From Candidatus Adlerbacteria bacterium (lineage in GTDB: Bacteria > Patescibacteriota > Minisyncoccia > Phycocordibacterales > SBAW01), in assembly GCA_028286685.1 (NCBI GenBank), contig JAQBRA010000002.1:1073-65072 (forward strand): a DNA stretch of 64,000 bases, written 5' to 3'. Positions within the stretch are counted from its first letter, which is position 1. Every line of letters begins with the position of its first letter. Below the pieces are notes generated by a model, which did not search any database, had not been told where the DNA came from, and worked only from the letters and a program-made list of their open reading frames with translations. Shown here in pieces: positions 1-64,000 of this stretch. Made by a program: the position numbers and the translations under genes.

Positions 1-2224
1 ATTGCGCGCCGATGTTGCTGGTCATGATAATGATCGTATTGCGGAAGTTGACCCGGCGGCCCTTGGAGTCGGTCAGCGTACCGGCATCAAGCACCTGCAA
101 GAGGATATTGAATACTTCCGGGTGCGCTTTCTCGATCTCGTCAAAGAGCAGCACCGAATACGGCCGGTGGCGCACCAGCTCGGTAAGCGATCCGCCTTCG
201 TCGTGACCCACGTAGCCCGGAGGCGCGCCGATAATCTTGGAGACGCTATGCTTCTCCATGTACTCGGACATGTCGACGCGTATGAGCGAGCGGTCGTCGT
301 CGAACATAAACTCCGCCAAGGCGCGCGTCAGTTCGGTCTTGCCGACACCAGTCGGTCCCAGGAACATAAACGAGGCGATCGGCCGGTTCGGGTCGGAGAT
401 GCCCGCGCGCGAGCGCTTGACCGAGTCGGCAATCTTTTGCACCGCCTCGGGCTGGCCCACTACTCTGCCCTGCAATACTTCCTCGATGCGCATGAGCTTC
501 TGCGCCTCCTCCTCGAGCATGCGCGAGACCGGGATACTGGTCCACTTGGACACCACCGCGGCAATATCGGCCTCGGTTATCTCTTCTTTGAGTATGCGGC
601 GGGTCGACTGCAGCTTCTTGAGCCGCTTCATCTTCTGCTCCAGCTCGCGCTCCATAGCCGGTATCTCGCCGTAGCGGATCTCCGCGGCGCGCGAGAGCGA
701 AGCGGAGGCCTCGGCGGTCTCAGCCTCTATGCGCAGGCTTTCAAGCTCTTTCTTTATTGATTTTATATCGCCCAGGGTCTGCTTCTCGTTCTTCCAGCGC
801 TGCTCGAGCTCGTGCGTGGCCTCCTTAAGCTCGGCTATGTCGCGCTCGATAACTTTGACGCGCGCGGCGGCTTTGCTGCCGGCAGGCGTGCTCTTGCGTC
901 CTGCCTCACCTTCAAGGTCGGCTTCCTTGCGCAAGGCTTCCTTCTCTACCTCGAGGCGCATAATCTTGCGATGCGCGTCCTCGAGCTGGGGCGGCTTGTT
1001 CTCCAGGGAAATGCGCAGCGCGGATGCCGCCTCGTCTATAAGGTCAATGGCCTTGTCAGGGAGAAAACGGTCCGGAATGTAGCGGGAAGAAAGCTCTACC
1101 GCGGCCACCAAGGAGTCGTCGGTAATATGCACCCCGTGGAAGAGCTCGTACTTTTCCTTAAGTCCGCGGAGTATCGCTATCGCATCCTCAACGGACGGCT
1201 CGAGAACATAGACCGGCTGGAAGCGCCTCTGGAAGGCCGGGTCGCGCTCGATGTGCTTCTGATACTCGCGCAGGGTCGTGGCGCCTATCATGTGAAGCTC
1301 GCCGCGCGCCAAGGCCGGCTTGATCATGTTGGAGGCGTCCATGGCGCCATCTGCGGCACCCGCACCCATCATGGTGTGTATCTCGTCGACAAACAGGAGA
1401 ACCTTCCCTTCCGAGCGCTCTATCTCTTTCATGATGGCCTTGAGCCTTTCTTCGAACTCGCCGCGATATTTGGTGCCGGCAATGAGTGCGCCCAAGTCCA
1501 AAGACACCAGCTCTTTGTCGCGCAGGGAGTCCGGCACGTCGCCCGAGGCGATGCGCGCGGCCAGGCCTTCAGCGATCGCGGTCTTGCCCACGCCGGCCTC
1601 GCCGATGAGTATCGGATTGTTCTTGGTGCGGCGCGAGAGTATCTGGATTACACGCTTGATTTCCTCGTCGCGACCGATGACCGGGTCGATTTTGTTCTGC
1701 GCCGCCATTTGCGTGAGCGAGCGCGTATATTTCTGCAGCGCGCGGAACTTCTTGGGCTGCTCGGTCGAGGCCTGCTTGGTGGAGCGCAAGTCCAGGAGCG
1801 CGCGGGTGATAGCGTCGCGCGTGATGCGGAAGCGCGAAAGGAGCTCGCGCGCAGCGCCCGGCACGTCCAAAAGGGCTATAAAAAGATGCTCGGTCGAGAC
1901 GAACTCGTCGTGGAGCTCGGTCGCGATCTTCGCGGATCGCTCCAGCGCCTGCACCAGCTCGGGGGTCAGGTACAGCTGGTAGCTGGGCGAGAGCGTCGCG
2001 CTCGTCGAGGGGCCCTCCAGGGCCTCAAGGGTCGTATCGGTAAGCAAGACGAGGTCTACTTCGAGCTTTTCGAGCACGGAAGCGACCAGGCTCTCCTCTT
2101 GCAAGAGGAGAGCTGCCAAGAGATGCGTCGGGCCCACCTGGTTCTGGCCCCGCTCGACCGCGAGCTCATGGGCCCGGCGGACGGCCTCTTTTGCTTTAGT
2201 GGTGAAGTGATTGAATGGGGGCAT
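1..2224 (-). CDS. clpB: ATP-dependent chaperone ClpB (3' end outside window)
   Basis: Reverse-strand translation gives [15 protein letters not shown]..., NBD1 Walker A GEAGVGKT, ...[13 protein letters not shown], a coiled-coil M-domain, NBD2 Walker [13 protein letters not shown] and an [14 protein letters not shown] sensor. The plus-strand ORFs at 2..760 and 812..2242 are antisense artefacts. The ATG start was read at about 2224. Confidence 0.9.
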
Positions 2225-2238
2225 AGTTTTTATGGAGG

Positions 2239-3033
2239 TTAGCTGGCTGCAGGAGCGATGAGATTTGGATTGGGGACGGTGTAGAAATAGGCTCCGGTTT
2301 GGCGCGAGCCGCCGGTGGCAATACCCACCACTTCGCCAAAGAGCGTCATGAGGATGGAGCCCGGTGTTGCCGATGATACGCTCGACTCGATGAGCCCTGC
2401 GTGAGAATCCGGCAGCGACGCTACGACGCCGGTACCGACTGTGTCGCCGCCACCGCCGCCGATGCGTATGACGGACTGGCCAAGCTGGACTTTCGCAGCG
2501 TCAGCAATCGAGGCTGGGGCAAACCCGGTCGACGTGCCTATGGCAATATCAAGCACCGCTATTGCCTGCCCTTTTGCGGCGGGCCGGAGCGTGGCCGGGT
2601 AGCGCTTGCCGTCGGCCAGTATGGCCTCAAGCTGCCTTGAGGCGGAGCTGCTCAGCGCCTCGCGGTCTGCAAACGCAGTACCGCTGCCTGACACGATAAC
2701 GCCGCGAGTAAGCAGGAGGTCGCTGCCCTTCTGGGTGATGCGCACCAGCGACTTCTGCATGCGGGCTATAGACTGCGCGGCCAGGTCGTCGTCTTTGACG
2801 ACCACGGTGCGCTCAGTGACGGTAGTGGCGCTTGCCGCTGCGGTCGCGCCCTGGGTCGCCGGGACTACCTTTTCCACCGTATGCTCGACTATCTGATTGA
2901 TGGTGCGGGTGACCGACGGCGGCGCCTGATTGACCAGGGAGACCGTTACGATACCGGTCGCAATGGAGGTAACGAAACTCACCAAAAGAGTGAGGAGAAC
3001 TATCTGATGTTTGGTGAGATGTTCGAGGTCCAC
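2239..3033 (-). CDS. trypsin-like (S1/HtrA-type) serine protease homolog, membrane-anchored, catalytic triad apparently degenerate
   Basis: Has an N-terminal TM helix. SGSGTAF... and AIAVLDI segments align to HtrA, but the catalytic His position reads ADREAL and the Ser box reads TPGSIL instead of GNSGGPL. Confidence 0.5.
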
Positions 3034-3048
3034 AGCAGCCTTATAATA

Positions 3049-4239
3049 CTACTTTCGGTACCTATTGGCAATTTCAAAAAGTGCTTGTGCAATGCGGCGG
3101 GCCTGGCGCCGGGTAGCATCGGGCAAAAGGGTCAGACGGACCGCTTCTTGGGCCGTTTTCTTGTCGGCGCCAAGCGCCTCTATGACATAGGATGGCTCCT
3201 CGTCGTCGGTACTGCAGGCCGAACGGGTAGAGGCCGCAATGCCTGCGGCATCAAGCGCAATAACGGCCATCTGCCCGTCGAGCCCGGGTATGGAAATACT
3301 GAGGTTGTTTGCGGCCCTATGCTCGCCCGCGGGCCCATGCAGCAAAACATTGGGAATGAGGGCTTTGATTTCCTCGAGCAAGTAGTCGCGCACCTGCGCC
3401 GTTTTTGCCGCGCGCTTGCCCGCTCCCTTCTGCGCGTCGGCCAGAGCGGCGGCAAATGCTGCGGCTGCGGCTGCGTTTTCTGTCCCGGCGCGCTTGCCTT
3501 TCTCTTGTCCGCCGCCCCAGATGACCGGGTCGAGCAAAAGCCCCCGCTTAACGTACAAGCAGCCGATGCCTTTGGGGCCCAAAATTTTCTGCGCATCAAG
3601 CGTCACCATATCGACGCCGAGCTTTTCAACTTTTATATCAAGCCATAGCGGCGCCTGCGACGCGTCGACATGGAAGTACACGGGCAGCTCCCCACCCTTC
3701 TCTTGCCGGTGGGCGCGCAGGCGCCTGACCTCTTTGGCAATCTCGCGCACGGGCTCTACGGCGCCCATCTCGCTGTTTATATATTGCACGGACACGAGCG
3801 CCGTGTCGGGACGGGCAGCTTCCGTGACCGCGTTTGGAAATATAAGACCGTCAGGCTGCACGCCGACAAGCGCAAGCTCGAGCCCTTCGCGCTCAAGCGC
3901 CCGTAGAGGCGCCAGCACCGACTGGTGCTCGATAATGCTCGTTACTGCAGATACTTTTTCCCCGAGACGCAGGCGCGGTCCCAGCGTGCCGGAAATTGCC
4001 AGGTTGTTGGCCTCGGTACCTGAGGCGGTAAAGATTATCTCGTCTGGGTGCGCGCCTATCGAATCGGCGATGCTTTTGCGCGCCGCATCCAGCTCCTTCT
4101 TTGCGGCCAAGGCCTCCTGATGCAGGGCGCCCGGGTTGCCATACAACAGAAGTACGCGCAGCATCTCGCGCCTGGCTTTGCTAGACAGCGGAGTAGCCGC
4201 TGCTGCATCCGCGTAAATTCGCTTCCTTCTAAACCACAT
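3049..4239 (-). CDS. cysteine desulfurase (class V aminotransferase, IscS/NifS-like)
   Basis: FTASGTEANNLAI, the PLP-lysine region TLDAQKILGPKGIGCLYV, and ...SACSTDDEEPSYVIEALG. The ORF extends to 4305, and the second Met (4239) was chosen as the likely start. Confidence 0.8.
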   Translation of the reverse strand: MWFRRKRIYADAAAATPLSSKARREMLRVLLLYGNPGALHQEALAAKKELDAARKSIADSIGAHPDEIIFTASGTEANNLAISGTLGPRLRLGEKVSAVTSIIEHQSVLAPLRALEREGLELALVGVQPDGLIFPNAVTEAARPDTALVSVQYINSEMGAVEPVREIAKEVRRLRAHRQEKGGELPVYFHVDASQAPLWLDIKVEKLGVDMVTLDAQKILGPKGIGCLYVKRGLLLDPVIWGGGQEKGKRAGTENAAAAAAFAAALADAQKGAGKRAAKTAQVRDYLLEEIKALIPNVLLHGPAGEHRAANNLSISIPGLDGQMAVIALDAAGIAASTRSACSTDDEEPSYVIEALGADKKTAQEAVRLTLLPDATRRQARRIAQALFEIANRYRK

Positions 4240-4333
4240 GGCTCTACTATGGCCTAGCGAAGCGAGAGAAACAAGCTCGCTTGTTTCCGAGCGAGCGACG
4301 GACATATCAGCCCTGCTGTTATATACTGTGTAT

Positions 4334-4861
4334 ATGTCTGCAGCATCTCTTTACCCGTACCTCCTCGTGGCCAAAACGTACCTGACCTTGGCTGCACCCT
4401 ATCTCGCCCTTGCAGCAGCCGTCATGGCATTAGTGCTCTTGGTCATGCAAATTCGGTTGCGTCGCAGGCTTGCCCGGCTCGCGCTGGGCCGCAACGGCTC
4501 TATCGAGGAGACGATCGCGGTACTCATGCGCGACATGAAGGAATTCAAGGAGTTCCGCACCGAGCTTGAGAAATACCTGAAGCTTGCTGAAGGCCGCCTG
4601 CGCGGCACCGTATCGGGCCTGGGGGTCGTGCGCTTCAATCCGTTTACCGGCGAAGGCCAGGGCGGCAACCAGAGCTTTGCGCTCACTCTCCTAGACGAAG
4701 GGGGCCAAGGAGTGGTATTGTCGACCCTCTACGCCCGTGACCGCGTCGGCGTCTACGCCAAGCCCCTTAAGGCATTCGCCTCTACCTACGAGCTGAGCGA
4801 AGAGGAGAAGGCTTCGGTAGAAAAGGCGCGCGAGCAGATGGCTGCGCACCGCAAGGCATAA
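4334..4861 (+). CDS. DUF4446-family membrane protein
   Basis: N-terminal TM, then GVVRFNPFTGEGQGGNQSFALTLLDEGGQGVVLSTLYARDRVGVYAKPL, which matches DUF4446 architecture. The internal ATG at 4334 was chosen because the ORF-track start at 4238 would overlap the divergent upstream gene. Confidence 0.5.
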   Translation: MSAASLYPYLLVAKTYLTLAAPYLALAAAVMALVLLVMQIRLRRRLARLALGRNGSIEETIAVLMRDMKEFKEFRTELEKYLKLAEGRLRGTVSGLGVVRFNPFTGEGQGGNQSFALTLLDEGGQGVVLSTLYARDRVGVYAKPLKAFASTYELSEEEKASVEKAREQMAAHRKA

Positions 4862-4891
4862 ATCAGGTGGAGAGCTTCAACATAAAACCCC

Positions 4892-6400
4892 ATGACCCAA
4901 CCTTCCGCCACATCGGGCTCGCGCCCTCCCATAGTTGCAATCGTCGGCCACATTGACCACGGCAAGTCGACCCTGCTCGACTATATTCGCAACACGAAGA
5001 TTGTGGAGGGCGAGGCGGGCGGCATCACCCAGCACCTCTCCGCCTACCAGGCCGTGCACGAGAACTCCACGGGCAAGCACGCCATTACCTTTCTGGATAC
5101 GCCGGGACACGCGGCGTTTGTGGGCATGCGCTCGCGCGGGCTCGAGGTAGCCGACGTCGCGATCCTCATAGTTTCGGCCGAAGAGGGCTCCAAGATCCAG
5201 ACTCTGGAGGCGATCGAGCTTATCAAGAGCGCAAAGATCCCCTTCGTCGTCGCTTTTACGAAAATAGACAAGCCGGGCGCCGATCTTGAGCGCGCCAAGA
5301 TGTCGCTCTTGGAGCACCAGGTATTCGTAGAAGGCATGGGCGGCGATGTGCCGTGGGTCGGCGTCTCGGGCAAGACCGGCGAGGGCATTCCCGAGCTTTT
5401 GGACCTCATACTCCTTTCCGCAGAACTTGAAGAAATTACTGCAGACCCCACCCTTCCGGGCCGGGGGCTCGTTATCGAAGCGCATACCGAGTCCAAGCGC
5501 GGCAACACCGCGATGCTCATCGTTTTGGACGGCTCGGTTATAAGCGGCAAATACGTTGTCGCCGGCGAATGCATCGCCCCAGTGCGCATCATGGAGAACT
5601 TTTTGGGCAAGCCTATAAAGGAAGCCGTGCCCTCAGACCCTATCCGCATCGTGGGCTTTACCCCGCTGCCGCCGGTCGGCACCCGCTTTGAGGTAGTTGA
5701 AAATAAAAAGCTCGCTGAAGCTGCCGCGGCAGCAAACAAGAACGCGAAGGCCAAGCCCGAGGCCACCGGACCCGCCGAGGCTACTGAGCGCACCGTGCTC
5801 CCCGTCATCATAAAGACCGACGTTGCCGGCACCGGCGAGGCGGTCGCCCACGAGATACAGAAGCTCCCCCAGCACGAGAAGCTCGAGGTGCGCGTGATAG
5901 CGCGCGCCGTCGGAGCTATCAGCGAGGGCGACGTCAAGATGCTCGCCGGCAGCTCCACCCCGGGCATTATCGCTGGCTTTAATGTAAAAATTGAGCCCGC
6001 CGCCCGCGAGCTGGCCGAGCGCCAGGGCGTTACGGTCAATACTTTCGATATCATCTACAAGCTCACCGAGTGGCTCGAGGCCACTATAGAGGAGCGCCGC
6101 CCGCGCGAGGAAGTCGACGAGGTTAAAGTCCGTGCCGCGGTACTTAAGTGCTTCAGCGTGCAGGGCAACCGCGTAGTCCTCGGCGGCCGCGTTGAAGAAG
6201 GTACCCTTACCGAGGGCCAGGAAGTGCGCTTAGTGCGCCGCGAGGAGGAAATCGGCCGCGGCAAGATTATTTCGCTCCAGACCGGAAAGACCCCGGCCAA
6301 GAAAGTCGAGGCGGGCAGCGAGTTCGGCGCGATGCTCAAGACCGATGCCATTCCCGCCTCCGGCGACAAGATCGAGGTGTACACTACGGTCATCAAATAA
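4892..6400 (+). CDS. infB: translation initiation factor IF-2 (short form, G-domain onward)
   Basis: PIVAIVGHIDHGKSTLLD, DTPGHAAF, TKIDK, and C-terminal beta-barrel domains. At 502 aa it lacks the long N-terminal region. Confidence 0.9.
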   Translation: MTQPSATSGSRPPIVAIVGHIDHGKSTLLDYIRNTKIVEGEAGGITQHLSAYQAVHENSTGKHAITFLDTPGHAAFVGMRSRGLEVADVAILIVSAEEGSKIQTLEAIELIKSAKIPFVVAFTKIDKPGADLERAKMSLLEHQVFVEGMGGDVPWVGVSGKTGEGIPELLDLILLSAELEEITADPTLPGRGLVIEAHTESKRGNTAMLIVLDGSVISGKYVVAGECIAPVRIMENFLGKPIKEAVPSDPIRIVGFTPLPPVGTRFEVVENKKLAEAAAAANKNAKAKPEATGPAEATERTVLPVIIKTDVAGTGEAVAHEIQKLPQHEKLEVRVIARAVGAISEGDVKMLAGSSTPGIIAGFNVKIEPAARELAERQGVTVNTFDIIYKLTEWLEATIEERRPREEVDEVKVRAAVLKCFSVQGNRVVLGGRVEEGTLTEGQEVRLVRREEEIGRGKIISLQTGKTPAKKVEAGSEFGAMLKTDAIPASGDKIEVYTTVIK

Positions 6401-6415
6401 CCCCACCCCTACCCT

Positions 6416-6730
6416 ATGTCCCAACGACACGAACAAATGCAGGAGCGCATGCGCGAAACCGCGGCCGAGTTCTTGGCCCGCGAGTCCAACCGCCAGTCGA
6501 TGGTTACCGTTACTGCTGCTGAAGTGAGCGGCGACGGCAAGCGCGCCCGCATCTACATCACCGTCATGCCCGACGACTACGAGGAGGAGGCGGTCAAGTT
6601 CGCCAACCGCAACAAGCACGAGTTCGGCATGTATCTCCTTAAGAAAGTGCGCGGCATGCGCATCCCGCAGATGGAGTTCGTCATAGACCGCGGCGAGAAG
6701 ATGCGCCAGCGCCTCGACGAGCTTTCGTAA
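6416..6730 (+). CDS. rbfA: ribosome-binding factor A
   Basis: 104 aa immediately downstream of infB, with the RbfA-like ...RIYITVMPDDYEEE...MRIPQMEFVID. Confidence 0.8.
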   Translation: MSQRHEQMQERMRETAAEFLARESNRQSMVTVTAAEVSGDGKRARIYITVMPDDYEEEAVKFANRNKHEFGMYLLKKVRGMRIPQMEFVIDRGEKMRQRLDELS

Positions 6731-6761
6731 GCGCCTCTGGTGCGCTAAAGTGTATAAGGTC

Positions 6762-6833
6762 GGCCACGTAGCCAAGTAGAAAGGCGCGGGACTGCAAATC
6801 CTGTATGCGCGGGTGCGATTCCCGCCGTGGCCT
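6762..6833 (+). tRNA. tRNA-Cys(GCA)
   Basis: Cloverleaf with acceptor GGCCACG/CGTGGCC, anticodon loop CTGCAAA, and T-arm GGGTGCGATTCCC. Confidence 0.8.
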
Positions 6834-7008
6834 CAAGGAGAGTATTCGACGCTGGGGCCACGGAGAGAAGCATGGGATGCTTCTCGTCGGGAATCGCAAG
6901 CCGGAGCGGGCCCCATGCCTCTTGGCATGGGAGCGAGGCAGGGCCGTGCGGCACATGATCCAGTGGTATCATGTGAACGCCTGGCCGATCCGCCGTGGCC
7001 TCAAGTTT
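6834..7008 (+). repeat. tRNA-linked structured repeat element, copy 1 (ends with a 16-nt duplicate of the tRNA-Cys 3' end)
   Basis: Conserved core aagccggagc...gcgaggcagggccgtgcggc...gaacgcctgg plus two hairpins that covary against copies 2 and 3. The terminal ccgccgtggcctcaag repeats 6823-6838. Confidence 0.6.
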
Positions 7009-7012
7009 ATTT

Positions 7013-7096
7013 GCCGGGGTGATGGAATGGTAGACATAGGGGACTTAAAATCCCCAGAGCTAATATCTCGTGTGGGTTCGAGTCCCACCCCCGGCA
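7013..7096 (+). tRNA. tRNA-Leu(TAA)
   Basis: Acceptor GCCGGGG/CCCCGGC, anticodon loop CTTAAAA, long variable arm, and T-arm GTGGGTTCGAGTCCCAC. Confidence 0.85.
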
Positions 7097-7101
7097 CCGG
7101 T

Positions 7102-7980
7102 ATGGATTTTTTATACGGAAAGCTAGAGCAAGCACCTGAGGGTTTTTGTCCACCTGAGATGTGGCCTGAGTACGCGATCGTGTCCCAGCCTACCTGGCCC
7201 TGCACAAGCGAAGGTGTAGGCAAGGACCCCAGCGGCGTACGCTGGGGTCTATGGCCCTTTACCTTTGAAGACTACATAAGCGACAAAGAACCAAACCTGC
7301 AGGAGTCGCGCAAAGGCACACTGGCCCGCAATCGCGTTATTACGTGGGAGCGCGTGCGCAAAACCAACATACCCCGGGGATGGATGCAGTTTAGCAGAGC
7401 ACCCTCGCGCATAGATGGCGTTTTATCCCTAGATCAAGATCAGGATTATACCCTTTCATGGAATAAGAATGCCCGCCGCGATTTGCGAATTTTTAAAGAC
7501 AAAGTGGCAAGCGGGCTCTATGCAGTAGTGCCGATTTCAATGGATGCGTTTGCAGGTGCTTACCGACAAAGCCTGATAGCCCAACGTGTTGATCTCCGCC
7601 GCCTCGAGGATCTTGAGCGCAAGTTTGCACATCCAGCCGCGCAAGGACATATAAAATTATGGGGTGTTCGTAACACTCAAACTGATGCCATAGTAGCGGG
7701 CACTGCTATTAATTATTCTCCTACCTATAAAAACTCGACTCATATTGCGCCCTTTATACTTGAGGAAGGGCGCCACCTCTGCGCCGCAACGGGGCTTATT
7801 GACCATTGGTTTGCAGAATCCATAAAACACGGCTGCACTTTTGCAACCACGCTCAACTTTTGGTTTAAGGGCCAGCCCAAAGAGTGGCGCGGGTTTTCTG
7901 AATTCAAATCGCACTTTGGGTTTCAGTTTGTGGCCTATCCACCTCGGCTCTATAAGTTCGTTTTAGGGAAGATTTTTTAA
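7102..7980 (+). CDS. FemAB-like / GNAT-fold (Acetyltransf_6-type) acyltransferase family protein; low-GC, likely acquired
   Basis: C-terminal GFSEFKSHFGFQFVAYP matches the FemAB/BioF2-like G-x-x-FK-x-x-FG motif. GC is visibly lower than its surroundings. The ORF-track start at 6805 would run across two tRNAs, so the ATG at 7102 was used. Confidence 0.4.
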   Translation: MDFLYGKLEQAPEGFCPPEMWPEYAIVSQPTWPCTSEGVGKDPSGVRWGLWPFTFEDYISDKEPNLQESRKGTLARNRVITWERVRKTNIPRGWMQFSRAPSRIDGVLSLDQDQDYTLSWNKNARRDLRIFKDKVASGLYAVVPISMDAFAGAYRQSLIAQRVDLRRLEDLERKFAHPAAQGHIKLWGVRNTQTDAIVAGTAINYSPTYKNSTHIAPFILEEGRHLCAATGLIDHWFAESIKHGCTFATTLNFWFKGQPKEWRGFSEFKSHFGFQFVAYPPRLYKFVLGKIF

Positions 7981-7989
7981 ATTTTTAGT

Positions 7990-8133
7990 ATTTCGCACTA
8001 GTGGTCAGGCGTTCAACATGCGCCGTCGCACACATTGCCGCACGACCCTGCCTCGCCGTCCTGCAAGCGTAGGACATGGCTCCGGCTCGCACACAAGCAG
8101 AAAGCCTCCCGCAGGGGAGGCTTTCTGCTTGTG
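7990..8133 (-). repeat. tRNA-linked structured repeat element, copy 3 (downstream of tRNA-Lys)
   Basis: On the minus strand: a long hairpin with a GCAG loop (8092-8133), then the conserved gagccggag...cgaggcagggtcgtgcggc...gaacgcctga core. The terminal repeat of the tRNA-Lys 3' end is degenerate. Confidence 0.55.
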
Positions 8134-8206
8134 TGCGCCTACCTGGATTCGAACCAGGGACAATCTCCTTAAGAGGGAGCTGCTCTACCAACTGAGCTAT
8201 AGGCGC
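8134..8206 (-). tRNA. tRNA-Lys(CTT)
   Basis: The reverse complement reads GCGCCTATAGCTCAGTTGGTAGAGC...anticodon loop CTCTTAA...GTCCCTGGTTCGAATCCAGGTAGGCGCA. Confidence 0.8.
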
Positions 8207-8335
8207 GAGTGAGGCTGGCACCAGGAATTCGTTCCTGATTGCCCGAACGAGCGGCCTATATGATTTCTCATATAGGCGCATCCGAACAGGAAAAATATAG
8301 CATAAAAATGGCTTTGCGCATAGAATGGCGATATC

Positions 8336-8417
8336 GCTGGAGTGGCGGAATTGGTATACGCGCCAGTCTTAGGAACTGGTCCCGCAAGGGTTGGAGGTTC
8401 AAGTCCTCTCTCCAGCA
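8336..8417 (+). tRNA. tRNA-Leu(TAG)
   Basis: Acceptor GCTGGAG/CTCCAGC, anticodon stem-loop CCAGT-CTTAGGA-ACTGG, long variable arm, and a TTCAAGT T-loop. Confidence 0.8.
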
Positions 8418-8429
8418 CAATTTTGAAAA

Positions 8430-8463
8430 GCTAAAATCCCCTTTATTTTAAGGGGATTTTAGC
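8430..8463 (+). terminator. hairpin terminator after tRNA-Leu(TAG)
   Basis: gctaaaatcccctt-tatttt-aaggggattttagc, a 14-bp stem. Confidence 0.5.
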
Positions 8464-8491
8464 TTGACAAACCCATACAATATGATATAAT
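8464..8491 (+). promoter_or_regulatory. sigma70-type promoter for the SPFH operon
   Basis: TTGACA, a 16-nt spacer, then TATAAT, about 80 nt upstream of the 8574 start. Confidence 0.6.
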
Positions 8492-8573
8492 AGATAGCGG
8501 ACGGTATGGTCTGCCCTAAGGCGACTCGTATCAAAAATTCATCGCACTTCGACAACAGAATAGGGGTCTTAAA

Positions 8574-9734
8574 ATGACACACATGGACGTTGCTCCAGGT
8601 CCGGATATCGTCAGTCGAGATACGGACCGAGTCGACACTTATCCCGCCTACTACTTCCTCGCACTCATTGTGCTTGCGGCGGCCTGGTTTCTGACAGGTC
8701 TCGTATTTTACGGGATACCCGTCGGATACGGCAGCTTAACGATCTACATGAGCACCGTCATCTGGGCTTTGGGAGCCGCGCACTTTGCGACCAGCTTCAG
8801 GATTGTAGAGCCTGACTACTTCGCTGGCGTCCTGGTGTTCGGAACGCCGACCGTTGTCGTGACTGGCAAACCGCTCTTGGTGCCCATGGGAATCTTTAAA
8901 GTCATAGAGATCTCCCGGGGCATCATCCAAATGGAGCTGCCCAACGAGCCGAATCTCATCTTCCGCAAAGAGGATGTAGAGATTGTTCCTCCTGGCATGT
9001 CACCCCCAATCCGGGTGACCTTCAAGAAGGGAGTGGCAGGCGACGATGGCTTTGATCCAAACGATCCGTTTGATGACAGGTCGACTCAAGAAGTGACTCC
9101 TATCATTCGCTTCAGGATTCAAGACGAAGAAGGGTTCTGGACGTTCTTCGTAAGGCTCGGAGGATTCGACGAAGCGCGCAAGCAAGCCGAAGACATGAGC
9201 ATCGCCGTTCTCCAGCAGTGGCTGACAGCACTCACTCTTCGGCAAGCTTTCGCGGGTATCGGAACAATCAACCGACATTACGACGATTACATCCGAGCGC
9301 AGACTAAAGGATGGGGCATCGAGATCGACAGTGCACACATCAAACTTATTGGCCTGTCGCACTCCTTCAATACAGCCATCCAGGATATCCCGCGCGCCAA
9401 AGCCGAAAAACTTGCTCGAACTTCTCGGGCAGAAGCTAAGCAGATTGAGCTCACGCGCGAAGGACTCGGCGAGGCTAATGCCAGAAAAGCACTTCTTTTT
9501 GCTGAAGCCTCTGGTCTTGAAGAGAAAGCGAAGTCACTTGGCGTAACCGGACACGACATGCTCGGTGCCGATACGGCCCGAGCGATCGGAGAGTCCGGCA
9601 ATATGATTATTGTCGGCGCTCAAGGCCTTACGGAAGCCGTTACCGCCGCGTTTGCGGCGGGAAAAGGCATGCAAGGAAAACCCAAACCCACACCCCCTGC
9701 CACTGAACCAGGCACACCACCCACTGGAGCATAG
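8574..9734 (+). CDS. SPFH/Band-7 (stomatin/flotillin-like) domain membrane protein
   Basis: N-terminal TM helices, then an SPFH-like core (...IRFRIQDEEGFWTFFVRLGGFDEARKQAEDMSIAVLQQWL...), then an Ala/Glu-rich coiled coil and a Pro-rich tail. Confidence 0.6.
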   Translation: MTHMDVAPGPDIVSRDTDRVDTYPAYYFLALIVLAAAWFLTGLVFYGIPVGYGSLTIYMSTVIWALGAAHFATSFRIVEPDYFAGVLVFGTPTVVVTGKPLLVPMGIFKVIEISRGIIQMELPNEPNLIFRKEDVEIVPPGMSPPIRVTFKKGVAGDDGFDPNDPFDDRSTQEVTPIIRFRIQDEEGFWTFFVRLGGFDEARKQAEDMSIAVLQQWLTALTLRQAFAGIGTINRHYDDYIRAQTKGWGIEIDSAHIKLIGLSHSFNTAIQDIPRAKAEKLARTSRAEAKQIELTREGLGEANARKALLFAEASGLEEKAKSLGVTGHDMLGADTARAIGESGNMIIVGAQGLTEAVTAAFAAGKGMQGKPKPTPPATEPGTPPTGA

Positions 9735-9736
9735 AA

Positions 9737-10642
9737 ATGGAACTGACTTACGGAATCGCTATCTTTGTCCTCGTGGTGTTTTCCGTTTATTTTGGAAGAC
9801 ACTGGGAAAAGAAAGGCTCTACACGTATCAGCAGACCATCCCCCGTAACCCCTTCTACCAGAACACCGGAAGATACCGCAAACGAAGACAAAACTCCTCC
9901 TGCGGCTTCTGGCTGGTGGAAAGCGATAGGGGGCGTATCTGGTCGGTTTGTAACCTATTGGTCGACAAACTGGGCGTATGTTCTTCTGCCGCCCGCAGCG
10001 GTAGCACTGTCCCTTGTCCTGTTTGCATACTCCTTCCCTGAATGGTGGTGGTCATACAAACAATGGAATGGACCGACCTGGCAACTTGTGGTTGCCACGC
10101 TCGCACTCGGACTTATCAAGGTCTCTCCTCTCGCGCCCTCTTGGCGCGGGAGACTTACGGCATTAGTGCTCGTATTCGCGGTCGGAGCCTTTGTGTGGAC
10201 ACTTCTTGTCCGGGCTCCGTTCTTCTGCGCTCCTGGCGACACCGCGTGTCGCCAGGAGGAAGCCCGGGTGGCGAACGAGAAGCGTCTGGCCGTCCTGCAA
10301 GATCAGGCACGGCGCGCTAAACAAGAGCGGCGTGATGCAGTGGCACGAACGGACTGCACCCATGGCGTGTTGGCGACCATAGAGCTCAACCAAGAGCCGG
10401 TCACATTCCCCAACCGCTGCGTGTTTATCTTCGATATTACGGCCGGACCTGTCTGGTTCAAGGGCAGGGACGGCACTGTTGTCGGAGGCAGCACCGGAGT
10501 TACTGCAGGAGCTCGAGTGCCATGGCCCAGCGGGTTTCGACTCCTGGGCGCATGGTCGCGAGGCAACGGCAAGCTCGAAGGCGTCTTCTGCCCGGAAGAG
10601 CGGCCGGTATGGCGCAGCGGAACTTGCTCGCATACCGGTTAG
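9737..10642 (+). CDS. multi-pass membrane protein, partner of the SPFH gene (NfeD-like role possible)
   Basis: Start is 3 nt after the SPFH stop. It has four predicted TM segments, then a Cys-containing soluble C-terminal domain. No recognisable family. Confidence 0.4.
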   Translation: MELTYGIAIFVLVVFSVYFGRHWEKKGSTRISRPSPVTPSTRTPEDTANEDKTPPAASGWWKAIGGVSGRFVTYWSTNWAYVLLPPAAVALSLVLFAYSFPEWWWSYKQWNGPTWQLVVATLALGLIKVSPLAPSWRGRLTALVLVFAVGAFVWTLLVRAPFFCAPGDTACRQEEARVANEKRLAVLQDQARRAKQERRDAVARTDCTHGVLATIELNQEPVTFPNRCVFIFDITAGPVWFKGRDGTVVGGSTGVTAGARVPWPSGFRLLGAWSRGNGKLEGVFCPEERPVWRSGTCSHTG

Positions 10643-10677
10643 CAAACTTAGTTCTTACTGAAATCCCTTCTGGGGTA

Positions 10678-10709
10678 CGCAGGACCAATTGGTCCTGCGT
10701 TTTTCTTTT
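10678..10709 (+). terminator. rho-independent terminator
   Basis: cgcaggaccaattggtcctgcg followed by tttttctttt. Confidence 0.7.
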
Positions 10710-10792
10710 CCCAAAAACCCTTATAAAAGGCCGTCTTTTGCTCCCCTCTCCCATCACTTGACTTTTATACTCAAGTATGCTACTATTGATAT

Positions 10793-11269
10793 ATGCAAAA
10801 GACCCTTATAACCACTGCCGTGTTGGCCGCGCTTTTTGCTCCTCTATCAGCTATAGCCGCCTCGGTACCCACCGGATACTCTTACGACCCGGGCTATTCC
10901 TACACGCCTGGATACTCATATACCCCTGGCTACTCTATCCCGTCCGGCCACTCTGAAAACTCAGGCACTTCTATATCGTCGGGCCAGTCAATCTCAAGCG
11001 GTTCATCCATACCGTCGGGCCACTCTATACCTTCCGGCTACTCTATCCCCTCCGGACACTCGATACCTTCCGGCCATTCCGTAGAATCGGGACACTCTAT
11101 ATCGTCCGGCCAGTCCATCCAAACCGGCCATTCTATACAGTCGGGTTACTCTATTAGCTCCGGACATTCCATACAGTCGGGCCGCTCTATTCAGACCGGA
11201 TACTCAATACCTTCCGGCCGCTCCATAGAGTCCGGACATTCGATAGAGGGAACAAAGCTCAGCTGGTAA
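10793..11269 (+). CDS. secreted His/Ser/Gly-rich hexapeptide-repeat protein
   Basis: Signal peptide MQKTLITTAVLAALFAPLSAIAAS, then about 20 tandem S-I-x-S-G-H/Y/Q/R hexapeptides (18-bp DNA repeats). Confidence 0.6.
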   Translation: MQKTLITTAVLAALFAPLSAIAASVPTGYSYDPGYSYTPGYSYTPGYSIPSGHSENSGTSISSGQSISSGSSIPSGHSIPSGYSIPSGHSIPSGHSVESGHSISSGQSIQTGHSIQSGYSISSGHSIQSGRSIQTGYSIPSGRSIESGHSIEGTKLSW

Positions 11270-11282
11270 TACCCCGAAAGCC

Positions 11283-11325
11283 AAAACAAAACTCCCGGAC
11301 TTACGTCCGGGAGTTTTGTTTCTGC
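11283..11325 (+). terminator. rho-independent terminator (bidirectional hairpin)
   Basis: aaaacaaaactcccggac-ttac-gtccgggagttttgtttt. Confidence 0.7.
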
Positions 11326-11335
11326 ACTTACTACA

Positions 11336-11617
11336 TTAGCAAGGCAAATTGCCGCCAACCATAGTAGAGATAAGTTTTATGATTGCAATGGCGGAGACCA
11401 TGATAAACATGCCTCCCAGGCCCCACAGCATATGCTGTTTGCCCTCTTCTTTCTTGCCGGCCTCATTGCTTAGGCCCCACAGAAATTCCACAAGCCCCCA
11501 GACGAACACCAAAAGCCCTGCCGCGAATATGAGTGCGAGTAGCGGGTTTATAAACGCCTCGGTCAGCTTGCCGACGATGGTGCAGGTAGCGCTATTTGTA
11601 ACGGCAGCAGATAGCAT
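11336..11617 (-). CDS. VirB2/TrbC-like (T4SS-pilin-like) small membrane protein, paralog 1
   Basis: Two hydrophobic helices with the shared F-x-W-G-L-V-x-F/Y-L-x-G ... K ... L-x-W-G-L ... motif. Confidence 0.5.
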   Translation of the reverse strand: MLSAAVTNSATCTIVGKLTEAFINPLLALIFAAGLLVFVWGLVEFLWGLSNEAGKKEEGKQHMLWGLGGMFIMVSAIAIIKLISTMVGGNLPC

Positions 11618-11622
11618 GATTA

Positions 11623-12018
11623 TTATGGGGTATACCCGTCTTTACCGAAGAGAGGGCCGCTGCTATTGCCATACTGTATCTGCGGGGCTTTTCCTCGGGC
11701 ATTTTCATCGATACCGAGCGCTTCTTGCATAAGGGCAACAATACCCCAAACCGACACCATAACAAACAAGGTTATAAGGCCCCACTTCATCAGGTCCTTG
11801 CCCTTCTCGTGCCCGCTCTTGCTCGATGCCCCCCACAGGTAGCGCACCAAGCCCCAGAAGAACACGACCAGCGCTAGGGTAATGAGTATCGGTATGAGCG
11901 CTCCTATAAGACTCCCAAAAGCCCCTAAGAGGCTTTCAATAGGCGACAGGTTAAGTCCTTGGGCAGAGGCCCATGCGGGCAAAGCGAACAGGAGCAAAGC
12001 TGCAGACCTTTTTATCAT
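11623..12018 (-). CDS. VirB2/TrbC-like (T4SS-pilin-like) small membrane protein, paralog 2
   Basis: Signal peptide, then ILITLALVVFFWGLVRYLWGA...KDLMKWGLITLFVMVSVWGIV. Confidence 0.5.
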   Translation of the reverse strand: MIKRSAALLLFALPAWASAQGLNLSPIESLLGAFGSLIGALIPILITLALVVFFWGLVRYLWGASSKSGHEKGKDLMKWGLITLFVMVSVWGIVALMQEALGIDENARGKAPQIQYGNSSGPLFGKDGYTP

Positions 12019-12372
12019 TTACGGTACGAGTGCTTTAGGAGAGAGGACATCTGCATTGCGCTGGACACCCAAAGCATCCTGGGCCAGGCGGACAATGCCC
12101 CAGACCGACACCATGACAAACAAAGTTACGAGACCCCACTTCATCAGGTCCTTAGCACCGGCGGTGTTTGACTTGCCGCCAGCGCCGTACAAGTAGCGCA
12201 CCAAGCCCCAGAAAAAGACAACGAGTGCCAAGGTGATGAGTATCGGAACCAAGGCGGCAACGAGGCGGCCTACGGCGCCAATAAGATTGGCCAAAGGCTG
12301 TAGGCTCTGAGCCGAAGCCGCAAGCGGCAGTGCTAAAGAAAGGGCTGATAGTGCGGCGAAGGTCTTTTTCAT
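12019..12372 (-). CDS. VirB2/TrbC-like (T4SS-pilin-like) small membrane protein, paralog 3
   Basis: Core is near-identical to paralog 2 (ILITLALVVFFWGLVRYLYGA...KDLMKWGLVTLFVMVSVWGIV). The tail differs. Confidence 0.5.
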   Translation of the reverse strand: MKKTFAALSALSLALPLAASAQSLQPLANLIGAVGRLVAALVPILITLALVVFFWGLVRYLYGAGGKSNTAGAKDLMKWGLVTLFVMVSVWGIVRLAQDALGVQRNADVLSPKALVP

Positions 12373-12455
12373 TAAAATAACTTAAACGGGTATGGCTCTA
12401 TTCTAGCAGGCCCCTGCTCTCTTTTGCTTTGCCGTGTGGATAACAAAGGGCCAGG

Positions 12456-12698
12456 TTAGGCCGGCAGGAATATCCCCTGTAGCAATTGCAGTATGCCAAA
12501 TATGGATACCAGCACAAACAGCGCCACCAGGCCCCAGCCCAACAGCTCTTTTTGGCCCTGCTTGTCATGCGAGTCGCCGGACAGGTACAAGAACCGTACT
12601 GCGCCCCATAAAAATATGGCCAGCGCTACCGAGCCCAAGAGAGCCACCAGGACGTTTATAACGCTAATTATCTGGCCAACGAGGACGGAAAAAGTCAT
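12456..12698 (-). CDS. VirB2/TrbC-like (T4SS-pilin-like) small membrane protein, paralog 4
   Basis: LAIFLWGAVRFLYLSG...KELLGWGLVALFVLVSIFGIL. Confidence 0.45.
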   Translation of the reverse strand: MTFSVLVGQIISVINVLVALLGSVALAIFLWGAVRFLYLSGDSHDKQGQKELLGWGLVALFVLVSIFGILQLLQGIFLPA

Positions 12699-12701
12699 AT
12701 A

Positions 12702-13148
12702 TTAGCGGCCACAGAACTGTATCGTACCGCTGGTATCGAGCGTTTGGATAGTTGCCGAAATGATGCTGGCCAAGGTCCAAGCGCCCAGGAATATGGCAAT
12801 GCCTAAAATGACAAACTTAAAGTTCCTTTTAGCGTCGTCGAGCCCTGTCGCGCTGCCACGGGCCAATATAAACCTGAAACCCGACCATACTAAGAACAAG
12901 ACCGCGATCGGCATGCCTATCGCCATAATAATGTTGAGCAGGGCCTTGACCAGGTTGCAGAAATCATCAACGCCCAGCGGGTTACACAACTTAAAAGTAC
13001 CTCCTTGTGATCCGCAATCAGAGCCTGTGGGAACGGAATTTTGATATGTCCCTGTCTGGACAGAGTTTGCCTGCGCCAAAGCAAATTGTGGAATAAGTAT
13101 TATTCCACAAAGGATGAGCGAGGTTGAGATAAATTTATAAAATTTCAT
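12702..13148 (-). CDS. VirB2/TrbC-like small membrane protein, divergent Cys-containing paralog 5
   Basis: Signal peptide, a Cys-rich N-terminal part, then AVLFLVWSGFRFILARG...KRNFKFVILGIAIFLGAW. Lower GC than the others. Confidence 0.4.
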   Translation of the reverse strand: MKFYKFISTSLILCGIILIPQFALAQANSVQTGTYQNSVPTGSDCGSQGGTFKLCNPLGVDDFCNLVKALLNIIMAIGMPIAVLFLVWSGFRFILARGSATGLDDAKRNFKFVILGIAIFLGAWTLASIISATIQTLDTSGTIQFCGR

Positions 13149-14440
13149 TGATTTGGCAAAAGCTGGCGCATAGCCTGGGCGGCATCAAAAACGGCCTGCT
13201 CGGGGTCGGTGCGCCCCGATGAGACAGATTCTATCATTGTTTTAAAGATGTTATTGGTCGCCGAGGCGTTCGGGTCATTCCACGAGCGCGAGATAAGCGC
13301 TGACTGTACGAACACCTCTCCGGCGGCAGAAGCCGAGGTGTCTATGGGCACATCGCGGCGCACCGGCGGCAAGGTGGTCTGCCCCGATACGGCAGCAATG
13401 CCTGCGGCCGAGGTAAGCTTTTGGGCCACCGCCAAAGCTCCGGCCGGGTTCTGCGCCCCGCGAGCAATGGAGAGCCCCGCGATATTGCCGGAGGTAATGC
13501 GGGATGAAGCGCCCATAAGCTGGGGCAGCACCGCAACGCCAAAGCGCAGGTTGGGATTGCGCTCCGCTATGGAGCGGTACTCGCTGGCAAAGCCGAAGTA
13601 AACTGCAACGTCGCCCGAAGCAAATGCGTTGTACGAGTTGGGCAGCGAGCGGTTCCACGAGTAGGTGGTTTTAGAAGGGTTGGCAAAATCGGTATAAAAC
13701 CGCAAGGCTCCGGCAGCCGGCGTGTCGCTCTGGTTTTCAGGCTTGGAACCTAAGACAGTGGTAAGCGCGCCCGCAGCATTGCGACTCGTGACAAAGTCTC
13801 CGGTCTGCATGAACAGGGCCGACAGGACCGCCTTGCCGTTGTTTATGTTGTCCCAGGTGCCCAGCGCCACCGCCGACTTGCGGACCGAGCCGGCAGAGAG
13901 CGAGGTTATCTTGGGCGCCAAGGTAATGAGATCATTCCAATACTGGGGCGGCTGGGCGATGCCAACCCCGGTAAAGGTGTCGCGGTTCCAGTACATGACC
14001 AAGGGGTCTATGGTAAACGGCAAGGCCAAGATGCCTCCCGGGGTCAAAAACAGCTGGCCCTCGTCAACAAAGGACGACATGAACGTGCTTTGCGTCACGG
14101 CGCTGTACGGGATAGGCACTATCTTGTCGGAAAGCCCGCCCATGCTGCTCTGCGAGAGGAAGACCAGGTCCGGACCGGTGCCTGCTGCAATGGCATTTAC
14201 CAGGTCAGACTCGTACGTGGCCGGGCTGTGATAGTAATACTGCACATCCGAGAGGCTCTTATCCGCGCTAGACACCTCGCCTAGGACCGAGTCCATGGTC
14301 GACTGGTCGATAGTGCCCCAGACAATAACCGTGCCTATTCCCCCTTGGCCGCCCACACCCCCAAAAAGAGCGAAGACGCCGATACCGATGACGACAAGGG
14401 CTACGAAAATGCCGGTAACTATGGTTTGGAAGCTGGACAT
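13145..14440 (-). CDS. membrane-anchored extracellular solute-binding protein (ABC-transporter SBP family 1-like)
   Basis: N-terminal TM anchor, then a periplasmic-binding-protein-like sequence (...DLVFLSQSSMGGLSDKIVPIPY...WNDLITLAPKI...). Confidence 0.5.
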   Translation of the reverse strand: MSSFQTIVTGIFVALVVIGIGVFALFGGVGGQGGIGTVIVWGTIDQSTMDSVLGEVSSADKSLSDVQYYYHSPATYESDLVNAIAAGTGPDLVFLSQSSMGGLSDKIVPIPYSAVTQSTFMSSFVDEGQLFLTPGGILALPFTIDPLVMYWNRDTFTGVGIAQPPQYWNDLITLAPKITSLSAGSVRKSAVALGTWDNINNGKAVLSALFMQTGDFVTSRNAAGALTTVLGSKPENQSDTPAAGALRFYTDFANPSKTTYSWNRSLPNSYNAFASGDVAVYFGFASEYRSIAERNPNLRFGVAVLPQLMGASSRITSGNIAGLSIARGAQNPAGALAVAQKLTSAAGIAAVSGQTTLPPVRRDVPIDTSASAAGEVFVQSALISRSWNDPNASATNNIFKTMIESVSSGRTDPEQAVFDAAQAMRQLLPNQ

Positions 14441-14446
14441 GCGGTA

Positions 14447-14983
14447 TTACTTTTTCCTTAGTATAAGCCCCCAATGGTAGGCGCCTGCGGGGATATCCTC
14501 TGCCTGACTGAATCCGGCGACCTCGAATATTTTCTTAGCCTCCACAGCGGACACTATCTGGTCGGGATGCGGCCCCAAGCCGCCGTGCGAGTCGCCCCAG
14601 TCGATAAGCATGAGGCGGCCGGCACGGCGCAGCACGCGGGCAGCTTCTGCGGCTGCAGCAGCCTTGTCCTCGGTCGAAAAGAGCCCGTTGGCCAAAATGC
14701 AAAAATCCATGGTGCCTTCGGGCAAATGCGTGCCGTTAAGCTTTTCTATCGTGCCGCGCACAACCTCTATGTTGCGCAAGCCCTCGGCCTCGGCCAGATT
14801 CTTAAGCCGCGGGAGCATGTCCTGATGGGCATCTACGGCCCACACCTGGCCCTGGGCCCCTACCGCGCGGGCAGCCGCGCGGGCAAAAAAGCCCGAGCCA
14901 GCGGCCAAGTCGGCCACGCGCGAGCCTTCGCTTATGTGGCACGCCGCCACTGCTGCCTGCGGATTAAGAAACGAACTCTCCAT
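14447..14983 (-). CDS. class I SAM-dependent methyltransferase
   Basis: Motif I VADLAAGSGFFARAAA, and ...LRRAGRLMLIDW. Start taken at the second Met (MESSFLN). Confidence 0.6.
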   Translation of the reverse strand: MESSFLNPQAAVAACHISEGSRVADLAAGSGFFARAAARAVGAQGQVWAVDAHQDMLPRLKNLAEAEGLRNIEVVRGTIEKLNGTHLPEGTMDFCILANGLFSTEDKAAAAAEAARVLRRAGRLMLIDWGDSHGGLGPHPDQIVSAVEAKKIFEVAGFSQAEDIPAGAYHWGLILRKK

Positions 14984-15032
14984 TGCGTTCAGTATATATC
15001 CAAAAAAGCGCCGCCCAGAAAGTCTGGGCGGG

Positions 15033-15383
15033 CTAGGCGGCTTGCACTGAAACGATCCGGGCAAGTTTGGGTTTCAATTCCGTTTCTTCCACCCATCTAC
15101 CGCCTAAAGTTTCAGCAACGGGAATGCTGTAAAAACGCATATGGGCTACCGGCAGGATAAAAGAGTCGCCGAGCTCATACTCAATATCCTGGTAATAAAC
15201 CCACCCCTTAAGCAGCGGGCTTATCGCAATTGCAGCGCAACTGAGAGCCTCGGCCTCCGTATCAAAGAGGCTTTTGCATGTAGCGCAAGCGTATTGGACA
15301 TGGGCCTTCCAGACCGCGCAGCACCGGAGAGCCCTGGGCTGCTCGATATAGGCTGTTTCGCACCTCTCGCATTGAAATAACAT
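15033..15383 (-). CDS. hypothetical protein with an N-terminal Cys-rich (zinc-ribbon-like) segment
   Basis: CERCETAY...CC...CATC. Confidence 0.3.
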   Translation of the reverse strand: MLFQCERCETAYIEQPRALRCCAVWKAHVQYACATCKSLFDTEAEALSCAAIAISPLLKGWVYYQDIEYELGDSFILPVAHMRFYSIPVAETLGGRWVEETELKPKLARIVSVQAA

Positions 15384-15430
15384 CGCTACCTACCCCGCGC
15401 TAGAGCTTGTCTGCTTCAACTCTACACCCG

Positions 15431-15456
15431 CAAAAAAGCCCCGCTTGAGCGGGGGT
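15431..15456 (-). terminator. rho-independent terminator (minus strand)
   Basis: The minus-strand transcript ends ccccgctcaagcgggg followed by cttttttg. Confidence 0.6.
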
Positions 15457-15487
15457 GGATAAGTCAGAGGCCGCGCGGGCAGTACCG

Positions 15488-15648
15488 CTACCGGCCAACC
15501 GCCACGGCCTCGGACGGAGTGCCGGAGATGGCAGCCTGGCGTTCTGCAGAGAGCACCGATGCGCCCCACAGCGAGTATGCAACCGTGCAGACCATCGCTA
15601 GGGCGACCACTCCTGCCGTGCCCATTTTATTAGAAACTTTCTCGCTCA
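15488..15648 (-). CDS. small predicted single-TM peptide (52 aa), not in the ORF track
   Basis: MSEKVSNKMGTAGVVALAMVCTVAYSLWGASVLSAERQAAISGTPSEAVAVGR, directly followed by a canonical terminator. Confidence 0.3.
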
Positions 15649-15917
15649 TATATACATAAACGCACAACCTGCCTGTTTCTTACATGAATTACCCGCCGCA
15701 CGTATGTGCGGCGGGTAATAAAACAGCTTCTTGTCTTTAAAAATTACAGAAGGAACGGCGCACAATACAAAGAAACGCCCACCAATCCCGCAGCCCACAA
15801 CCCCGCCTTGCGACACGCTTCTTTGTTTCTGAAAAACGACACGACCCGCTTCGCCATGACGACCTCCCAAGATCCAGCCTCTGCCACAAAGGTACTCCAC
15901 CCCGCAGCGCGGTCAAC

Positions 15918-16178
15918 TTACTTATCCCCTTCGACTTTAGAAAATCGCTGCATCTGACTGTCCTCCCACTGCAGGGATTCGCTCCACTCGGCAAGCGGGC
16001 GGGTAAACAGCGGCGCGGCCGCATTGTCATACATCGGCTCGTACACCACCGCCCATTGATCAGTCGAGTCGAGCGCAACGCCGATAATTTTATATAAATC
16101 GCCCTTGTAGTGCTTATATACCTCCCCTGCCTCAGGGGCGTCTGCAGGCAACATTGGTACCGGATCTCCTTTTGACAT
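15918..16178 (-). CDS. DUF1653-family protein
   Basis: EVYKHYKGDLYKIIGVALDSTDQWAVVYEPMY is a typical DUF1653 core. Start taken at the second Met. Confidence 0.5.
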   Translation of the reverse strand: MSKGDPVPMLPADAPEAGEVYKHYKGDLYKIIGVALDSTDQWAVVYEPMYDNAAAPLFTRPLAEWSESLQWEDSQMQRFSKVEGDK

Positions 16179-16199
16179 ATCCCTAGTATACAAACAAAA

Positions 16200-16229
16200 C
16201 GCCCGCGGCACCCAATGGGGCCGCGGGCT
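16200..16229 (-). terminator. palindromic terminator (copy A of a repeated palindrome)
   Basis: gcccgcggc-acccaatgg-ggccgcgggc, followed by a T-run on the minus strand. Confidence 0.5.
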
Positions 16230-16234
16230 CTCAA

Positions 16235-16396
16235 TCAATTCCTATAGCGATAACCGCTGTGGGGGTTCGCGCTGGCAAACTTATTCATCGCCTCTCTGTA
16301 GCTTTTGCCATCTCCGCTCTTGGGAGGAGACGGCGGGGTCCTGACCCCCTTTTTGCGAGCCTTGATCCGCTCACTCTGCCGTTTGGACTTTGCCAT
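16235..16396 (-). CDS. small basic protein (53 aa), not in the ORF track
   Basis: GGAGG sits 7 nt upstream of the ATG. The product is MAKSKRQSERIKARKKGVRTPPSPPKSGDGKSYREAMNKFASANPHSGYRYRN, flanked by two similar terminator palindromes. Confidence 0.35.
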   Translation of the reverse strand: MAKSKRQSERIKARKKGVRTPPSPPKSGDGKSYREAMNKFASANPHSGYRYRN

Positions 16397-16483
16397 TTCG
16401 ATACCTCCGTATCATTTCCGGGCTGGAACTGCGCCGCTGCCGACACCTTACTATGCCACCCTGTCAAAATCAACAAAATAAAA

Positions 16484-16520
16484 GCCCGCGGCACCCATAG
16501 GGCCGCGGGCTATTCTTTTC
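16484..16520 (-). terminator. palindromic terminator (copy B), bidirectional
   Basis: gcccgcggc-acccatagg-gccgcgggc with T-runs on both sides. Confidence 0.55.
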
Positions 16521-16522
16521 GC

Positions 16523-16843
16523 TTATTTTTTTGTCTTGCGCCTGAGTTTGGTCTTGAGCTTGAGCTTTTTTATCTCACTCAAGACTTTGCGCGGAAGACC
16601 GGAGCTATTGCCTTTCTTGCGGCGCTTATTGTCTTCGGACAGGATTTTTTGGACCCGACGGATCTTCTTTGCATCCTGCGCTTCGATCTTTTCTCGAGCC
16701 ACTATCTCTTCCCGGCGCCGGGTATCGGCCTCGAAGAAAGTCTCCTGATTGGGGCCATAGACCACCTGGGACATCGAAGTTATTCCTGCCGTACCCAGGC
16801 CCCTAAACTTCGCATTAACGTTGCTGTACAGGCGTACTGCCAT
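16523..16843 (-). CDS. hypothetical protein with a highly basic Lys/Arg-rich C-terminus
   Basis: MAVRLYSNVNAKFRGLGTAGITSM...KKLKLKTKLRRKTKK. Confidence 0.3.
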   Translation of the reverse strand: MAVRLYSNVNAKFRGLGTAGITSMSQVVYGPNQETFFEADTRRREEIVAREKIEAQDAKKIRRVQKILSEDNKRRKKGNSSGLPRKVLSEIKKLKLKTKLRRKTKK

Positions 16844-16926
16844 CTTCTCCAATCCTCTAGAGCTGCTTGTCTGCTCCTATTTTACCAAATTTGACGTTTT
16901 AGTAAATAAATACTCTTATTCTGCCG

Positions 16927-17436
16927 CTAGTTTATCTTGTCGCCGTAATCGAGGTCGTGCTGGGCGTAGCGATGGCGCAGCATGGCCTCGTCGCCGTACT
17001 TGGCAAACGACTGCTCGAAGGGCGACGGCATAAAGCCGCGTTCCTCCAGGTGCGCGATGGCGCAGAAGTAGTTTTGCGTGCGCCCGGCCACGACCGAGGC
17101 GTAGTGCAGCCAGCCGTTTACGTAGCCGCAGTACATGCAGCCGATCTTCTCGTACCAGGTCAGATACGGCAGCCTGGCGCGATCGACAATGCGTATATAG
17201 TGGCTGCGCTTAACCTTGCGGATGCCAAACAGCGGGAAAGCAATTTGATGATAGAGCTCCAAGAAAATGTCTGAGATGACGACCGGCACGAGCATGAGCC
17301 AAACCAGGGGCGCGCCCACCAGGTAGCGCAAAAACTGCGGATATTTGGACTTTGTGTGGGTAATTATCGGTTTAGTCATACTTAAGTTATCCCCAGCGTT
17401 ATCCCCTTTTATGCCATTTTGGGGTGAATTGGTCAA
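16927..17436 (-). CDS. hypothetical membrane protein
   Basis: 169-aa ORF with one TM segment (LVGAPLVWLMLVPVVISDIFL). No recognisable family. Confidence 0.3.
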   Translation of the reverse strand: MTNSPQNGIKGDNAGDNLSMTKPIITHTKSKYPQFLRYLVGAPLVWLMLVPVVISDIFLELYHQIAFPLFGIRKVKRSHYIRIVDRARLPYLTWYEKIGCMYCGYVNGWLHYASVVAGRTQNYFCAIAHLEERGFMPSPFEQSFAKYGDEAMLRHRYAQHDLDYGDKIN

Positions 17437-17695
17437 AATGCTATACTGGTGGAAGTAGGTAGGTCAGGAAGCATAGAGGCTTCTACTGATCCTAAAGCGA
17501 CATTGGTTGATCCATTTGATCGCATATTGTGTGGGGCGACCCACTTACCGGGCATGGGCTTACGCCGAGCGATTTCGGATCGAGGGCTGAGGAGTTGCTG
17601 GAGAGTACGCAACATTCTCCACTCAGGCACCAACATTCACTTACCGTTCGGACCCGCCTCCCAAACTCCAGCTTCGGCTCGGAGTTTTTGTATTT

Positions 17696-20167
17696 TTACA
17701 AGCAAACGAAGGAGGCAATTGCGTCGCCTTCGCGGAGTTTCATCACGCGGACGCCTTGGGTGCTGCGGGAGAGGGACGGGATTTCTTTAAGCGCGGTGCG
17801 AATGACCTGACCCTTCTTGGAGACGACAACGATCTCGTCCTCGCCTACGCCTTCTTCTTTTGAAATTACTTTAGACGCAATCAGCGAGCCGGTCTTGGGG
17901 GTCGTATTCATGGTCTTGATGCCCGAGCCGCCGCGGTTCTGGTTCTTGTACTCGTCCACCGAGGTGGTCTTGCCGTAGCCGTTCTTGGACAACACCAGAA
18001 CCTCGAGGTTCTTCATCCCCTTCTTGATAACGTCGGCACCCACGATAATGTCGCCGGCCCCCAGCTTCATACCGCGCACGCCGCCGGCACCGCGGCCCAT
18101 GGCGCGGATGTCGCCCTCCTTAAAGCGGATCGATTGGCCCTTGGCGGTCGAGAGGAAGATCTCGTCGCCCTTCTCTACCAGGAGCGCGGCAATAAGCTCG
18201 TCGCCCTTCTGGAGCTTGATAGCAATAAGGCCCGAGCGGCGCACGTCATGGAAGGCGGTGGCGTCTACCTTCTTGGCAACGCCTTCTTTGGTGATCATGT
18301 ACAAAAACTTCTCGCCCTCCTTCTGGTTCTTGCGCATCGGCAGCACGCTCGATACTTTTTCTGAGTCGGTAAGCTGCAGGAAGTTGACCAGGGCCTTGCC
18401 CTTGGTCGAGCGCTTGCCTTCAGGAATTTCGTAGAACTTGAGCTGGAAGGCGCGGCCTGCGTCGGTAAAGAACAAAAGGTCGCTATGGGTCGAGGTGGTC
18501 AGGAAGGTAGTAACGAAGTCCTCCTCTTTAGTATCAAGGTCGATAACGCCAACGCCGCCGCGCTTCTGCTGCTTGTATTCGTCGGGGTTGGTGCGCTTAA
18601 CGTAGCCGCCTGCAGTCAATACCAAAACCTGCTCCTCGTCGGGCACGAGATCCTCGACATTGATAACGCCGGCGGCGCCTTTCATCACCTTGGTGTTGCG
18701 GTCGTCGCTAAAGCGGCGGGTAAGCTCCTCGATCTCATGCTTAATAAGCGCGAGCATCTTCTTGTCGCTGCCCAAGAGCGCGGTCAGCTCGGCAATAAGC
18801 GCCTGGACCTCTGCAAGCTCGTCCATGACCTTCTGGCGCTCGAGGTTAGCAAGGCGCGAAAGACGCATCTCCAAAATGGCAGTGGCCTGCAAGTCGCTGA
18901 ACTTGTACTTCTTAACGATGTTGGCATGCGCCTCCGGCACATCTTTGGAGGCGCGGATGGTCTTGATGAGCTCATCAATTATGTCGAGCGCCTTGGCGAG
19001 GCCGAGCAAGATGTGCTCGCGGTCCTGCGCCTTGGTGAGATCAAACAGCGTGCGGCGGCGCACGACCTCGCGGCGGTGCTTAATAAACTCCTCGAGGATG
19101 CCTTTGAGTGAAATGGTCTGCGGCACGCCGTCGACAAGCACAACCATGTTGAAATGGAACGTGTCCTCAAGCGCGGTGTGCTTGTAGAGGAAGTTGAGGA
19201 CCTTCTGCGGATGCGCGCCCTGTTTGAGGTCGATAACGACGCGGATGTCCTTGGACGATTCGTCGCGCAGGCCGCGCACGCCCTCAAGCTTCTTGTCGCG
19301 GACCAGGTCGGCGATGCGCATGATGAGGTCGGCCTTGTTGACGCGGTACGGAATGGAGGTAATGACGATCTGGAAGTCGCCCTTCTTGCCTTCTACAATT
19401 TCTGCCACGCCGCGCACGACTACGCCGCCCTTGCCGGTGCTGTAGGCATGCAAAAGCGCTTTCTTATCAAATGCCACGGCGCCCGTCGGGAAGTCCGGGC
19501 CGGTAATAAACTCCATGAGGTCCTCGACGGTTGCGTCCGGGTTTTCTATCAAATGCGTCAAAGCGCCGGAGACCTCGCCCAAGTTGTGCGGCGGAATAGA
19601 GGTTGCCATACCGACGGCGATACCGAGCGTGCCGTTAAGCAGAATGTTGGGCATGCCGGCAGGCAGCACCGTCGGCTCCTTGATAGTGCCATCGTAGTTG
19701 GGGCGCCACTCCACAGTGTCTTTATCAAGGTCGTTTAAGAGCGCCTCGGCTACGCGCGACATTTTCGCCTCGGTGTAGCGGTAGGCGGCGGCCGAGTCGC
19801 CGTCGATGGAGCCGAAGTTACCCTGGCCCAAAATGAGCGGGTAGCGCATAGAGAAGTCTTGCGTCATCTTGACCATCGCGTCGTACACCGACTGGTCGCC
19901 GTGCGGGTGGTATTTACCCAGTACGTCTCCCACGATAGTTGCCGACTTGCGGAAGCGCGCGCCCGGGGTAAGCCCCTGGCGATGCATGGTGTAGAGAATG
20001 CGGCGGTGCACCGGCTTGAGACCGTCGCGCACATCGGGCAGGGCGCGGTCGGTAATGACCGACATGGCGTAGTCGATAAAGCTCTCGCGCATTTCAGCGG
20101 AGATGCTGCGGCCGACGATGCCCGTGCCGCCCTGTTCTTTTGTCTTGTTTTCTTCCTTGTCTGCCAT
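17696..20167 (-). CDS. gyrA: DNA gyrase subunit A
   Basis: 823 aa, [23 protein letters not shown] (active-site Tyr region), and the C-terminal beta-pinwheel GyrA-box region. Confidence 0.95.
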
Positions 20168-20168
20168 A

Positions 20169-20420
20169 CTAGAATCCTGAAGTCGGGGCCGGTATTAACT
20201 GGTTGGGCCCATTGTAGCCGCTTTGCGCCGCCGCCGCAGTAAGCGACGTCTGGTTAGTATCGTCTTGCGCCAGCTGCGTCTCGTCGGAGGAAAGGCGGAA
20301 GCCCAGCGTCGTAATCCAGATAGCAAAGACCCCCGCCGTAACGACGCCCGCGATCTGCATCGCATGCTGGCGGCGCTCGTGGGGCTCTTTGGTCTTTATG
20401 TGATCGAGATACTTCTTCAT
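20169..20420 (-). CDS. hypothetical small membrane protein
   Basis: Single TM ([18 protein letters not shown]). Start taken at the internal Met to avoid overlap with the upstream gene. Confidence 0.3.
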
Positions 20421-20427
20421 ATCTATA

Positions 20428-21048
20428 TTATGCGCCCAAAACGACGACTTCGGCCTCTTTGCCCTCAAGGTCCTTGCGCTTGACGGTCAGTTTTTCCTCG
20501 GCCTTTGTGCCCTCGGCACCCGCCTCCTTAAGGAATGATTTGAGCGCGGCCGCATCGTAGTGCATGGGCACGATTACCTTGGGGCCGAGCTGCACGGCCA
20601 GCTTATAGGCCGCCGCATGATCAAGCACTTCGCCGCCGCCGACCGGTATAAACAGTATATCGACTTCATCAACTTCTTGCTTGGCAGCCGCGGGCAGCTC
20701 GGCCGAGCCCATGGCGCCCAAAAAGCACAGGTTCATGCCCTCGAGCGATATAGAGTAGATAGTATTGATAGTCGCCTGCTTGTCGTAGGTCGTAGGCGCA
20801 CCAAAGCCACGCACTGCTACGCCCTTAACCTCATACTCGCCCGCGCCGCTTATAACGAACGGCTGGCGCTCGCCGAAGGAGGCGTTTTCGGTGCCATTGA
20901 AGTCTTCATGCGGCAAAGAGACAAGGGCGATGTCAGCGCCAAACTTAGAGGTGGCAAGCTTGGAGGATTTGCCGGGCGGGTTGATAGCGATAGTCAGATC
21001 GCCAAAGGTAACCTTAAAGCACTCGCCGCCCAGGTAGCTGATAACCAT
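20428..21048 (-). CDS. MBL-fold metallo-hydrolase
   Basis: Beta-lactamase-fold-like ...DIALVSLPHEDFNG...VIVPMHYD. Confidence 0.5.
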   Translation of the reverse strand: MVISYLGGECFKVTFGDLTIAINPPGKSSKLATSKFGADIALVSLPHEDFNGTENASFGERQPFVISGAGEYEVKGVAVRGFGAPTTYDKQATINTIYSISLEGMNLCFLGAMGSAELPAAAKQEVDEVDILFIPVGGGEVLDHAAAYKLAVQLGPKVIVPMHYDAAALKSFLKEAGAEGTKAEEKLTVKRKDLEGKEAEVVVLGA

Positions 21049-21102
21049 GCCTCCATTTTAACATATTTATGAACGCTTTTCCATAAATCGGCTTCTATCT
21101 AC

Positions 21103-21131
21103 TTGACATCTTCATATCGGAAGTTTATATT
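21103..21131 (+). promoter_or_regulatory. sigma70-type promoter
   Basis: TTGACA, a 17-nt spacer, then TATATT, about 100 nt upstream of the Gln/Gly-rich ORF. Confidence 0.55.
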
Positions 21132-21233
21132 GCCTATACATGTTCGCCTGACGCGGACGCCCTCAAAAGGCGCCCTTTTTGTTCCCCAGGGGGCAGAGTC
21201 AGGATGAGGACGTGCAGCACACAGGAGACGACA

Positions 21234-21401
21234 ATGGGTCAAAACAACAAGCCGGGTCAGGGTCAGAAGGATCAGGACCAGCAGGGCGGCCAAAGCGGCC
21301 AGAAGCCCGGCCAGCAGAGCCAGCAGCCCGGCCAAGGCGGCCAGCAGCAGGGCGGCGCCCACAAGCCCGGCACCCAGCCCGGCAAGGGCTCGCAGCGCTA
21401 A
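21234..21401 (+). CDS. small Gln/Gly-rich low-complexity protein (KGG/QGG stress-protein-like)
   Basis: AGGAGAcgacaATG. The product is MGQNNKPGQGQKDQDQQGGQSGQKPGQQSQQPGQGGQQQGGAHKPGTQPGKGSQR. Confidence 0.4.
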   Translation: MGQNNKPGQGQKDQDQQGGQSGQKPGQQSQQPGQGGQQQGGAHKPGTQPGKGSQR

Positions 21402-21668
21402 CGCGCGATCGGCCCACATCCTCGGCGGCGCCGGCGCGCCGTCGAGGACAACCCGGAGGAGTTCCATGAGCATCAAACCAATGCATGGCTTGGGAATTCC
21501 TCAAGCCTTGCAGCAACACGGTGCGGGACCTAAATCCCCGCCTGAACCAAGCGTACTTGGAGTAGTCGGATTCGGGCAACCGATTCCGCCGCTTCAAGGC
21601 GTCACGCCGTCTCTAAAGATCCAAGTCTCTGGGAGGAGAACGCAGAAGCGCCTTTAAGGCGCTCGCAG

Positions 21669-21718
21669 AAGCCCGGTTCGCGCAGCACCATTCAGGTGTT
21701 GAGCGAACCGGCTTTTTT
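21669..21718 (+). terminator. rho-independent terminator
   Basis: aagcccggttcgc...gcgaaccggc followed by ttttttatt. Confidence 0.7.
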
Positions 21719-21849
21719 ATTGCCCTAATTTGCAAAAAGGCCCCTTTCGGGCTATAGTCTGAGCCAATAGAGGGAGTCTCTATTATTAGAAACAGCGCGT
21801 AGGAGTAAAGCCAGATCTTGGCCCCCTACCGTACAAATCAATAAATATT

Positions 21850-22944
21850 ATGGAATCTAACCTTACCGAGGAGAACTTGCCCGCATCCGTGATGGCCATG
21901 TTTGCCGAGCAGGCACACATGCCGCCCAAGGCTGGCGATATTATCGAGGGCACCGTGCTCTCTTTGGACCGCGCCCGCCTCTACGTCGACCTGCCGCCTT
22001 TCGGCACCGGCGTTATTTACGGCCGCGAGTACATGAACGCGCGCGAGGTCATCAAGCGCACCAACGTCGGCGACAAGATCAGCGCCAAAGTCATTTCCAC
22101 CAACACCAAGGACGGCTACATCGAGCTTTCCCTTAAGGAGGCGCGCCAGGCCGCTGCCTGGGCCGAGGCCGAGGATATGGTCAAGAACAAGACCATGCTC
22201 GAGCTTACCGTTAAGGAGGCCAACAAGGGCGGACTCATCATGGAGTGGCAGGGTATTGCCGGATTCCTCCCCGCATCCCAGCTCAAGGCAGAACACTACC
22301 CGCGCGTCAGCGACGGCGACAAGGACCGCATTCTTGATGAGCTGCGCAAGCTCGTGGGCACCAAGCTCCCGGTCTCGATAATCGGCGCACAGCCGAAGGA
22401 GGGCAAGCTCATCTTCAGCGAGAAGGGCGCAGACGATAAGGAGAAGAAGGAGCTCATCGCCAACTACGCCGTGGGCGACGCCGTTAACGGCGAGGTTACC
22501 GGCATGGTGGACTTCGGCGTCTTCGTGAAGCTCGAGGAGGGCCTCGAGGGCCTGGTCCATATTTCCGAGATCGACTGGGGCCTGGTAGACGATCCGCGCC
22601 ACTTCTTCAAGGTCGGCGACAAGGTCCGCGTGAAGATCATCGATATCAAGGACGGCAAAGTGTCCCTCTCAGTGAAGGCGCTCAAGGAGAACCCTTGGGA
22701 GGCTGCCAAGGGCCGCTACAACAAGGGCGACAAGGTTGAGGGCGTGGTCATCAAGTTCAACAAGCACGGCGCACTCGCCTCTATCGAGGAAGGCATTGCC
22801 GGCCTGGTGCACGTCTCCGAGTTCGGCACCGAGGAGAAGCTCCGCGGTAGCTTGGAGCTCGGCAAGCGCTACCCCTTCACCATTTCCCTCTTCGAGCCGA
22901 AGGATATGCGCATGGCATTGAATTTCGCAGGGGATAAGAAGTAA
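21850..22944 (+). CDS. rpsA: 30S ribosomal protein S1 (short, four S1 domains)
   Basis: Repeated S1 motifs (GDIIEGTVLSL, GDAVNGEVTGMVDFGVFVKL, GDKVEGVVIKF...). 364 aa. Confidence 0.85.
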   Translation: MESNLTEENLPASVMAMFAEQAHMPPKAGDIIEGTVLSLDRARLYVDLPPFGTGVIYGREYMNAREVIKRTNVGDKISAKVISTNTKDGYIELSLKEARQAAAWAEAEDMVKNKTMLELTVKEANKGGLIMEWQGIAGFLPASQLKAEHYPRVSDGDKDRILDELRKLVGTKLPVSIIGAQPKEGKLIFSEKGADDKEKKELIANYAVGDAVNGEVTGMVDFGVFVKLEEGLEGLVHISEIDWGLVDDPRHFFKVGDKVRVKIIDIKDGKVSLSVKALKENPWEAAKGRYNKGDKVEGVVIKFNKHGALASIEEGIAGLVHVSEFGTEEKLRGSLELGKRYPFTISLFEPKDMRMALNFAGDKK

Positions 22945-22970
22945 ATCCTGCCGATATCCGCGCAAACAAG

Positions 22971-23002
22971 AAACCGCCTCTCAATTAAGAGAGGCGGTTT
23001 TG
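22971..23002 (+). terminator. bidirectional rho-independent terminator
   Basis: aaaccgcctctc-aattaa-gagaggcggttt. Confidence 0.7.
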
Positions 23003-23353
23003 CATCAGATTCTTAAGCAGGGCATTGAACTGCTCCCTTGAAATGAACTTGCCCAAAAATAAGTGCGCCCCGCGCTCTTTTGCCTCCTGCTGCACGGCAG
23101 GTATGCCATGTCGCGATATGACAACGATTGCGGGTGTGCCGCAGCGCTTGCGGATAGTGTCGATGAGCACGAAGCCCTCCTCTGCCTGGCTGCTTAGGCC
23201 CAAGAGCAGCACCAAGTCGAACTCCTCGGCTACCTCGACAAGACCCGAAGCACTAACAGTCGAGACAGAGATACATCCGGTCGTAACCAGCTTGCTTTCC
23301 CAGTCCACAGCCTCGATAGAGGTTGCCGTGTGGTTTACGACGAGCGCTCGCAT
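22985..23353 (-). CDS. stand-alone receiver-like (CheY-fold) domain protein lacking the phospho-acceptor acidic pocket
   Basis: REC-like layout with the conserved Ser (VVIS) and Lys (LGKF). The DD pair reads NH and the Asp57-equivalent reads L (DLVLLLGLS). Confidence 0.45.
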   Translation of the reverse strand: MRALVVNHTATSIEAVDWESKLVTTGCISVSTVSASGLVEVAEEFDLVLLLGLSSQAEEGFVLIDTIRKRCGTPAIVVISRHGIPAVQQEAKERGAHLFLGKFISREQFNALLKNLMQNRLS

Positions 23354-23414
23354 GGGACGCCTCCTTTGTACTTTGCCCCACTATACGGCATGAGCACCCC
23401 TTGCGCAAAAATTA

Positions 23415-23945
23415 CTACCGCGCATTTATTGCGGTCATTGCGGCTTGGACGCCGTCTTCCAAAACTATTTCCAGCGCCTCCTGCACTATCTTTTTAACTT
23501 TTTTGAGCTTCTCCGCATCGAGAGGCTTGAATTTGCCCAAGACAAAGTCGGTAATCTTCTCGGGCGCGGGCCGCTTGAGCAATCCCTTTGGGGTGGCGCC
23601 CGATATGCCGATGCGGATGCGCACGTAGTCTTTGGTCTTAAGGGCCTTTTCTATCGACTTAACCCCGTTGTGGCCGCCGGCGCTCGAGCCGAAGGAGACT
23701 TTGACGCGGCCCAAGGGCAGATCGAGCTCGTCATGGAGCACGATAAGCTTTTCTGCAGCTTTTTTGCTCGCAATCAGCTTCTTTATGGGGCCGCCCGAGT
23801 TGTTCATATACACGTTAAGCTCGGCGACCTTCGCTTTTTTGGGCAGCTTGTCCTTAAGCGCAGCCAGAAGGTCCTTGCCGACGTTGTGCCGGGTGCCAAT
23901 GTATTCCTTATCAGGGTTCCCGAGCCCCACTACTATCCAAGACAT
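23415..23945 (-). CDS. pth: peptidyl-tRNA hydrolase
   Basis: MSWIVVGLGNPDKEYIGTRHNVG... Confidence 0.85.
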   Translation of the reverse strand: MSWIVVGLGNPDKEYIGTRHNVGKDLLAALKDKLPKKAKVAELNVYMNNSGGPIKKLIASKKAAEKLIVLHDELDLPLGRVKVSFGSSAGGHNGVKSIEKALKTKDYVRIRIGISGATPKGLLKRPAPEKITDFVLGKFKPLDAEKLKKVKKIVQEALEIVLEDGVQAAMTAINAR

Positions 23946-24105
23946 GCAGGCACTATACCACGCAGGCAAAAAACAATAGAAAAATAGTCTGGCCCGAGAG
24001 GGCTCAGAGCCCGATACGGGAGACCCGAGGACTTTTTTCTATTGTTTTTCTGCCGGAGATGTTAAAAAAGCTTGCACTGTTTGCAAAGAGGTATAAACTA
24101 ATGCC

Positions 24106-24663
24106 ATGCCACAGGAGAACAGTGATTCTTTTTTCACCGAACTCCTCAAATTCGTAGTAGTCGCGGCCGTCATCGTGCTCCCGGTGCGCCTTTTTGTCGC
24201 GCAACCGTTCATTGTCTCCGGCGAGAGCATGGATCCGACGTTTAAGAACGGGCAATACCTCATTGTCGACGAGCTTACCTACCGCCTGGAGGACCCCAAG
24301 CGCGGCGACGTGGTTATTTTCCGCTACCCGCGCAACCCTTCCGAGTTCTTTATCAAGCGCATTATCGGACTCCCGGGCGAAACCGTTACGATCCAGGACG
24401 GCACCGTATCGGTAATGGGCGCGGACGGCAGCGCGGTCGCACTCAACGAGCCGTACGTAAAAAACATCGGCAACGGCCGCGACTCATCGTATCCGCTCGG
24501 CGCAGACGAATACTTTGTTATGGGCGACAATCGTCCCGAAAGCTCCGACTCCCGCATTTGGGGCGTACTTCCCCGCGAAAATATGATAGGACGCGCCCTG
24601 GTACGGCTTTTGCCCGTCGGGGACGCAGGCGTCTTCCCCGGCTCGGCTACGTACTCTCAGTAA
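24106..24663 (+). CDS. lepB: signal peptidase I
   Basis: GESMDPTF (Ser box), KRIIGLPGE (Lys box), and GDNRPESSDSR. Confidence 0.85.
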   Translation: MPQENSDSFFTELLKFVVVAAVIVLPVRLFVAQPFIVSGESMDPTFKNGQYLIVDELTYRLEDPKRGDVVIFRYPRNPSEFFIKRIIGLPGETVTIQDGTVSVMGADGSAVALNEPYVKNIGNGRDSSYPLGADEYFVMGDNRPESSDSRIWGVLPRENMIGRALVRLLPVGDAGVFPGSATYSQ

Positions 24664-24664
24664 T

Positions 24665-25807
24665 ATGAGCGCCCCCCAGAAATCCTCCCCGGCCAGCTTC
24701 CTTAAATTGTCCCAGGACGTTGCCTCCTTTTACGGCTTCCGGCCGCTGCGCGAGATAGAAAAGAGCCTTGCCCCCGGCATCTACAAGCGCGGGGCGCACA
24801 ACTTTTCCTCCGCCTCGACCGCGCTGGCGCACAGCTCCGGCGGCGTGCTCCCGGAGCCGGTCATGGCCTACTATGCCAGCGCCTCCCCCTTGCATGTGCC
24901 CGGGGGTTGGCCCGCGCGCGAGGTGGGCGAGTTCGGCTTGCAGGTGGCGGGCGCCAAAGAGAGCGTCGGCGAAGTGTTCCTGCTCAAGACGGTCGCCACT
25001 ATTTTAAGCGAGTGGGGCGGCACCATGACCCGGGTGCGCATCAATGCGCTCGGCGACCGGGACTCCCGGCAACGCTTTGCGCGCGAACTTTCAAGCTACC
25101 TGCGCCGCCAGTCGCACAACCTGTCGCCCGAGTGCCGCGACAAGGCGCCTGAAGACCCTATGGCAGTGTTTGCCTGCGCCGACGAGGCATGCCGCGCGGC
25201 GCTCGAGTCCGGTCCACGCGCGATGAACTTCTTATCGGAGAAGAGCCGCGCCCATTTCCGCGAGGTCTTGGAGCACTTGGAGCACTTGGGGCTCCCCTAC
25301 GAGCTTGATGACATGCTGATGGGCGACGAGCGCGAGCCGCGCGTGGCGTTTGCTATCGACCTCAATGAAGACGCCACGGTCCTGGGCTCTATCGGCGGAC
25401 GCTTTGATGACCATGTCCGCCGGCTCACCGGCCACAAGGAGGCTACGGCAGTCCACGCCAGCCTGTTTTTCCGCAAGAAAGGCCTTACCGCTTCAAACTT
25501 CCAGCTCGAGAGCCCCACAGGGCGGCCCCGCATCTACTTTGTCCAGCTGGGCATGCGCGCCAAGCTGCGTTCGCTCGAGGTAAGCGACATATTGCGCGTA
25601 GCCCGCATCCCGGTCCTGCAATCCTTCGACTCGTCCCGCCTTTCCCCGCAGCTCTTGGCCGCAACTGCGGCAGGAGTCTCCCACCTTATTATTATGGGCC
25701 AGCGCGAGGCTCTGGACGGCACGGTTATCGTCCGCGCGGCCGACAATAGTGCCCAGACGACGCTCGGCCTCTCCCAGCTCCCCCGCTATTTAAAGGCCCT
25801 GCACTAG
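24665..25807 (+). CDS. histidyl-tRNA synthetase-like class II paralog (HisZ-like; catalytic motif 2 degenerate)
   Basis: The C-terminal two-thirds align to HisRS (GGRFDD matches GGRYD; anticodon-binding-like HLIIMGQREALDGTVIVR). The N-terminal region lacks the motif-2 arginines. Confidence 0.45.
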   Translation: MSAPQKSSPASFLKLSQDVASFYGFRPLREIEKSLAPGIYKRGAHNFSSASTALAHSSGGVLPEPVMAYYASASPLHVPGGWPAREVGEFGLQVAGAKESVGEVFLLKTVATILSEWGGTMTRVRINALGDRDSRQRFARELSSYLRRQSHNLSPECRDKAPEDPMAVFACADEACRAALESGPRAMNFLSEKSRAHFREVLEHLEHLGLPYELDDMLMGDEREPRVAFAIDLNEDATVLGSIGGRFDDHVRRLTGHKEATAVHASLFFRKKGLTASNFQLESPTGRPRIYFVQLGMRAKLRSLEVSDILRVARIPVLQSFDSSRLSPQLLAATAAGVSHLIIMGQREALDGTVIVRAADNSAQTTLGLSQLPRYLKALH

Positions 25808-25859
25808 GGCCCAGGGGCAGTTGCAGCCCGTCCTTACCCGTGTTATATTTTCCCCACAC

Positions 25860-26117
25860 ATGGCAACCAACGCAGAGGTAAAAAAGAACGACAACGAGAA
25901 CGCGATAAACCTTATCCGCCGCTTTAGTAAGCGCGTCCAGGGAACGGGCCTTATCCAGGCTACCCGCAAGCGCCGCTACTTTGCCCGCGCAAAGTCCAAG
26001 CTGGTTACCCGCAAGGGCGCCCTTAAGCGCATGGCCCGCCGCGAGGAGGTAACCGAGCTCATCAAGCTCGGCAAGATGGAGGCCCGCGTCCCGGGCCAGC
26101 GCTTCCGCCGCAAGTAA
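25860..26117 (+). CDS. rpsU: 30S ribosomal protein S21 (probable)
   Basis: Small basic protein NAINLIRRFSKRVQGTGLIQATRKRRYFARAKSKLVTRKGALKRMARRE, placed ahead of ybeY. Confidence 0.5.
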   Translation: MATNAEVKKNDNENAINLIRRFSKRVQGTGLIQATRKRRYFARAKSKLVTRKGALKRMARREEVTELIKLGKMEARVPGQRFRRK

Positions 26118-26125
26118 ATCTCCGC

Positions 26126-26464
26126 GTGGTACGCATCCCCGCAGTATTTAAGAAGATCCAGGCCGAGATACTCGGCCCCAGCTACGACCTTTCGGTCGTT
26201 TTTTTGGTTGAGAAGGAGATGCGAAAAGCGATGAAGTACCGGTACGAGAAAATAGCCGGAAAGAAGACGTCCAACGTGCTGTCGTTCCCGCTTTCCAAAA
26301 CGTCCGGCGAAATCCTCATCTGCCCCGATGCCGCAAAGCCCTACACCCTTGCCTACCTTTTTATCCACGGATGCCTGCACCTTAAAGGGTCCAAGCATAG
26401 TGATACAATGGAGCGTGAAGAGAACCGGATTTTAAAAAAATTCGGCCTTCGCGCGCATGAATAA
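26126..26464 (+). CDS. ybeY: rRNA maturation RNase YbeY
   Basis: H-x-x-x-H-x-x-x-x-x-H triad in IHGCLHLKGSKHSD. Confidence 0.7.
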   Translation: MVRIPAVFKKIQAEILGPSYDLSVVFLVEKEMRKAMKYRYEKIAGKKTSNVLSFPLSKTSGEILICPDAAKPYTLAYLFIHGCLHLKGSKHSDTMEREENRILKKFGLRAHE

Positions 26465-27635
26465 TATTGTCACCGGCATAGACATCGGCACTTACCACGT
26501 CAAAGTGGTAATTGCTGAGCGCGCGGACGACCCCCGAGTACCGCCCCGCATTCTGGGCACCGGCTACGCCGAGTCCCGCGGCCTGCGCCAGGGCTACATC
26601 GTCTCCATACCCGAAGTCTCTCGCTCGGTCGCCGCAGCGGTGGCCCAGGCAAGCAAGGCCGCGCGGGTAAAAGTTAAGCGCGCCTATCTGGCGGTTGGCG
26701 GCGTGGGGCTCGACGAGGCCTTCTCGCGCGGAGAGACGGTTGTTGAGCGCGGCGACAGCGAGATTACTGACCGCGACCTGCCGCGCGCCATAAAGGCCAG
26801 CGAAGCGGCGCTTCCGCCATCCGCGACCCTTAACCGCAAGATACTGCACACCATACCGCTCAAGCTCTCCGTCGACGGCACGCGCGTCATGGGCCGTACG
26901 CCCGCCGGCATGAAGGGCGTGCGCCTTTCGGTCGAGACCCTTTTTATCACCTGCCTGGAGCGCCACGTGCATGACCTGGTTGCCGCCGTAGAGGACGCAG
27001 GGCTTGAGGTTGAAGATGTCGTAGCGGCTCCCCTGGCTGCATCGTTTATCGCGCTTACCAAGATGCAGAAGCGCGTGGGCTGCGTCCTCGCCAACATCGG
27101 CGCCGAAACCCTTTCCATTATCGTATTTGAGGACAATGCGCCCACCTCGCTTAAAGTATTTCCCGTAGGCGCATCCGACATCACCAACGACCTGGCGCTC
27201 GGTCTGCGCATCAGCCCCGAAGAGGCGGAAGGATTGAAGTCCGGCGCCGTGCTCGGATCGACTTATCCTAAGAAAAAAGTCGACGACCTCATTGCCCGGC
27301 GTGTCGGGGACATGTTCCGGCTCGTCGAGGCGCACCTGAAAAAGATCGGCAAAGACGAGCTCTTGCCCGCGGGCATCATACTCACCGGAGGCGGCTCGGC
27401 CGTGCAGTCGGTCGCAGACCTCGCCAAAGCAGTGCTGCGGCTCCCTTCGCGCACGGCGGCGCTTGCGGAAGGCACTGCGGCAAAGATGCAGCTGCGCGAC
27501 TCATCGTGGGCAGTAGCCTACGGCCTTACCGTCTGGGGCTTCAGCGAGGGCGGCGAACTGGAGATCCACGAGCCGAGCACCGTTTCTGAAACCCTCAGGT
27601 CGCTGTGGCGCTGGTTTAAGAAATTCTTGCCCTAG
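26457..27635 (+). CDS. ftsA: cell division protein FtsA
   Basis: Actin-like ATPase MNNIVTGIDIGTYHVKVV...GGGSAV, immediately upstream of ftsZ. Confidence 0.85.
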   Translation: MNNIVTGIDIGTYHVKVVIAERADDPRVPPRILGTGYAESRGLRQGYIVSIPEVSRSVAAAVAQASKAARVKVKRAYLAVGGVGLDEAFSRGETVVERGDSEITDRDLPRAIKASEAALPPSATLNRKILHTIPLKLSVDGTRVMGRTPAGMKGVRLSVETLFITCLERHVHDLVAAVEDAGLEVEDVVAAPLAASFIALTKMQKRVGCVLANIGAETLSIIVFEDNAPTSLKVFPVGASDITNDLALGLRISPEEAEGLKSGAVLGSTYPKKKVDDLIARRVGDMFRLVEAHLKKIGKDELLPAGIILTGGGSAVQSVADLAKAVLRLPSRTAALAEGTAAKMQLRDSSWAVAYGLTVWGFSEGGELEIHEPSTVSETLRSLWRWFKKFLP

Positions 27636-27762
27636 GCAAGCGCCGCCATAGGGCGGCTTTTTCGATACAAAAGCCAGGTTTGTCAAAATTGCCAAAGGTT
27701 TTAGGAACAAGTAGAGTTGTAGGGCTACACGGCACGCACACCTAAACAACCAACCAATCCTT

Positions 27763-28986
27763 ATGGCACAAGTACATCCTGAAATCGAGGCATTCGCGCG
27801 CATTCGCGTCATTGGCGTGGGCGGTTCGGGCAAGAATGCCGTCAACCACATGGTCGAGGAGAAGGTGCGTGGTGTCGACTTCATCACGATAAACACCGAC
27901 GCGCAGGACCTCCACCACTCCCTCGCCAAGAAGAAAATCCATATCGGCAAGAACCTCACGCGCGGCCTCGGCGCCGGCATGAACCCGGAGCTCGGCAAGC
28001 GCGCTTCCGAGGAAACCAAGGAAGAGATACAGCAGGCCATCAAGGGCTCTGACATGGTCTTTATCGCGGGCGGCATGGGCGGCGGCACCGGCACGGGTGC
28101 AGCGCCCGTCGTTGCGCGCACCGCAAAGGAAATGGGCGCGCTTACCGTCGCGGTCGTTACCAAGCCGTTTGCCTTCGAGGGCCAGGCCCGCATGCGCTTG
28201 GCCGAGGCCGGGCTTGACGACCTGCGCAAGGAAGTAGACGCGCTCATCATCATCCCCAACGACCGCCTCCTCGCTACCGTCGCCAAGGACACTACGCTCA
28301 AGCAGGCCTTCGCCCAGTGCGACGACGTCTTGAAGCAGGCTGTGGAGGGCATCTCCGACCTCATCACCAATCCGGGCATCATCAACGTCGACTTCGCCGA
28401 CGTCCGCGCGGTCATGGAAAACTCCGGCTCGGCCCTTATGGGCATCGGTATCGCCTCGGGCGAAAACCGCTCCGCCATCGCCGCCAAGGCCGCCGTCTCC
28501 TCGCCGCTCCTCGAGCTCTCCATCAACGGCGCCAAGGGCGTCCTGTTCGCCATCGCGGGTGGCGATGACCTGGGCATGCTCGAGGTCCACGAGGCCGCTA
28601 AAATAATCACCGAGTCCGTCGACCCGAACGCCAAGATCATCTTCGGCGCAGTCAAGGACGACAAGCTCAAGAAGGGCGAGGTTCGCGTGACCGTTATTGC
28701 GACCGGCTTCCCCGCCCCGGGTATGGCCGCTCCCCGCGGCACGCCTTTGTTTACGGCATTCGGCCGCGAGACCACCAAAGAAAAGGAGAAGGAGGAGGAT
28801 GTGCCGCCCTTGGGCCAGGCAGGACGCATCTTTAATGCGCCCCAGGCCCCCGCTCCCCGCGAGGAAAAGGAAGAACCTAAAGTAGCGGCACCTTCCTCTC
28901 AGGAGCCCATCAAGATCAAAGTAGACGAGGATGACGACGAGTGGGGCGCGGTACCGAGCTTCCTGCGCCGCCCCAAGATTAAGTAG
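27763..28986 (+). CDS. ftsZ: cell division protein FtsZ
   Basis: GVGGSGKNAV, the tubulin signature GGGTGTG, a T7-loop region, and the C-terminal peptide. Confidence 0.95.
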   Translation: MAQVHPEIEAFARIRVIGVGGSGKNAVNHMVEEKVRGVDFITINTDAQDLHHSLAKKKIHIGKNLTRGLGAGMNPELGKRASEETKEEIQQAIKGSDMVFIAGGMGGGTGTGAAPVVARTAKEMGALTVAVVTKPFAFEGQARMRLAEAGLDDLRKEVDALIIIPNDRLLATVAKDTTLKQAFAQCDDVLKQAVEGISDLITNPGIINVDFADVRAVMENSGSALMGIGIASGENRSAIAAKAAVSSPLLELSINGAKGVLFAIAGGDDLGMLEVHEAAKIITESVDPNAKIIFGAVKDDKLKKGEVRVTVIATGFPAPGMAAPRGTPLFTAFGRETTKEKEKEEDVPPLGQAGRIFNAPQAPAPREEKEEPKVAAPSSQEPIKIKVDEDDDEWGAVPSFLRRPKIK

Positions 28987-29016
28987 TTTACAAAAGGCGC
29001 ATAGAGTTGTATCTTA

Positions 29017-29042
29017 GCGGCGGACCCAATCCGCCGCTTTTG
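29017..29042 (+). terminator. rho-independent terminator after ftsZ
   Basis: agcggcgg-acccaat-ccgccgct followed by tttt. Confidence 0.65.
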
Positions 29043-29068
29043 GCGCACAAACGCACATAAAGGATGCC

Positions 29069-29662
29069 ATGTCTGAACAAGAGGCAGAACTGATCCGGAA
29101 TTCTCTCAGAAAAAAGCCAGGCACCTTTACCGGCAGAGAGATCGAGGGAATTTGCATCCATCGGGCCGCTAGTTCCGACCAGATCTGGCGGCAGATAGCT
29201 GAGCCGAGCCCCAAACTCTACTTGCACCAGCTAAAAGGCCATGCCCGAGCAATGATTCCCCAGAGTATCGAATACCTCAGGTCAGACGAGCCGGTAGCCG
29301 CTGTCGATAGCATAATCATATTTATGGTAAAGGCATGCCAGCGAACCGGACTGATTCTGGGGGACTTTATTCCCCCTAAGGAACTTGCCGGCGTCAGACG
29401 GGCGGCACTACTGCGAGGAGGACGGCTGCCGCTCGATAACCCAAGCCACCCGCTGATAAGGAGCGGCAACGGCAAGGAGATGTTCCGAGCACACGCGGTC
29501 ATCGCCGGAATAAGCCCTCAGGACCTCGGCATCAACAAAAATGAAGCCGAGCGCTGCCTTCGGGCATACTTCTACAAAGGCAGGCCGCGCATGAAAGAGC
29601 ATTGGAAGGCCGCTCAAAAACAGGCTGAGTTCGTCAATAACCTCTTCCCTGCCACCGCTTAG
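29069..29662 (+). CDS. hypothetical protein
   Basis: 197-aa ORF with lower GC and no recognisable motif. Confidence 0.3.
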   Translation: MSEQEAELIRNSLRKKPGTFTGREIEGICIHRAASSDQIWRQIAEPSPKLYLHQLKGHARAMIPQSIEYLRSDEPVAAVDSIIIFMVKACQRTGLILGDFIPPKELAGVRRAALLRGGRLPLDNPSHPLIRSGNGKEMFRAHAVIAGISPQDLGINKNEAERCLRAYFYKGRPRMKEHWKAAQKQAEFVNNLFPATA

Positions 29663-29692
29663 CGCGCCAGCAGGCGCTCAGTTTCTCAATAC

Positions 29693-29722
29693 GCCACCGC
29701 CAAAAGCGGTGGCTTCTTCTTT
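29693..29722 (+). terminator. rho-independent terminator
   Basis: gccaccgc-caaaa-gcggtggc followed by ttcttcttt. Confidence 0.6.
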
Positions 29723-29750
29723 GGGCCCTTACGCGGTAAAATAGATTTCT

Positions 29751-30677
29751 ATGTACGACCTTGCGATTATCGGCGGCGGCCCTGCGGGGGTTGCCGCCGG
29801 CGTGTATGCGGCCCGCAAACGACTTAAGACAGTTTTTATTGCAGAGACCTTCGGCGGGCAGTCGACCGACTCCCTCGATATCCAGAACTGGATAGGCATC
29901 CCGCATATCCCCGGCCCCGCGCTTGCTAAAGCCCTGGAGGCCCACCTGCGCGAGTATGCGAGCGATATCGTCGACCTTAAGGCTGGCGAGCGCGCCGCAA
30001 CTGTAGAGAAGAGTGCGACAGGATTTGCCATAACGACTCAGAAGGGCTCATACGAGGCCAAGACGGTCCTTATCGCCACCGGCGGCTCGCGACGCAAGCT
30101 CGGCATTCCGGGAGCCGAACAATACGAGAACAAGGGCATTGTCTACTGCGCCTCCTGCGACGGCCCGCTGTTTGCCGGACAAGACACGGTGGTTATCGGC
30201 GCGGGCAATGCCGGGTTTGAGACCGCAGCGCAGCTCTTGGCCTATGCAAAATCGGTTACGCTCCTTAACCGCAGCAGCGCATTTGACAAGGCCGACGCCA
30301 AGACCGTCGAAGCCGTGCGCAATCACCCGAACATGACCATACTTGCCGACACGGAGCCCGTAGAGGTTAAGGGCACGATGTTCGTAAATGCGCTTACGGT
30401 TAAAAACACCAAGACCGGAGAGACTAAAGATCTCCCTGCCGGAGGCATCTTTGTTGAAATCGGTGCCCTGCCCGCCACTGGCCTGGTCAAAGATCTCGTG
30501 GAATTCGACCCTTTCAATCACATAAAGGTCGACCCGCGCACGCAGCGCGCCTCAGTTGCGGGCGTATGGGCTGCGGGCGACTGCACGGACGGCTTGTACC
30601 ACCAAAACAATATTGCCGCGGGAGACGCGGTCAAAGCGCTCGAGGATATCTACTTGTATATAAAGTCGGGCAGCTAG
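29751..30677 (+). CDS. trxB: thioredoxin-disulfide reductase
   Basis: GGGPAG FAD site, redox CASCDG, and GAGNAG NADPH site. Confidence 0.9.
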   Translation: MYDLAIIGGGPAGVAAGVYAARKRLKTVFIAETFGGQSTDSLDIQNWIGIPHIPGPALAKALEAHLREYASDIVDLKAGERAATVEKSATGFAITTQKGSYEAKTVLIATGGSRRKLGIPGAEQYENKGIVYCASCDGPLFAGQDTVVIGAGNAGFETAAQLLAYAKSVTLLNRSSAFDKADAKTVEAVRNHPNMTILADTEPVEVKGTMFVNALTVKNTKTGETKDLPAGGIFVEIGALPATGLVKDLVEFDPFNHIKVDPRTQRASVAGVWAAGDCTDGLYHQNNIAAGDAVKALEDIYLYIKSGS

Positions 30678-32038
30678 CCTTTTTTAGGGACGTCGAATAT
30701 AGAAGGCTCGACCTTCTCCCCTGCCAAATGGCGGGCAATGATGCGTCCGCCGCAGGCCGAAGGCAGTATGCCTATGCCATTGCAGCCCAGGTTGTATAAA
30801 AGCACCGGGTTTTGCGGCTCGGGCCCGACCATGCGCACGCCGTTTTTGGTGTAGCCCATGAGCCCGTGCCAGGTAAAGATGTATTCTATTTTTTTGTTCG
30901 GATCCGAATCATACGTCTTGCGCAAAAAGTCATCGATCGCCTGCACATACTCCTCCGGAAACTCCTGCTCGTAGGAATACGCGCCTCGCTCCGGGAGCGC
31001 CGCCTCGGGCCCACCTATCGATATAAGGTTGTGGCCCGGGTGAGCTTCGTACTCATACGGGCGGCGAGTCAGGTAAAAGTAAACTTCTCCTGCGCTCGCT
31101 CCGGATTGCGGGAAGTAGCTAATAGCTACGGGAGGCTTATTGAGCTTCTCGAGATAGCCGGACATGTAGCCGATGTGGCCGCTAAGGCCGGCATGAAAGC
31201 GCCCGTTTACCTCAAGCCCGTGCTCGTTGATGATCGTAAAATCCTCGAATCCGTTGGTGCACAAGACGACCCTGTCTGCCGTTACAGTGTGCGTTCCCGC
31301 ATCCAAGAGCGCGTCGGCGTCGCGCAGGATCAGCTTATGGACCGGCGCATGCTCGTACAAGGCCAGGCGGTCGGGATACGTCTTGAGGAGATACGCAAAT
31401 ACCTCCTGGCACAAAAGCGCGCTATTGATGCAGCCTTTTTGATAGGAAAGCGCGGCCACGTACTCCGGCGCCTCGGACTCCAAAAGCGCCAGGACTTTCT
31501 GGTGCGGCACGACTTCGTAGAGCCCCTTGTACTCGGCCGGTATGGCGCTTAAGAAAGCAGCAGTCTCGCTTATTCGCATGCGCTCGAGCGGCAGGCCGGC
31601 CTCCTGGCGCCGGTGATTATTTTTCAAATGGAGCAGGACCTGGGTCTCGCTGGTAAAGCCCGCATGGCCCTCGAAACGTGAGAATGGGATATCGAGCCCG
31701 GCATCAGTGTACATCTCGTCTAAAAGCGCCCAGGCATCCTCGACGGCCCGCTGGCCGCGCGCCGCCATGTCCAGGCCGAACTCCTCTGCCAGGCTCGCAA
31801 AACCGCGCTCAAAGTAGCTCGTAACCTGCCCGGCATTGTGGCCCGTAGCGCCATGCGCCATCTTAAAGCGCTCGAGCACTACAACCCGCTTATCGGTGTA
31901 TTTAAGGGTGAAATACGCCGTGGCCGTGCCCGCGATGCCCGCGCCAATAATGGCCACGTCGGCTGCAAGGTCGCCCGGGAGAGTCTTTGACACCCGGGCT
32001 TGGTCGAGCTGGTAGAGCCAGGGCGAGCGGTTCTTCAT
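30674..32038 (-). CDS. FAD-dependent oxidoreductase (DAO family)
   Basis: VAIIGAGIAGTATAY dinucleotide fold, 454 aa. Confidence 0.6.
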   Translation of the reverse strand: MKNRSPWLYQLDQARVSKTLPGDLAADVAIIGAGIAGTATAYFTLKYTDKRVVVLERFKMAHGATGHNAGQVTSYFERGFASLAEEFGLDMAARGQRAVEDAWALLDEMYTDAGLDIPFSRFEGHAGFTSETQVLLHLKNNHRRQEAGLPLERMRISETAAFLSAIPAEYKGLYEVVPHQKVLALLESEAPEYVAALSYQKGCINSALLCQEVFAYLLKTYPDRLALYEHAPVHKLILRDADALLDAGTHTVTADRVVLCTNGFEDFTIINEHGLEVNGRFHAGLSGHIGYMSGYLEKLNKPPVAISYFPQSGASAGEVYFYLTRRPYEYEAHPGHNLISIGGPEAALPERGAYSYEQEFPEEYVQAIDDFLRKTYDSDPNKKIEYIFTWHGLMGYTKNGVRMVGPEPQNPVLLYNLGCNGIGILPSACGGRIIARHLAGEKVEPSIFDVPKKG

Positions 32039-32111
32039 GACTTAGTGAGTGAGAGAATAAAAATTTGTTTTTAATTCCGAGCGAGTGACAGCCATGCAAG
32101 ACGGAGTTCTT

Positions 32112-32522
32112 TTATCGTATGGTTTTGACGAGCGTAAAGTTGCCGCGGAAACCAGGGTTTCCCGAAGCGCCTTCGTCGACATCGCCGACGCGCACGACAA
32201 CCTGCCCGGGCTCCTCAAAGACGCCTATCTCGTGGCCGCCGCCAGCAAACCAGCAGATGACCTTGGATTTCTCATACTCCAAAAAGTCGGAGTCCATCTC
32301 GGCGCAGCTGCCCTCGTGCGTACCGATGTCGAAGCTCTCGCCGCCTGCCATGAGGGTTACTTGCGTCTGCGGTATGCCATCCTTTTCGCCCCGCTCGGAA
32401 AACTCCCACGAGTAGACAAGGGGCCCGGCCGGGGCTTTTGTGTCGTGCCTAAAGACCGTAAACGCCACGCCGCCCAAAATGATGATGATAAGGCCGAGAA
32501 TTCCCCATGATTTAGGTGTCAT
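32112..32522 (-). CDS. hypothetical membrane-anchored protein
   Basis: N-terminal TM (GILGLIIIILGGVAF). Confidence 0.3.
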   Translation of the reverse strand: MTPKSWGILGLIIIILGGVAFTVFRHDTKAPAGPLVYSWEFSERGEKDGIPQTQVTLMAGGESFDIGTHEGSCAEMDSDFLEYEKSKVICWFAGGGHEIGVFEEPGQVVVRVGDVDEGASGNPGFRGNFTLVKTIR

Positions 32523-32551
32523 GCGAATAAGTATAACGTCCTCGCCAGCTC

Positions 32552-33322
32552 TTACAAACGCTCTATAGTGGTCGCCCAGATAACGCCGTCTATGTCGTAG
32601 GGAGTGTTTGCCTCGGCCGGATGCAGCGGGCCCTCAACCTTGACCTTGGCGCCGGTTGGGAAATCGACCGGCGATGCGGACATAAGCGAGGTGTTTATGG
32701 CGTAGTGGCCGTCGCTCTGGTCTATTGCGATGCCGAAGGCGCATTCCATAGTATGTGGGCCGTCACCCTTGTGCGGCAGGCACTCCCAGACGCCCGTAAC
32801 GCTTACCCGCTCAGGCGGTGGCTCTGTGGCGCCCTTTTGCCAGCTGGAGATAAGCCATTGCTCCGCCCGTTTTTCGAGCGCAATAGTTACCGGATACGTG
32901 GCGGCATAGCCTTCTGGATCATCATTCGTTACCTCAACTACCGTGCCCTGCGCGGTCGCGGTCGCATCCTTGTAGCTAACCTCGGCAATCTCGACGCGGT
33001 CGGGCCACGGACTCGAGGTTTGGCGGCCAGGGGCGCTCTTAGGGTCAGCCTGCCATGCCGCAAAAAGTTCCGGGGTTATATAGAGGCCGTACTGCGCGCC
33101 CACTTGCGCCGCAGCATCCGGAGCCAGGAGCGAGACATTCTTCATGTTCGAGCCCAGGCCCTCGATAGCGGCCCGAATAGCTGAGTCCTCGGTATTGGAG
33201 ACCGAACCCTGATCCGGAGCCTTCTGCCCGCCGAACAGCACCAGCATCAGCGCGACCCCAAGTGCCACCGCCGCCCCTATCCCCATGATTGCCTCTTTTT
33301 TCATAAACACATTGTAACGCAT
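32552..33322 (-). CDS. hypothetical secreted/membrane-anchored protein
   Basis: N-terminal TM or signal sequence (IMGIGAAVALGVALMLVLFGG). Confidence 0.3.
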   Translation of the reverse strand: MRYNVFMKKEAIMGIGAAVALGVALMLVLFGGQKAPDQGSVSNTEDSAIRAAIEGLGSNMKNVSLLAPDAAAQVGAQYGLYITPELFAAWQADPKSAPGRQTSSPWPDRVEIAEVSYKDATATAQGTVVEVTNDDPEGYAATYPVTIALEKRAEQWLISSWQKGATEPPPERVSVTGVWECLPHKGDGPHTMECAFGIAIDQSDGHYAINTSLMSASPVDFPTGAKVKVEGPLHPAEANTPYDIDGVIWATTIERL

Positions 33323-33524
33323 TTGCGAGTGGCTACTTATTAAGCCGGGCCTAGCCAGAATTTTTCTTCTTGCTCATAATCGTGCCTACGATGCCGGCAA
33401 TGACCGCCAAGAGCCCGAGCAGCTGCGCTCCGCGGTTTAGGAGAAGCCTAGATAGTCTTATGTAGACTTTTTCTGCGTGTCATAGTGCCAGTATGCCAGC
33501 TCCCTACAAATAGGCGCGGAAAAA

Positions 33525-35423
33525 TTACGGCAACGACTGGCGGCCCTGTGTGGCCCCTACGACGGGTATCCCCTTCTGTTTTATATAATTGACTATGCTC
33601 TGGAACATGCTGGGCGTTACGGAGTAGAGACTGTTGTTAGTGTCAATATCGTGGAACGCGAGTATGAGCCACGTACGCGTCTGCGCCGCAGTATCGACCC
33701 ACTGCTTGACCTGGTCGAGCGTCACGGTATTACGCAGCTCCTGGTACTCGAGCTGGTACGGGTCGGAGTTGGTGGACACGTAGCCGCTTATGGTCGCGGC
33801 CGCACTGGTAAAGCCTGCGTCTCGCACGACCTGGAGCGTCGTCGCGTCGTACTCGCCGTACGGGTACGCGAACGAAAGCACCGACCCCACGCTCCACCCC
33901 AAAAGATCCTGCCGCGACCCGGCTATCTCGTCCTGCTCCTGCTGGGGTGTGAGCGCGGTCAAGTGCGCATGCGTGCGGGTGTGCGCGCCTATCTCGTGCC
34001 CGCGAGCCGCCAGGTCCTGCACTTGCGCCTTGGACACAAAGCCCGGAAAGCCATTGTCGGCCGTCTCGCGCGAGATAATATAGAACATCCCCTTGAATCC
34101 GGCCGTATCGAGCATGGGCGCGGCCGCGGAGTACTGGCTGCTTAAGCCGTCATCGAAGCGGAAGGTCACCGCCCCGGTCAAGAATATGCCGCTCGAGGCC
34201 GAAGAGGCGGTTATGGCTACGTTGTCGAGCGATAGCGTACCGTTGCCTTTGATAAGGTGGAAGACTCTCGTCTTGGCCGCAGCAGATGGCACCGAAAGAG
34301 CGGCCGTGGCAGTAGTCCACGACGAGGCGGCAGGCAAGGTCTTGAGGTCCGCGTAGAAAAAGCTGCCGTCGGCGCGCTGGAATTCTGCGGTCAAGATTGT
34401 CGGCACGTTCGCCATATAGCTGTCCGAGTAGGTATACGCGCCCGGTGAGAGCGCCACCTGCTCGTGCACCCACTTGGCGTCGCCGCTTGCGTAGCCCGAC
34501 ATAGCTATCTGCGCGCCATTGCCGCTCTGTCCCGAGACGGGATATGTAAACACGCGCGTATTGCTGCCATAGCCGCCGCGGGCCCAACGCGCTGGGAGCC
34601 CCCCGGAGCCCGCGGTCTCGAAGTCGCCGTTTAGCACCGAGTTCTGGGCGGACGGAGGCGGCGGGGACGGCGGCATGACCTCGCGCAGGACGTAGTCGTC
34701 GGTATCGAGCGTGCCGTTGCTTTTAATAAGATGGAAGATCGTCGCTGACACCGTGCCCGCGGGCGCCGCAAATTGCACCGTGATGTTCGTGTATGCGGCG
34801 CTCGCGGGCAAGGTGGCAACGTCCTTATAAACGAACGTGCCGCCCGAGAGCGCAAAGCGGATAGTGACTATGCTTGCGGCCGTGCTTTTGTAGGTGTCCG
34901 AAAATTCGTAGGTCTTGCCGCCTGTTACGGGCATGTCGTCCGGGTACCACTTGGCGTCGCCGCTTGCGTAATTGGATAGTGCGACCTCAACGCCACTGCC
35001 ACTTTTGCCCGGCACGGGGTACGTAAGCGCTCGCGTGCTGCTGCCGTAGCCGCCCTTGTGCCAGCTGGCTGGCAGGCCGGGCTGACCGGCAGTCTCAAGC
35101 CCGGGATTAGGCACCAGATTGGGGCCAAAGCTGGAAGCTGCCGGAGCGAGCGCGGCGGGAGCCGCCGCGGGCGCTGTCTTGTTGCCGCTCGGCAGCGTAG
35201 GACTCGGTATAGGCGCCTTTCTGTCTATGTTGGGCTCTTGCGCGGTTTCGCGGTGCGGTATGAGTATGGGCCCGGCGCGCTGCAGGTTAGGGTCCGCGGC
35301 GCTTTCTTGGTTTGGGACCGGAGCGCCGAAGGAGACCCCGAGCGGCGCCACCAGCGCCACCATGACAATAAGCGTCGCTATTTTCTTTCGCCCGCGCCAC
35401 CAATTGTTTACATTGTCTTTCAT
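33525..35423 (-). CDS. secreted polysaccharide deacetylase (NodB domain) with two tandem CBM4/9-like carbohydrate-binding modules
   Basis: NodB motifs FRFDDG...HTRTHAHL. Two about 130-aa repeats (NPGLETAG...SNYASGDAKW and NGDFETAG...SGYASGDAKW). Confidence 0.65.
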   Translation of the reverse strand: MKDNVNNWWRGRKKIATLIVMVALVAPLGVSFGAPVPNQESAADPNLQRAGPILIPHRETAQEPNIDRKAPIPSPTLPSGNKTAPAAAPAALAPAASSFGPNLVPNPGLETAGQPGLPASWHKGGYGSSTRALTYPVPGKSGSGVEVALSNYASGDAKWYPDDMPVTGGKTYEFSDTYKSTAASIVTIRFALSGGTFVYKDVATLPASAAYTNITVQFAAPAGTVSATIFHLIKSNGTLDTDDYVLREVMPPSPPPPSAQNSVLNGDFETAGSGGLPARWARGGYGSNTRVFTYPVSGQSGNGAQIAMSGYASGDAKWVHEQVALSPGAYTYSDSYMANVPTILTAEFQRADGSFFYADLKTLPAASSWTTATAALSVPSAAAKTRVFHLIKGNGTLSLDNVAITASSASSGIFLTGAVTFRFDDGLSSQYSAAAPMLDTAGFKGMFYIISRETADNGFPGFVSKAQVQDLAARGHEIGAHTRTHAHLTALTPQQEQDEIAGSRQDLLGWSVGSVLSFAYPYGEYDATTLQVVRDAGFTSAAATISGYVSTNSDPYQLEYQELRNTVTLDQVKQWVDTAAQTRTWLILAFHDIDTNNSLYSVTPSMFQSIVNYIKQKGIPVVGATQGRQSLP

Positions 35424-35677
35424 ACCTACATATCGTCTTTAACATACGGACGCGATTTCGCGTAAGTGTAGTGCGTATGCCGTGATAGGACTGTGAACAA
35501 AGGCTATGGACAAAGCACGCATGCCGTAGCACAGCGCAATAATCTGAAGATGAAATATGGCGCAACCGTGCGATATACGATTCTTCATTAAGTTTCATCG
35601 TCCTTTCACTATTGACCATATTCACCGAGTCTTAAAGAATATGCAGGTGCGAAGCTTACCCGTTATGAATTCCAAGA

Positions 35678-37438
35678 TTGCAACCCATGCGTATTACAAA
35701 AGCCGCGCTCGTCGCGACTCTATCCCTCAGTGTGCTACTGCCGACGTTCGCGTCGGCGCAGACAGCTTCGGTCTATTACCCGTTCAACAGTGCGGGCACG
35801 CTCTATCAAGCGAGCTCTGCCGAAAAAAGCCCCAGTTCCTACTTCTGGCTTAAAAGCGGCGCCAAACTCGTCATCAAAGATGGTGTGGGCAACACGATAC
35901 AAGGCGCCCTTCCCGCCGACGATCCGTGGAGAAAGACCTATGCATCGACCCTCGCCACGGCCTCCGACAATGGCGCGCACCCGCAGAACACCTTCCTCCT
36001 GCTAACCCGGGCCGCATACAAGAACACCTCCGCACAGATATATGTGCGCCGTACGGCCGACAACCTTACAAACCCGGCCAATCGACAGCCCTACAACGGC
36101 GAGTCGATCCTCGCGCGGTACCAGAGTGACGGAACCTTCTACTATGCCGGCATCCGAGCCGATGGCACGGTCGTCATCAAAAAGAAATTGAACGGCGCAT
36201 ACCAAACGCTCTCGCAGAAGAAGGTGCTCTCTGGCACGTATAACGCAAGTTCAAATCCTAACCTCATCCCTAAAAACACCTGGATAGGACTTAAGCTCAC
36301 GATTGAAGACACCAGCGCAGGCCCGCAACTTACCCTCTTTACCGATGTGAGTAAGACCGGCGCGTGGAGCAAGGCGCTCAGCGTTATCGACGACAAGGCG
36401 AAATTCGGCAGCCCTATCACGGGCGCGGGTGTCGTCGGCATCCAAACCGATTACGCGGACGCGCAGTTCGACGACTTCCTCTTCTCGGAGATAGCGGCAA
36501 CATCGACCCCAGCCCCGACGCCAGCACCCACACCTACCCCTACTCCCACCCCCACTCCGACCCCGACGCCAGCACCCACACCTACGCCGACGCCTACCCC
36601 CGCACAGGGATATGACGCTACCGTGCTCGGCGGCAAGCCAGTCATGTACCTTGCAATGAACTCGTTCAGCACGGGCAAAGAGTCGGACCTAAGCGGCCAT
36701 AACAACGCCGGCGCCTACAAAGGCGGCACGCCCACGACGGCCGCGCTCCCTAACGGGGAGACGGCAGCCAACTTCAACGGCTCGAGCCAGTACCTGACCG
36801 TGCCGTCGAACGCCTCGCTCTCGATCCCGACTACCGGCAAATTGACGTGGGAGGCGTGGATCCGGCCCGATACGTTCCAGTTTTCCAACGCCAGCAGCGA
36901 TGGCTATGTCGACTGGATGGGCAAATGCGCAAACTACTCGCCGACGTGCGAGTGGGAGGCGCGCATCTACGGCGCATCGACCGCACAAGGCCGCCCCAAC
37001 CGACTCTCAGCCTACGCGTTCAACCCATCGGCCGGTCTCGGGAGCGCGGCCGACTGGCAGCCGCAGGCGGGCCTCCTGCAGGCGGGCAAGTGGCTCCACG
37101 TGGTCGCAGAATACGACCTATCGACGACGCCATCTGGGTGCTCCTCCGCTTACCCCGGATCGATCAACATCTGGGTCAACGGCATCAAGCAGAACTTCGC
37201 CGCACATGCACCGACCGGATGCATGAGCCAGTACAAAATATCCCCCAAAGCCGGCAGTTCGCCGCTTACTATCGGGACGATGGCGCTCGACACCTGGTTT
37301 AAGGGTGCGGTCGGCAAGGTCGCCGTGTACAACCGACTGCTGACGCAGACTGAAATCAATGCGCACTTCACTGCAATGACAGGCGCCAATCCTTCCGGCT
37401 CGTGCGCATCCACCTGTACCGCCGCGCTCGTGCAGTAA
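35678..37438 (+). CDS. secreted protein with a novel N-terminal domain, (TP)n linker and C-terminal LamG/concanavalin-A-like lectin domain
   Basis: Signal peptide. An N-terminal domain of about 250 aa paralogous to 41769..42605, then TPAPTPAPTPTPTPTPTPTPTPAPTPTPTPTPA, then a LamG_3-like domain (WEAWIRPD...WLHVVAEYD...IWVNG). Confidence 0.5.
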   Translation: MQPMRITKAALVATLSLSVLLPTFASAQTASVYYPFNSAGTLYQASSAEKSPSSYFWLKSGAKLVIKDGVGNTIQGALPADDPWRKTYASTLATASDNGAHPQNTFLLLTRAAYKNTSAQIYVRRTADNLTNPANRQPYNGESILARYQSDGTFYYAGIRADGTVVIKKKLNGAYQTLSQKKVLSGTYNASSNPNLIPKNTWIGLKLTIEDTSAGPQLTLFTDVSKTGAWSKALSVIDDKAKFGSPITGAGVVGIQTDYADAQFDDFLFSEIAATSTPAPTPAPTPTPTPTPTPTPTPAPTPTPTPTPAQGYDATVLGGKPVMYLAMNSFSTGKESDLSGHNNAGAYKGGTPTTAALPNGETAANFNGSSQYLTVPSNASLSIPTTGKLTWEAWIRPDTFQFSNASSDGYVDWMGKCANYSPTCEWEARIYGASTAQGRPNRLSAYAFNPSAGLGSAADWQPQAGLLQAGKWLHVVAEYDLSTTPSGCSSAYPGSINIWVNGIKQNFAAHAPTGCMSQYKISPKAGSSPLTIGTMALDTWFKGAVGKVAVYNRLLTQTEINAHFTAMTGANPSGSCASTCTAALVQ

Positions 37439-37537
37439 GGTTACCGACCTAAAAATCGACTCATCCCCCGTTCAGCGCAGTGCAACAGGCCATGGTTCAC
37501 TATCAGTTCAGCGTACTACGGTACAGTACGCCGTGAT

Positions 37538-38923
37538 ATGGAAGCTCAATCTGCGACAGAGAGAATAGCGGGAAAGGACGACAAGAAAGGACCGAAATCC
37601 CGCATCGACAAGCCGCGGAACGGGCAGGAAGATGAGCACCCACCCCCTCGCCTACTGAACGTAGCAGTGGTCGGCGTCGGCTATGTCGGCCTACCGCTCG
37701 CGCTCCTGGCCCGCGCAAAGGGCTACCGGGTGCGGGGCATCGACATCGACGAGCGCAAGCGCGCAGCTGTGCGTGACGCAGCCGTGGCCGACCTGGACGC
37801 CTCCTTTACGGAGGCGTTGCGCGTGCAGCCCTTAGAGGTCTCAGGCCATTTCGGCCCGGTGCGCAGCGCGAACATTGTCATCGTATGCGTGCCGACCCCG
37901 GTCGACGACGAGCATAACCCGGACCTCTCCTTGATCGAGGGAGCTGCACGCCGCGTCGGGCGCAACCTGCACCAAGGCGCACTCGTCATACTGGAGTCGA
38001 CCGTGCATCCCGGCACCTGCGACGAGATCTTTATCCCCATTTTAGAGAAAGCGTCGGGCCTGCGCGCCGGAAAGGATTTCGGCGTAGCCCATTGCCCGGA
38101 ACGCATCAACCCGGGAGACAAGGTTTGGACGATAGAACGCATCCCCCGCGTCGTGGGCGCCACGACCGAAAAGGCGCTTAGCTTGGCGGCCAGCTTCTAC
38201 CGCTCGATACTCAGCGCGTCGGTCCATGAGATGGAGAGCATTAAAGAGGCCGAGGCGGTCAAGGTGGTTGAGAATTCCTTTAGGGACATTAACATTGCCT
38301 TCGTCAACGAGCTCGCGATGTCCTTCAGCAAGCTTGGCATCGACGTCAGCCACGTGCTGAGCGGCGCCGCGACGAAGCCTTTCGGCTTCCTGCTCCATCA
38401 GCCGGGGTGCGGTGTTGGAGGGCATTGCATACCGGTCGACCCGTACTACCTTATACGGTACGCCAAGCGCAACGGATTTTCGCACCGCTTCCTGTCGCTC
38501 GCACGCACGATAAACGAAGGCATGCCCGCATATACAGTCTCGCTCGTCGAGACAGGCCTGCACTCGCTCGGACGCACGTTGAGCAACTCGAGCGTGGCGC
38601 TCTTGGGCCTCTCTTATAAAGCCAACGTAAGCGACCTGCGCGAGAGCCCGTCGTTCGAGATTAAGGAACTGCTTGAGAGTAAGGGGGCACGGGTGCGCAC
38701 CTTCGACGAGCATGCGCCCGACCGATCGACGACGCACTCGCTCGCCGAGGCGCTCGACGGGGCCGATGCCGCAATAGTCGCGACCGCCCATGCGGAGTTC
38801 GCTGGACTGCCCCCCTCGGTGTTCGCCTCGCGCGGCGTGCGCGTGGTGGTCGACGGACGCAACTGCCTCCAAAAGGAGCAGTACCTGCGGGCGGGCATCC
38901 TTTACCGCGGCATAGGCCGCTAA
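37538..38923 (+). CDS. nucleotide-sugar (UDP-glucose/UDP-ManNAc-type) 6-dehydrogenase
   Basis: VAVVGVGYVGLPLA Rossmann, catalytic Cys in GFLLHQPGCGVGGHCIPVDP, and a C-terminal UDP-binding domain. Confidence 0.75.
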   Translation: MEAQSATERIAGKDDKKGPKSRIDKPRNGQEDEHPPPRLLNVAVVGVGYVGLPLALLARAKGYRVRGIDIDERKRAAVRDAAVADLDASFTEALRVQPLEVSGHFGPVRSANIVIVCVPTPVDDEHNPDLSLIEGAARRVGRNLHQGALVILESTVHPGTCDEIFIPILEKASGLRAGKDFGVAHCPERINPGDKVWTIERIPRVVGATTEKALSLAASFYRSILSASVHEMESIKEAEAVKVVENSFRDINIAFVNELAMSFSKLGIDVSHVLSGAATKPFGFLLHQPGCGVGGHCIPVDPYYLIRYAKRNGFSHRFLSLARTINEGMPAYTVSLVETGLHSLGRTLSNSSVALLGLSYKANVSDLRESPSFEIKELLESKGARVRTFDEHAPDRSTTHSLAEALDGADAAIVATAHAEFAGLPPSVFASRGVRVVVDGRNCLQKEQYLRAGILYRGIGR

Positions 38924-38927
38924 GGCA

Positions 38928-40211
38928 ATGGAACCACTACCCACGCAGCGACGGCTCGCATTCCTGCAGGACGCAGGGCCCCTGTTTATGTTCTTCCTCG
39001 TGGTTTACTTCATCATCATTCTGAAGACCGCGACTGTCTCCTCCATCGTCGACCACTGGTTCTTTGGCTTATACAGTCTGCTCATCACGACCTACATCCT
39101 CTCACGCTTCCTGCTGTCGCATTTCCATGTAGTGCCCCGCGCGGACCCCGCCTACCGCCCGACCGTCACTTTCGTGGTGCCGGCCAAGAACGAGGAGGAC
39201 AACATACGCGAGACTATGCGCAAGTTCAGCGAGGTCGACTACCCGCCCGAACTTATCGAGGTGATAGCTATCAACGACGGCTCCACCGACCGGACGCTTG
39301 AGGAGATGCGCGCAGCTGCGCTTGAGATACGTGCGCGCATCGCGCGCGTCGAGGTTATCCACTGGGGCCACAATCGCGGCAAGCGCCACGGCATGGCGGA
39401 AGGAGTACAGCGCGCGCGGCACGAAATCATCATCTTCATCGACTCCGACAGCTTCATCGAGCCCGACTGCGTCACCCACCTGGTAAAGTACTTCGCCGAC
39501 CCGGCAGTCGGCGCGGTCTCGGGGCATACCGACGTCCACAACGACCAGGCAAACTTCCTCACCCGCATGCAGGCCATACGCTACTACCTGGCGTTCCGAG
39601 TCTACAAGGCGGCGGAGTCGGTATTCGGCGCGGTAACCTGCTGCCCAGGCTGCTGCAGTGCATACAAGCGCGCCTACCTTATACCCATACTCGACGAGTG
39701 GCTTACCCAGCGCTTTTTGGGCGGCCAGTGCACCTTTGGCGACGACCGCTCGCTCACCAACTTTATCCTGCGGAAATTCGAGGCGGTCTATGCGCCCGAG
39801 GCGCGAGCGCGCACCGTCGTGCCCGAGAAGTTCGCCACGTACGTGCGCCAGCAACAGCGCTGGAAAAAGTCGTGGATACGCGAGACTTTTATCGCATGCG
39901 GATTTATGTGGCGCAAGCATCCGCTCGCGGCGATATCCTTCTATACGTACGTTTTTTTGGCGTTCGCCTCTCCTATCGTGTTTGCCCGCGCGATGATCTG
40001 GCATCCGCTTACGACCGCAAGCGTGCCGCTTGTGTACCTCGCGGGACTCTTCCTCATGCTCATGCTGCACGGGCTCTACTACCGCCTGTACATGGGCCCG
40101 CGAGCGTGGCTCACGGGGATAATGAGCTTTTGGTTTAATTCCGTGGTGCTTATGTGGCAGCTCCCTTGGGCACTCATCACGCTCAAGGACTCCCGCTGGG
40201 GCACCCGTTAA
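38928..40211 (+). CDS. processive family-2 glycosyltransferase (PgaC/HasA/NodC-like polysaccharide synthase)
   Basis: N- and C-terminal TM bundles, D-x-D and DGSTD motifs, and QQRW (Q-x-x-R-W) in VRQQQRWKKSW. Confidence 0.7.
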   Translation: MEPLPTQRRLAFLQDAGPLFMFFLVVYFIIILKTATVSSIVDHWFFGLYSLLITTYILSRFLLSHFHVVPRADPAYRPTVTFVVPAKNEEDNIRETMRKFSEVDYPPELIEVIAINDGSTDRTLEEMRAAALEIRARIARVEVIHWGHNRGKRHGMAEGVQRARHEIIIFIDSDSFIEPDCVTHLVKYFADPAVGAVSGHTDVHNDQANFLTRMQAIRYYLAFRVYKAAESVFGAVTCCPGCCSAYKRAYLIPILDEWLTQRFLGGQCTFGDDRSLTNFILRKFEAVYAPEARARTVVPEKFATYVRQQQRWKKSWIRETFIACGFMWRKHPLAAISFYTYVFLAFASPIVFARAMIWHPLTTASVPLVYLAGLFLMLMLHGLYYRLYMGPRAWLTGIMSFWFNSVVLMWQLPWALITLKDSRWGTR

Positions 40212-40216
40212 CTCCC

Positions 40217-41767
40217 ATGAGATTCGCACGATTTTCACTGCAAAGGCTCGGCCCGATAGTTTTTGCGGGAGTACTGCTCATGGTCGCGACTGTCTCGACG
40301 TTCACCTGGAAGAGCGCCCACTACGGGCAGACGCCGTTCTTCAACTGGCTGGTCCTCATGGTCGAAGAACGCACGGTAGCGGCGGCGTTCAATGGGTGGC
40401 ACTCCCTCGGCGATCTGTCAGCGCTCCTGGCGCCAAAAAAGACACAGGCGCAGCTCGCGAGAGCTGTCCCCGTGCTGGCCTATCACCGCCTGACGCTCAC
40501 CGAGGAGGCCGGCCAGCTTCCGGTGGCGCGCTTCATGGACCAGATGGAGACGCTGCACCGCGCCGGCTGGCACACCGCCACACTCGAGGAGTACCGGCAG
40601 TTCGTGCAGGGCACGCGCACGCTCCCCGAGCGCACCTTTCTCCTGACGTTCGACGACGGGGCGCAGCAGAGCTACTACCCCGTCGACCCCATACTCAAGA
40701 CGCTCGGTTACAGCGCGGTACAGTACGTCATCGTATCCGCCAGCGAAACGCCCAAAAGCATCTACTACCTATCGCCCGAGCAGATAAGCGCCATGCTCTC
40801 AACCGGGCGCTGGGAGATAGGCTCGCACTCCTTTGACGCACACCACACCTACCCCACCGACCCCGCAGGCGGGACCGGCATCTTTTATACCGACAAACTC
40901 TGGATGCCCACGCAAGGGCGCCTGGAGACCGACGCGGAGTTCCTCGCGCGCGTGCACGACGATCTCTTGCGCGCGCGCCAGGCGCTCGAAGCGCGCTACG
41001 GCGTAACAGTCGACACGTTTGCCGTCCCCTTTGGCGGAGAGACCGGACACCGCGCGGCGGACAACTACGCCGGTGGCAGCGATATAACGCTCGCGGAAGC
41101 GCGCAGGCTCTACGACTTCGTGTGGCTGCAGACCGACCGGCGCGACTTTACCTTCAATTACCCCAGCTACCCCTCTATACTCGGCAGGCGCATACACGTC
41201 GACTACGACTGGGAAGGCGAGACGCTCAAGACATTTATGGAGGGTGGAGTCCCCAAGGCGCTGCCATATAGGGATAACTTTGCCGTCGACAGCGGCTGGC
41301 GGCACTCCTGGGGCAGCGTCCAGCCCATCGGGTCGCTCGAGCTCGGTGCGGGCCCGCAGGATACCAGCGCGGGGAGCGTGCTGGACGGGAGTCTCTTGTG
41401 GAGCGCGTACCAAGCGGAGGCGACGGTCAATTGGGAACACGGGTACGCGGTGATCATGGGCGCGGTGCGCGACGCCCACACATACCGGTCGTGCTCGTTC
41501 TCTCCCGGCGAGGTCGAAATACACGACACCAGCGGCACCAGCATCATCCCGCTTGCCAAGCGCGCGGAGTCTGAGATCCAATACGGACAGGGGGTCAAGC
41601 TGGGTATCCGCGTGGAAGATGCCGCTATCTCCTGCTTGTACAACGGCCATGTCCTGCTCTCCGCGCCGACTGGCCGCAACGAGGGCGGCGTCGGCATACA
41701 GACTTGGGCGCCTGAACCAGGCACGGCGAGCCTCCTGGTGACCAATTTTCTCGCAGACCCGCTGTAA
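40217..41767 (+). CDS. two-domain polysaccharide deacetylase (PgaB-like: NodB domain plus C-terminal domain)
   Basis: N-terminal TM, then the NodB motif FLLTFDDGAQQSY...GSHSFDAHH, then a C-terminal domain of about 250 aa. Confidence 0.6.
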   Translation: MRFARFSLQRLGPIVFAGVLLMVATVSTFTWKSAHYGQTPFFNWLVLMVEERTVAAAFNGWHSLGDLSALLAPKKTQAQLARAVPVLAYHRLTLTEEAGQLPVARFMDQMETLHRAGWHTATLEEYRQFVQGTRTLPERTFLLTFDDGAQQSYYPVDPILKTLGYSAVQYVIVSASETPKSIYYLSPEQISAMLSTGRWEIGSHSFDAHHTYPTDPAGGTGIFYTDKLWMPTQGRLETDAEFLARVHDDLLRARQALEARYGVTVDTFAVPFGGETGHRAADNYAGGSDITLAEARRLYDFVWLQTDRRDFTFNYPSYPSILGRRIHVDYDWEGETLKTFMEGGVPKALPYRDNFAVDSGWRHSWGSVQPIGSLELGAGPQDTSAGSVLDGSLLWSAYQAEATVNWEHGYAVIMGAVRDAHTYRSCSFSPGEVEIHDTSGTSIIPLAKRAESEIQYGQGVKLGIRVEDAAISCLYNGHVLLSAPTGRNEGGVGIQTWAPEPGTASLLVTNFLADPL

Positions 41768-41768
41768 C

Positions 41769-42605
41769 ATGCTTATGCAGTTCTATGGCGTACTATCGGC
41801 GATGATCCTTTTAGCCGCAGTGGCGCTCCTTTTTGGCGCGGATCGAGTCGGCACGCCCGTGGCTACGGTCGCCTCGCCGTATGTCTACTTGTTCGGAGGG
41901 AACGGCGCACTGGAAGAGGCCAGGAATACGTCCAGGACCGCGAGCCCCTACTGGTGGCTAAACTCCGGCGGCAGAATCGAGATTGCCGGCTCCCTGGGCA
42001 GCACGATGCAGGGCGACGCGCCGCAAGGTGACCGATGGCGCACGGCCTACGCCGCCTCCAACCCGACCGATACCGACCAGGGTCTCCATCCGCAGAACAT
42101 CTTCCGTCTCGTGACGCGCAGCCTGTGGGGAGACGCGAGCCAGGAGGTCGAGCTGCGCCTGGTTGCCGACCAGAAGAGCCAAAGCCCTAATCGCAACGCG
42201 TCGAACGGGCTCTTTCTTATGAGCCGGTACGTGGACGGCGATACGCTTTACTACGCGGGCCTGCGCGTCGACGGCATGGCCGTGATAAAGAAAAAATACA
42301 ACGGCGCGTATTATACGCTTGCCGAGGCGCCGGCCTTCCCCGGCGCCTACGACCGCGACAAAAACCCCAATCTCCTGCCGCACGGGGAATGGCTCTCGAT
42401 ACGGTCCGAGACCGCGCATACTGACGGCGGCATCGCCATACGCCTATACCTGAAGCGGGAGTCGGACACCAATTGGCTGAAGCTCCTCGAGGCGATTGAC
42501 CGCGGCCAGAGCGGGACGCCCGCCATCAGGGGCCGCGGGCGCGGCGGCATCCGCACCGACTTTATGGACGTGCAGTTCCGCTCGTACCGGATGGAAAATT
42601 TGTGA
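41769..42605 (+). CDS. secreted protein, paralog of the novel N-terminal domain of 35678..37438
   Basis: Signal sequence. HPQNIFRLVTRS...YYAGLRVDGMAVIKKKYNGAYYTL...PNLLPHGEWLSIR...DFMDVQF aligns to the N-terminal domain of the LamG protein. Confidence 0.5.
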   Translation: MLMQFYGVLSAMILLAAVALLFGADRVGTPVATVASPYVYLFGGNGALEEARNTSRTASPYWWLNSGGRIEIAGSLGSTMQGDAPQGDRWRTAYAASNPTDTDQGLHPQNIFRLVTRSLWGDASQEVELRLVADQKSQSPNRNASNGLFLMSRYVDGDTLYYAGLRVDGMAVIKKKYNGAYYTLAEAPAFPGAYDRDKNPNLLPHGEWLSIRSETAHTDGGIAIRLYLKRESDTNWLKLLEAIDRGQSGTPAIRGRGRGGIRTDFMDVQFRSYRMENL

Positions 42606-42718
42606 CCCAAGTGGGAGAAAACTGGAACAACTTCTTTTAGAGCTAGGGGCTTGGTATGCCTTTGGGCGGGCTCTAGAGGCCGAGCGGGTCTAGTACTGAT
42701 ATTGGGGATTAGAAATGA

Positions 42719-42760
42719 AGAAGTCCCGTGAGAAGTGCGTGACTTCTCCGGGACTTTATC
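42719..42760 (-). terminator. hairpin terminator
   Basis: Nested inverted repeat gtcccg...gagaagt-gcgtg-acttctc...cgggac, downstream of the minus-strand gene. Confidence 0.45.
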
Positions 42761-42762
42761 TC

Positions 42763-43200
42763 TTACTCCTTCTTCGGGTATGTTTTGTGTATTTCAAGAT
42801 ACTTCTCTTCCGTTGACGGCAAACCAGCGCAAGTAAAAGCATCTGTGATACTTATCCGGCTCTCAAACAGAAAGCCGAGTTCTGCCATTTCAAACAAGGT
42901 TTGTAGGTCGATGCCCTTGCCGCTCCATTCCTCCGTCTTAATGTAGACAGTCACGTCTTCCTTGTGATAGTAATACTCGATTTCAGTGACTTTCGCCTCT
43001 GAGAAACGAGCAATTGAGTTGAAGGCAATTTCCTTCCCTTCAGCAGGAATAGCATTCACTGGCCAAGGAAGATAGAAAAGCGATGGGTGCGACGGGGAGT
43101 GCAGCCGCACTGCAGTCGCATACTCTTCAGGTAGATCCCAGTCATCCGCAGCAGTAGGAATTTCTACTAAGGCGACGGCTGGCGGTGCCAAGTAGTTCAT
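42763..43200 (-). CDS. hypothetical protein (low-GC islet next to a tRNA cluster)
   Basis: 145-aa ORF with no motif. GC is clearly lower than the genome backbone. Confidence 0.35.
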   Translation of the reverse strand: MNYLAPPAVALVEIPTAADDWDLPEEYATAVRLHSPSHPSLFYLPWPVNAIPAEGKEIAFNSIARFSEAKVTEIEYYYHKEDVTVYIKTEEWSGKGIDLQTLFEMAELGFLFESRISITDAFTCAGLPSTEEKYLEIHKTYPKKE

Positions 43201-43291
43201 ACGACCCTCCTCTTAGATGTTTTTCATCGACGAAAAACTATCGATGTATCCGCAGGCAAAATAACACACTATTTTATTTAAATCAACTCTG

Positions 43292-43363
43292 TGACCCCAC
43301 CGGGAATCGAACCCGGATTAACGGCTTGAAAAGCCGGCGTCCTAACCGTTAGACGATGGGGCC
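43292..43363 (-). tRNA. tRNA-Glu(TTC)
   Basis: The reverse complement reads GGCCCCATCGTCTAACGGTTAGGACGCCGGCTTTTCAAGCCG...GGTTCGATTCCCGGTGGGGTCA. Confidence 0.75.
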
Positions 43364-43393
43364 GCATGCCCGGGGCTTTAACCCTGGGCTTGG

Positions 43394-43480
43394 CGGAGGA
43401 GGTGAGATTCGAACTCACGGTGGAGTTTCCCCCACGCCACATTTCGAGTGTGGTGCCTTCGACCACTCAGCCACTCCTCC
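43394..43480 (-). tRNA. tRNA-Ser(CGA)
   Basis: The reverse complement reads GGAGGAGTGGCTGAGTGGTCGAAGGC...anticodon loop CTCGAAA...long variable arm...GTTCGAATCTCACCTCCTCCG, then CCA. Confidence 0.8.
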
Positions 43481-43551
43481 GTACCACGCAAAATAACACT
43501 TTTTTAACCTCTTTGCTATACTGGCTGCATTAGCCGCTTACCTGCATATAT

Positions 43552-43974
43552 ATGAACCGAGTAGTACATTTTGAGATACAGGCAGACGATCTGGACCGTG
43601 CGCAGAAGTTTTATGAGACAGCATTCGGCTGGACCTTCCAGCAGATGGGTCCCGAATACGGCAATTACCGAGTTATTACGACCGGCCCTGGCCCGGACGA
43701 AATGGCCGAAGGGGTCAAGATGGAAGACCTGGGCATTAACGGCGGAATGATGAAGCGCAACGCTCCGCTGCCCGCGGACGGCATGTCTCCCAACGCATTT
43801 ACCAGTGTTATGGGCGTGGGCGATATTGAGTCGATAATGCCTAAGATAGAGGCGGCAGGAGGCAAACCCCAGACCGACCTTATGGATGTGCCGAATGTCG
43901 GAAAGATCCGCTACTACAAGGATACCGAGGGCAATCTTTTTGGGATCATACAGCCGACAATGCGGGCGGCATAA
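43552..43974 (+). CDS. VOC-family (glyoxalase/bleomycin-resistance fold) protein
   Basis: VVHFEIQADDLDRAQKFYETAFGW, 140 aa. Confidence 0.6.
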   Translation: MNRVVHFEIQADDLDRAQKFYETAFGWTFQQMGPEYGNYRVITTGPGPDEMAEGVKMEDLGINGGMMKRNAPLPADGMSPNAFTSVMGVGDIESIMPKIEAAGGKPQTDLMDVPNVGKIRYYKDTEGNLFGIIQPTMRAA

Positions 43975-44015
43975 TAATTGAAAAAAGCTCCAAAATGCGC
44001 TAAGGTTTTGGAGAT

Positions 44016-44088
44016 GCGCGGTTAGCTCAGTTGGTAGAGCATCCCCTTGACGTGGGGAGGGTCGCAGGTTCAAGTCCTGCACCGCGCA
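44016..44088 (+). tRNA. tRNA-Val(GAC)
   Basis: GCGCGGTTAGCTCAGTTGGTAGAGC...anticodon loop CTTGACG...GGTTCAAGTCCTGCACCGCGCA. Confidence 0.8.
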
Positions 44089-44091
44089 CAA

Positions 44092-44934
44092 ATGAAAGAC
44101 ATAGTCGTTTTATATCATCGCAACTGCCCGGACGGGTTTACGAGCGCCTATTGCGCTTGGAAAAAGTTTGGCGACCAGGCTGACTATATTGCCATGTCTC
44201 ATGGCCAAGAGCCGCCCCAAGGGCTTGAAGGCAAGGAAGTGTACTGCATCGACTACAGCTTTAAGAAAGACATCCTTCTTGATCTGGAGAAAAAGGTTAA
44301 GCGCCTGATAGTGCTCGATCACCACATGGGCGCCCGCGAGGCCGTCGAGGCCGTGCACGAGCACGTGTTTGATAACGACCGCTCCGGTGCCGGCATTGCA
44401 TGGCGATACTTCCATCCGGACGCGAGCGTGCCCCGGCTTGTCGACTACGTCGAGGATAACGATATAAATAAAAACAGCCTGACAAACATACGGGAAATAA
44501 CCACATTTATAAGCATCCAACCTTTCGACTTTAGCCACTTCGACAAGCTTGCGCAGAACATAGAGACCGAAGACGGCTTTAAAAATATTGTCGCGCAAGG
44601 CGGCGCCTATCTCGCCTACCTCGCAAGCCTGTGCGACTACTTGGCAACCAAGGCAGAGGAGGTAGAAATTGACGGACATCGCGTATTTGCCGTAAACGTC
44701 CAGGGCTCGCAGCTGGTGCGCGATGAGATCGGCCACAGGCTCTCGGCGCAAAAAGGCAGGCCGTTCGCCATCATCTGGTGCGAGGACTCGAAAGGCCGGG
44801 GCTTTTCCCTGCGCGGCGACGGCAGCGTAGACCTGTCCCTGCTGGCGCAAAAATACGGCGGCAACGGCCACAAAGGCGCCGCAAGCTTCAGGCTGCCGCA
44901 CGGCAACTCCCTCCCTTTTACGTACCTTGAATAA
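44092..44934 (+). CDS. DHH-family phosphoesterase (NrnA-like)
   Basis: DHH motif LIVLDHH and a DHHA1-like C-terminal part with GGNGHKGAA. The ORF-track start at 44047 lies inside tRNA-Val, so the Met at 44092 was used. Confidence 0.65.
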   Translation: MKDIVVLYHRNCPDGFTSAYCAWKKFGDQADYIAMSHGQEPPQGLEGKEVYCIDYSFKKDILLDLEKKVKRLIVLDHHMGAREAVEAVHEHVFDNDRSGAGIAWRYFHPDASVPRLVDYVEDNDINKNSLTNIREITTFISIQPFDFSHFDKLAQNIETEDGFKNIVAQGGAYLAYLASLCDYLATKAEEVEIDGHRVFAVNVQGSQLVRDEIGHRLSAQKGRPFAIIWCEDSKGRGFSLRGDGSVDLSLLAQKYGGNGHKGAASFRLPHGNSLPFTYLE

Positions 44935-44971
44935 AGAAAGAGCGCCGACCCGAAGGTCGGCGCATTTTTTG

Positions 44972-46180
44972 TTATAGGAACTCCTTAAGGAACGCGTGCA
45001 CAGAACCCGGAGGAGTCATGCCGGAGTATCGCTCATCACCAATAACGATGCGATTGGGCTTCTTGTAGTAACTCGATTGGAGGTTGAAGGTGTAAACACC
45101 TTCTTCATCCGTACGCTGCAACCGGTCTTCCGGACGCTTGAGGCTCGACCAGAGAAAGTCGAGCGATTCGCTCCCGAAAGACGGCTCCCTATTTTGTATA
45201 TAGGGCGCCACCCGCGAGCCAGTAGCCAGCAGGAAGGTCGTCTGAGCATCGCCGCCGCCCCATAATCCGGCCCGAAGGTCGGTAAGGGTATCTCCGGCAT
45301 AGAAGAGGCGCAGGTCTTTTGTCGGTCGGCCGGCTGCTTTCGCAGACTCCGAAAACAGCCGGTTGATCATCTTCTCCTTTCTTGCTCCCCAAGGAATGAG
45401 GTAGAGCGTGTATTTGCTGTTTTCAGGATTATTCCGGTCGGGCCTGCTTTCATCTACAAGCGCAATACGAAGGGCGACCGAATGCCCTTCGGACTTCTTA
45501 CGTTCAATAGCGGAAACGAGCGCATTCATCTGGGCCAATCCGCTACTTCCTTTGAAGTCGAGCTGGAATCTGTATTCCAGCGGAGCGACGTCAGTCAGGT
45601 CTTGCTCGTAGTTACTCCTATTTTCTAAGGGAGACATGTACTCTCCCGCTTCAGGAAAGGTGTCCGCCAAGAAAGCCAGCATCGACAGGCGCCACGGCTC
45701 AGGCTTCGATGCTCCTTTCTTGGCAGCGTCGTGCTTGAGCAGATCGAAGTAGTTATGATCAACCATGTACCCGTGCCCGTTACGCAGGCAGATGCCGCTC
45801 CCGAAGCCGGCGGAAACATCCCAATCGAGAGAGTGGTCAAAAAACGAAACCCCCTCGAGCGGAACAGGCACGCGCCTGCCCGTTACCTGCTCAACGCCCC
45901 ACTTGGGCTCAGGTTCGAGGAAGCCGAGTTTTTTCGACGCTTGATAGACCGAGCTCGACATAGTGAGCGCAGGCGTACGGGCCGTTACAGCACCCGCCAC
46001 CAACCCTCTGTCCAAAAGCAGCTGGCGAACAGCCGCTCTGTCATTCAACTCATTCGAAGACGGAATCTTATCTCCCGTTGTAAATGTCCCATCAAGGTCG
46101 GTAAGCACCATGATGCCGCTTTCTTTTAACTTGGGGATATAGGAAGCTTTCCCATAAGGATCCCCCACCACGTCCGTCAT
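44972..46180 (-). CDS. HAD-superfamily hydrolase-like protein (low-GC)
   Basis: HAD motif I VLTDLDGTF, 402 aa, and lower GC than the backbone. Confidence 0.45.
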   Translation of the reverse strand: MTDVVGDPYGKASYIPKLKESGIMVLTDLDGTFTTGDKIPSSNELNDRAAVRQLLLDRGLVAGAVTARTPALTMSSSVYQASKKLGFLEPEPKWGVEQVTGRRVPVPLEGVSFFDHSLDWDVSAGFGSGICLRNGHGYMVDHNYFDLLKHDAAKKGASKPEPWRLSMLAFLADTFPEAGEYMSPLENRSNYEQDLTDVAPLEYRFQLDFKGSSGLAQMNALVSAIERKKSEGHSVALRIALVDESRPDRNNPENSKYTLYLIPWGARKEKMINRLFSESAKAAGRPTKDLRLFYAGDTLTDLRAGLWGGGDAQTTFLLATGSRVAPYIQNREPSFGSESLDFLWSSLKRPEDRLQRTDEEGVYTFNLQSSYYKKPNRIVIGDERYSGMTPPGSVHAFLKEFL

Positions 46181-46347
46181 TTAACCCCTCCCAAAGAGCA
46201 AGCTGGAATACGGCTACACTCTACCCATTACTTGATACACAACAATATCCGCTTTCAAGCTTACTGGATAGAACCTGTGATCTACATGAAGCCGTTAGAA
46301 TAAGCAAAAACCCTTGAAATAAGTGATTTTTGTGGTATTTTGGTGTT

Positions 46348-47460
46348 ATGAAAGTGCTCGCCATAGAGACCTCCTGCGACGAGACCGGCATTGCCCTGGT
46401 GGAAGGCCGCCGCACTCCGGCAGGCATGGAATTTAGCACCCTCAAGGCGGCATTGGTCAGCCAGGCCGCTCTGCATGCACCGTACGGAGGAGTCTTCCCC
46501 ACTTTGGCCAAGCGCGAACACACAGCAAGTCTGCCAGTACTGTTTGAGCAGTTTAAAGATGAAGATTTTGACGCCATTGCGGTCACCCAAGGACCGGGAC
46601 TCGAGCCGGCGCTCTGGACCGGCATCGAGTTTGCAAAAAAAATTGCAAGCGACTTTAAGAAGCCCCTCTTGCCCGTCAATCATATGGAGGGCCATATTAT
46701 TTCCTCGCTCGCACGGCCGGTTACCAGCCCCGATACTCATTCTAGTATTCTGCAGAACACTAGGGTACTAAGCGATGCGCAGTTTCCAATACTCGCCCTG
46801 CTCGTCTCCGGCGGACACACCGAATTTGTCCTGATGCGCGACTGGTTTCAATACGAGCTTATCGGCCGCACGCTCGACGATGCCGTGGGCGAAGCGTTCG
46901 ACAAGGTGGCCCGCATGATCGGAGTCCCCTACCCGGGCGGGCCGCAAATCTCCAAGCTCGCGCAGGGCGCCCGTGTCCGGTCCTTAAAGTCCGACATCAA
47001 GCTTCCACGCCCTATGCTCCATGCCGACTCCTGCGACGTATCCTTCTCGGGCCTTAAGACCGCGGCACTCTACGCTTTGCGCGACCGCGGCGGCGTACAA
47101 AAACTCTCAGGCGACGAAATATCGGCCTTTGCCGCCGAGCTTGAGGATGCCATTGTCGAAGTCTTGTGCGCCAAGACGCGCCGCGCGCTGGAGCAAACCG
47201 GCGCCAAGACCTTGGTCATAGGCGGGGGTGTGGCAGCCAACCGCTACTTGCGCGAGGAACTGCAGAAAATGGTGCTTGAGGATTTTAACGATGTCGAATT
47301 CCGCCTCCCGGAGCTTTCCATCACCGGGGACAACGCCATTATGATTGCCGAGGCGGCCCTCGCCCACCTCCTTATGGGCGACTGGCAGCTCGACCAGTCC
47401 GGCACAGATCTGGATTTTAAGGCTCAGGGCAACCTTTCTCTAGCCCAAAAAGTGTTGTAA
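46348..47460 (+). CDS. tsaD: tRNA N6-adenosine threonylcarbamoyltransferase
   Basis: MKVLAIETSCDETGIALV..., Kae1/TsaD family. Confidence 0.85.
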   Translation: MKVLAIETSCDETGIALVEGRRTPAGMEFSTLKAALVSQAALHAPYGGVFPTLAKREHTASLPVLFEQFKDEDFDAIAVTQGPGLEPALWTGIEFAKKIASDFKKPLLPVNHMEGHIISSLARPVTSPDTHSSILQNTRVLSDAQFPILALLVSGGHTEFVLMRDWFQYELIGRTLDDAVGEAFDKVARMIGVPYPGGPQISKLAQGARVRSLKSDIKLPRPMLHADSCDVSFSGLKTAALYALRDRGGVQKLSGDEISAFAAELEDAIVEVLCAKTRRALEQTGAKTLVIGGGVAANRYLREELQKMVLEDFNDVEFRLPELSITGDNAIMIAEAALAHLLMGDWQLDQSGTDLDFKAQGNLSLAQKVL

Positions 47461-47469
47461 ATTAAGCCC

Positions 47470-49626
47470 ATGCCGGAGAAATTCCTCAAGCCCTACGACG
47501 CCCAGGCCTCAGAGGCCTCTATATATAAGACATGGGAGGAGTCGGGCTACTTTAACCCCGACAACTTGCCGCCGCTCCAAGACGGCTCTGCGCGCACCGA
47601 GCCTTTTTCCATAGTATTGCCGCCACCTAACGTTACCGGCACGCTCCACCTGGGCCACGCCTCCATGCTGGCAGTCGAAGACATTTTAGTGCGCTACAAC
47701 CGCATGAAGGGCAAGAAGGCGCTTTGGATACCGGGCACCGATTCGGCGGCAATCGCCACCCAGAGCAAGGTTGAAAAGGAAATCCAAAAGAGCGAGGGCA
47801 AATCCCGCCACGATCTGGGGAGAGACGAGCTCCTCAAACGCGTGGACGCCTTTGCCGAAGAGAGCAAAACAACTATCGTCAACCAAGTTAAGCGTATGGG
47901 CTCCTCCCTGGACTGGAGCCGCTATGCCTACACGCTCGACGATAAGCGCTATAAGGCGGTCATGGAGGCGTTCGTGCGCATGTACGACGCTGGGCTCATT
48001 TATCGCGGCAATCGCATAGTTAACTGGGACCCCAAGGGCCAGACGACTATTTCCGATGACGAGATAGTGCACGAGGAGCGCACGGCAAAACTGGTCACGT
48101 TTAAATACTCCAAAGACTTCCCCATCGCCGTCTCTACCACTCGACTTGAGACCAAAGTGGGCGACACGGCGGTCGCGGTGCATCCGGACGATGCTCGCTA
48201 CCAGGAATTTGTAGGAAAAGAATACGACGCGACCTTTTGCGGCGTGCCTTTGCATATAAAAATTATCGCCGACAAGGAAGTCGATCCGGAATTCGGCACC
48301 GGCGCCTTGGGCGTTACTCCCGCGCATTCCCAAACCGACTGGGAGATAGCCGACCGGCATAATATTGCCGCGCGCCCCCAAGTAATAAACGAGTACGCAA
48401 AGATGACCGTCGAGGGACCGCTCAGCGGCAAAAAAGTTCTTGAGGCCCGCGAAACAGTCTTGGAATGGCTCAAGACTGAAGGTCTTTTTATTGAAGAGAA
48501 GGATATCCAGCAAAACGTCTCGACTGCGGAGCGCACCGGCGGCATTATCGAGCCCTTGCCGAAGCTGCAGTGGTTCATAGACGTCAACAAGCCTATAGCC
48601 GAGCGCGGCGACAAATCACTTAAAGAGCTTATGCGCGAGGCGGTAGCATCCGGCGGAGTCATGATCACTCCTAGCCACTTTGAAAAGATTTATTTCCATT
48701 GGATAGAGAATCTGCGCGACTGGTGCATTAGCCGCCAGATCTGGTTCGGGCACCGCATACCCGTCTGGTATAAGGGTACTGAGACCTACGTAGGCATAGA
48801 GGCGCCCGAGGGTGAAGGATGGGGTCAGGATCAAGACACGCTCGACACGTGGTTTAGCTCGGGTCTGTGGACCTTCTCCACCTTGGGCTGGCCGGAGGAG
48901 ACGGAGGACCTAAAAACCTTCCACCCTACCTCAGTCCTTGAGACCGGCTACGACATCCTCTTCTTCTGGGTAGCGCGCATGATACTCATGAGCAGCTTTT
49001 TGATGAAAGAAGTGCCGTTTAAGAACGTATACCTCCACGGCCTCGTGCGCGACGGCCAAGGCCGCAAGATGAGCAAGTCTTTGGGCAACATTATCGACCC
49101 GTTGGATATGATAAATAAGTACGGCGCCGATGCCGTACGCCTTTCGCTTATCGTGGGCGCTGCCCCAGGCAACGATATCCGTCTCGATGAGAACCGCATA
49201 CGCGCCTACAAGAACTTTGCCAACAAGGTATGGAACATTACCCGCTTCGTGCTCGAGAGCGCACAGGAAGCAGATGCCATCGTTGATTCCCCCATCAATC
49301 CCGCAGACGAGAGCCTTATAGCCGAAGCAAAAGTCATGGCCCAAGAAGTTGCCAAGCATATAGACACCTTCCGCCTCGATTTGGCTGCCGATGCCGCCTA
49401 CCAGTTTATCTGGCACCGCTTTGCCGACGAAGTGCTGGAGGAGAGCAAACCGCTCTTGCGCGGGGACGACAAGGTCCGCGCGGCCTCCCGCGCTGCAGCG
49501 CTTCTGCAGTCGCTCGATATACTCCTAAAGGCGCTTCACCCGTTTATGCCGTTTGTAACCGAGGAAATCTGGAAGGACATGCCTTCTCGTAAAGATTTGC
49601 TTATGGTCGAAGCGTGGCCTTCCTAA
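47470..49626 (+). CDS. valS: valine--tRNA ligase (short form)
   Basis: PPPNVTGTLHLGHA (HIGH) and KMSKSLGN (KMSKS). 718 aa, lacking the long C-terminal coiled coil. Confidence 0.8.
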   Translation: MPEKFLKPYDAQASEASIYKTWEESGYFNPDNLPPLQDGSARTEPFSIVLPPPNVTGTLHLGHASMLAVEDILVRYNRMKGKKALWIPGTDSAAIATQSKVEKEIQKSEGKSRHDLGRDELLKRVDAFAEESKTTIVNQVKRMGSSLDWSRYAYTLDDKRYKAVMEAFVRMYDAGLIYRGNRIVNWDPKGQTTISDDEIVHEERTAKLVTFKYSKDFPIAVSTTRLETKVGDTAVAVHPDDARYQEFVGKEYDATFCGVPLHIKIIADKEVDPEFGTGALGVTPAHSQTDWEIADRHNIAARPQVINEYAKMTVEGPLSGKKVLEARETVLEWLKTEGLFIEEKDIQQNVSTAERTGGIIEPLPKLQWFIDVNKPIAERGDKSLKELMREAVASGGVMITPSHFEKIYFHWIENLRDWCISRQIWFGHRIPVWYKGTETYVGIEAPEGEGWGQDQDTLDTWFSSGLWTFSTLGWPEETEDLKTFHPTSVLETGYDILFFWVARMILMSSFLMKEVPFKNVYLHGLVRDGQGRKMSKSLGNIIDPLDMINKYGADAVRLSLIVGAAPGNDIRLDENRIRAYKNFANKVWNITRFVLESAQEADAIVDSPINPADESLIAEAKVMAQEVAKHIDTFRLDLAADAAYQFIWHRFADEVLEESKPLLRGDDKVRAASRAAALLQSLDILLKALHPFMPFVTEEIWKDMPSRKDLLMVEAWPS

Positions 49627-49659
49627 ATTGCCCCAAAGGGGCTGTGCTATACTTTTTTT

Positions 49660-50346
49660 ATGTCCGGTGTGGCTCTTCTTATCGCCGTTGTGGGCGGGAT
49701 ACTGCCCGCGCTGCTGTGGCTCACGTTCTGGCTCATGGAGGACCGCTGCGACCCCGAGCCCAAGCGCTACATATTCTTCTGCTTTATCGGCGGCATGGTA
49801 GCGGTCCCGCTTATACTCCCTATCGAGCAGTATGTGGCGCATTACCTGGCGGGGACGCAGCTTTTGCTGGCCTGGGCAACGCTTGAGGAGTTGTTTAAAT
49901 TCGCTGCGGCGTACGCGGCCGCACTGCGCTTCAGGGTCTTTGACGAGCCTCTGGACGGCGTTATATACCTGGTTACGGCGGCGCTCGGATTCTCCGCGCT
50001 TGAAAACGTATTCTTCCTCCTCTCACCAGTCGGCGACGGCGATCTTTTGCGCACCATAGTCACGGGTGACTTGCGCTTTATCGGCGCAACGCTCTTGCAC
50101 ACGCTTTCATCTGCAACTATCGGCGTTGCGCTGGCGCTTTCGTTCTACAAGAGCGTGGCGCTGCGGAAATTCGCCGCATTCGCGGGAGTTATCCTTGCGG
50201 TCGCATTGCATACGCTCTTTAATTTTTTTATACTTACAAGCGGCAAGGGGTCGACCTTTATGGTCTTCCTCGCCATCTGGCTTGGCATCGTAGTACTCCT
50301 CTTTACCATAGAGCAGGTCAAGCAGCCGGCGCGCGACTACTGTTAG
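49660..50346 (+). CDS. PrsW-family intramembrane metalloprotease
   Basis: Multi-TM, with EELFK (E-E-x-x-K), FSALENVFF and TLLHTLSSA motifs. Confidence 0.65.
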   Translation: MSGVALLIAVVGGILPALLWLTFWLMEDRCDPEPKRYIFFCFIGGMVAVPLILPIEQYVAHYLAGTQLLLAWATLEELFKFAAAYAAALRFRVFDEPLDGVIYLVTAALGFSALENVFFLLSPVGDGDLLRTIVTGDLRFIGATLLHTLSSATIGVALALSFYKSVALRKFAAFAGVILAVALHTLFNFFILTSGKGSTFMVFLAIWLGIVVLLFTIEQVKQPARDYC

Positions 50347-50367
50347 CTAACTATCCCTATATTATTT

Positions 50368-50880
50368 ATGGCACGAGAAAGGCGATCATTGTTTGAGTGG
50401 CTTACGGGGAGCCAAGGCGAAGCGGACTACTCTTTTGACGAACTCGAGCAAGGCGGCGCCTCTTTTGCCGCAACCCCGGCCCGCGGAGGCCGCGTCCCGG
50501 TCCATTCACCAAGCGCTCCCATGCCCCTGCAGGAGCCCGAGGAGGAACCAGCGGGAGAATTGGCCGTCGATGTCTACCAGACCCCGACCCATATCGTCAT
50601 TAAAGCCATGATAGCTGGCGTTAAGCCTGATGATCTCGACGTTTCCATAACCCGCGATATGGTTACTATCCGCGGCAAGCGCGAGCGCCATACCGAGGGT
50701 ACTGCAGGCGACTTTTTCTTCCAGGAACTCTACTGGGGCGCTTTTAGCCGCACCATCGTCCTGCCCCAGGAGGTGGAGATAGAAGAGGCTGAGGCTTCCG
50801 AGAAGCACGGCCTCCTCATTGTGCGCCTCCCCAAGCTCGACAAGGGCCGCCAGGCAAAACTCAAGGTCAAATCGAATTAG
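50368..50880 (+). CDS. Hsp20/alpha-crystallin family small heat-shock protein
   Basis: ACD core LAVDVYQTPTHIVIKAMIAGVKPDDLDVSITRDMVTIRGKRE...GLLIVRLPK. Confidence 0.8.
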   Translation: MARERRSLFEWLTGSQGEADYSFDELEQGGASFAATPARGGRVPVHSPSAPMPLQEPEEEPAGELAVDVYQTPTHIVIKAMIAGVKPDDLDVSITRDMVTIRGKRERHTEGTAGDFFFQELYWGAFSRTIVLPQEVEIEEAEASEKHGLLIVRLPKLDKGRQAKLKVKSN

Positions 50881-50888
50881 GTTCTAGC

Positions 50889-50931
50889 CATAAAGTAAAA
50901 GACCTGCCGCAGGGCAGGTCTTTTACTTTAT
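50889..50931 (+). terminator. bidirectional hairpin terminator (19-bp stem, GCAG loop) between hsp20 and tRNA-Phe
   Basis: ataaagtaaaagacctgcc-gcag-ggcaggtcttttactttat. Confidence 0.65.
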
Positions 50932-50933
50932 GG

Positions 50934-51006
50934 TGCTTGGGGCCGGGCTCGAACCGGCGACATCTTCCTCTTCAGGGAAGCGCTCTACCAACTGAGCTAC
51001 CCAAGC
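50934..51006 (-). tRNA. tRNA-Phe(GAA)
   Basis: The reverse complement reads GCTTGGGTAGCTCAGTTGGTAGAGC...anticodon loop CTGAAGA...GGTTCGAGCCCGGCCCCAAGCA. Confidence 0.85.
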
Positions 51007-51049
51007 AATAAGACCAGCTTATCAAAAAGCGGGACTTTAGGCCACTGGC

Positions 51050-51334
51050 CTAGCGGCTAGTCGAAGTCCCGAAATACTGGCCGAAAAAGCTCCGTGCCTG
51101 CTGCTCAAAACCCTGTGCCGAGTCGTACAAGCCTAATACCTGATGAACGTAGGGCTGCACATAGGCGTAATAGGTGTACGCCGAGACGCTGAATATAAGC
51201 ACCCACCATATGACGGCCACAAACGTATGCCAGCGCTGGTTGCGGCGCATGGCATGGACCACCTTGTTGGTGTCCTGGCTTAAGAGCGTATTGCGGCGCA
51301 CCAGCTCTTTAAGCTCCTCTATCTCCGTATCCAT
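51050..51334 (-). CDS. hypothetical small membrane protein
   Basis: One TM (FVAVIWWVLIFSVSAYTYYAY). Confidence 0.3.
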   Translation of the reverse strand: MDTEIEELKELVRRNTLLSQDTNKVVHAMRRNQRWHTFVAVIWWVLIFSVSAYTYYAYVQPYVHQVLGLYDSAQGFEQQARSFFGQYFGTSTSR

Positions 51335-51357
51335 GCCCTAAATTGTATCACGCACAG

Positions 51358-52245
51358 CTACTTGTCCTTAAAAAAATCCTCGAGCCCCAGCTGCGTCGCC
51401 TCGGCCATGGCATTGAGTGTGCTCTCGCGCAGGAGCGGGTCTTGGATGCGGCGCTCGTATATGTAGGAATATTCCACCAACACACTTGCGGCCTCCAGCG
51501 TATTGTATGCGCCTATGGCGATAAGCTCTTGGTCTTCCACCAGACCCGCGCTTTCGCCCGGCAAGGTGCTCGGGTAGGTTACATCCATAAGGCGGTCCCG
51601 CAGGGCCTCTCCGACCGCCCAGGAGCCCCGCGCGTTGCCAAACTGATTCTCGGGCGTGTAGATAGTAAAGCCGGTGTACGGAGCCGGGTAGTTAAGATCG
51701 TAGCGCGCCGTATCGTTGAAATGCACATGCAAGACGAGATCGAACTCCTCGTCATTGGACCACTTATTGATGCCGTAGAGCCTGAGCGCCGCTTCGCTGG
51801 CGGCGGTCCCATGCGGCACGCCGCTCGCAGATTCAAGATTCCCCGACTCCAAATGACGCTCCATGCGGTCCTTGTAGCGCGCGATGAAATCCTCGGTCTG
51901 CTCCCGTCGATCGGTAAAATATTCAAGGAGGTCGGGGTCGTACCCCTCTTCGGTACGCGCCATGCGCACCTCCAAGTTCTTATTATCCCCCAAGAGGTCC
52001 TTAATTTTTTCTGCAAGTTCAAGATTTAGGTCAGCCTCGCGCAGGCCGGCAAAGGAGGTGCCACTAAACTGATCGTCATGCCCGGCAACAATGAGCACCT
52101 TAAAATCGCCCTTGCCCTTCTGTGCATCCTTATATGCCTTATGGAGGATTGCCGGCGTCGAAGTGTCCTTGTAGGCGGCGGCAAAGGCCTGGCCTGCAGG
52201 CAAAATAAGCAGGGCCGCGGCGACCAACACTAACAAGCGCTTCAT
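51358..52245 (-). CDS. N-acetylmuramoyl-L-alanine amidase (Amidase_3 family), secreted
   Basis: Signal peptide, VLIVAGHDDQ, ...DLVLHVHFND. Confidence 0.55.
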   Translation of the reverse strand: MKRLLVLVAAALLILPAGQAFAAAYKDTSTPAILHKAYKDAQKGKGDFKVLIVAGHDDQFSGTSFAGLREADLNLELAEKIKDLLGDNKNLEVRMARTEEGYDPDLLEYFTDRREQTEDFIARYKDRMERHLESGNLESASGVPHGTAASEAALRLYGINKWSNDEEFDLVLHVHFNDTARYDLNYPAPYTGFTIYTPENQFGNARGSWAVGEALRDRLMDVTYPSTLPGESAGLVEDQELIAIGAYNTLEAASVLVEYSYIYERRIQDPLLRESTLNAMAEATQLGLEDFFKDK

Positions 52246-52282
52246 AAAGCCAGTATAGCAGGTGCCTACCTGAAGATTTTAT

Positions 52283-52354
52283 GTGCCCTTAGCAGGAATT
52301 GAACCTACATCTTCTCCTTAGGACGGAGTTGCTCTATCCGTTGAGCTATAAGGG
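52283..52354 (-). tRNA. tRNA-Arg(CCT)
   Basis: The reverse complement reads GCCCTTATAGCTCAACGGATAGAGC...loop with the CCT anticodon...GTAGGTTCAATTCCTGCTAAGGGCA. The anticodon-stem register is slightly ambiguous. Confidence 0.65.
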
Positions 52355-52371
52355 CTTTCTGTTTTTACGAC

Positions 52372-52393
52372 AAAACCGGCTTTCGCCGGTTTT
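52372..52393 (-). terminator. bidirectional rho-independent terminator
   Basis: aaaaccggc-tttc-gccggtttt. Confidence 0.65.
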
Positions 52394-52420
52394 GAGTATG
52401 CTACAGATTCGCCTTTTGGG

Positions 52421-52663
52421 CTACGCCTCGATCCCGAGCTTGCCAGCCACCTTGGCGCGGTCAAAGCCCACCATCATCTCATCGCCGATAACGATAACCG
52501 GGACGCCTAGCTGGCCGGTCATCTGGATCATCTCCTCGCGCTTTGCGGCGTCGGTTGAGACGTCGTAGCCGGTGTACTCAATGCCCTTTTCGGCAAAGAA
52601 ATCCTTGGCCATCTCGCAGAAGTGGCAGGTCGGCGTGCTGTAGATAGTAACGGTCTTTTGCAT
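52421..52663 (-). CDS. glutaredoxin-like protein (NrdH/Grx family)
   Basis: IYSTPTCHFCEMAKDF (C-x-x-C), 80 aa. Confidence 0.75.
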   Translation of the reverse strand: MQKTVTIYSTPTCHFCEMAKDFFAEKGIEYTGYDVSTDAAKREEMIQMTGQLGVPVIVIGDEMMVGFDRAKVAGKLGIEA

Positions 52664-52714
52664 AAATCCTTGGTTATTTGCTAGTAACTCCAGTATATCA
52701 CGCAGGCTCTTAGG

Positions 52715-53341
52715 CTAGAATCCGAGCTTTTCCTTAACTAAGATCACGTGGATCTTCCGGCCAGTAAAGCCGACATTCTCCTTGTGGAACACGAACACTT
52801 TGTTAACCGCAGTACCTGCCTCGGGGCCGTATACTTTCTTCATGCGCGCATCCTCCAGGGGCACCACATGGTCTAGGAGGCGCTTGTAGGTATCAGCCAG
52901 GGTCGGCACGATCTTTTGGGCACCCACTACGAAGACGACATTGGGCGAGCTATACACGATGTGCGGCAGCTGGCTTCCGGTGTTAGAGGCAATAAGCATC
53001 TCGCCGGTCTCCGAAAGCGCGTGCACCGAGCCTGCGTAATATTCGGAAGTGAGAGCTTGGCGGCGCAACTCCTTCTGCTTTTCAGCATCCGCCTCGGAAA
53101 CAATGCCCGCATGGAGATTGTCCCAGCCATGACCCTCGGCCTTAAGGTGATCGATAAAGCCGATCTCTTCAAGGGTTGCAGACGCGCCGTTCATGACTGA
53201 AGCGCCCTGAGGAATAAGCTCCTTAACCTTTGCCAAAGCCTCTTCCTTGGTAGCCACGACTACCGGCTCGAAGCCGCGCTCCTTAAGCCCTGCGACTGTC
53301 TTAGTAATCGACTCTTCTGATGCCAATTGTGTGTAATCCAT
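52715..53341 (-). CDS. LUD-domain (LutC-like, DUF162) protein
   Basis: 208 aa, LUD-type ...VFVVGAQKIVPTL... Confidence 0.5.
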   Translation of the reverse strand: MDYTQLASEESITKTVAGLKERGFEPVVVATKEEALAKVKELIPQGASVMNGASATLEEIGFIDHLKAEGHGWDNLHAGIVSEADAEKQKELRRQALTSEYYAGSVHALSETGEMLIASNTGSQLPHIVYSSPNVVFVVGAQKIVPTLADTYKRLLDHVVPLEDARMKKVYGPEAGTAVNKVFVFHKENVGFTGRKIHVILVKEKLGF

Positions 53342-53403
53342 AGATTCAGTATATACCGATACTTTACATTGTAAAGTAGTAGGCGCTGTGATACGATTAT
53401 TTT

Positions 53404-53712
53404 ATGGCTTTGGCTACCCCTCTGGCACACAAAAAAGGCGGCTGTCCCGTACAAAAAACGGCCACTTTGCTGAGCGATACATGGACCATGCTTATCATCC
53501 GGGACCTCCTTGAGGGCCCTAGGCGCTTTTGCGACCTCGAACGCTCGCTTGAGGGCATATCGACCCGCACCCTGACCTTGAAGCTCAAAATCCTCGAGTC
53601 CGAACGGCTTATTAAGAAGCTCAAAGACGGCAGCTACTCGGCGACTCCCCGGGGCAAGGGCCTGCGGGTAGTCGAAAGCGCCATGCGCCGGTATGGAGAG
53701 AAATTTTTATAA
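53404..53712 (+). CDS. HxlR-family transcriptional regulator
   Basis: CPVQKTATLLSDTWTMLIIRDLLEGPRRFCDLERSLEGISTRTLTLKLKILE. Confidence 0.75.
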   Translation: MALATPLAHKKGGCPVQKTATLLSDTWTMLIIRDLLEGPRRFCDLERSLEGISTRTLTLKLKILESERLIKKLKDGSYSATPRGKGLRVVESAMRRYGEKFL

Positions 53713-53788
53713 ACTGTGCGGAATAGAAGCTGGGACTTATATTCCTTCCCTCGCTCGCAAATAATAGCGGGCTTTATTTGTCTCACTC

Positions 53789-53961
53789 GGGTGCGGAATG
53801 GGAATCGGTCAGGCGTTCGTATAATGCCGTCGCATTATACGCCGCACGACCCTGCCTCGCTCCCGTGCCCGCTGGCACGGGGCCCGCTCCGGCTTTCGAT
53901 TCTCCACACAACCCGCCCCGCGGGTCGTTCATTCCGCACTCTTGTCACTATAGTTCCTCGG
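53789..53961 (-). repeat. tRNA-linked structured repeat element, copy 2 (ends with a 20-nt duplicate of the tRNA-Gly 3' end)
   Basis: In tRNA orientation: hairpin, then gaatcgaaagccggagc, covarying hairpin 1 (cgtgccagcgggcacg), gcgaggcagggtcgtgcggc, covarying hairpin 2 (gtataatgcgacggcattatac), gaacgcctga, and ccgattcccattccgcacc, which repeats the tRNA 3' end. Confidence 0.6.
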
Positions 53962-54032
53962 TGCGGAATGGGAGAATCGAACTCCCGCCCGTTGCTTGGG
54001 AAGCAACTGTTCTACCACTAAACCAATTCCGC
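53962..54032 (-). tRNA. tRNA-Gly(CCC)
   Basis: The reverse complement reads GCGGAATTGGTTTAGTGGTAGAAC...anticodon stem-loop GTTGC-TTCCCAA-GCAAC...GGGAGTTCGATTCTCCCATTCCGCA. Confidence 0.8.
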
Positions 54033-54045
54033 GTACGGGCCTAAT

Positions 54046-54477
54046 TTACCACACGAAGAGCGCCCTGAATATCCTTACGAAAAAGTTGGGCGAGTCGGCC
54101 GACTCGGAGCTTGTGGTGGCCTGCCGCCGCACAATATCTATCTGGCCCTCGCCCGGCCGGGCTACCCCGTAGCGCTCGCGCACGCCCGCCTCCACCCCCC
54201 TATCCGACGACAAAGCGGCTACGGCGGCCCCTACGTGCTTGTGCTGGGACCGGAGCTCTTCCAGCTCGGCGCGAGCGCTCGCATCGGCACCTGAAGCAGC
54301 CACAAACTTGCCGTACATGCCCCAAGTGCCCCGCACCGCTATAAAAGCCACAAATACCAGGAACGCCACGCCGGCCAGGCCGAAACCCGTCTGCATCAAA
54401 TCCTGCCGGCCCGCTCGGCGCTTGCGATAGTCCTGCATGCTCTCATTGTACCCTCTTCCGGGGACCCCTTTATCCAC
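54046..54477 (-). CDS. FtsB/DivIC-like septum-formation-initiator-type membrane protein (tentative)
   Basis: Basic N-terminus, one TM, then a coiled-coil-prone segment (ARAELEELRSQHKHV). The start may be the internal Met. Confidence 0.3.
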   Translation of the reverse strand: MDKGVPGRGYNESMQDYRKRRAGRQDLMQTGFGLAGVAFLVFVAFIAVRGTWGMYGKFVAASGADASARAELEELRSQHKHVGAAVAALSSDRGVEAGVRERYGVARPGEGQIDIVRRQATTSSESADSPNFFVRIFRALFVW

Positions 54478-54503
54478 CGCCCTATATGCGCTAGACTAGT
54501 GCT

Positions 54504-54608
54504 ATGTACGGAAAACACCACAGTCGCGTCGTCAAAATCGGCGGATACGTCCTGGCAGTAGTCGTTATTGCCTCGATGGTTATCGCCTACTTCGCTCCGG
54601 CAGTCTAA
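54504..54608 (+). CDS. small hydrophobic peptide (34 aa), not in the ORF track
   Basis: MYGKHHSRVVKIGGYVLAVVVIASMVIAYFAPAV. Confidence 0.2.
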   Translation: MYGKHHSRVVKIGGYVLAVVVIASMVIAYFAPAV

Positions 54609-56392
54609 TCGCCTGACTTCACCATCTTAAGGAAGACATCTTCCGGGATGTTTACCTTGCCGCGGCCGAGCATCTTCTTCTTGCCCTTTTTCTGCTTGTC
54701 GCGCAGCTTCATTTTGCGGGTAATGTCGCCGCCGTACATGTGCTGGGTAACATCCTTGGCCATGGCGGACAAGGTTTTGGAAGAAAGTATGCGGCCGGTA
54801 GCCACGCCCTGGATTTTGGTCGTAAACATCTGGCGCGGCAGGATTTTATATAATTTCTCCACAGCAGCAACTGCTTCCTCGTAGGCGCGATGGCTCGCCA
54901 CAATGCGCGTAAACGCGGGAACCGGCTCGTCGGCTACCAAAATATCGAGCCTGGTTACCTCCGCAGGGCGCAGCTCCCCTATCTCATAAGAAATAGAGGC
55001 GTAGCCCGAGGAGGCCGACTTTACCTTGTCAAAGAAGTTGCGCATGAGCTCGCGCAGCGGCATCGACACCTTGAGCATCATGCGCTCCTCGGAAAAGCGG
55101 TCGGTCGAGAGCGTGGTGGCCTCGTGCTCGTACAAAAGCGGCAGGAGATTGCCCAAGTACTCGCCCGGTATCAGAATCTCGGCCTCGACATACGGCTCCC
55201 ATACGTGTGCCACTTCGCCATGGTCCGGAAACAACGGCGGAGAATAGACAATGATGCGCTCGCCTGATTTGGTTTCAACCTCGTAGGTAATGGTCGGCGT
55301 CGTGACAATAAGAGAGATATCGGACTCGCGGCGCAGGCGCTCGGTGATAATTTCCAAGTGGAGCATGCCCAAAAGCCCGCAGCGGAATCCGCGACCCAAG
55401 ACGCCGGACGATTCTTCTTCGTACGAAAGCGACGAATCGGACAAGCGGAGCCGGGAGAGCGCCTGCCGCAGGCCGACAAAGTCGTCCTGGCTCTCGGGAT
55501 AGACGGATGCCCACACGACCGGCCGAGGCTCGGCGTAGCCCGACAGCGGCACGGTCTTAGTACCCTTCGCGCGTACGGTATCGCCGACGCGCGCAAAGCC
55601 CGACTCCTTGATGCCGGTTACGACATAGCCTATCGAGCCCGCGCCCAATTCCGGCACCGGGGTCGGCTGCGGCGAGAATACGCCGACCTCGAGAGCATTG
55701 AAGGTGCGGCCGCTGGCGGAAAACTCCAGAGCATCGCCCTTTTTTATGGCTCCGGCGAAGTTGCGCAAAAAGACGATGATGCCCTGGTGATCCGAGTACT
55801 GGAAGTCGAAGATGAGCGCCTTGGGTTCTTTTTCTTCCGCCTCTTTGGGCGGGGGCACCTTGGCAATGACCGCCTTCAAGAGCTCCTCAACTCCCTCGCC
55901 GGTCTTGCCCGAGCAATGGTAAATTTCGTGCGCCTCGACGCCCAGGAGCCTCATGACCTGTCCCTCTACATCCTCCACGCGCGCCAAGGGAGAGTCTATT
56001 TTGGATAGCGCCGGAACTATCACGAGCCCGAGCTGCTGGGCGCTGCGCAGCACGGTCAGCGTCTGCGCCTGCACGCCCTGGGTCGCATCGACCAGGAGTA
56101 TCGCGCCCTCCACAGCCGTCAGCGCGCGCGACACCTCGTAGCTAAAGTCGATATGGCCGGGAGTATCGATAAGGTTGAGCATGTATTCCTCTCCTTCGAG
56201 GGCGTACTTCATGCGCACCGGCTGCATTTTTATAGTGATGCCGCGCTCGCGCTCAAGGTCCATGGAATCGAGCACCTGCTCGCGCATGCGGCGAGGTTCG
56301 ATAGTCTTGGTGACCTCTAAAAAGCGATCGGCCAGGGTCGATTTACCATGGTCGATGTGGGCGATGATGGAGAAATTGCGTATGCGCTGCAC
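54605..56392 (-). CDS. lepA: elongation factor 4
   Basis: IIAHIDHGKSTLADR, DTPGHIDF, and a LepA-specific C-terminal domain. 595 aa. Confidence 0.9.
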   Translation of the reverse strand: MQRIRNFSIIAHIDHGKSTLADRFLEVTKTIEPRRMREQVLDSMDLERERGITIKMQPVRMKYALEGEEYMLNLIDTPGHIDFSYEVSRALTAVEGAILLVDATQGVQAQTLTVLRSAQQLGLVIVPALSKIDSPLARVEDVEGQVMRLLGVEAHEIYHCSGKTGEGVEELLKAVIAKVPPPKEAEEKEPKALIFDFQYSDHQGIIVFLRNFAGAIKKGDALEFSASGRTFNALEVGVFSPQPTPVPELGAGSIGYVVTGIKESGFARVGDTVRAKGTKTVPLSGYAEPRPVVWASVYPESQDDFVGLRQALSRLRLSDSSLSYEEESSGVLGRGFRCGLLGMLHLEIITERLRRESDISLIVTTPTITYEVETKSGERIIVYSPPLFPDHGEVAHVWEPYVEAEILIPGEYLGNLLPLLYEHEATTLSTDRFSEERMMLKVSMPLRELMRNFFDKVKSASSGYASISYEIGELRPAEVTRLDILVADEPVPAFTRIVASHRAYEEAVAAVEKLYKILPRQMFTTKIQGVATGRILSSKTLSAMAKDVTQHMYGGDITRKMKLRDKQKKGKKKMLGRGKVNIPEDVFLKMVKSGD

Positions 56393-56424
56393 TGCACTAA
56401 ACTACCATTTTTAAGGCCTAAAAA

Positions 56425-58095
56425 CTAGCTCGATACATCAGTCGGCTCCAAAATAACCTTAGGCGGCATAAAGCGGTTTTTAAGCGCCAGGTACGTCTCC
56501 GCAATCTCCTTGTTTTTAAGCAGGTAAAGTACCACGGCCGTCACCATAAGCCCCACTGCGCCGCCCACAAAGCCTTGGGTCAAAATGCCGGCAGTAGTAT
56601 TTATATCGACCAAGAGGCCCATGACGGTAAGCGCGACATAAGCCGCGCCGCCGCCCACTATCGAGGCGCCCAGGCTTTCAAACGAGAGCCTCCATAGCGG
56701 CCCCAGGGTCAGCTTGAAGTCGCGGCGCAAGTGCCAGAAGCCGGCCGCAAACCCCGCCAAAGAGCCCAGGGTCATCGCTAGCGCAAGCATGAGGACCGTC
56801 GTGCCCGTGAGGTCGGAAACGCGCAGCATGGCCTCGAGCATGTCGCGCCAGAGGTAATTGCCGTGGAACACCGCAATGAATAGCAGCGCCGAGAGCACCG
56901 AGACGCACACAGTCGTTAATCCGAAATAAAAAGGCTTGGACGTATTGCCTGCCGCATAATACGCGCGGGCAATGAGCATCGATACCGACTGCGCGAGCAG
57001 GGACACGACAAACAGCGCCAGCGCAGCGGCGGTGAGCTTGGTCGCCCCCCAATCGAACGCGCCGGAGCCGAGTATTGCGCGCACCAGCTGCGCGCGCAAA
57101 ACGATTATGAGCACCGTTGCAGGTATGGTCCAGAAGAATATGTGGCGCAGCGCCACCTCAACGTGCCGCGCAAATTCCGAGAGTTCCCCGCCCGCATGGA
57201 GCTTGGAGAGCGTCGGGAATGCCGCGACCGAGTACGACACGCCGATAATAGTCAGCGGCACGGCCTGCAGGTTCCAGCCGAACATGAATACTGCAATGGA
57301 GCCCGGCGCCATAAACGACGCCAGCGCAGTGAGGATGATGAGCGATATCTGCCCGGCGCCCAAGGAAAGCGTGCGCGGCACCGAGAGGCTCAGCACTTTC
57401 CACAGCTCGCGGCGCGACTCGCGCCACGGCATGTGCGTCTGCGGGCGCTCGACCGCAAAGAACGGGAGCTGGACGAGCATATGGAGCGCCGCGCCTATAA
57501 CCACGCCCCACGCGAGGCCCGCAAGCCCCATGCGCGGATACAAAAATACGATACCCGATATGATGCCTAGGTTATATAAAAGCGGCGATATGGAATAGAG
57601 GAAGAACCGGTGCCGCATCTGGGTCAAGTTAGCGAGGATGTTTGAGGCGCCCAAGAATATCGGCTGCAGGAGCAGTATGCGCGCGAGCAGTACCAAGTCG
57701 GGATTTGCAATGCCCGGTGCGATAAGCTGCAGGAGCCAGGGCGCGAGCATGAACACTACCAGCGATATGGCTCCCATTGCCGCAAAGAAAAATAAGAGCA
57801 TCTGCCGCAGGAAGGAAATCATGTGCCCCTCGTCGGTCTCGGCAAGCCTCGAGAGCACCGGCAAGAGCGCATACAGCGACAGGAGCGAAGCGACGGTAGC
57901 AAACAGCAAGTCCGGAATGCGGAATGCCGCATAGTACACGTCGAGTGTATGCGACGCGCCGAACTCCGCCGCCAAGAGCCGGTCGCGCACCAAGGCCAGA
58001 AGCTGGCTGCCCAAGGCAAAAGCCGCCAGCAAGTAGGCGGCCTGATGCATCCCGCGGACCTCGCGCCCTATGACGCTTAAAAAAGCTCGTACCAC
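56425..58095 (-). CDS. murJ: lipid II flippase MurJ
   Basis: 14-TM MviN/MurJ family, 556 aa. Confidence 0.8.
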   Translation of the reverse strand: MVRAFLSVIGREVRGMHQAAYLLAAFALGSQLLALVRDRLLAAEFGASHTLDVYYAAFRIPDLLFATVASLLSLYALLPVLSRLAETDEGHMISFLRQMLLFFFAAMGAISLVVFMLAPWLLQLIAPGIANPDLVLLARILLLQPIFLGASNILANLTQMRHRFFLYSISPLLYNLGIISGIVFLYPRMGLAGLAWGVVIGAALHMLVQLPFFAVERPQTHMPWRESRRELWKVLSLSVPRTLSLGAGQISLIILTALASFMAPGSIAVFMFGWNLQAVPLTIIGVSYSVAAFPTLSKLHAGGELSEFARHVEVALRHIFFWTIPATVLIIVLRAQLVRAILGSGAFDWGATKLTAAALALFVVSLLAQSVSMLIARAYYAAGNTSKPFYFGLTTVCVSVLSALLFIAVFHGNYLWRDMLEAMLRVSDLTGTTVLMLALAMTLGSLAGFAAGFWHLRRDFKLTLGPLWRLSFESLGASIVGGGAAYVALTVMGLLVDINTTAGILTQGFVGGAVGLMVTAVVLYLLKNKEIAETYLALKNRFMPPKVILEPTDVSS

Positions 58096-58181
58096 TCCCC
58101 CATTTTACCTTGGAATATAAGGAAAAGACACAAAACCGCCGCCCGTGATGGGCGGCGGTTTTAGTTAGAGCAAGGTCGCGC

Positions 58182-60512
58182 TTATTCCTGCACCGGAGCG
58201 GTGGTGGATTGGGTCGGGGTGGTCGTCGCTCCCTCGAGCGCCGGCTTGCCCGCCTGCATGTTGCTTATGACCAGCTTGATTTCCTGATTGTCCGGATTGG
58301 TGCGAACCAAGTCCTGGAACAACTGCAGCGCTTCTACCTGGCGGCTCTGCGTGTAGTAGCTGAGACCCAGGAAGTACTTGGCGTTCGCATAATCGGCCTG
58401 GATCTTGAGCGCCTGCTCAAGCGGCGCGATAGCCTCCTTCGGGGCTCCGCCTGCGTAGTACAGCAAGCCGAGCTGGAACCACAGGGGCGCTACGCCCGGC
58501 GCCGACTGCACCGCAGCCTGTGCGGCCTGGACCGCCGAGTTAAGGTCGTTGTTGGCGACATTGAGCTGTACCAGGAACAGGATCGCGTCAGTGTAGTTGG
58601 GCTTCTGGGTCAGCGAAGCGCGCAGGTACTCGATAGTGCCCGCCTGATCGCCGTTCATAGCCGAGAGGCGCGACAGCGCGAGCGTAATGGTCGGATTCTG
58701 CGGATTGCGGCTCAGTGCGGCCAGATACGTAGAGCTTGCCTGGGCATACGCGCCCTCTACCTTAAGCGAGGAGAGCAGGTCGTATACGCGCGCCATGGAG
58801 AGGAGCGGCCGGTAATCATCCGGATTTGCGGCGATGGCTTTCTGGCCGGCAGCAATAGTCGACTGCAGAGCGGCGGCAAACTGGGTCTGCAGGTCCGCAG
58901 CAGGAGTGTTTGTATTCTGCGCGAGGCCTGCCAATTTGGTGCCGCCTGCATCTACCTGGAGGCGCAAGGCGTCGCCGATAGACTCAATGCCCTCGGCTTT
59001 GACTGCCAGTGCGAGCGCCTCGTCTGCATTGCCGTTTGCCAAGGCAACGCTTGCCTTGCCGACATACACCTCGGCCAAAGCGCGCTGCGAAGTCTTAGCG
59101 GATGCCACGAGCGCAGCGATAATGATGAGCATGCCGAGCGCCAGCGCGTAGAGCTGCACGGGGCGGCTCGGAGCCTCTTCCGTAACTGCAGGACGCCCCT
59201 GGCGCCACAAGAAGCCGAAGGATGCTCCGGCCAAAGTAAGAGCCAAGAGGATAAGGTTTTGGCTCGGGACATAGAAGATCATGGATGCCAAAAGCAGGAA
59301 GCTGCCTGCGGCGAGCGCCATGGCAAGGCCCTTGTCCTCGCGGTTGAGCACCGATACGCGCCAAGCGCGTGCCAAAGCGGCAAGCACCAGGAGGAACGGC
59401 AGTATCCAAGCCAAGACGCCGAGCACGCCTACGGTGCCGAGCGCAGTCGTGAGCGTCGAGAAGCCGACGTTAAAGTCGAGATTCCAGAACGCGGACTGGT
59501 TAACCTCAGCCGGCTTGTGGGCCAGCCACAACTCGCCAAAGGTGTTAGGGCCCGTGCCGGTAAGTGTGCGACCAAACGAGCCGTCGCGGCCTGCCGAGAG
59601 TACGGCCTGAGTAGACTGGTAGGAAGGGCGGACCTCCAAGGAAGATACGGGGAAGATCGACGTGAGGCCGGTATTGAACAGCGGGCCCCAGAAGATGAAG
59701 GCGATCGAAACCATGGCGGAGCCGATGGCGATCCACGGCATGCGGCCCATAAGGCCGCGGGGCACATGCTGGACTTCGCCCTCCTCGCCGCGATGCGAGA
59801 TAAACGAGTAGAGACCGACGCACAGCGAGGCGACCAGGACCAAGGCCCATGCCAAGCTAAAGTTGACGAACGCCAAGAGGAGTACTAGCGCGACGCCCAA
59901 TACCATAGAGCCGATGCGCATCAGGTTGGACGAGCGGCGCAGCTCTATTTGTACGAGAACAAAGAGGAACGCGAGCGAAGCCAAGAGGCCAAGATCGTTC
60001 CACTTGCCCACGAGGTTGACCGAGCGGTCGGCAAACGTCTGGAACGGTATGACCGAGGTGCCAAAGAGTATGGCGATGAACTGGAATACGACTGCGGCGA
60101 CCAGCGCCCACAGGACCGTCGTGTAGAGCAGGCGTGCGGTGCGCTGAGTGCGGAAGAGCGCCGACGAGAAGACGAAGGCGAGCGCGGCGAGCGTCGTAAA
60201 GAGGACTGTGTCCCACTCTACGCTAAAGCCGCTCCATGAAACGGTGGAGTCGAGCGATAGGAAGGCCGATAATGTATAAGCGGCCGGCAGCAAGAACACG
60301 GCGAGCGTCGCCCAAGCCCCATGCGAACGGACGAACTCGCGCATGCCGCCCCCGGCGACAAACAGCACCGCCGCTCCAAGAAGGAGTGCGGCAAACACGG
60401 CTACCTTTGCTAATTGAAACGGGAACCACGCGGTCGGGATGACCAGCACCAAGGCAAGAACGATACCTGCCAGGTACAGGCCCCGAGACCACGCCTGTAG
60501 TCTTGAGTACAT
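58182..60512 (-). CDS. O-antigen-ligase-like (Wzy_C) membrane protein fused to C-terminal TPR repeats
   Basis: N-terminal polytopic domain of about 450 aa, then a TPR-like region (ALRLQVDAGG..., LGLLYYAGGAPKEAIAPLEQAL...). Confidence 0.6.
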   Translation of the reverse strand: MYSRLQAWSRGLYLAGIVLALVLVIPTAWFPFQLAKVAVFAALLLGAAVLFVAGGGMREFVRSHGAWATLAVFLLPAAYTLSAFLSLDSTVSWSGFSVEWDTVLFTTLAALAFVFSSALFRTQRTARLLYTTVLWALVAAVVFQFIAILFGTSVIPFQTFADRSVNLVGKWNDLGLLASLAFLFVLVQIELRRSSNLMRIGSMVLGVALVLLLAFVNFSLAWALVLVASLCVGLYSFISHRGEEGEVQHVPRGLMGRMPWIAIGSAMVSIAFIFWGPLFNTGLTSIFPVSSLEVRPSYQSTQAVLSAGRDGSFGRTLTGTGPNTFGELWLAHKPAEVNQSAFWNLDFNVGFSTLTTALGTVGVLGVLAWILPFLLVLAALARAWRVSVLNREDKGLAMALAAGSFLLLASMIFYVPSQNLILLALTLAGASFGFLWRQGRPAVTEEAPSRPVQLYALALGMLIIIAALVASAKTSQRALAEVYVGKASVALANGNADEALALAVKAEGIESIGDALRLQVDAGGTKLAGLAQNTNTPAADLQTQFAAALQSTIAAGQKAIAANPDDYRPLLSMARVYDLLSSLKVEGAYAQASSTYLAALSRNPQNPTITLALSRLSAMNGDQAGTIEYLRASLTQKPNYTDAILFLVQLNVANNDLNSAVQAAQAAVQSAPGVAPLWFQLGLLYYAGGAPKEAIAPLEQALKIQADYANAKYFLGLSYYTQSRQVEALQLFQDLVRTNPDNQEIKLVISNMQAGKPALEGATTTPTQSTTAPVQE

Positions 60513-60649
60513 ATACGATTATGCTTAAGAAGGGCACGATGCCCTCCCCTATTAATACGAACCTCTATCAGTATAAACCCAAGTTTAAAGAAAATATGGA
60601 AAGATGGGGACAGCAAGGCGAAACCCCGGCAGTTAGCCGGGGTCCTCGC

Positions 60650-60942
60650 ATTTAGCGCGCGCGTCTGTAAGCCGAGTTCTGTCGTGGGCTGCAATTTATC
60701 TGGGCCCAGAGTCGCCCCTGGGCTCGAGCGGCACTCCGCAGTTGCCTGCGGCACGGCCTTGCACCCGGGTAGGGATTTTGCCGTTTCACCCGAACTAAAT
60801 CGGTTCGTCACTGTTCGCACCCCTTACGACCGCTAATATCGTACGGCAGGCGTTACCTGCTACCTTGCTACTGCAGTTGCCCGCAGTGGGAGCTCGGACT
60901 TTCCTCTCCGTCTTGCGACAGAGCTGCAACCAAACGCGCTTT
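60650..60942 (-). ncRNA. rnpB: RNase P RNA (bacterial type A, compact)
   Basis: The minus-strand transcript contains AGGAAAGUCCGAGCUCC (P4 5' strand), GGUAACGCCUGCC, GGGUGAAACGGC and ACAGAACUCGGCUUA (P4 3' strand). P1 pairs GCGCGUUUG with CAGACGCGC, and a hairpin follows. Confidence 0.75.
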
Positions 60943-60944
60943 TA

Positions 60945-61424
60945 CTATTGTACCACGATTTTCTGTCCTTCGGCAATGCCGTGCTTTGCGGCAAAGCCGG
61001 CCGGAACTTCAAGCACATAGCGAGCAGGCTGTGTCGGCCTGAACACCTCAGGGAAGCTTTCAGGGGCGACTAGAGGCGCAATGGTGACTATAGTGCCGTC
61101 TGCGGCAACCCAGATGATATCGAGCGGAATGAGCGTATCTTTCATCCAAAAAGCCCACAACTCGTCGGTATCAAATACGAACCACATGCCCCGGCCTTCT
61201 TCCAGACGGTTGCGGCCGCCTAAGCCCCGCTCGCGCAAAGGGTCAGTATCGGCGACCTCGGCCACTACCTCAGTTGAGCCCAGGGAAAGAGTGACGGTTG
61301 AATGCGTGGTCATGGGAGTAGGTACCAGAGCGGGGCGCTGCCCATAAAGCACGAAAGCCGCCCCCAGGGCGGCCGCCAGTGCTAAAAGTATGAGCGGCAG
61401 TTGTAGTGCGGCCCTCACAGGCAA
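60945..61424 (-). CDS. DUF192-family protein
   Basis: GMWFVFDTDELWAFWMKDTLIPLDIIWVAADGTIV is a typical DUF192 core. Signal anchor. Confidence 0.6.
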   Translation of the reverse strand: MPVRAALQLPLILLALAAALGAAFVLYGQRPALVPTPMTTHSTVTLSLGSTEVVAEVADTDPLRERGLGGRNRLEEGRGMWFVFDTDELWAFWMKDTLIPLDIIWVAADGTIVTIAPLVAPESFPEVFRPTQPARYVLEVPAGFAAKHGIAEGQKIVVQ

Positions 61425-61685
61425 TTAGGAGAGGTGCTTGGAGACAAGCTTGGTCATCTCGAACATGTTTACCATGTCCTTGCCGCCGAAGACCTTCTTG
61501 AGGTTCTCGTCAGCGTTGATGTTGCGCTTGTTGGTAGGGTCCTGGAGATCGTGCTTCTTGATGTATACCCAGAGAGCCTTAACGACCTCGGAGCGGGGCA
61601 TAGGGCCCTTGCCCACTACCTCGGCGAGATCATCGCTGATCTGCATCGGCTTCATAAATGCGGAATTTGCTTTTGCGGGTGCCAT
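61425..61685 (-). CDS. SWIB/MDM2-domain protein
   Basis: MQISDDLAEVVGKGPMPRSEVVKALWVYIKKHDLQDPTNKRNINADENLKKVFG. Confidence 0.7.
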   Translation of the reverse strand: MAPAKANSAFMKPMQISDDLAEVVGKGPMPRSEVVKALWVYIKKHDLQDPTNKRNINADENLKKVFGGKDMVNMFEMTKLVSKHLS

Positions 61686-61783
61686 AAGATTTGTATGTAA
61701 ACTAACTATTTCTAAACGGTTAATAAGACCTGTCTATAGTATACCAGCCCTGCTTAGGCGCAAGGGGGCCTGTTTTACAACTG

Positions 61784-61868
61784 CGGAGGCGGTGAGATTC
61801 GAACTCACGGTGGGTTGCCCCACGCCGCCTTTCCAAGGCGGTGCACTAGACCGCTATGCGACGCCTCC
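61784..61868 (-). tRNA. tRNA-Ser(GGA)
   Basis: The reverse complement reads GGAGGCGTCGCATAGCGGTCTAGTGCACCGCCTTGGAAAGGCGG...long variable arm...GTTCGAATCTCACCGCCTCCG. Confidence 0.8.
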
Positions 61869-61907
61869 AGTGCTCATACAAAATACCCTTATTTCGGCCA
61901 AAGATAA

Positions 61908-61945
61908 AGGCCGGATTTCTCCTTCGAGGAATCCGGCCTGCCGCG
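61908..61945 (-). terminator. rho-independent terminator
   Basis: aaggccggatt...aatccggcct hairpin. Confidence 0.55.
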
Positions 61946-61951
61946 TAGCAG

Positions 61952-62275
61952 CTATTTGTGGCGTTTGCCGAAGGTGGTCCGATTCTTCTGGCCGCCCGCT
62001 GACGTCTGATAGATTGTCCGTTTCGGCCTGTCGTCCACCCGAGCCTTCGGCTGCTGGGTCGGCGCCGGGCGCTCATACAGCTTGGCGAAGTCCGACATTG
62101 TCGGGCTTTGTCGAGCCGTAGTTTCGTGCGCGGGCAGAAGCTGCTCGCCTTCCATCCGACCAGAAGGCTCAAACGCCTTCGAAGGCCGCGGTATAAAACC
62201 GGCGTTTCGCGTATTGATGATCGATTTTTCGGTCACGCGGCCGCCGCTGCGCCGTTCAAAAACCACCTGCACCAT
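61952..62275 (-). CDS. hypothetical basic protein
   Basis: 107-aa ORF ending ...GGQKNRTTFGKRHK, with a terminator downstream. Confidence 0.3.
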   Translation of the reverse strand: MVQVVFERRSGGRVTEKSIINTRNAGFIPRPSKAFEPSGRMEGEQLLPAHETTARQSPTMSDFAKLYERPAPTQQPKARVDDRPKRTIYQTSAGGQKNRTTFGKRHK

Positions 62276-62377
62276 AGTAAGGTCCCCGCTTTAGCCTCTC
62301 CCCCACGGAGAGGCTTACTTCATTAATAGTAGCATATTTGACCCAAAAAGTCAAGCACTACTATAACAGCCTTTCAA

Positions 62378-63268
62378 TTACTGGCTTAGCAGCGCCTTAA
62401 TCCGCTGCTCTACCGGCGGATGGGTCAAAAATAGCCGGGCTAGGCCGCTCATGGCCGCCTTGGGGCCGAATGGGTTTGAGATATACAGGTGCGCTGTGGC
62501 GTTATTGGCGCGGCGCATGGGTGCCTGGTAGCCGCCGATTTTGCGCAGCGCGTTTGCCAGACCCTCCGGGTAGCGGGTTAGCAGTGCGCCCGATGCGTCT
62601 GCCAGAAACTCGCGCTTGCGCGATATCGCAAGCTGAATGAGCGTGGCGACTATGGGAGAAAGAACGATGAGCACCACCGCAACAATCATGAGTATCGGGT
62701 TTTTGTTATCGCGATCGTTGTTCCCTCCCCCAAATAGGGTCGAGCGCAAGAAAAAGTCAGAGGCCAAGGTAACAAAGCCCACCAAGACCACTGCCACGGT
62801 CGACACTAGCATGTCGCGGTTGCCGATATGCGAAAGTTCGTGCGCGATAACCCCTTCAAGCTCCGTGCGTTCCATCATGCCTAAAAGACCTGTGGTAACC
62901 GCGACAGCCGCATGCTCCTTGTTGCGGCCGGTGGCAAAAGCGTTGGGTGCCGGGTCATCAATCACATACACCTTCGGCTTGGGCAGGCCCGCCGTAATAG
63001 CCAGGTTTTCGACAATATTATTGAGCTCGGGATACTGCGCGTCGCTTGCCGGCTTGGCGCCACTCATGGCAATGACCACCTTGTCGGAGCTCCAGTAGGC
63101 CCATACGTTGGTAACAATGGAGAATACAACCGCGATAAGCAGGATCGAGGGATTATTAAAATAGTACGACAGCGCCCAGCCGATAAGCACGACCACGCCC
63201 AAGAACCCGGCCATAAGTATCCAAGTCTTGGCGATGTTTGACTCTTGATGCGTGTATAGCGTTGCCAT
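62378..63268 (-). CDS. htpX: zinc metalloprotease HtpX (M48)
   Basis: HELSHIGNRD (HEXXH) and four TM segments. Confidence 0.85.
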   Translation of the reverse strand: MATLYTHQESNIAKTWILMAGFLGVVVLIGWALSYYFNNPSILLIAVVFSIVTNVWAYWSSDKVVIAMSGAKPASDAQYPELNNIVENLAITAGLPKPKVYVIDDPAPNAFATGRNKEHAAVAVTTGLLGMMERTELEGVIAHELSHIGNRDMLVSTVAVVLVGFVTLASDFFLRSTLFGGGNNDRDNKNPILMIVAVVLIVLSPIVATLIQLAISRKREFLADASGALLTRYPEGLANALRKIGGYQAPMRRANNATAHLYISNPFGPKAAMSGLARLFLTHPPVEQRIKALLSQ

Positions 63269-63771
63269 TAGTTTGTTTTATTGAGACGCTCCTCGACCAT
63301 CTCTATTTCATGGTCGATGCCCTGGATAAGCTCGTAGTTTTTAACCTCGCTTGCAAGCACCCAGGCAAACTCGGTTGCATCCTCGTCCAGAACAACCTCG
63401 CCACCCTCGTACTTGCAGTAAAAGCTCAGGACGATTGCCGGAACGCCGTCGGGGCGGATAAAGGTCAGGTCCAAGAGGTACTGCGCATCGGACACCTCAA
63501 TCCCCACCTCTTCCTTAATCTCGCGCTTAAGGGTGTTTTCGACCGCGCCGTACCACTGCGGACTCTCGGAGTTGGCATAGGTAGCCTCCCCGTCCATGTA
63601 GTCCTTGGTCTCAAGACCGCCGCCCGGCACCGTCCACATGTTGGGCCACGCCTTTTTAGTCGGTGCTCTCTTGGTTATAAGGTAGCGGTAGCCGTCCACG
63701 TCTTTGCGCCAAATGATACCGGTTATAGCGATCCGATGAAGATCGGAGTAGATGGGAGTGGGTACCTCCAT
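63268..63771 (-). CDS. NUDIX hydrolase
   Basis: Nudix box GGLETKDYMDGE...REIKEEVGIE. Start taken at the internal Met (MEVPTPIY). Confidence 0.7.
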   Translation of the reverse strand: MEVPTPIYSDLHRIAITGIIWRKDVDGYRYLITKRAPTKKAWPNMWTVPGGGLETKDYMDGEATYANSESPQWYGAVENTLKREIKEEVGIEVSDAQYLLDLTFIRPDGVPAIVLSFYCKYEGGEVVLDEDATEFAWVLASEVKNYELIQGIDHEIEMVEERLNKTN

Positions 63772-63775
63772 AGAG

Positions 63776-64000
63776 TTAGAACTTAACTGCGACCGGCTGG
63801 CGGGCAGCCGCATCAATCTCGCCCAACTCGAAGAACTCGCGCGGCTCGAAGCGGAACGTGCTGGCAATGACATTGCCCGGGAAGCTTTCTACCGAAGTGT
63901 TGAGGTCGCGCACATTGGTGTTGTAGAAACGGCGCGCAGCTTGAATTTTATTTTCCGTATCCGAAAGTTCGCGCTGGAGCTCCAGGAAGTTGGTGTTGGC
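63776..64000 (-). CDS. lemA: LemA-family protein (5' end outside window)
   Basis: Reverse translation gives ...ENKIQAARRFYNTNVRDLNTSVESFPGNVIASTFRFEPREFFELGE... Confidence 0.7.
   Translation of the reverse strand, partial: ANTNFLELQRELSDTENKIQAARRFYNTNVRDLNTSVESFPGNVIASTFRFEPREFFELGEIDAAARQPVAVKF

Follow-up and report, generated by a model that had tools for sequence, protein, structure and literature searches.

A candidate 172-nt integrative mini-element behind tRNA-Gly in an Adlerbacteria genome, and its family at Patescibacteria tRNA genes

Why does the 3' end of a tRNA-Gly(ccc) gene recur a short way behind the gene in a Candidatus Adlerbacteria contig? A first-pass annotation of this locus took the repeat for a mark of integration-type recombination at tRNA 3' ends, and argued on that ground against both a fixed non-coding RNA gene and a generic terminator. 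We followed up this reading in the window, by which we mean the whole 64-kb stretch of DNA that was analyzed, and in comparison loci from other genomes.

The duplicated end of tRNA-Gly and its antisense arm

The locus is composed of the following parts, in the order in which the minus strand is read.

53960-54032, minus strand: tRNA-Gly(ccc), the target gene (ARAGORN; Rfam RF00005 tRNA, 70.4 bits)
53960-53979, minus strand: repeat X, CGATTCTCCCATTCCGCACC, tRNA positions 56-75 and the functional tRNA 3' end (sequence coordinates)
53940-53959, minus strand: spacer S1, GAGGAACTATAGTGACAAGA, 20 nt, not present in empty sites
53930-53939, minus strand: antisense arm part 1, GTGCGGAATG, complement of tRNA positions 65-74 (sequence match)
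53906-53929, minus strand: side hairpin ACCCGC GGG GCGGGT with linkers, 24 nt, splitting the antisense arm (folds and flanks of other copies)
53895-53905, minus strand: antisense arm part 2, GGAGAATCGAA, complement of tRNA positions 54-64, the T-loop and the 3' strand of the T-stem (sequence match)
53808-53894, minus strand: structured core, 87 nt, a three-way junction (covariance-model match 53806-53894, 98.7 bits)
53790-53807, minus strand: repeat X', CGATT--CCCATTCCGCACC (sequence match; host flank resumes right behind it)
53716-53789, minus strand: unit B, an older insertion lacking a core, with the degenerate antisense-like stretch GTGCGAGCGAGGGAAGGAAT (homologous to L065 and L071)

The Gly element occupies 172 nt, from 53979 to 53808, and consists of X, the spacer, the split antisense arm and the core. 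The tRNA gene ends in ...GCACC without encoding CCA. Compared with X, the repeat X' has lost 2 nt, the CT of the 3' strand of the T-stem, leaving 18 nt aligned to 20. The 20-nt duplication described in the first-pass annotation is therefore real and its copy at 53960-53979 was placed correctly; the other copy lies at 53790-53807 and not at 53789-53808, and the string given for it held one c too many, the true difference being a deletion of 2 nt and not of 1. The similarity exceeds chance: the 13-mer CCCATTCCGCACC occurs exactly twice in the 64-kb window, against 0.09 occurrences expected from shuffled sequence, and 0 of 100 shuffles reach two. A third copy, 9 nt long (ATTCCGCAC, 53716-53724), forms the end of unit B, 3 nt from the stop codon of the HxlR gene.

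When the two arm parts are joined, all of their nucleotides (21/21) match the reverse complement of tRNA positions 54-74, a split pattern with one match in the window against 0.00 expected. This arm, the most distinctive feature of the unit, is absent from the first-pass annotation. The complementarity of X to the arm is intact at 21/21, whereas X' bears its deletion. Folded as single-stranded DNA, the 172-nt unit forms an X:arm hairpin and the core with a z-score of -7.8, and z-scores range from -5.2 to -7.8 over the three window copies (described below) and this unit. When a read-through transcript is folded thermodynamically, the tRNA loses its T-arm because its own 3' part is taken up in pairing with the arm.

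These statistics bear on one rival reading, namely that the similarity arose by chance or that the tRNA is followed by nothing more than an intrinsic terminator. Some observations would suit it, in that family copies of type A include a terminator-like hairpin and A-rich tRNA trailers yield repeats of 3-8 nt by chance. Against it stand the expectations for repeat and arm in the window, the fold z-scores, and the covariation of the core across the family; the repeat and arm statistics together with that covariation refute it, and we assign it practically no probability. On the minus strand, no GC-rich hairpin followed by a T-run was found between 53300 and 54600, and the structures there are not followed by a T-run, which bears out the earlier argument against a generic terminator. 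Spacer S1 contains neither a terminator nor a consensus promoter on this strand, where the Gly copy was likewise found to have no promoter or terminator of its own.

The first-pass annotation also raised the possibility of an alternative tRNA, built from the 5' part of the tRNA and the downstream repeat. A cloverleaf is indeed called for tRNA positions 1-55 plus X', but with a T-loop of 5 nt, and X' is truncated in many relatives; we rejected this candidate. The element itself was not called as a tRNA or pseudo-tRNA by ARAGORN or Rfam.

Empty sites and an off-target insertion

A further alternative was that the sequence behind X is simply the ancestral region downstream of tRNA-Gly. We checked this in loci fetched through FtsB homologues, seven in number and representing four sequence-distinct genomes (L066-L068 are one genome by sequence, and L069/L070 are another). 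The seven loci share the gene order LepA–FtsB–tRNA-Gly(ccc)–HxlR–LUD, and their tRNA lacks the element, so that orthologous tRNA-Gly loci without it exist and the Gly copy is an insertion polymorphism. One empty site is L069, where gene order and orientation match those of the window and the tRNA 3' end abuts the HxlR stop codon (...CCCATTCCGCAC|ATTATAA); the ATTCCGCAC copy of the window occupies the place of that tRNA 3' end. The core element is also missing in L064, whose FtsB is 89% identical, and in L065, L066-L068 and L071. Behind X', window positions 53716-53789 are homologous to the sequence directly behind the tRNA in L065 and L071. Since the host flank resumes directly after X', the insert comprises 172 nt bounded by the repeat. 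In another locus, L005, tRNA-Gly is locally rearranged, and exact orthology with the window was not obtained.

Two contigs from different samples, L077 and L085, carry a Gly-type element inside a copy of tRNA-Pro and have a native Gly(tcc) copy on the same contig. At the left junction, TAGCCCGAGTTCGATTCT|CCCATCCCGCAC, the 5' part of tRNA-Pro is joined to a Gly 3' end, behind which follow a spacer and an antisense arm, both of Gly type, and then the core; at the right junction, GAC|CGATTCTCGGCACCCCGAC, the 3' end of tRNA-Pro reappears. The chimeric junction falls within the T-loop shared by the two tRNAs, in a stretch of 13-nt identity. For this family member, which is not the window copy, the chimera indicates that X was brought by the element and that the crossover took place in the T-loop. 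By analogy, X at 53960-53979 is probably the element-borne copy, on the attL side, and X' at 53790-53807 the former 3' end of the host tRNA, displaced to the attR side, which would be decaying through its 2-nt deletion.

The same event speaks against the idea that the arms are copied from the target at each insertion, by snap-back synthesis or at a hairpin-capped break: the copy that moved from Gly to Pro kept its Gly arms. The idea is attractive since the arm ends exactly at T54, but there is at least one real event for which we reject it. A related proposal is mobility through RNA, in which a reverse transcriptase acting in trans copies the element and target-primed or snap-back synthesis makes the repeat. 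Such a route would suit an arm that complements the tRNA 3' end exactly and stops at T54, as if copied from the tRNA, as well as the variable repeat length (18 to >60 nt) and a structure on the transcribed strand; retroviral and LTR primer-binding sites likewise complement a tRNA 3' end. We nonetheless consider it quite improbable. The arm remained Gly-type in the Gly-to-Pro event and was not copied from the new target, the complementarity ends at position 74 without CCA, a chimeric junction inside 13 nt of identity fits strand exchange between DNA molecules, and no reverse transcriptase was seen near any copy. Moreover, group II introns are reported absent from Patescibacteria (PMC13011429).

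A tRNA-linked family with a covarying core

The window holds two sister copies of the Gly element.

6835-7005, plus strand: sister copy 1, downstream of tRNA-Cys at 6762-6834 (covariance model, sequence comparison)
7993-8137, minus strand: sister copy 3, type A, downstream of tRNA-Lys(ctt) at 8133-8206 (covariance model)

When the window is searched with a covariance model built on the core, exactly three copies emerge (98.7, 90.0 and 86.3 bits; next best match, 14.8 bits), in agreement with the first-pass assignment of these loci to one element family. The core also gave 102 matches in 85 sources, every true one of them in Patescibacteria. The Cys copy has the same architecture as the Gly copy: a spacer, an arm (6855-6863 and 6888-6898), a core (6899-6985) and a repeat (6986-7005). 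The Lys copy consists of a terminator-like hairpin at 8088-8137, which begins within the last 5 nt of the tRNA, and a core at 8004-8087. Like the other type A copies, in which a terminator-like hairpin lies upstream of the core, it has only a hairpin, paired at its foot with the final 5 nt of the tRNA, and no significant repeat. The earlier claim that the repeat matches the local tRNA each time accordingly holds for the Gly and Cys copies and fails for the Lys copy. At tRNA-Phe the hairpin occurs without a core. Given type A copies without a repeat and a Phe hairpin without a core, a second insertion mode or core loss must be assumed.

Across 53 tRNA-linked copies, both repeat and arm fit their own tRNA better than other tRNAs, with 0 of 500 permutations doing as well in each case. 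The repeat invariably starts at C56 and extends from 18-19 to more than 60 nt (26 nt in L001; in L026 it includes the terminator), a variability to be expected of the identity blocks of integrative elements; the arm consistently stops at T54. The side hairpin is found at the same place in most type B copies, each with its own sequence. In five type B copies (L010, L022, L028, L048 and L056) an intrinsic terminator lies in the spacer, before the arm and core, and X' is truncated or degenerate in L022, L030, L034, L048 and L056. We also observed that one arm is often truncated in family copies in which the core is intact. Units, which measure ~130-190 nt, have accreted into tandem arrays in L017, L042, L043, L051, L076, L083 and L102. 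Together with the empty sites, the host flank behind X' and the Pro/Gly chimera, the permutations support the first-pass reading of integration-type recombination at tRNA 3' ends.

Family members stand at 54 of the 111 tRNA genes of the sampled loci, about half, in a sample biased towards filled loci. Whether a given tRNA species carries an element varies between genomes, and one species may carry different element types (Ile-tat in L004 and L056; Val-tac in L007 and L017). Cores that come from different genomes and stand behind different kinds of tRNA can share up to 97% identity and yet have entirely different arms, which simple inheritance of the arm does not explain. Cores cluster neither by genome nor by tRNA kind (12/78 and 8/78), and no simple history of vertical, tRNA-specific lineages can therefore be drawn.

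The structure of the core was derived from the family alignment with RNAalifold and covariation counts, and follows the pattern AGCC-GGA-GCG[hp1]CGC-GA-GGC-AG-GGUCG-U-GCG-G[hp2, loop GACG]AA-CGC-C-UGAC(C). Its helices are paired in 97.4% of cells, compared with 31-40% when the partners are slid, and 28 of its 30 pairs show double changes; one near-invariant pair is G.U in 91 of the 93 scored sequences. The helices contain 63 G.U/U.G pairs and 13 A.C/C.A pairs. From this excess of G.U it follows that the structure is read on the tRNA-sense strand, and hence that the core acts as RNA or as single-stranded DNA. The strand-specific conservation fits a folded single-stranded DNA and is equally compatible with RNA, and conservation across many copies could equally reflect an RNA function at the level of the host. 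A second subfamily of the core exists (GCGAGCCGGGGTCGCGA...TTGTGACC).

That the 87-nt core is a new structured nucleic-acid motif is well supported. At gathering thresholds, Rfam 15 finds only tRNAs in the whole window, and at E <= 10 the three copies yield, besides tRNAs, only chance similarities of the Lys hairpin to microRNA-type families. The lack of an Rfam match excludes the known ribozymes, tmRNA, Y RNA and group I and II introns as the identity of the element. The literature searched in full text, including for the core sequence itself, contains no description of the family. The group I intron reported in Patescibacteria tRNAs sits at position 35/36 of the anticodon loop and is unrelated to the element. 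Neither of the two core patterns has a match in 2.9 million viral contigs, and we rejected a phage att arm as the identity of the element on this basis.

The viral search also weighs on another explanation, in which the element is the leftover of a larger integrated element, such as a prophage or genomic island, whose interior has been deleted, the core being remaining attachment-site arm DNA. Integrase-mediated insertion classically leaves behind a scar in the form of direct repeats of a tRNA 3' end, and unit B resembles such a scar in decay. Against this origin, the same 87-nt core recurs with compensatory changes in more than 100 copies, in units of ~130-190 nt, a larger version carrying genes was not found, and the core patterns are missing from the viral contigs; we judge this origin very improbable.

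The conserved core weakens one part of the first-pass reading, its case against a fixed non-coding RNA gene: integration is supported, but the core is conserved and covaries as a functional structured RNA or single-stranded DNA would. The element could instead be a structured RNA that serves the host within the tRNA transcription unit, a "tRNA trailer RNA". Its core would bind a protein or ligand, the insertions would be the way in which the gene family once spread, and the arms would close the RNA with a copy of the acceptor/T-stem minihelix for RNase P, RNase Z or another tRNA enzyme, or alternatively switch tRNA folding. In addition to the covariation and the structure on the transcribed strand, such a role would agree with several features of the copies. 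No terminator separates tRNA-Gly from the element; the Cys copy sits in the spacer between the co-oriented tRNA-Cys and tRNA-Leu genes (only ~10 nt in the empty site L018) and is likely transcribed if these form one unit; some tRNA species are recurrently filled (Ile-gat in 6/6, Lys-ctt in 5/5, Gln in 4/4); and G.U wobbles are kept in the closing helix of L010, L052 and L056.

A trailer RNA is harder to reconcile with the absence of the Gly copy from the closest relatives, with the five copies whose terminator precedes arm and core, and with the frequent truncation of the arm beside an intact core. An element that enters tRNA-Pro off target and builds tandem arrays is behaving selfishly. Pairing of the arm destroys the T-arm in the read-through fold, a cost and not a service, and the only "alternative tRNA" has the defective 5-nt T-loop. 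We therefore consider a host-serving trailer RNA unlikely.

A candidate insertion route and comparison with known systems

We conclude that the Gly element is probably a non-autonomous, non-coding, site-specific integrative mini-element of the Campbell type, with its crossover in the T-loop. It would bring along X as a duplicate of the 20 nt that end tRNA-Gly and enter by a reciprocal crossover in the T-loop/T-stem segment, on the 3' side of position 55, with strand exchange predicted within positions 56-63. Integration would join the tRNA body to the X of the element, leaving the gene intact, and would move the original host end, X', to the far side beside the old host flank, where it could decay. 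In a single-stranded form, X and the arm could pair into a 21-bp duplex reproducing the double-stranded tRNA gene segment 54-74, from which the side hairpin would branch off, with the three-way-junction core abutting the side of the crossover. This folded att-like hairpin and the core may, like the folded attachment sites compared below, be the cis-acting substrate of a recombinase supplied in trans, putatively of the tyrosine type and perhaps Xer-like, with the core as its recognition module. The intermediate would presumably be a circle or a hairpin; a double-stranded circle of ~170 bp would be sterically difficult. The excised allele predicted by this route has tRNA-Gly ...CCGCACC joined directly to CGAGTGAGA, and the predicted circle or tandem junction has ...GAACGCCTGAC joined to CGATTCTCCCATTCCGCACCGAGGAAC.

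The 172-nt unit contains no plausible ORF and no integrase, and so is non-autonomous at best. We searched for an enzyme that might act on it. Twenty candidate ORFs of the window compared with Pfam were housekeeping genes or had no Pfam match, with no recombinase among them, and no recombinase, transposase or reverse transcriptase could be identified for the element. XerD-like genes were found in only 6 fetched loci from ~4 independent genomes by tblastn with approximate queries, and may be ordinary neighbors. An IS200-type TnpA was not found in any locus by the same kind of search over 108 sequences. We rejected single-strand transposition of the IS200/IS605 type on account of the missing TnpA, the long repeats, the variable left flank of the copies (…TCGAA, …GTGCG, …GTGGA) and the presence of copies 1 kb apart on opposite strands in a window of uniform GC skew.

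More tentatively, the family might represent a hitherto unrecognized class of protein-less mobile units of ~130-190 nt, whose att site is a folded hairpin mimicking the T-arm and acceptor of one tRNA and whose core recruits a host recombinase; in a bolder version, the core may itself be catalytic or act as RNA, self-processing or retro-mobile. Were the folded-hairpin model true, one cis-acting scaffold would be retargeted to many sites by swapping a 20-nt hairpin, which would interest designers of recombination tools.

The Gly element belongs to a large, undescribed family of mini-elements behind tRNA genes throughout the Patescibacteria, a group of ultra-small bacteria. Members of the Candidate Phyla Radiation, with their tiny genomes, are generally portrayed as having little mobile DNA. 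Neither Rfam nor the literature searched contains the family, which stands at about half of the tRNA genes in our sample of mainly filled loci. Its members replace the 3' ends of tRNAs, accumulate in tandem, give rise to chimeric tRNAs and are associated with inversions. It thus matters for tRNA annotation, for the assembly of metagenome-derived genomes and for the evolution of essential tRNA loci in reduced genomes.

Williams is said to have distinguished, in 2002, sublocation classes of integrative elements in tRNA genes. The mini-element resembles the integrase-type members of this group (P4-like prophages, genomic islands, and ICEs/AICEs such as pSAM2) in that the tRNA is rebuilt from element DNA, the displaced host end lies beside the host flank, empty sites contain one repeat, units accrete in tandem, and off-target entry occurs into a tRNA sharing the T-loop. 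It differs in measuring only 130-190 nt, in carrying no integrase or other gene, in its internal inverted att copy and covarying three-way-junction core, and in that one core family spans dozens of tRNA specificities.

Like MITEs and CIMEs, mini-elements are short, non-coding and multi-copy, would rely on an enzyme in trans and are polymorphic for presence and absence. Unlike MITEs, they have no terminal inverted repeats or fixed short target duplication, the inverted repeat (X against the arm) being internal; no parent IS was found, and the conserved part is the internal structured core. CIMEs, which are bounded by att sites, are kilobases in size. PATEs derived from IS200/IS605 and the REP/RAYT system are similarly small, rich in hairpins, structured on one strand and often located just behind genes. 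Their insertion point is the 3' side of a fixed tetra- or pentanucleotide, they make no repeat, and they prefer the lagging-strand template, whereas the mini-element has a variable left flank, repeats of 18 to >60 nt and copies on opposite strands.

The primer-binding sites of retroviruses and LTR elements complement the terminal 18 nt at the 3' end of a tRNA, and the arm likewise is an exact complement, ~20 nt long, of the 3' end of a specific tRNA. The arm extends over positions 54-74 and leaves out CCA, a hairpin splits it, and a sense copy accompanies it in the same element; the mini-element has no LTRs or reverse transcriptase, and its arm was inherited, not recopied, in the off-target event.

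Architectural parallels are the attP(+) site of CTX-phi, recombined by XerCD (PMC3442271), and the attC sites of integrons (PMC7439510, PMC3053210). There, too, an imperfect inverted repeat on one strand folds into a mimic of the partner site, structure is conserved above sequence, and the folded sites are strand-specific with branches or extrahelical features. Single-strand integration of a circle with a site of this kind produces the integrated order X – loop – inverted X – rest – X'. The mini-element targets the T-loop and acceptor of a tRNA and not dif or attI, and has no phage genome or cassette ORF; the resemblance is one of architecture only. Should the class with hairpin att sites be real, it would be the equivalent, for tRNA targets, of the CTX-phi attP and integron attC sites, naturally "programmable" and diversified to most tRNA species in Paceibacteria.

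Layout of the tRNA-Gly copy and its empty relatives

The tRNA-Gly(ccc) gene is followed by a 172-nt element in which the tRNA's 3' end recurs. Coordinates in the list below run in tRNA orientation for the parts of the element.

Features of the tRNA-Gly copy and of the other core copies in the window
53960-54032, minus strand: tRNA-Gly(ccc)
53960-53979, minus strand: X, the final 20 nt of the tRNA (positions 56-75), the proximal repeat
53959-53940, minus strand: spacer S1, 20 nt
53939-53930, minus strand: GTGCGGAATG, antisense arm, part 1
53929-53906, minus strand: hairpin between the arm parts, 24 nt
53905-53895, minus strand: GGAGAATCGAA, antisense arm, part 2
53894-53808, minus strand: core, 87 nt, GC-rich
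53807-53790, minus strand: CGATTCCCATTCCGCACC, X', the second (distal) repeat
6899-6985, plus strand: core behind tRNA-Cys (blastn and covariance model)
8004-8087, minus strand: core behind tRNA-Lys(ctt) (blastn and covariance model)

The tRNA-Gly 3' end is thus present three times, in sense in the tRNA, in antisense in the arm and in sense again in X', and a fourth piece of 9 nt (ATTCCGCAC) lies at 53716-53724. Taken together, the two arm parts match the reverse complement of tRNA positions 54-74 at all 21 nt, a split antisense pattern with one match against 0.00 expected. The first-pass annotation had described a 20-nt duplication of the tRNA end. The repeat is real, as a 13-mer common to X and X' has two occurrences in the window where 0.09 are expected. 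X' is a copy of the final 20 nt with a deletion of 2 nt, where the annotated string showed one gap and one c too many, and the antisense arm had been overlooked.

The FtsB-like protein encoded beside tRNA-Gly in the window shows 100% identity to NCBI JWL87_71, which places the window in a Candidatus Adlerbacteria MAG. To compare host sites, we chose loci from other genomes and metagenomes (L-numbers) that encode FtsB homologues; these share with the window the gene order LepA–FtsB–tRNA-Gly(ccc)–HxlR–LUD–glutaredoxin. The core element was not found at tRNA-Gly(ccc) in L064 (FtsB 89% identical to that of the window), L065, L066-L068, L069/L070 or L071. In L069, which reads ...CCCATTCCGCAC|ATTATAA in window orientation, the tRNA ends 1-3 nt from the HxlR stop; the site adjoining this stop in the window is taken up by the distal ATTCCGCAC. 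In L065 and L071 the tRNA is followed by ~80 nt that end in ATTCCGCACC and are homologous to window 53716-53789, the sequence after X'. This core-less segment, unit B (74 nt, 53716-53789, minus strand, between X' and the HxlR stop), ends in ATTCCGCAC as a third sense copy and holds a degenerate antisense-like stretch; its plus strand holds the terminator-like hairpin of HxlR. Unit B is common to the window, L065 and L071 and is not present in L064, L067 or L069.

By the empty relatives and the flank homology of L065 and L071, the window is an empty site into which two insertions have gone in turn, both with a copy of the tRNA end as their last part; the older is unit B and the younger the 172-nt core element. 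The same two observations rule out the alternative raised in the first-pass annotation, namely that the sequence is simply what ancestrally lay downstream of tRNA-Gly. At other tRNAs, the gap from tRNA-Cys to tRNA-Leu is ~10 nt in L018 versus 178 nt in the window, where the element lies between, and tRNA-Phe is followed by a hairpin alone in the window and by hairpin plus core in the orthologous L005; the core was either gained in L005 or lost in the window. In the tRNA-Phe locus of the window (50885-51006, minus strand), the terminator hairpin behind the tRNA has a perfect stem of 21 bp that takes in the encoded CCA.

Among close relatives (window 53960-54045 compared with L064, L065, L067, L069, L071 and L072), tRNA-Gly(ccc) occurs between FtsB and HxlR in both orientations, with a leader that differs per orientation, and the unit B state is seen in both, which would imply that the tRNA cassette has been repeatedly inverted or re-inserted.

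Structure, spread and tRNA linkage of the core family

The element is real, abundant and lineage-specific. Blastn and the covariance model find exactly three core copies in the window, behind tRNA-Cys, tRNA-Lys(ctt) and tRNA-Gly, in agreement with the earlier assignment of these loci to one family. Each is far more stably folded than its shuffles (z -5.2 to -7.7), and no Rfam 15 family matches any of the three, even at E <= 10. The element was rejected as a MITE, as a member of any known RNA family, as a pseudo-tRNA and as a terminator, and no description of it was found in the literature searched. A core pattern run against 185,579 species genomes matched 63 loci, 53 of them in Patescibacteria (Adlerbacteria, Paceibacterota, Nomurabacteria, Kaiserbacteria, Parcubacteria and MAGs labelled Saccharibacteria); the remaining 10, with longer gaps and in high-GC Actinobacteria and Proteobacteria, were rejected as chance matches.

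A covariance model (R1) built from 50 cores found 102 copies in 85 sources. In their alignment, standard pairs fill 97.4% of cells, versus 31-40% with partners slid; changes on both sides occur in 28 of 30 pairs, and one G.U pair is nearly invariant. G.U/U.G combinations outnumber A.C/C.A by 63 to 13 in core pairs, and the core structure is therefore read on the strand with tRNA sense, as RNA or single-stranded DNA. The conserved junction is AGCC-GGA-GCG...CGC-GA-GGC-RG-GGUCG...UGACC; in a second subfamily GGC/GCC replaces GCC/GGC and the lower helix becomes continuous. Enlarged variants (L037 2500-2680, L047 2828-2980, L079, L080, L084) have either several extra hairpins or long inserts in place of hairpin 1 or hairpin 2, and some escape R1.

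Almost every copy has a same-strand tRNA 40-130 nt upstream of it, or else follows a further unit of a tandem array. Type B copies (the window Gly and Cys copies and others behind Ser, Asp, Gln, Glu and some Val, Ile and Leu tRNAs) consist of spacer, split antisense arm, core and a repeat that always starts at C56 of the T-loop and is 18 to >60 nt long. Type A copies (the window Lys copy and others behind Arg, Ile, Phe, Val, Leu, Lys, Ala and Met tRNAs) consist of a terminator-like hairpin that pairs at its foot with the tRNA's final 3-5 nt, followed by the core. No repeat above background was found in type A. These copies may integrate in another way, for example by inserting where the terminator hairpin has its 3' foot, or by a crossover limited to the terminal CAC. 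Family-wide, both the repeat and the antisense segment fit their own tRNA better than other tRNAs (0/500 permutations each). Cores behind different tRNAs in different genomes reach 97% identity with unrelated arms, and a single tRNA species may be empty, type A or type B, depending on the genome.

Tandem arrays hold two to four units behind one tRNA, with core subfamilies and types A and B mixed (L017 3030-3480 and 6319-6883; L042, L043, L051, L076, L083, L102); in L102 the duplication takes in the entire unit and extends as far as the first 9 nt of the core that follows. One family member (L012 2725-2870, minus strand) lies not behind a tRNA but behind the ribosomal protein gene rplL; its hairpin is formed from the final 19 nt of that coding sequence, stop codon included, and its core is followed by a degenerate repeat. 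Most of the 11 tRNA genes in the window lack an encoded CCA and have C74 (...GCAC, ...GCACC); CCA or CC is encoded in three (Phe, Ser-cga and, in part, Leu-taa).

Off-target copies and a proposed route of integration

A metagenome scan for the Gly-type arm/core junction gave 34 loci, ~28 of them true, behind tRNA-Gly(ccc/tcc/gcc), Ala, Glu and Pro and with much more diverse cores. Two independent loci, L077 and L085, have a tRNA-Pro fragment that harbours a copy whose spacer, arm and core are of Gly(tcc) type, with a native Gly(tcc) copy on the same contig. The left junction, TAGCCCGAGTTCGATTCT|CCCATCCCGCAC, fuses the Pro 5' side to the Gly 3' end, and the right junction, ...GAC|CGATTCTCGGCACCCCGAC, is the Pro 3' end; the only stretch common to the two tRNAs is GAGTTCGATTCTC. 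A reciprocal crossover in the T-loop between an X-carrying element and the wrong tRNA would produce this arrangement. The junctions of these off-target copies show that the proximal repeat and antisense arm move with the element and that the distal repeat is the displaced host end. This assignment would explain why the window arm is perfect against X but X' carries a deletion, and also the truncated or degenerate state of X' in L022, L030, L034, L048 and L056, where the cores are intact. For this event, recopying of arms from the target is ruled out by the Gly-type arm in tRNA-Pro. The first-pass proposal of integration at tRNA 3' ends is borne out by the empty sites, the host flank after X' and this Pro/Gly chimera.

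In a separate arrangement (L072/L073 1894-2129; L077, reverse strand, ~560-900; L085), a resident tRNA is split into a 5' fragment (to ~position 26-36) and a 3' fragment, and between the two stands a whole tRNA of the same kind (Gly or Pro) with inverted repeats of 14-19 nt on its flanks. It looks like a second kind of small cassette, one that would replace tRNA genes via the anticodon-loop region.

We propose that the element is a non-autonomous integrative mini-element. The element-borne unit would be X – spacer – inverted X (with side hairpin) – core, a single strand of which would fold into a 21-bp duplex equal to gene segment 54-74, and the core would lie directly beside the crossover side (DNA fold of the unit, z = -7.8). 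Once integrated, the parts stand in the order X – loop – inverted X – rest – X', as expected if a folded single-stranded circle had recombined with a double-stranded target. CTX phage is reported to recombine in this way via XerCD (PMC3442271), and integron attC sites to behave similarly (PMC7439510, PMC3053210); the proposal draws on this parallel in fold and integrated order. Hairpin and core would then be the cis-acting substrate of a putative recombinase supplied in trans.

No recombinase was found among 20 window ORFs, and XerD-like genes lie near a few copies only. These tyrosine recombinase genes (L086/L091/L092, L096, L097, L105; ~four independent genomes) are 3-7 kb from Gly-linked copies and 34-40% identical to E. 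coli XerD; their position may reflect nothing more than synteny, or it may point to the enzyme. An IS200/IS605-type mechanism is opposed by the presence of copies 1 kb apart on opposite strands under a GC skew that is uniform across the window, by the variable left flank and by the long repeats.

Transcript folding and comparison with known systems

No terminator or consensus promoter was found between tRNA-Gly and the element, which makes it probable that the element is read through from tRNA-Gly. In the thermodynamic fold of tRNA plus element, the arm pairs with the tRNA 3' part and the tRNA 5' strand with X', so that read-through would tend to misfold tRNA-Gly unless 3' processing is fast. 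Many relatives have a terminator in the spacer, which would avoid such misfolding. An alternative tRNA, suggested earlier as a check, is not supported: tRNA positions 1-55 joined to X' give a 5-nt T-loop. The window also encodes a bacterial class A RNase P RNA (60652-60942, minus strand) that is unusually reduced, at only 291 nt, and scores 104.8 bits (gathering score 100) with all 367 model positions spanned.

The closest known systems are integrase-type elements in tRNA genes, which resemble the element in repeat anatomy, tRNA restoration, accretion and off-target chimeras; unlike them, the 172-nt element encodes no integrase. With the folded att sites that CTX phage and integrons use, it shares a likeness of architecture only.
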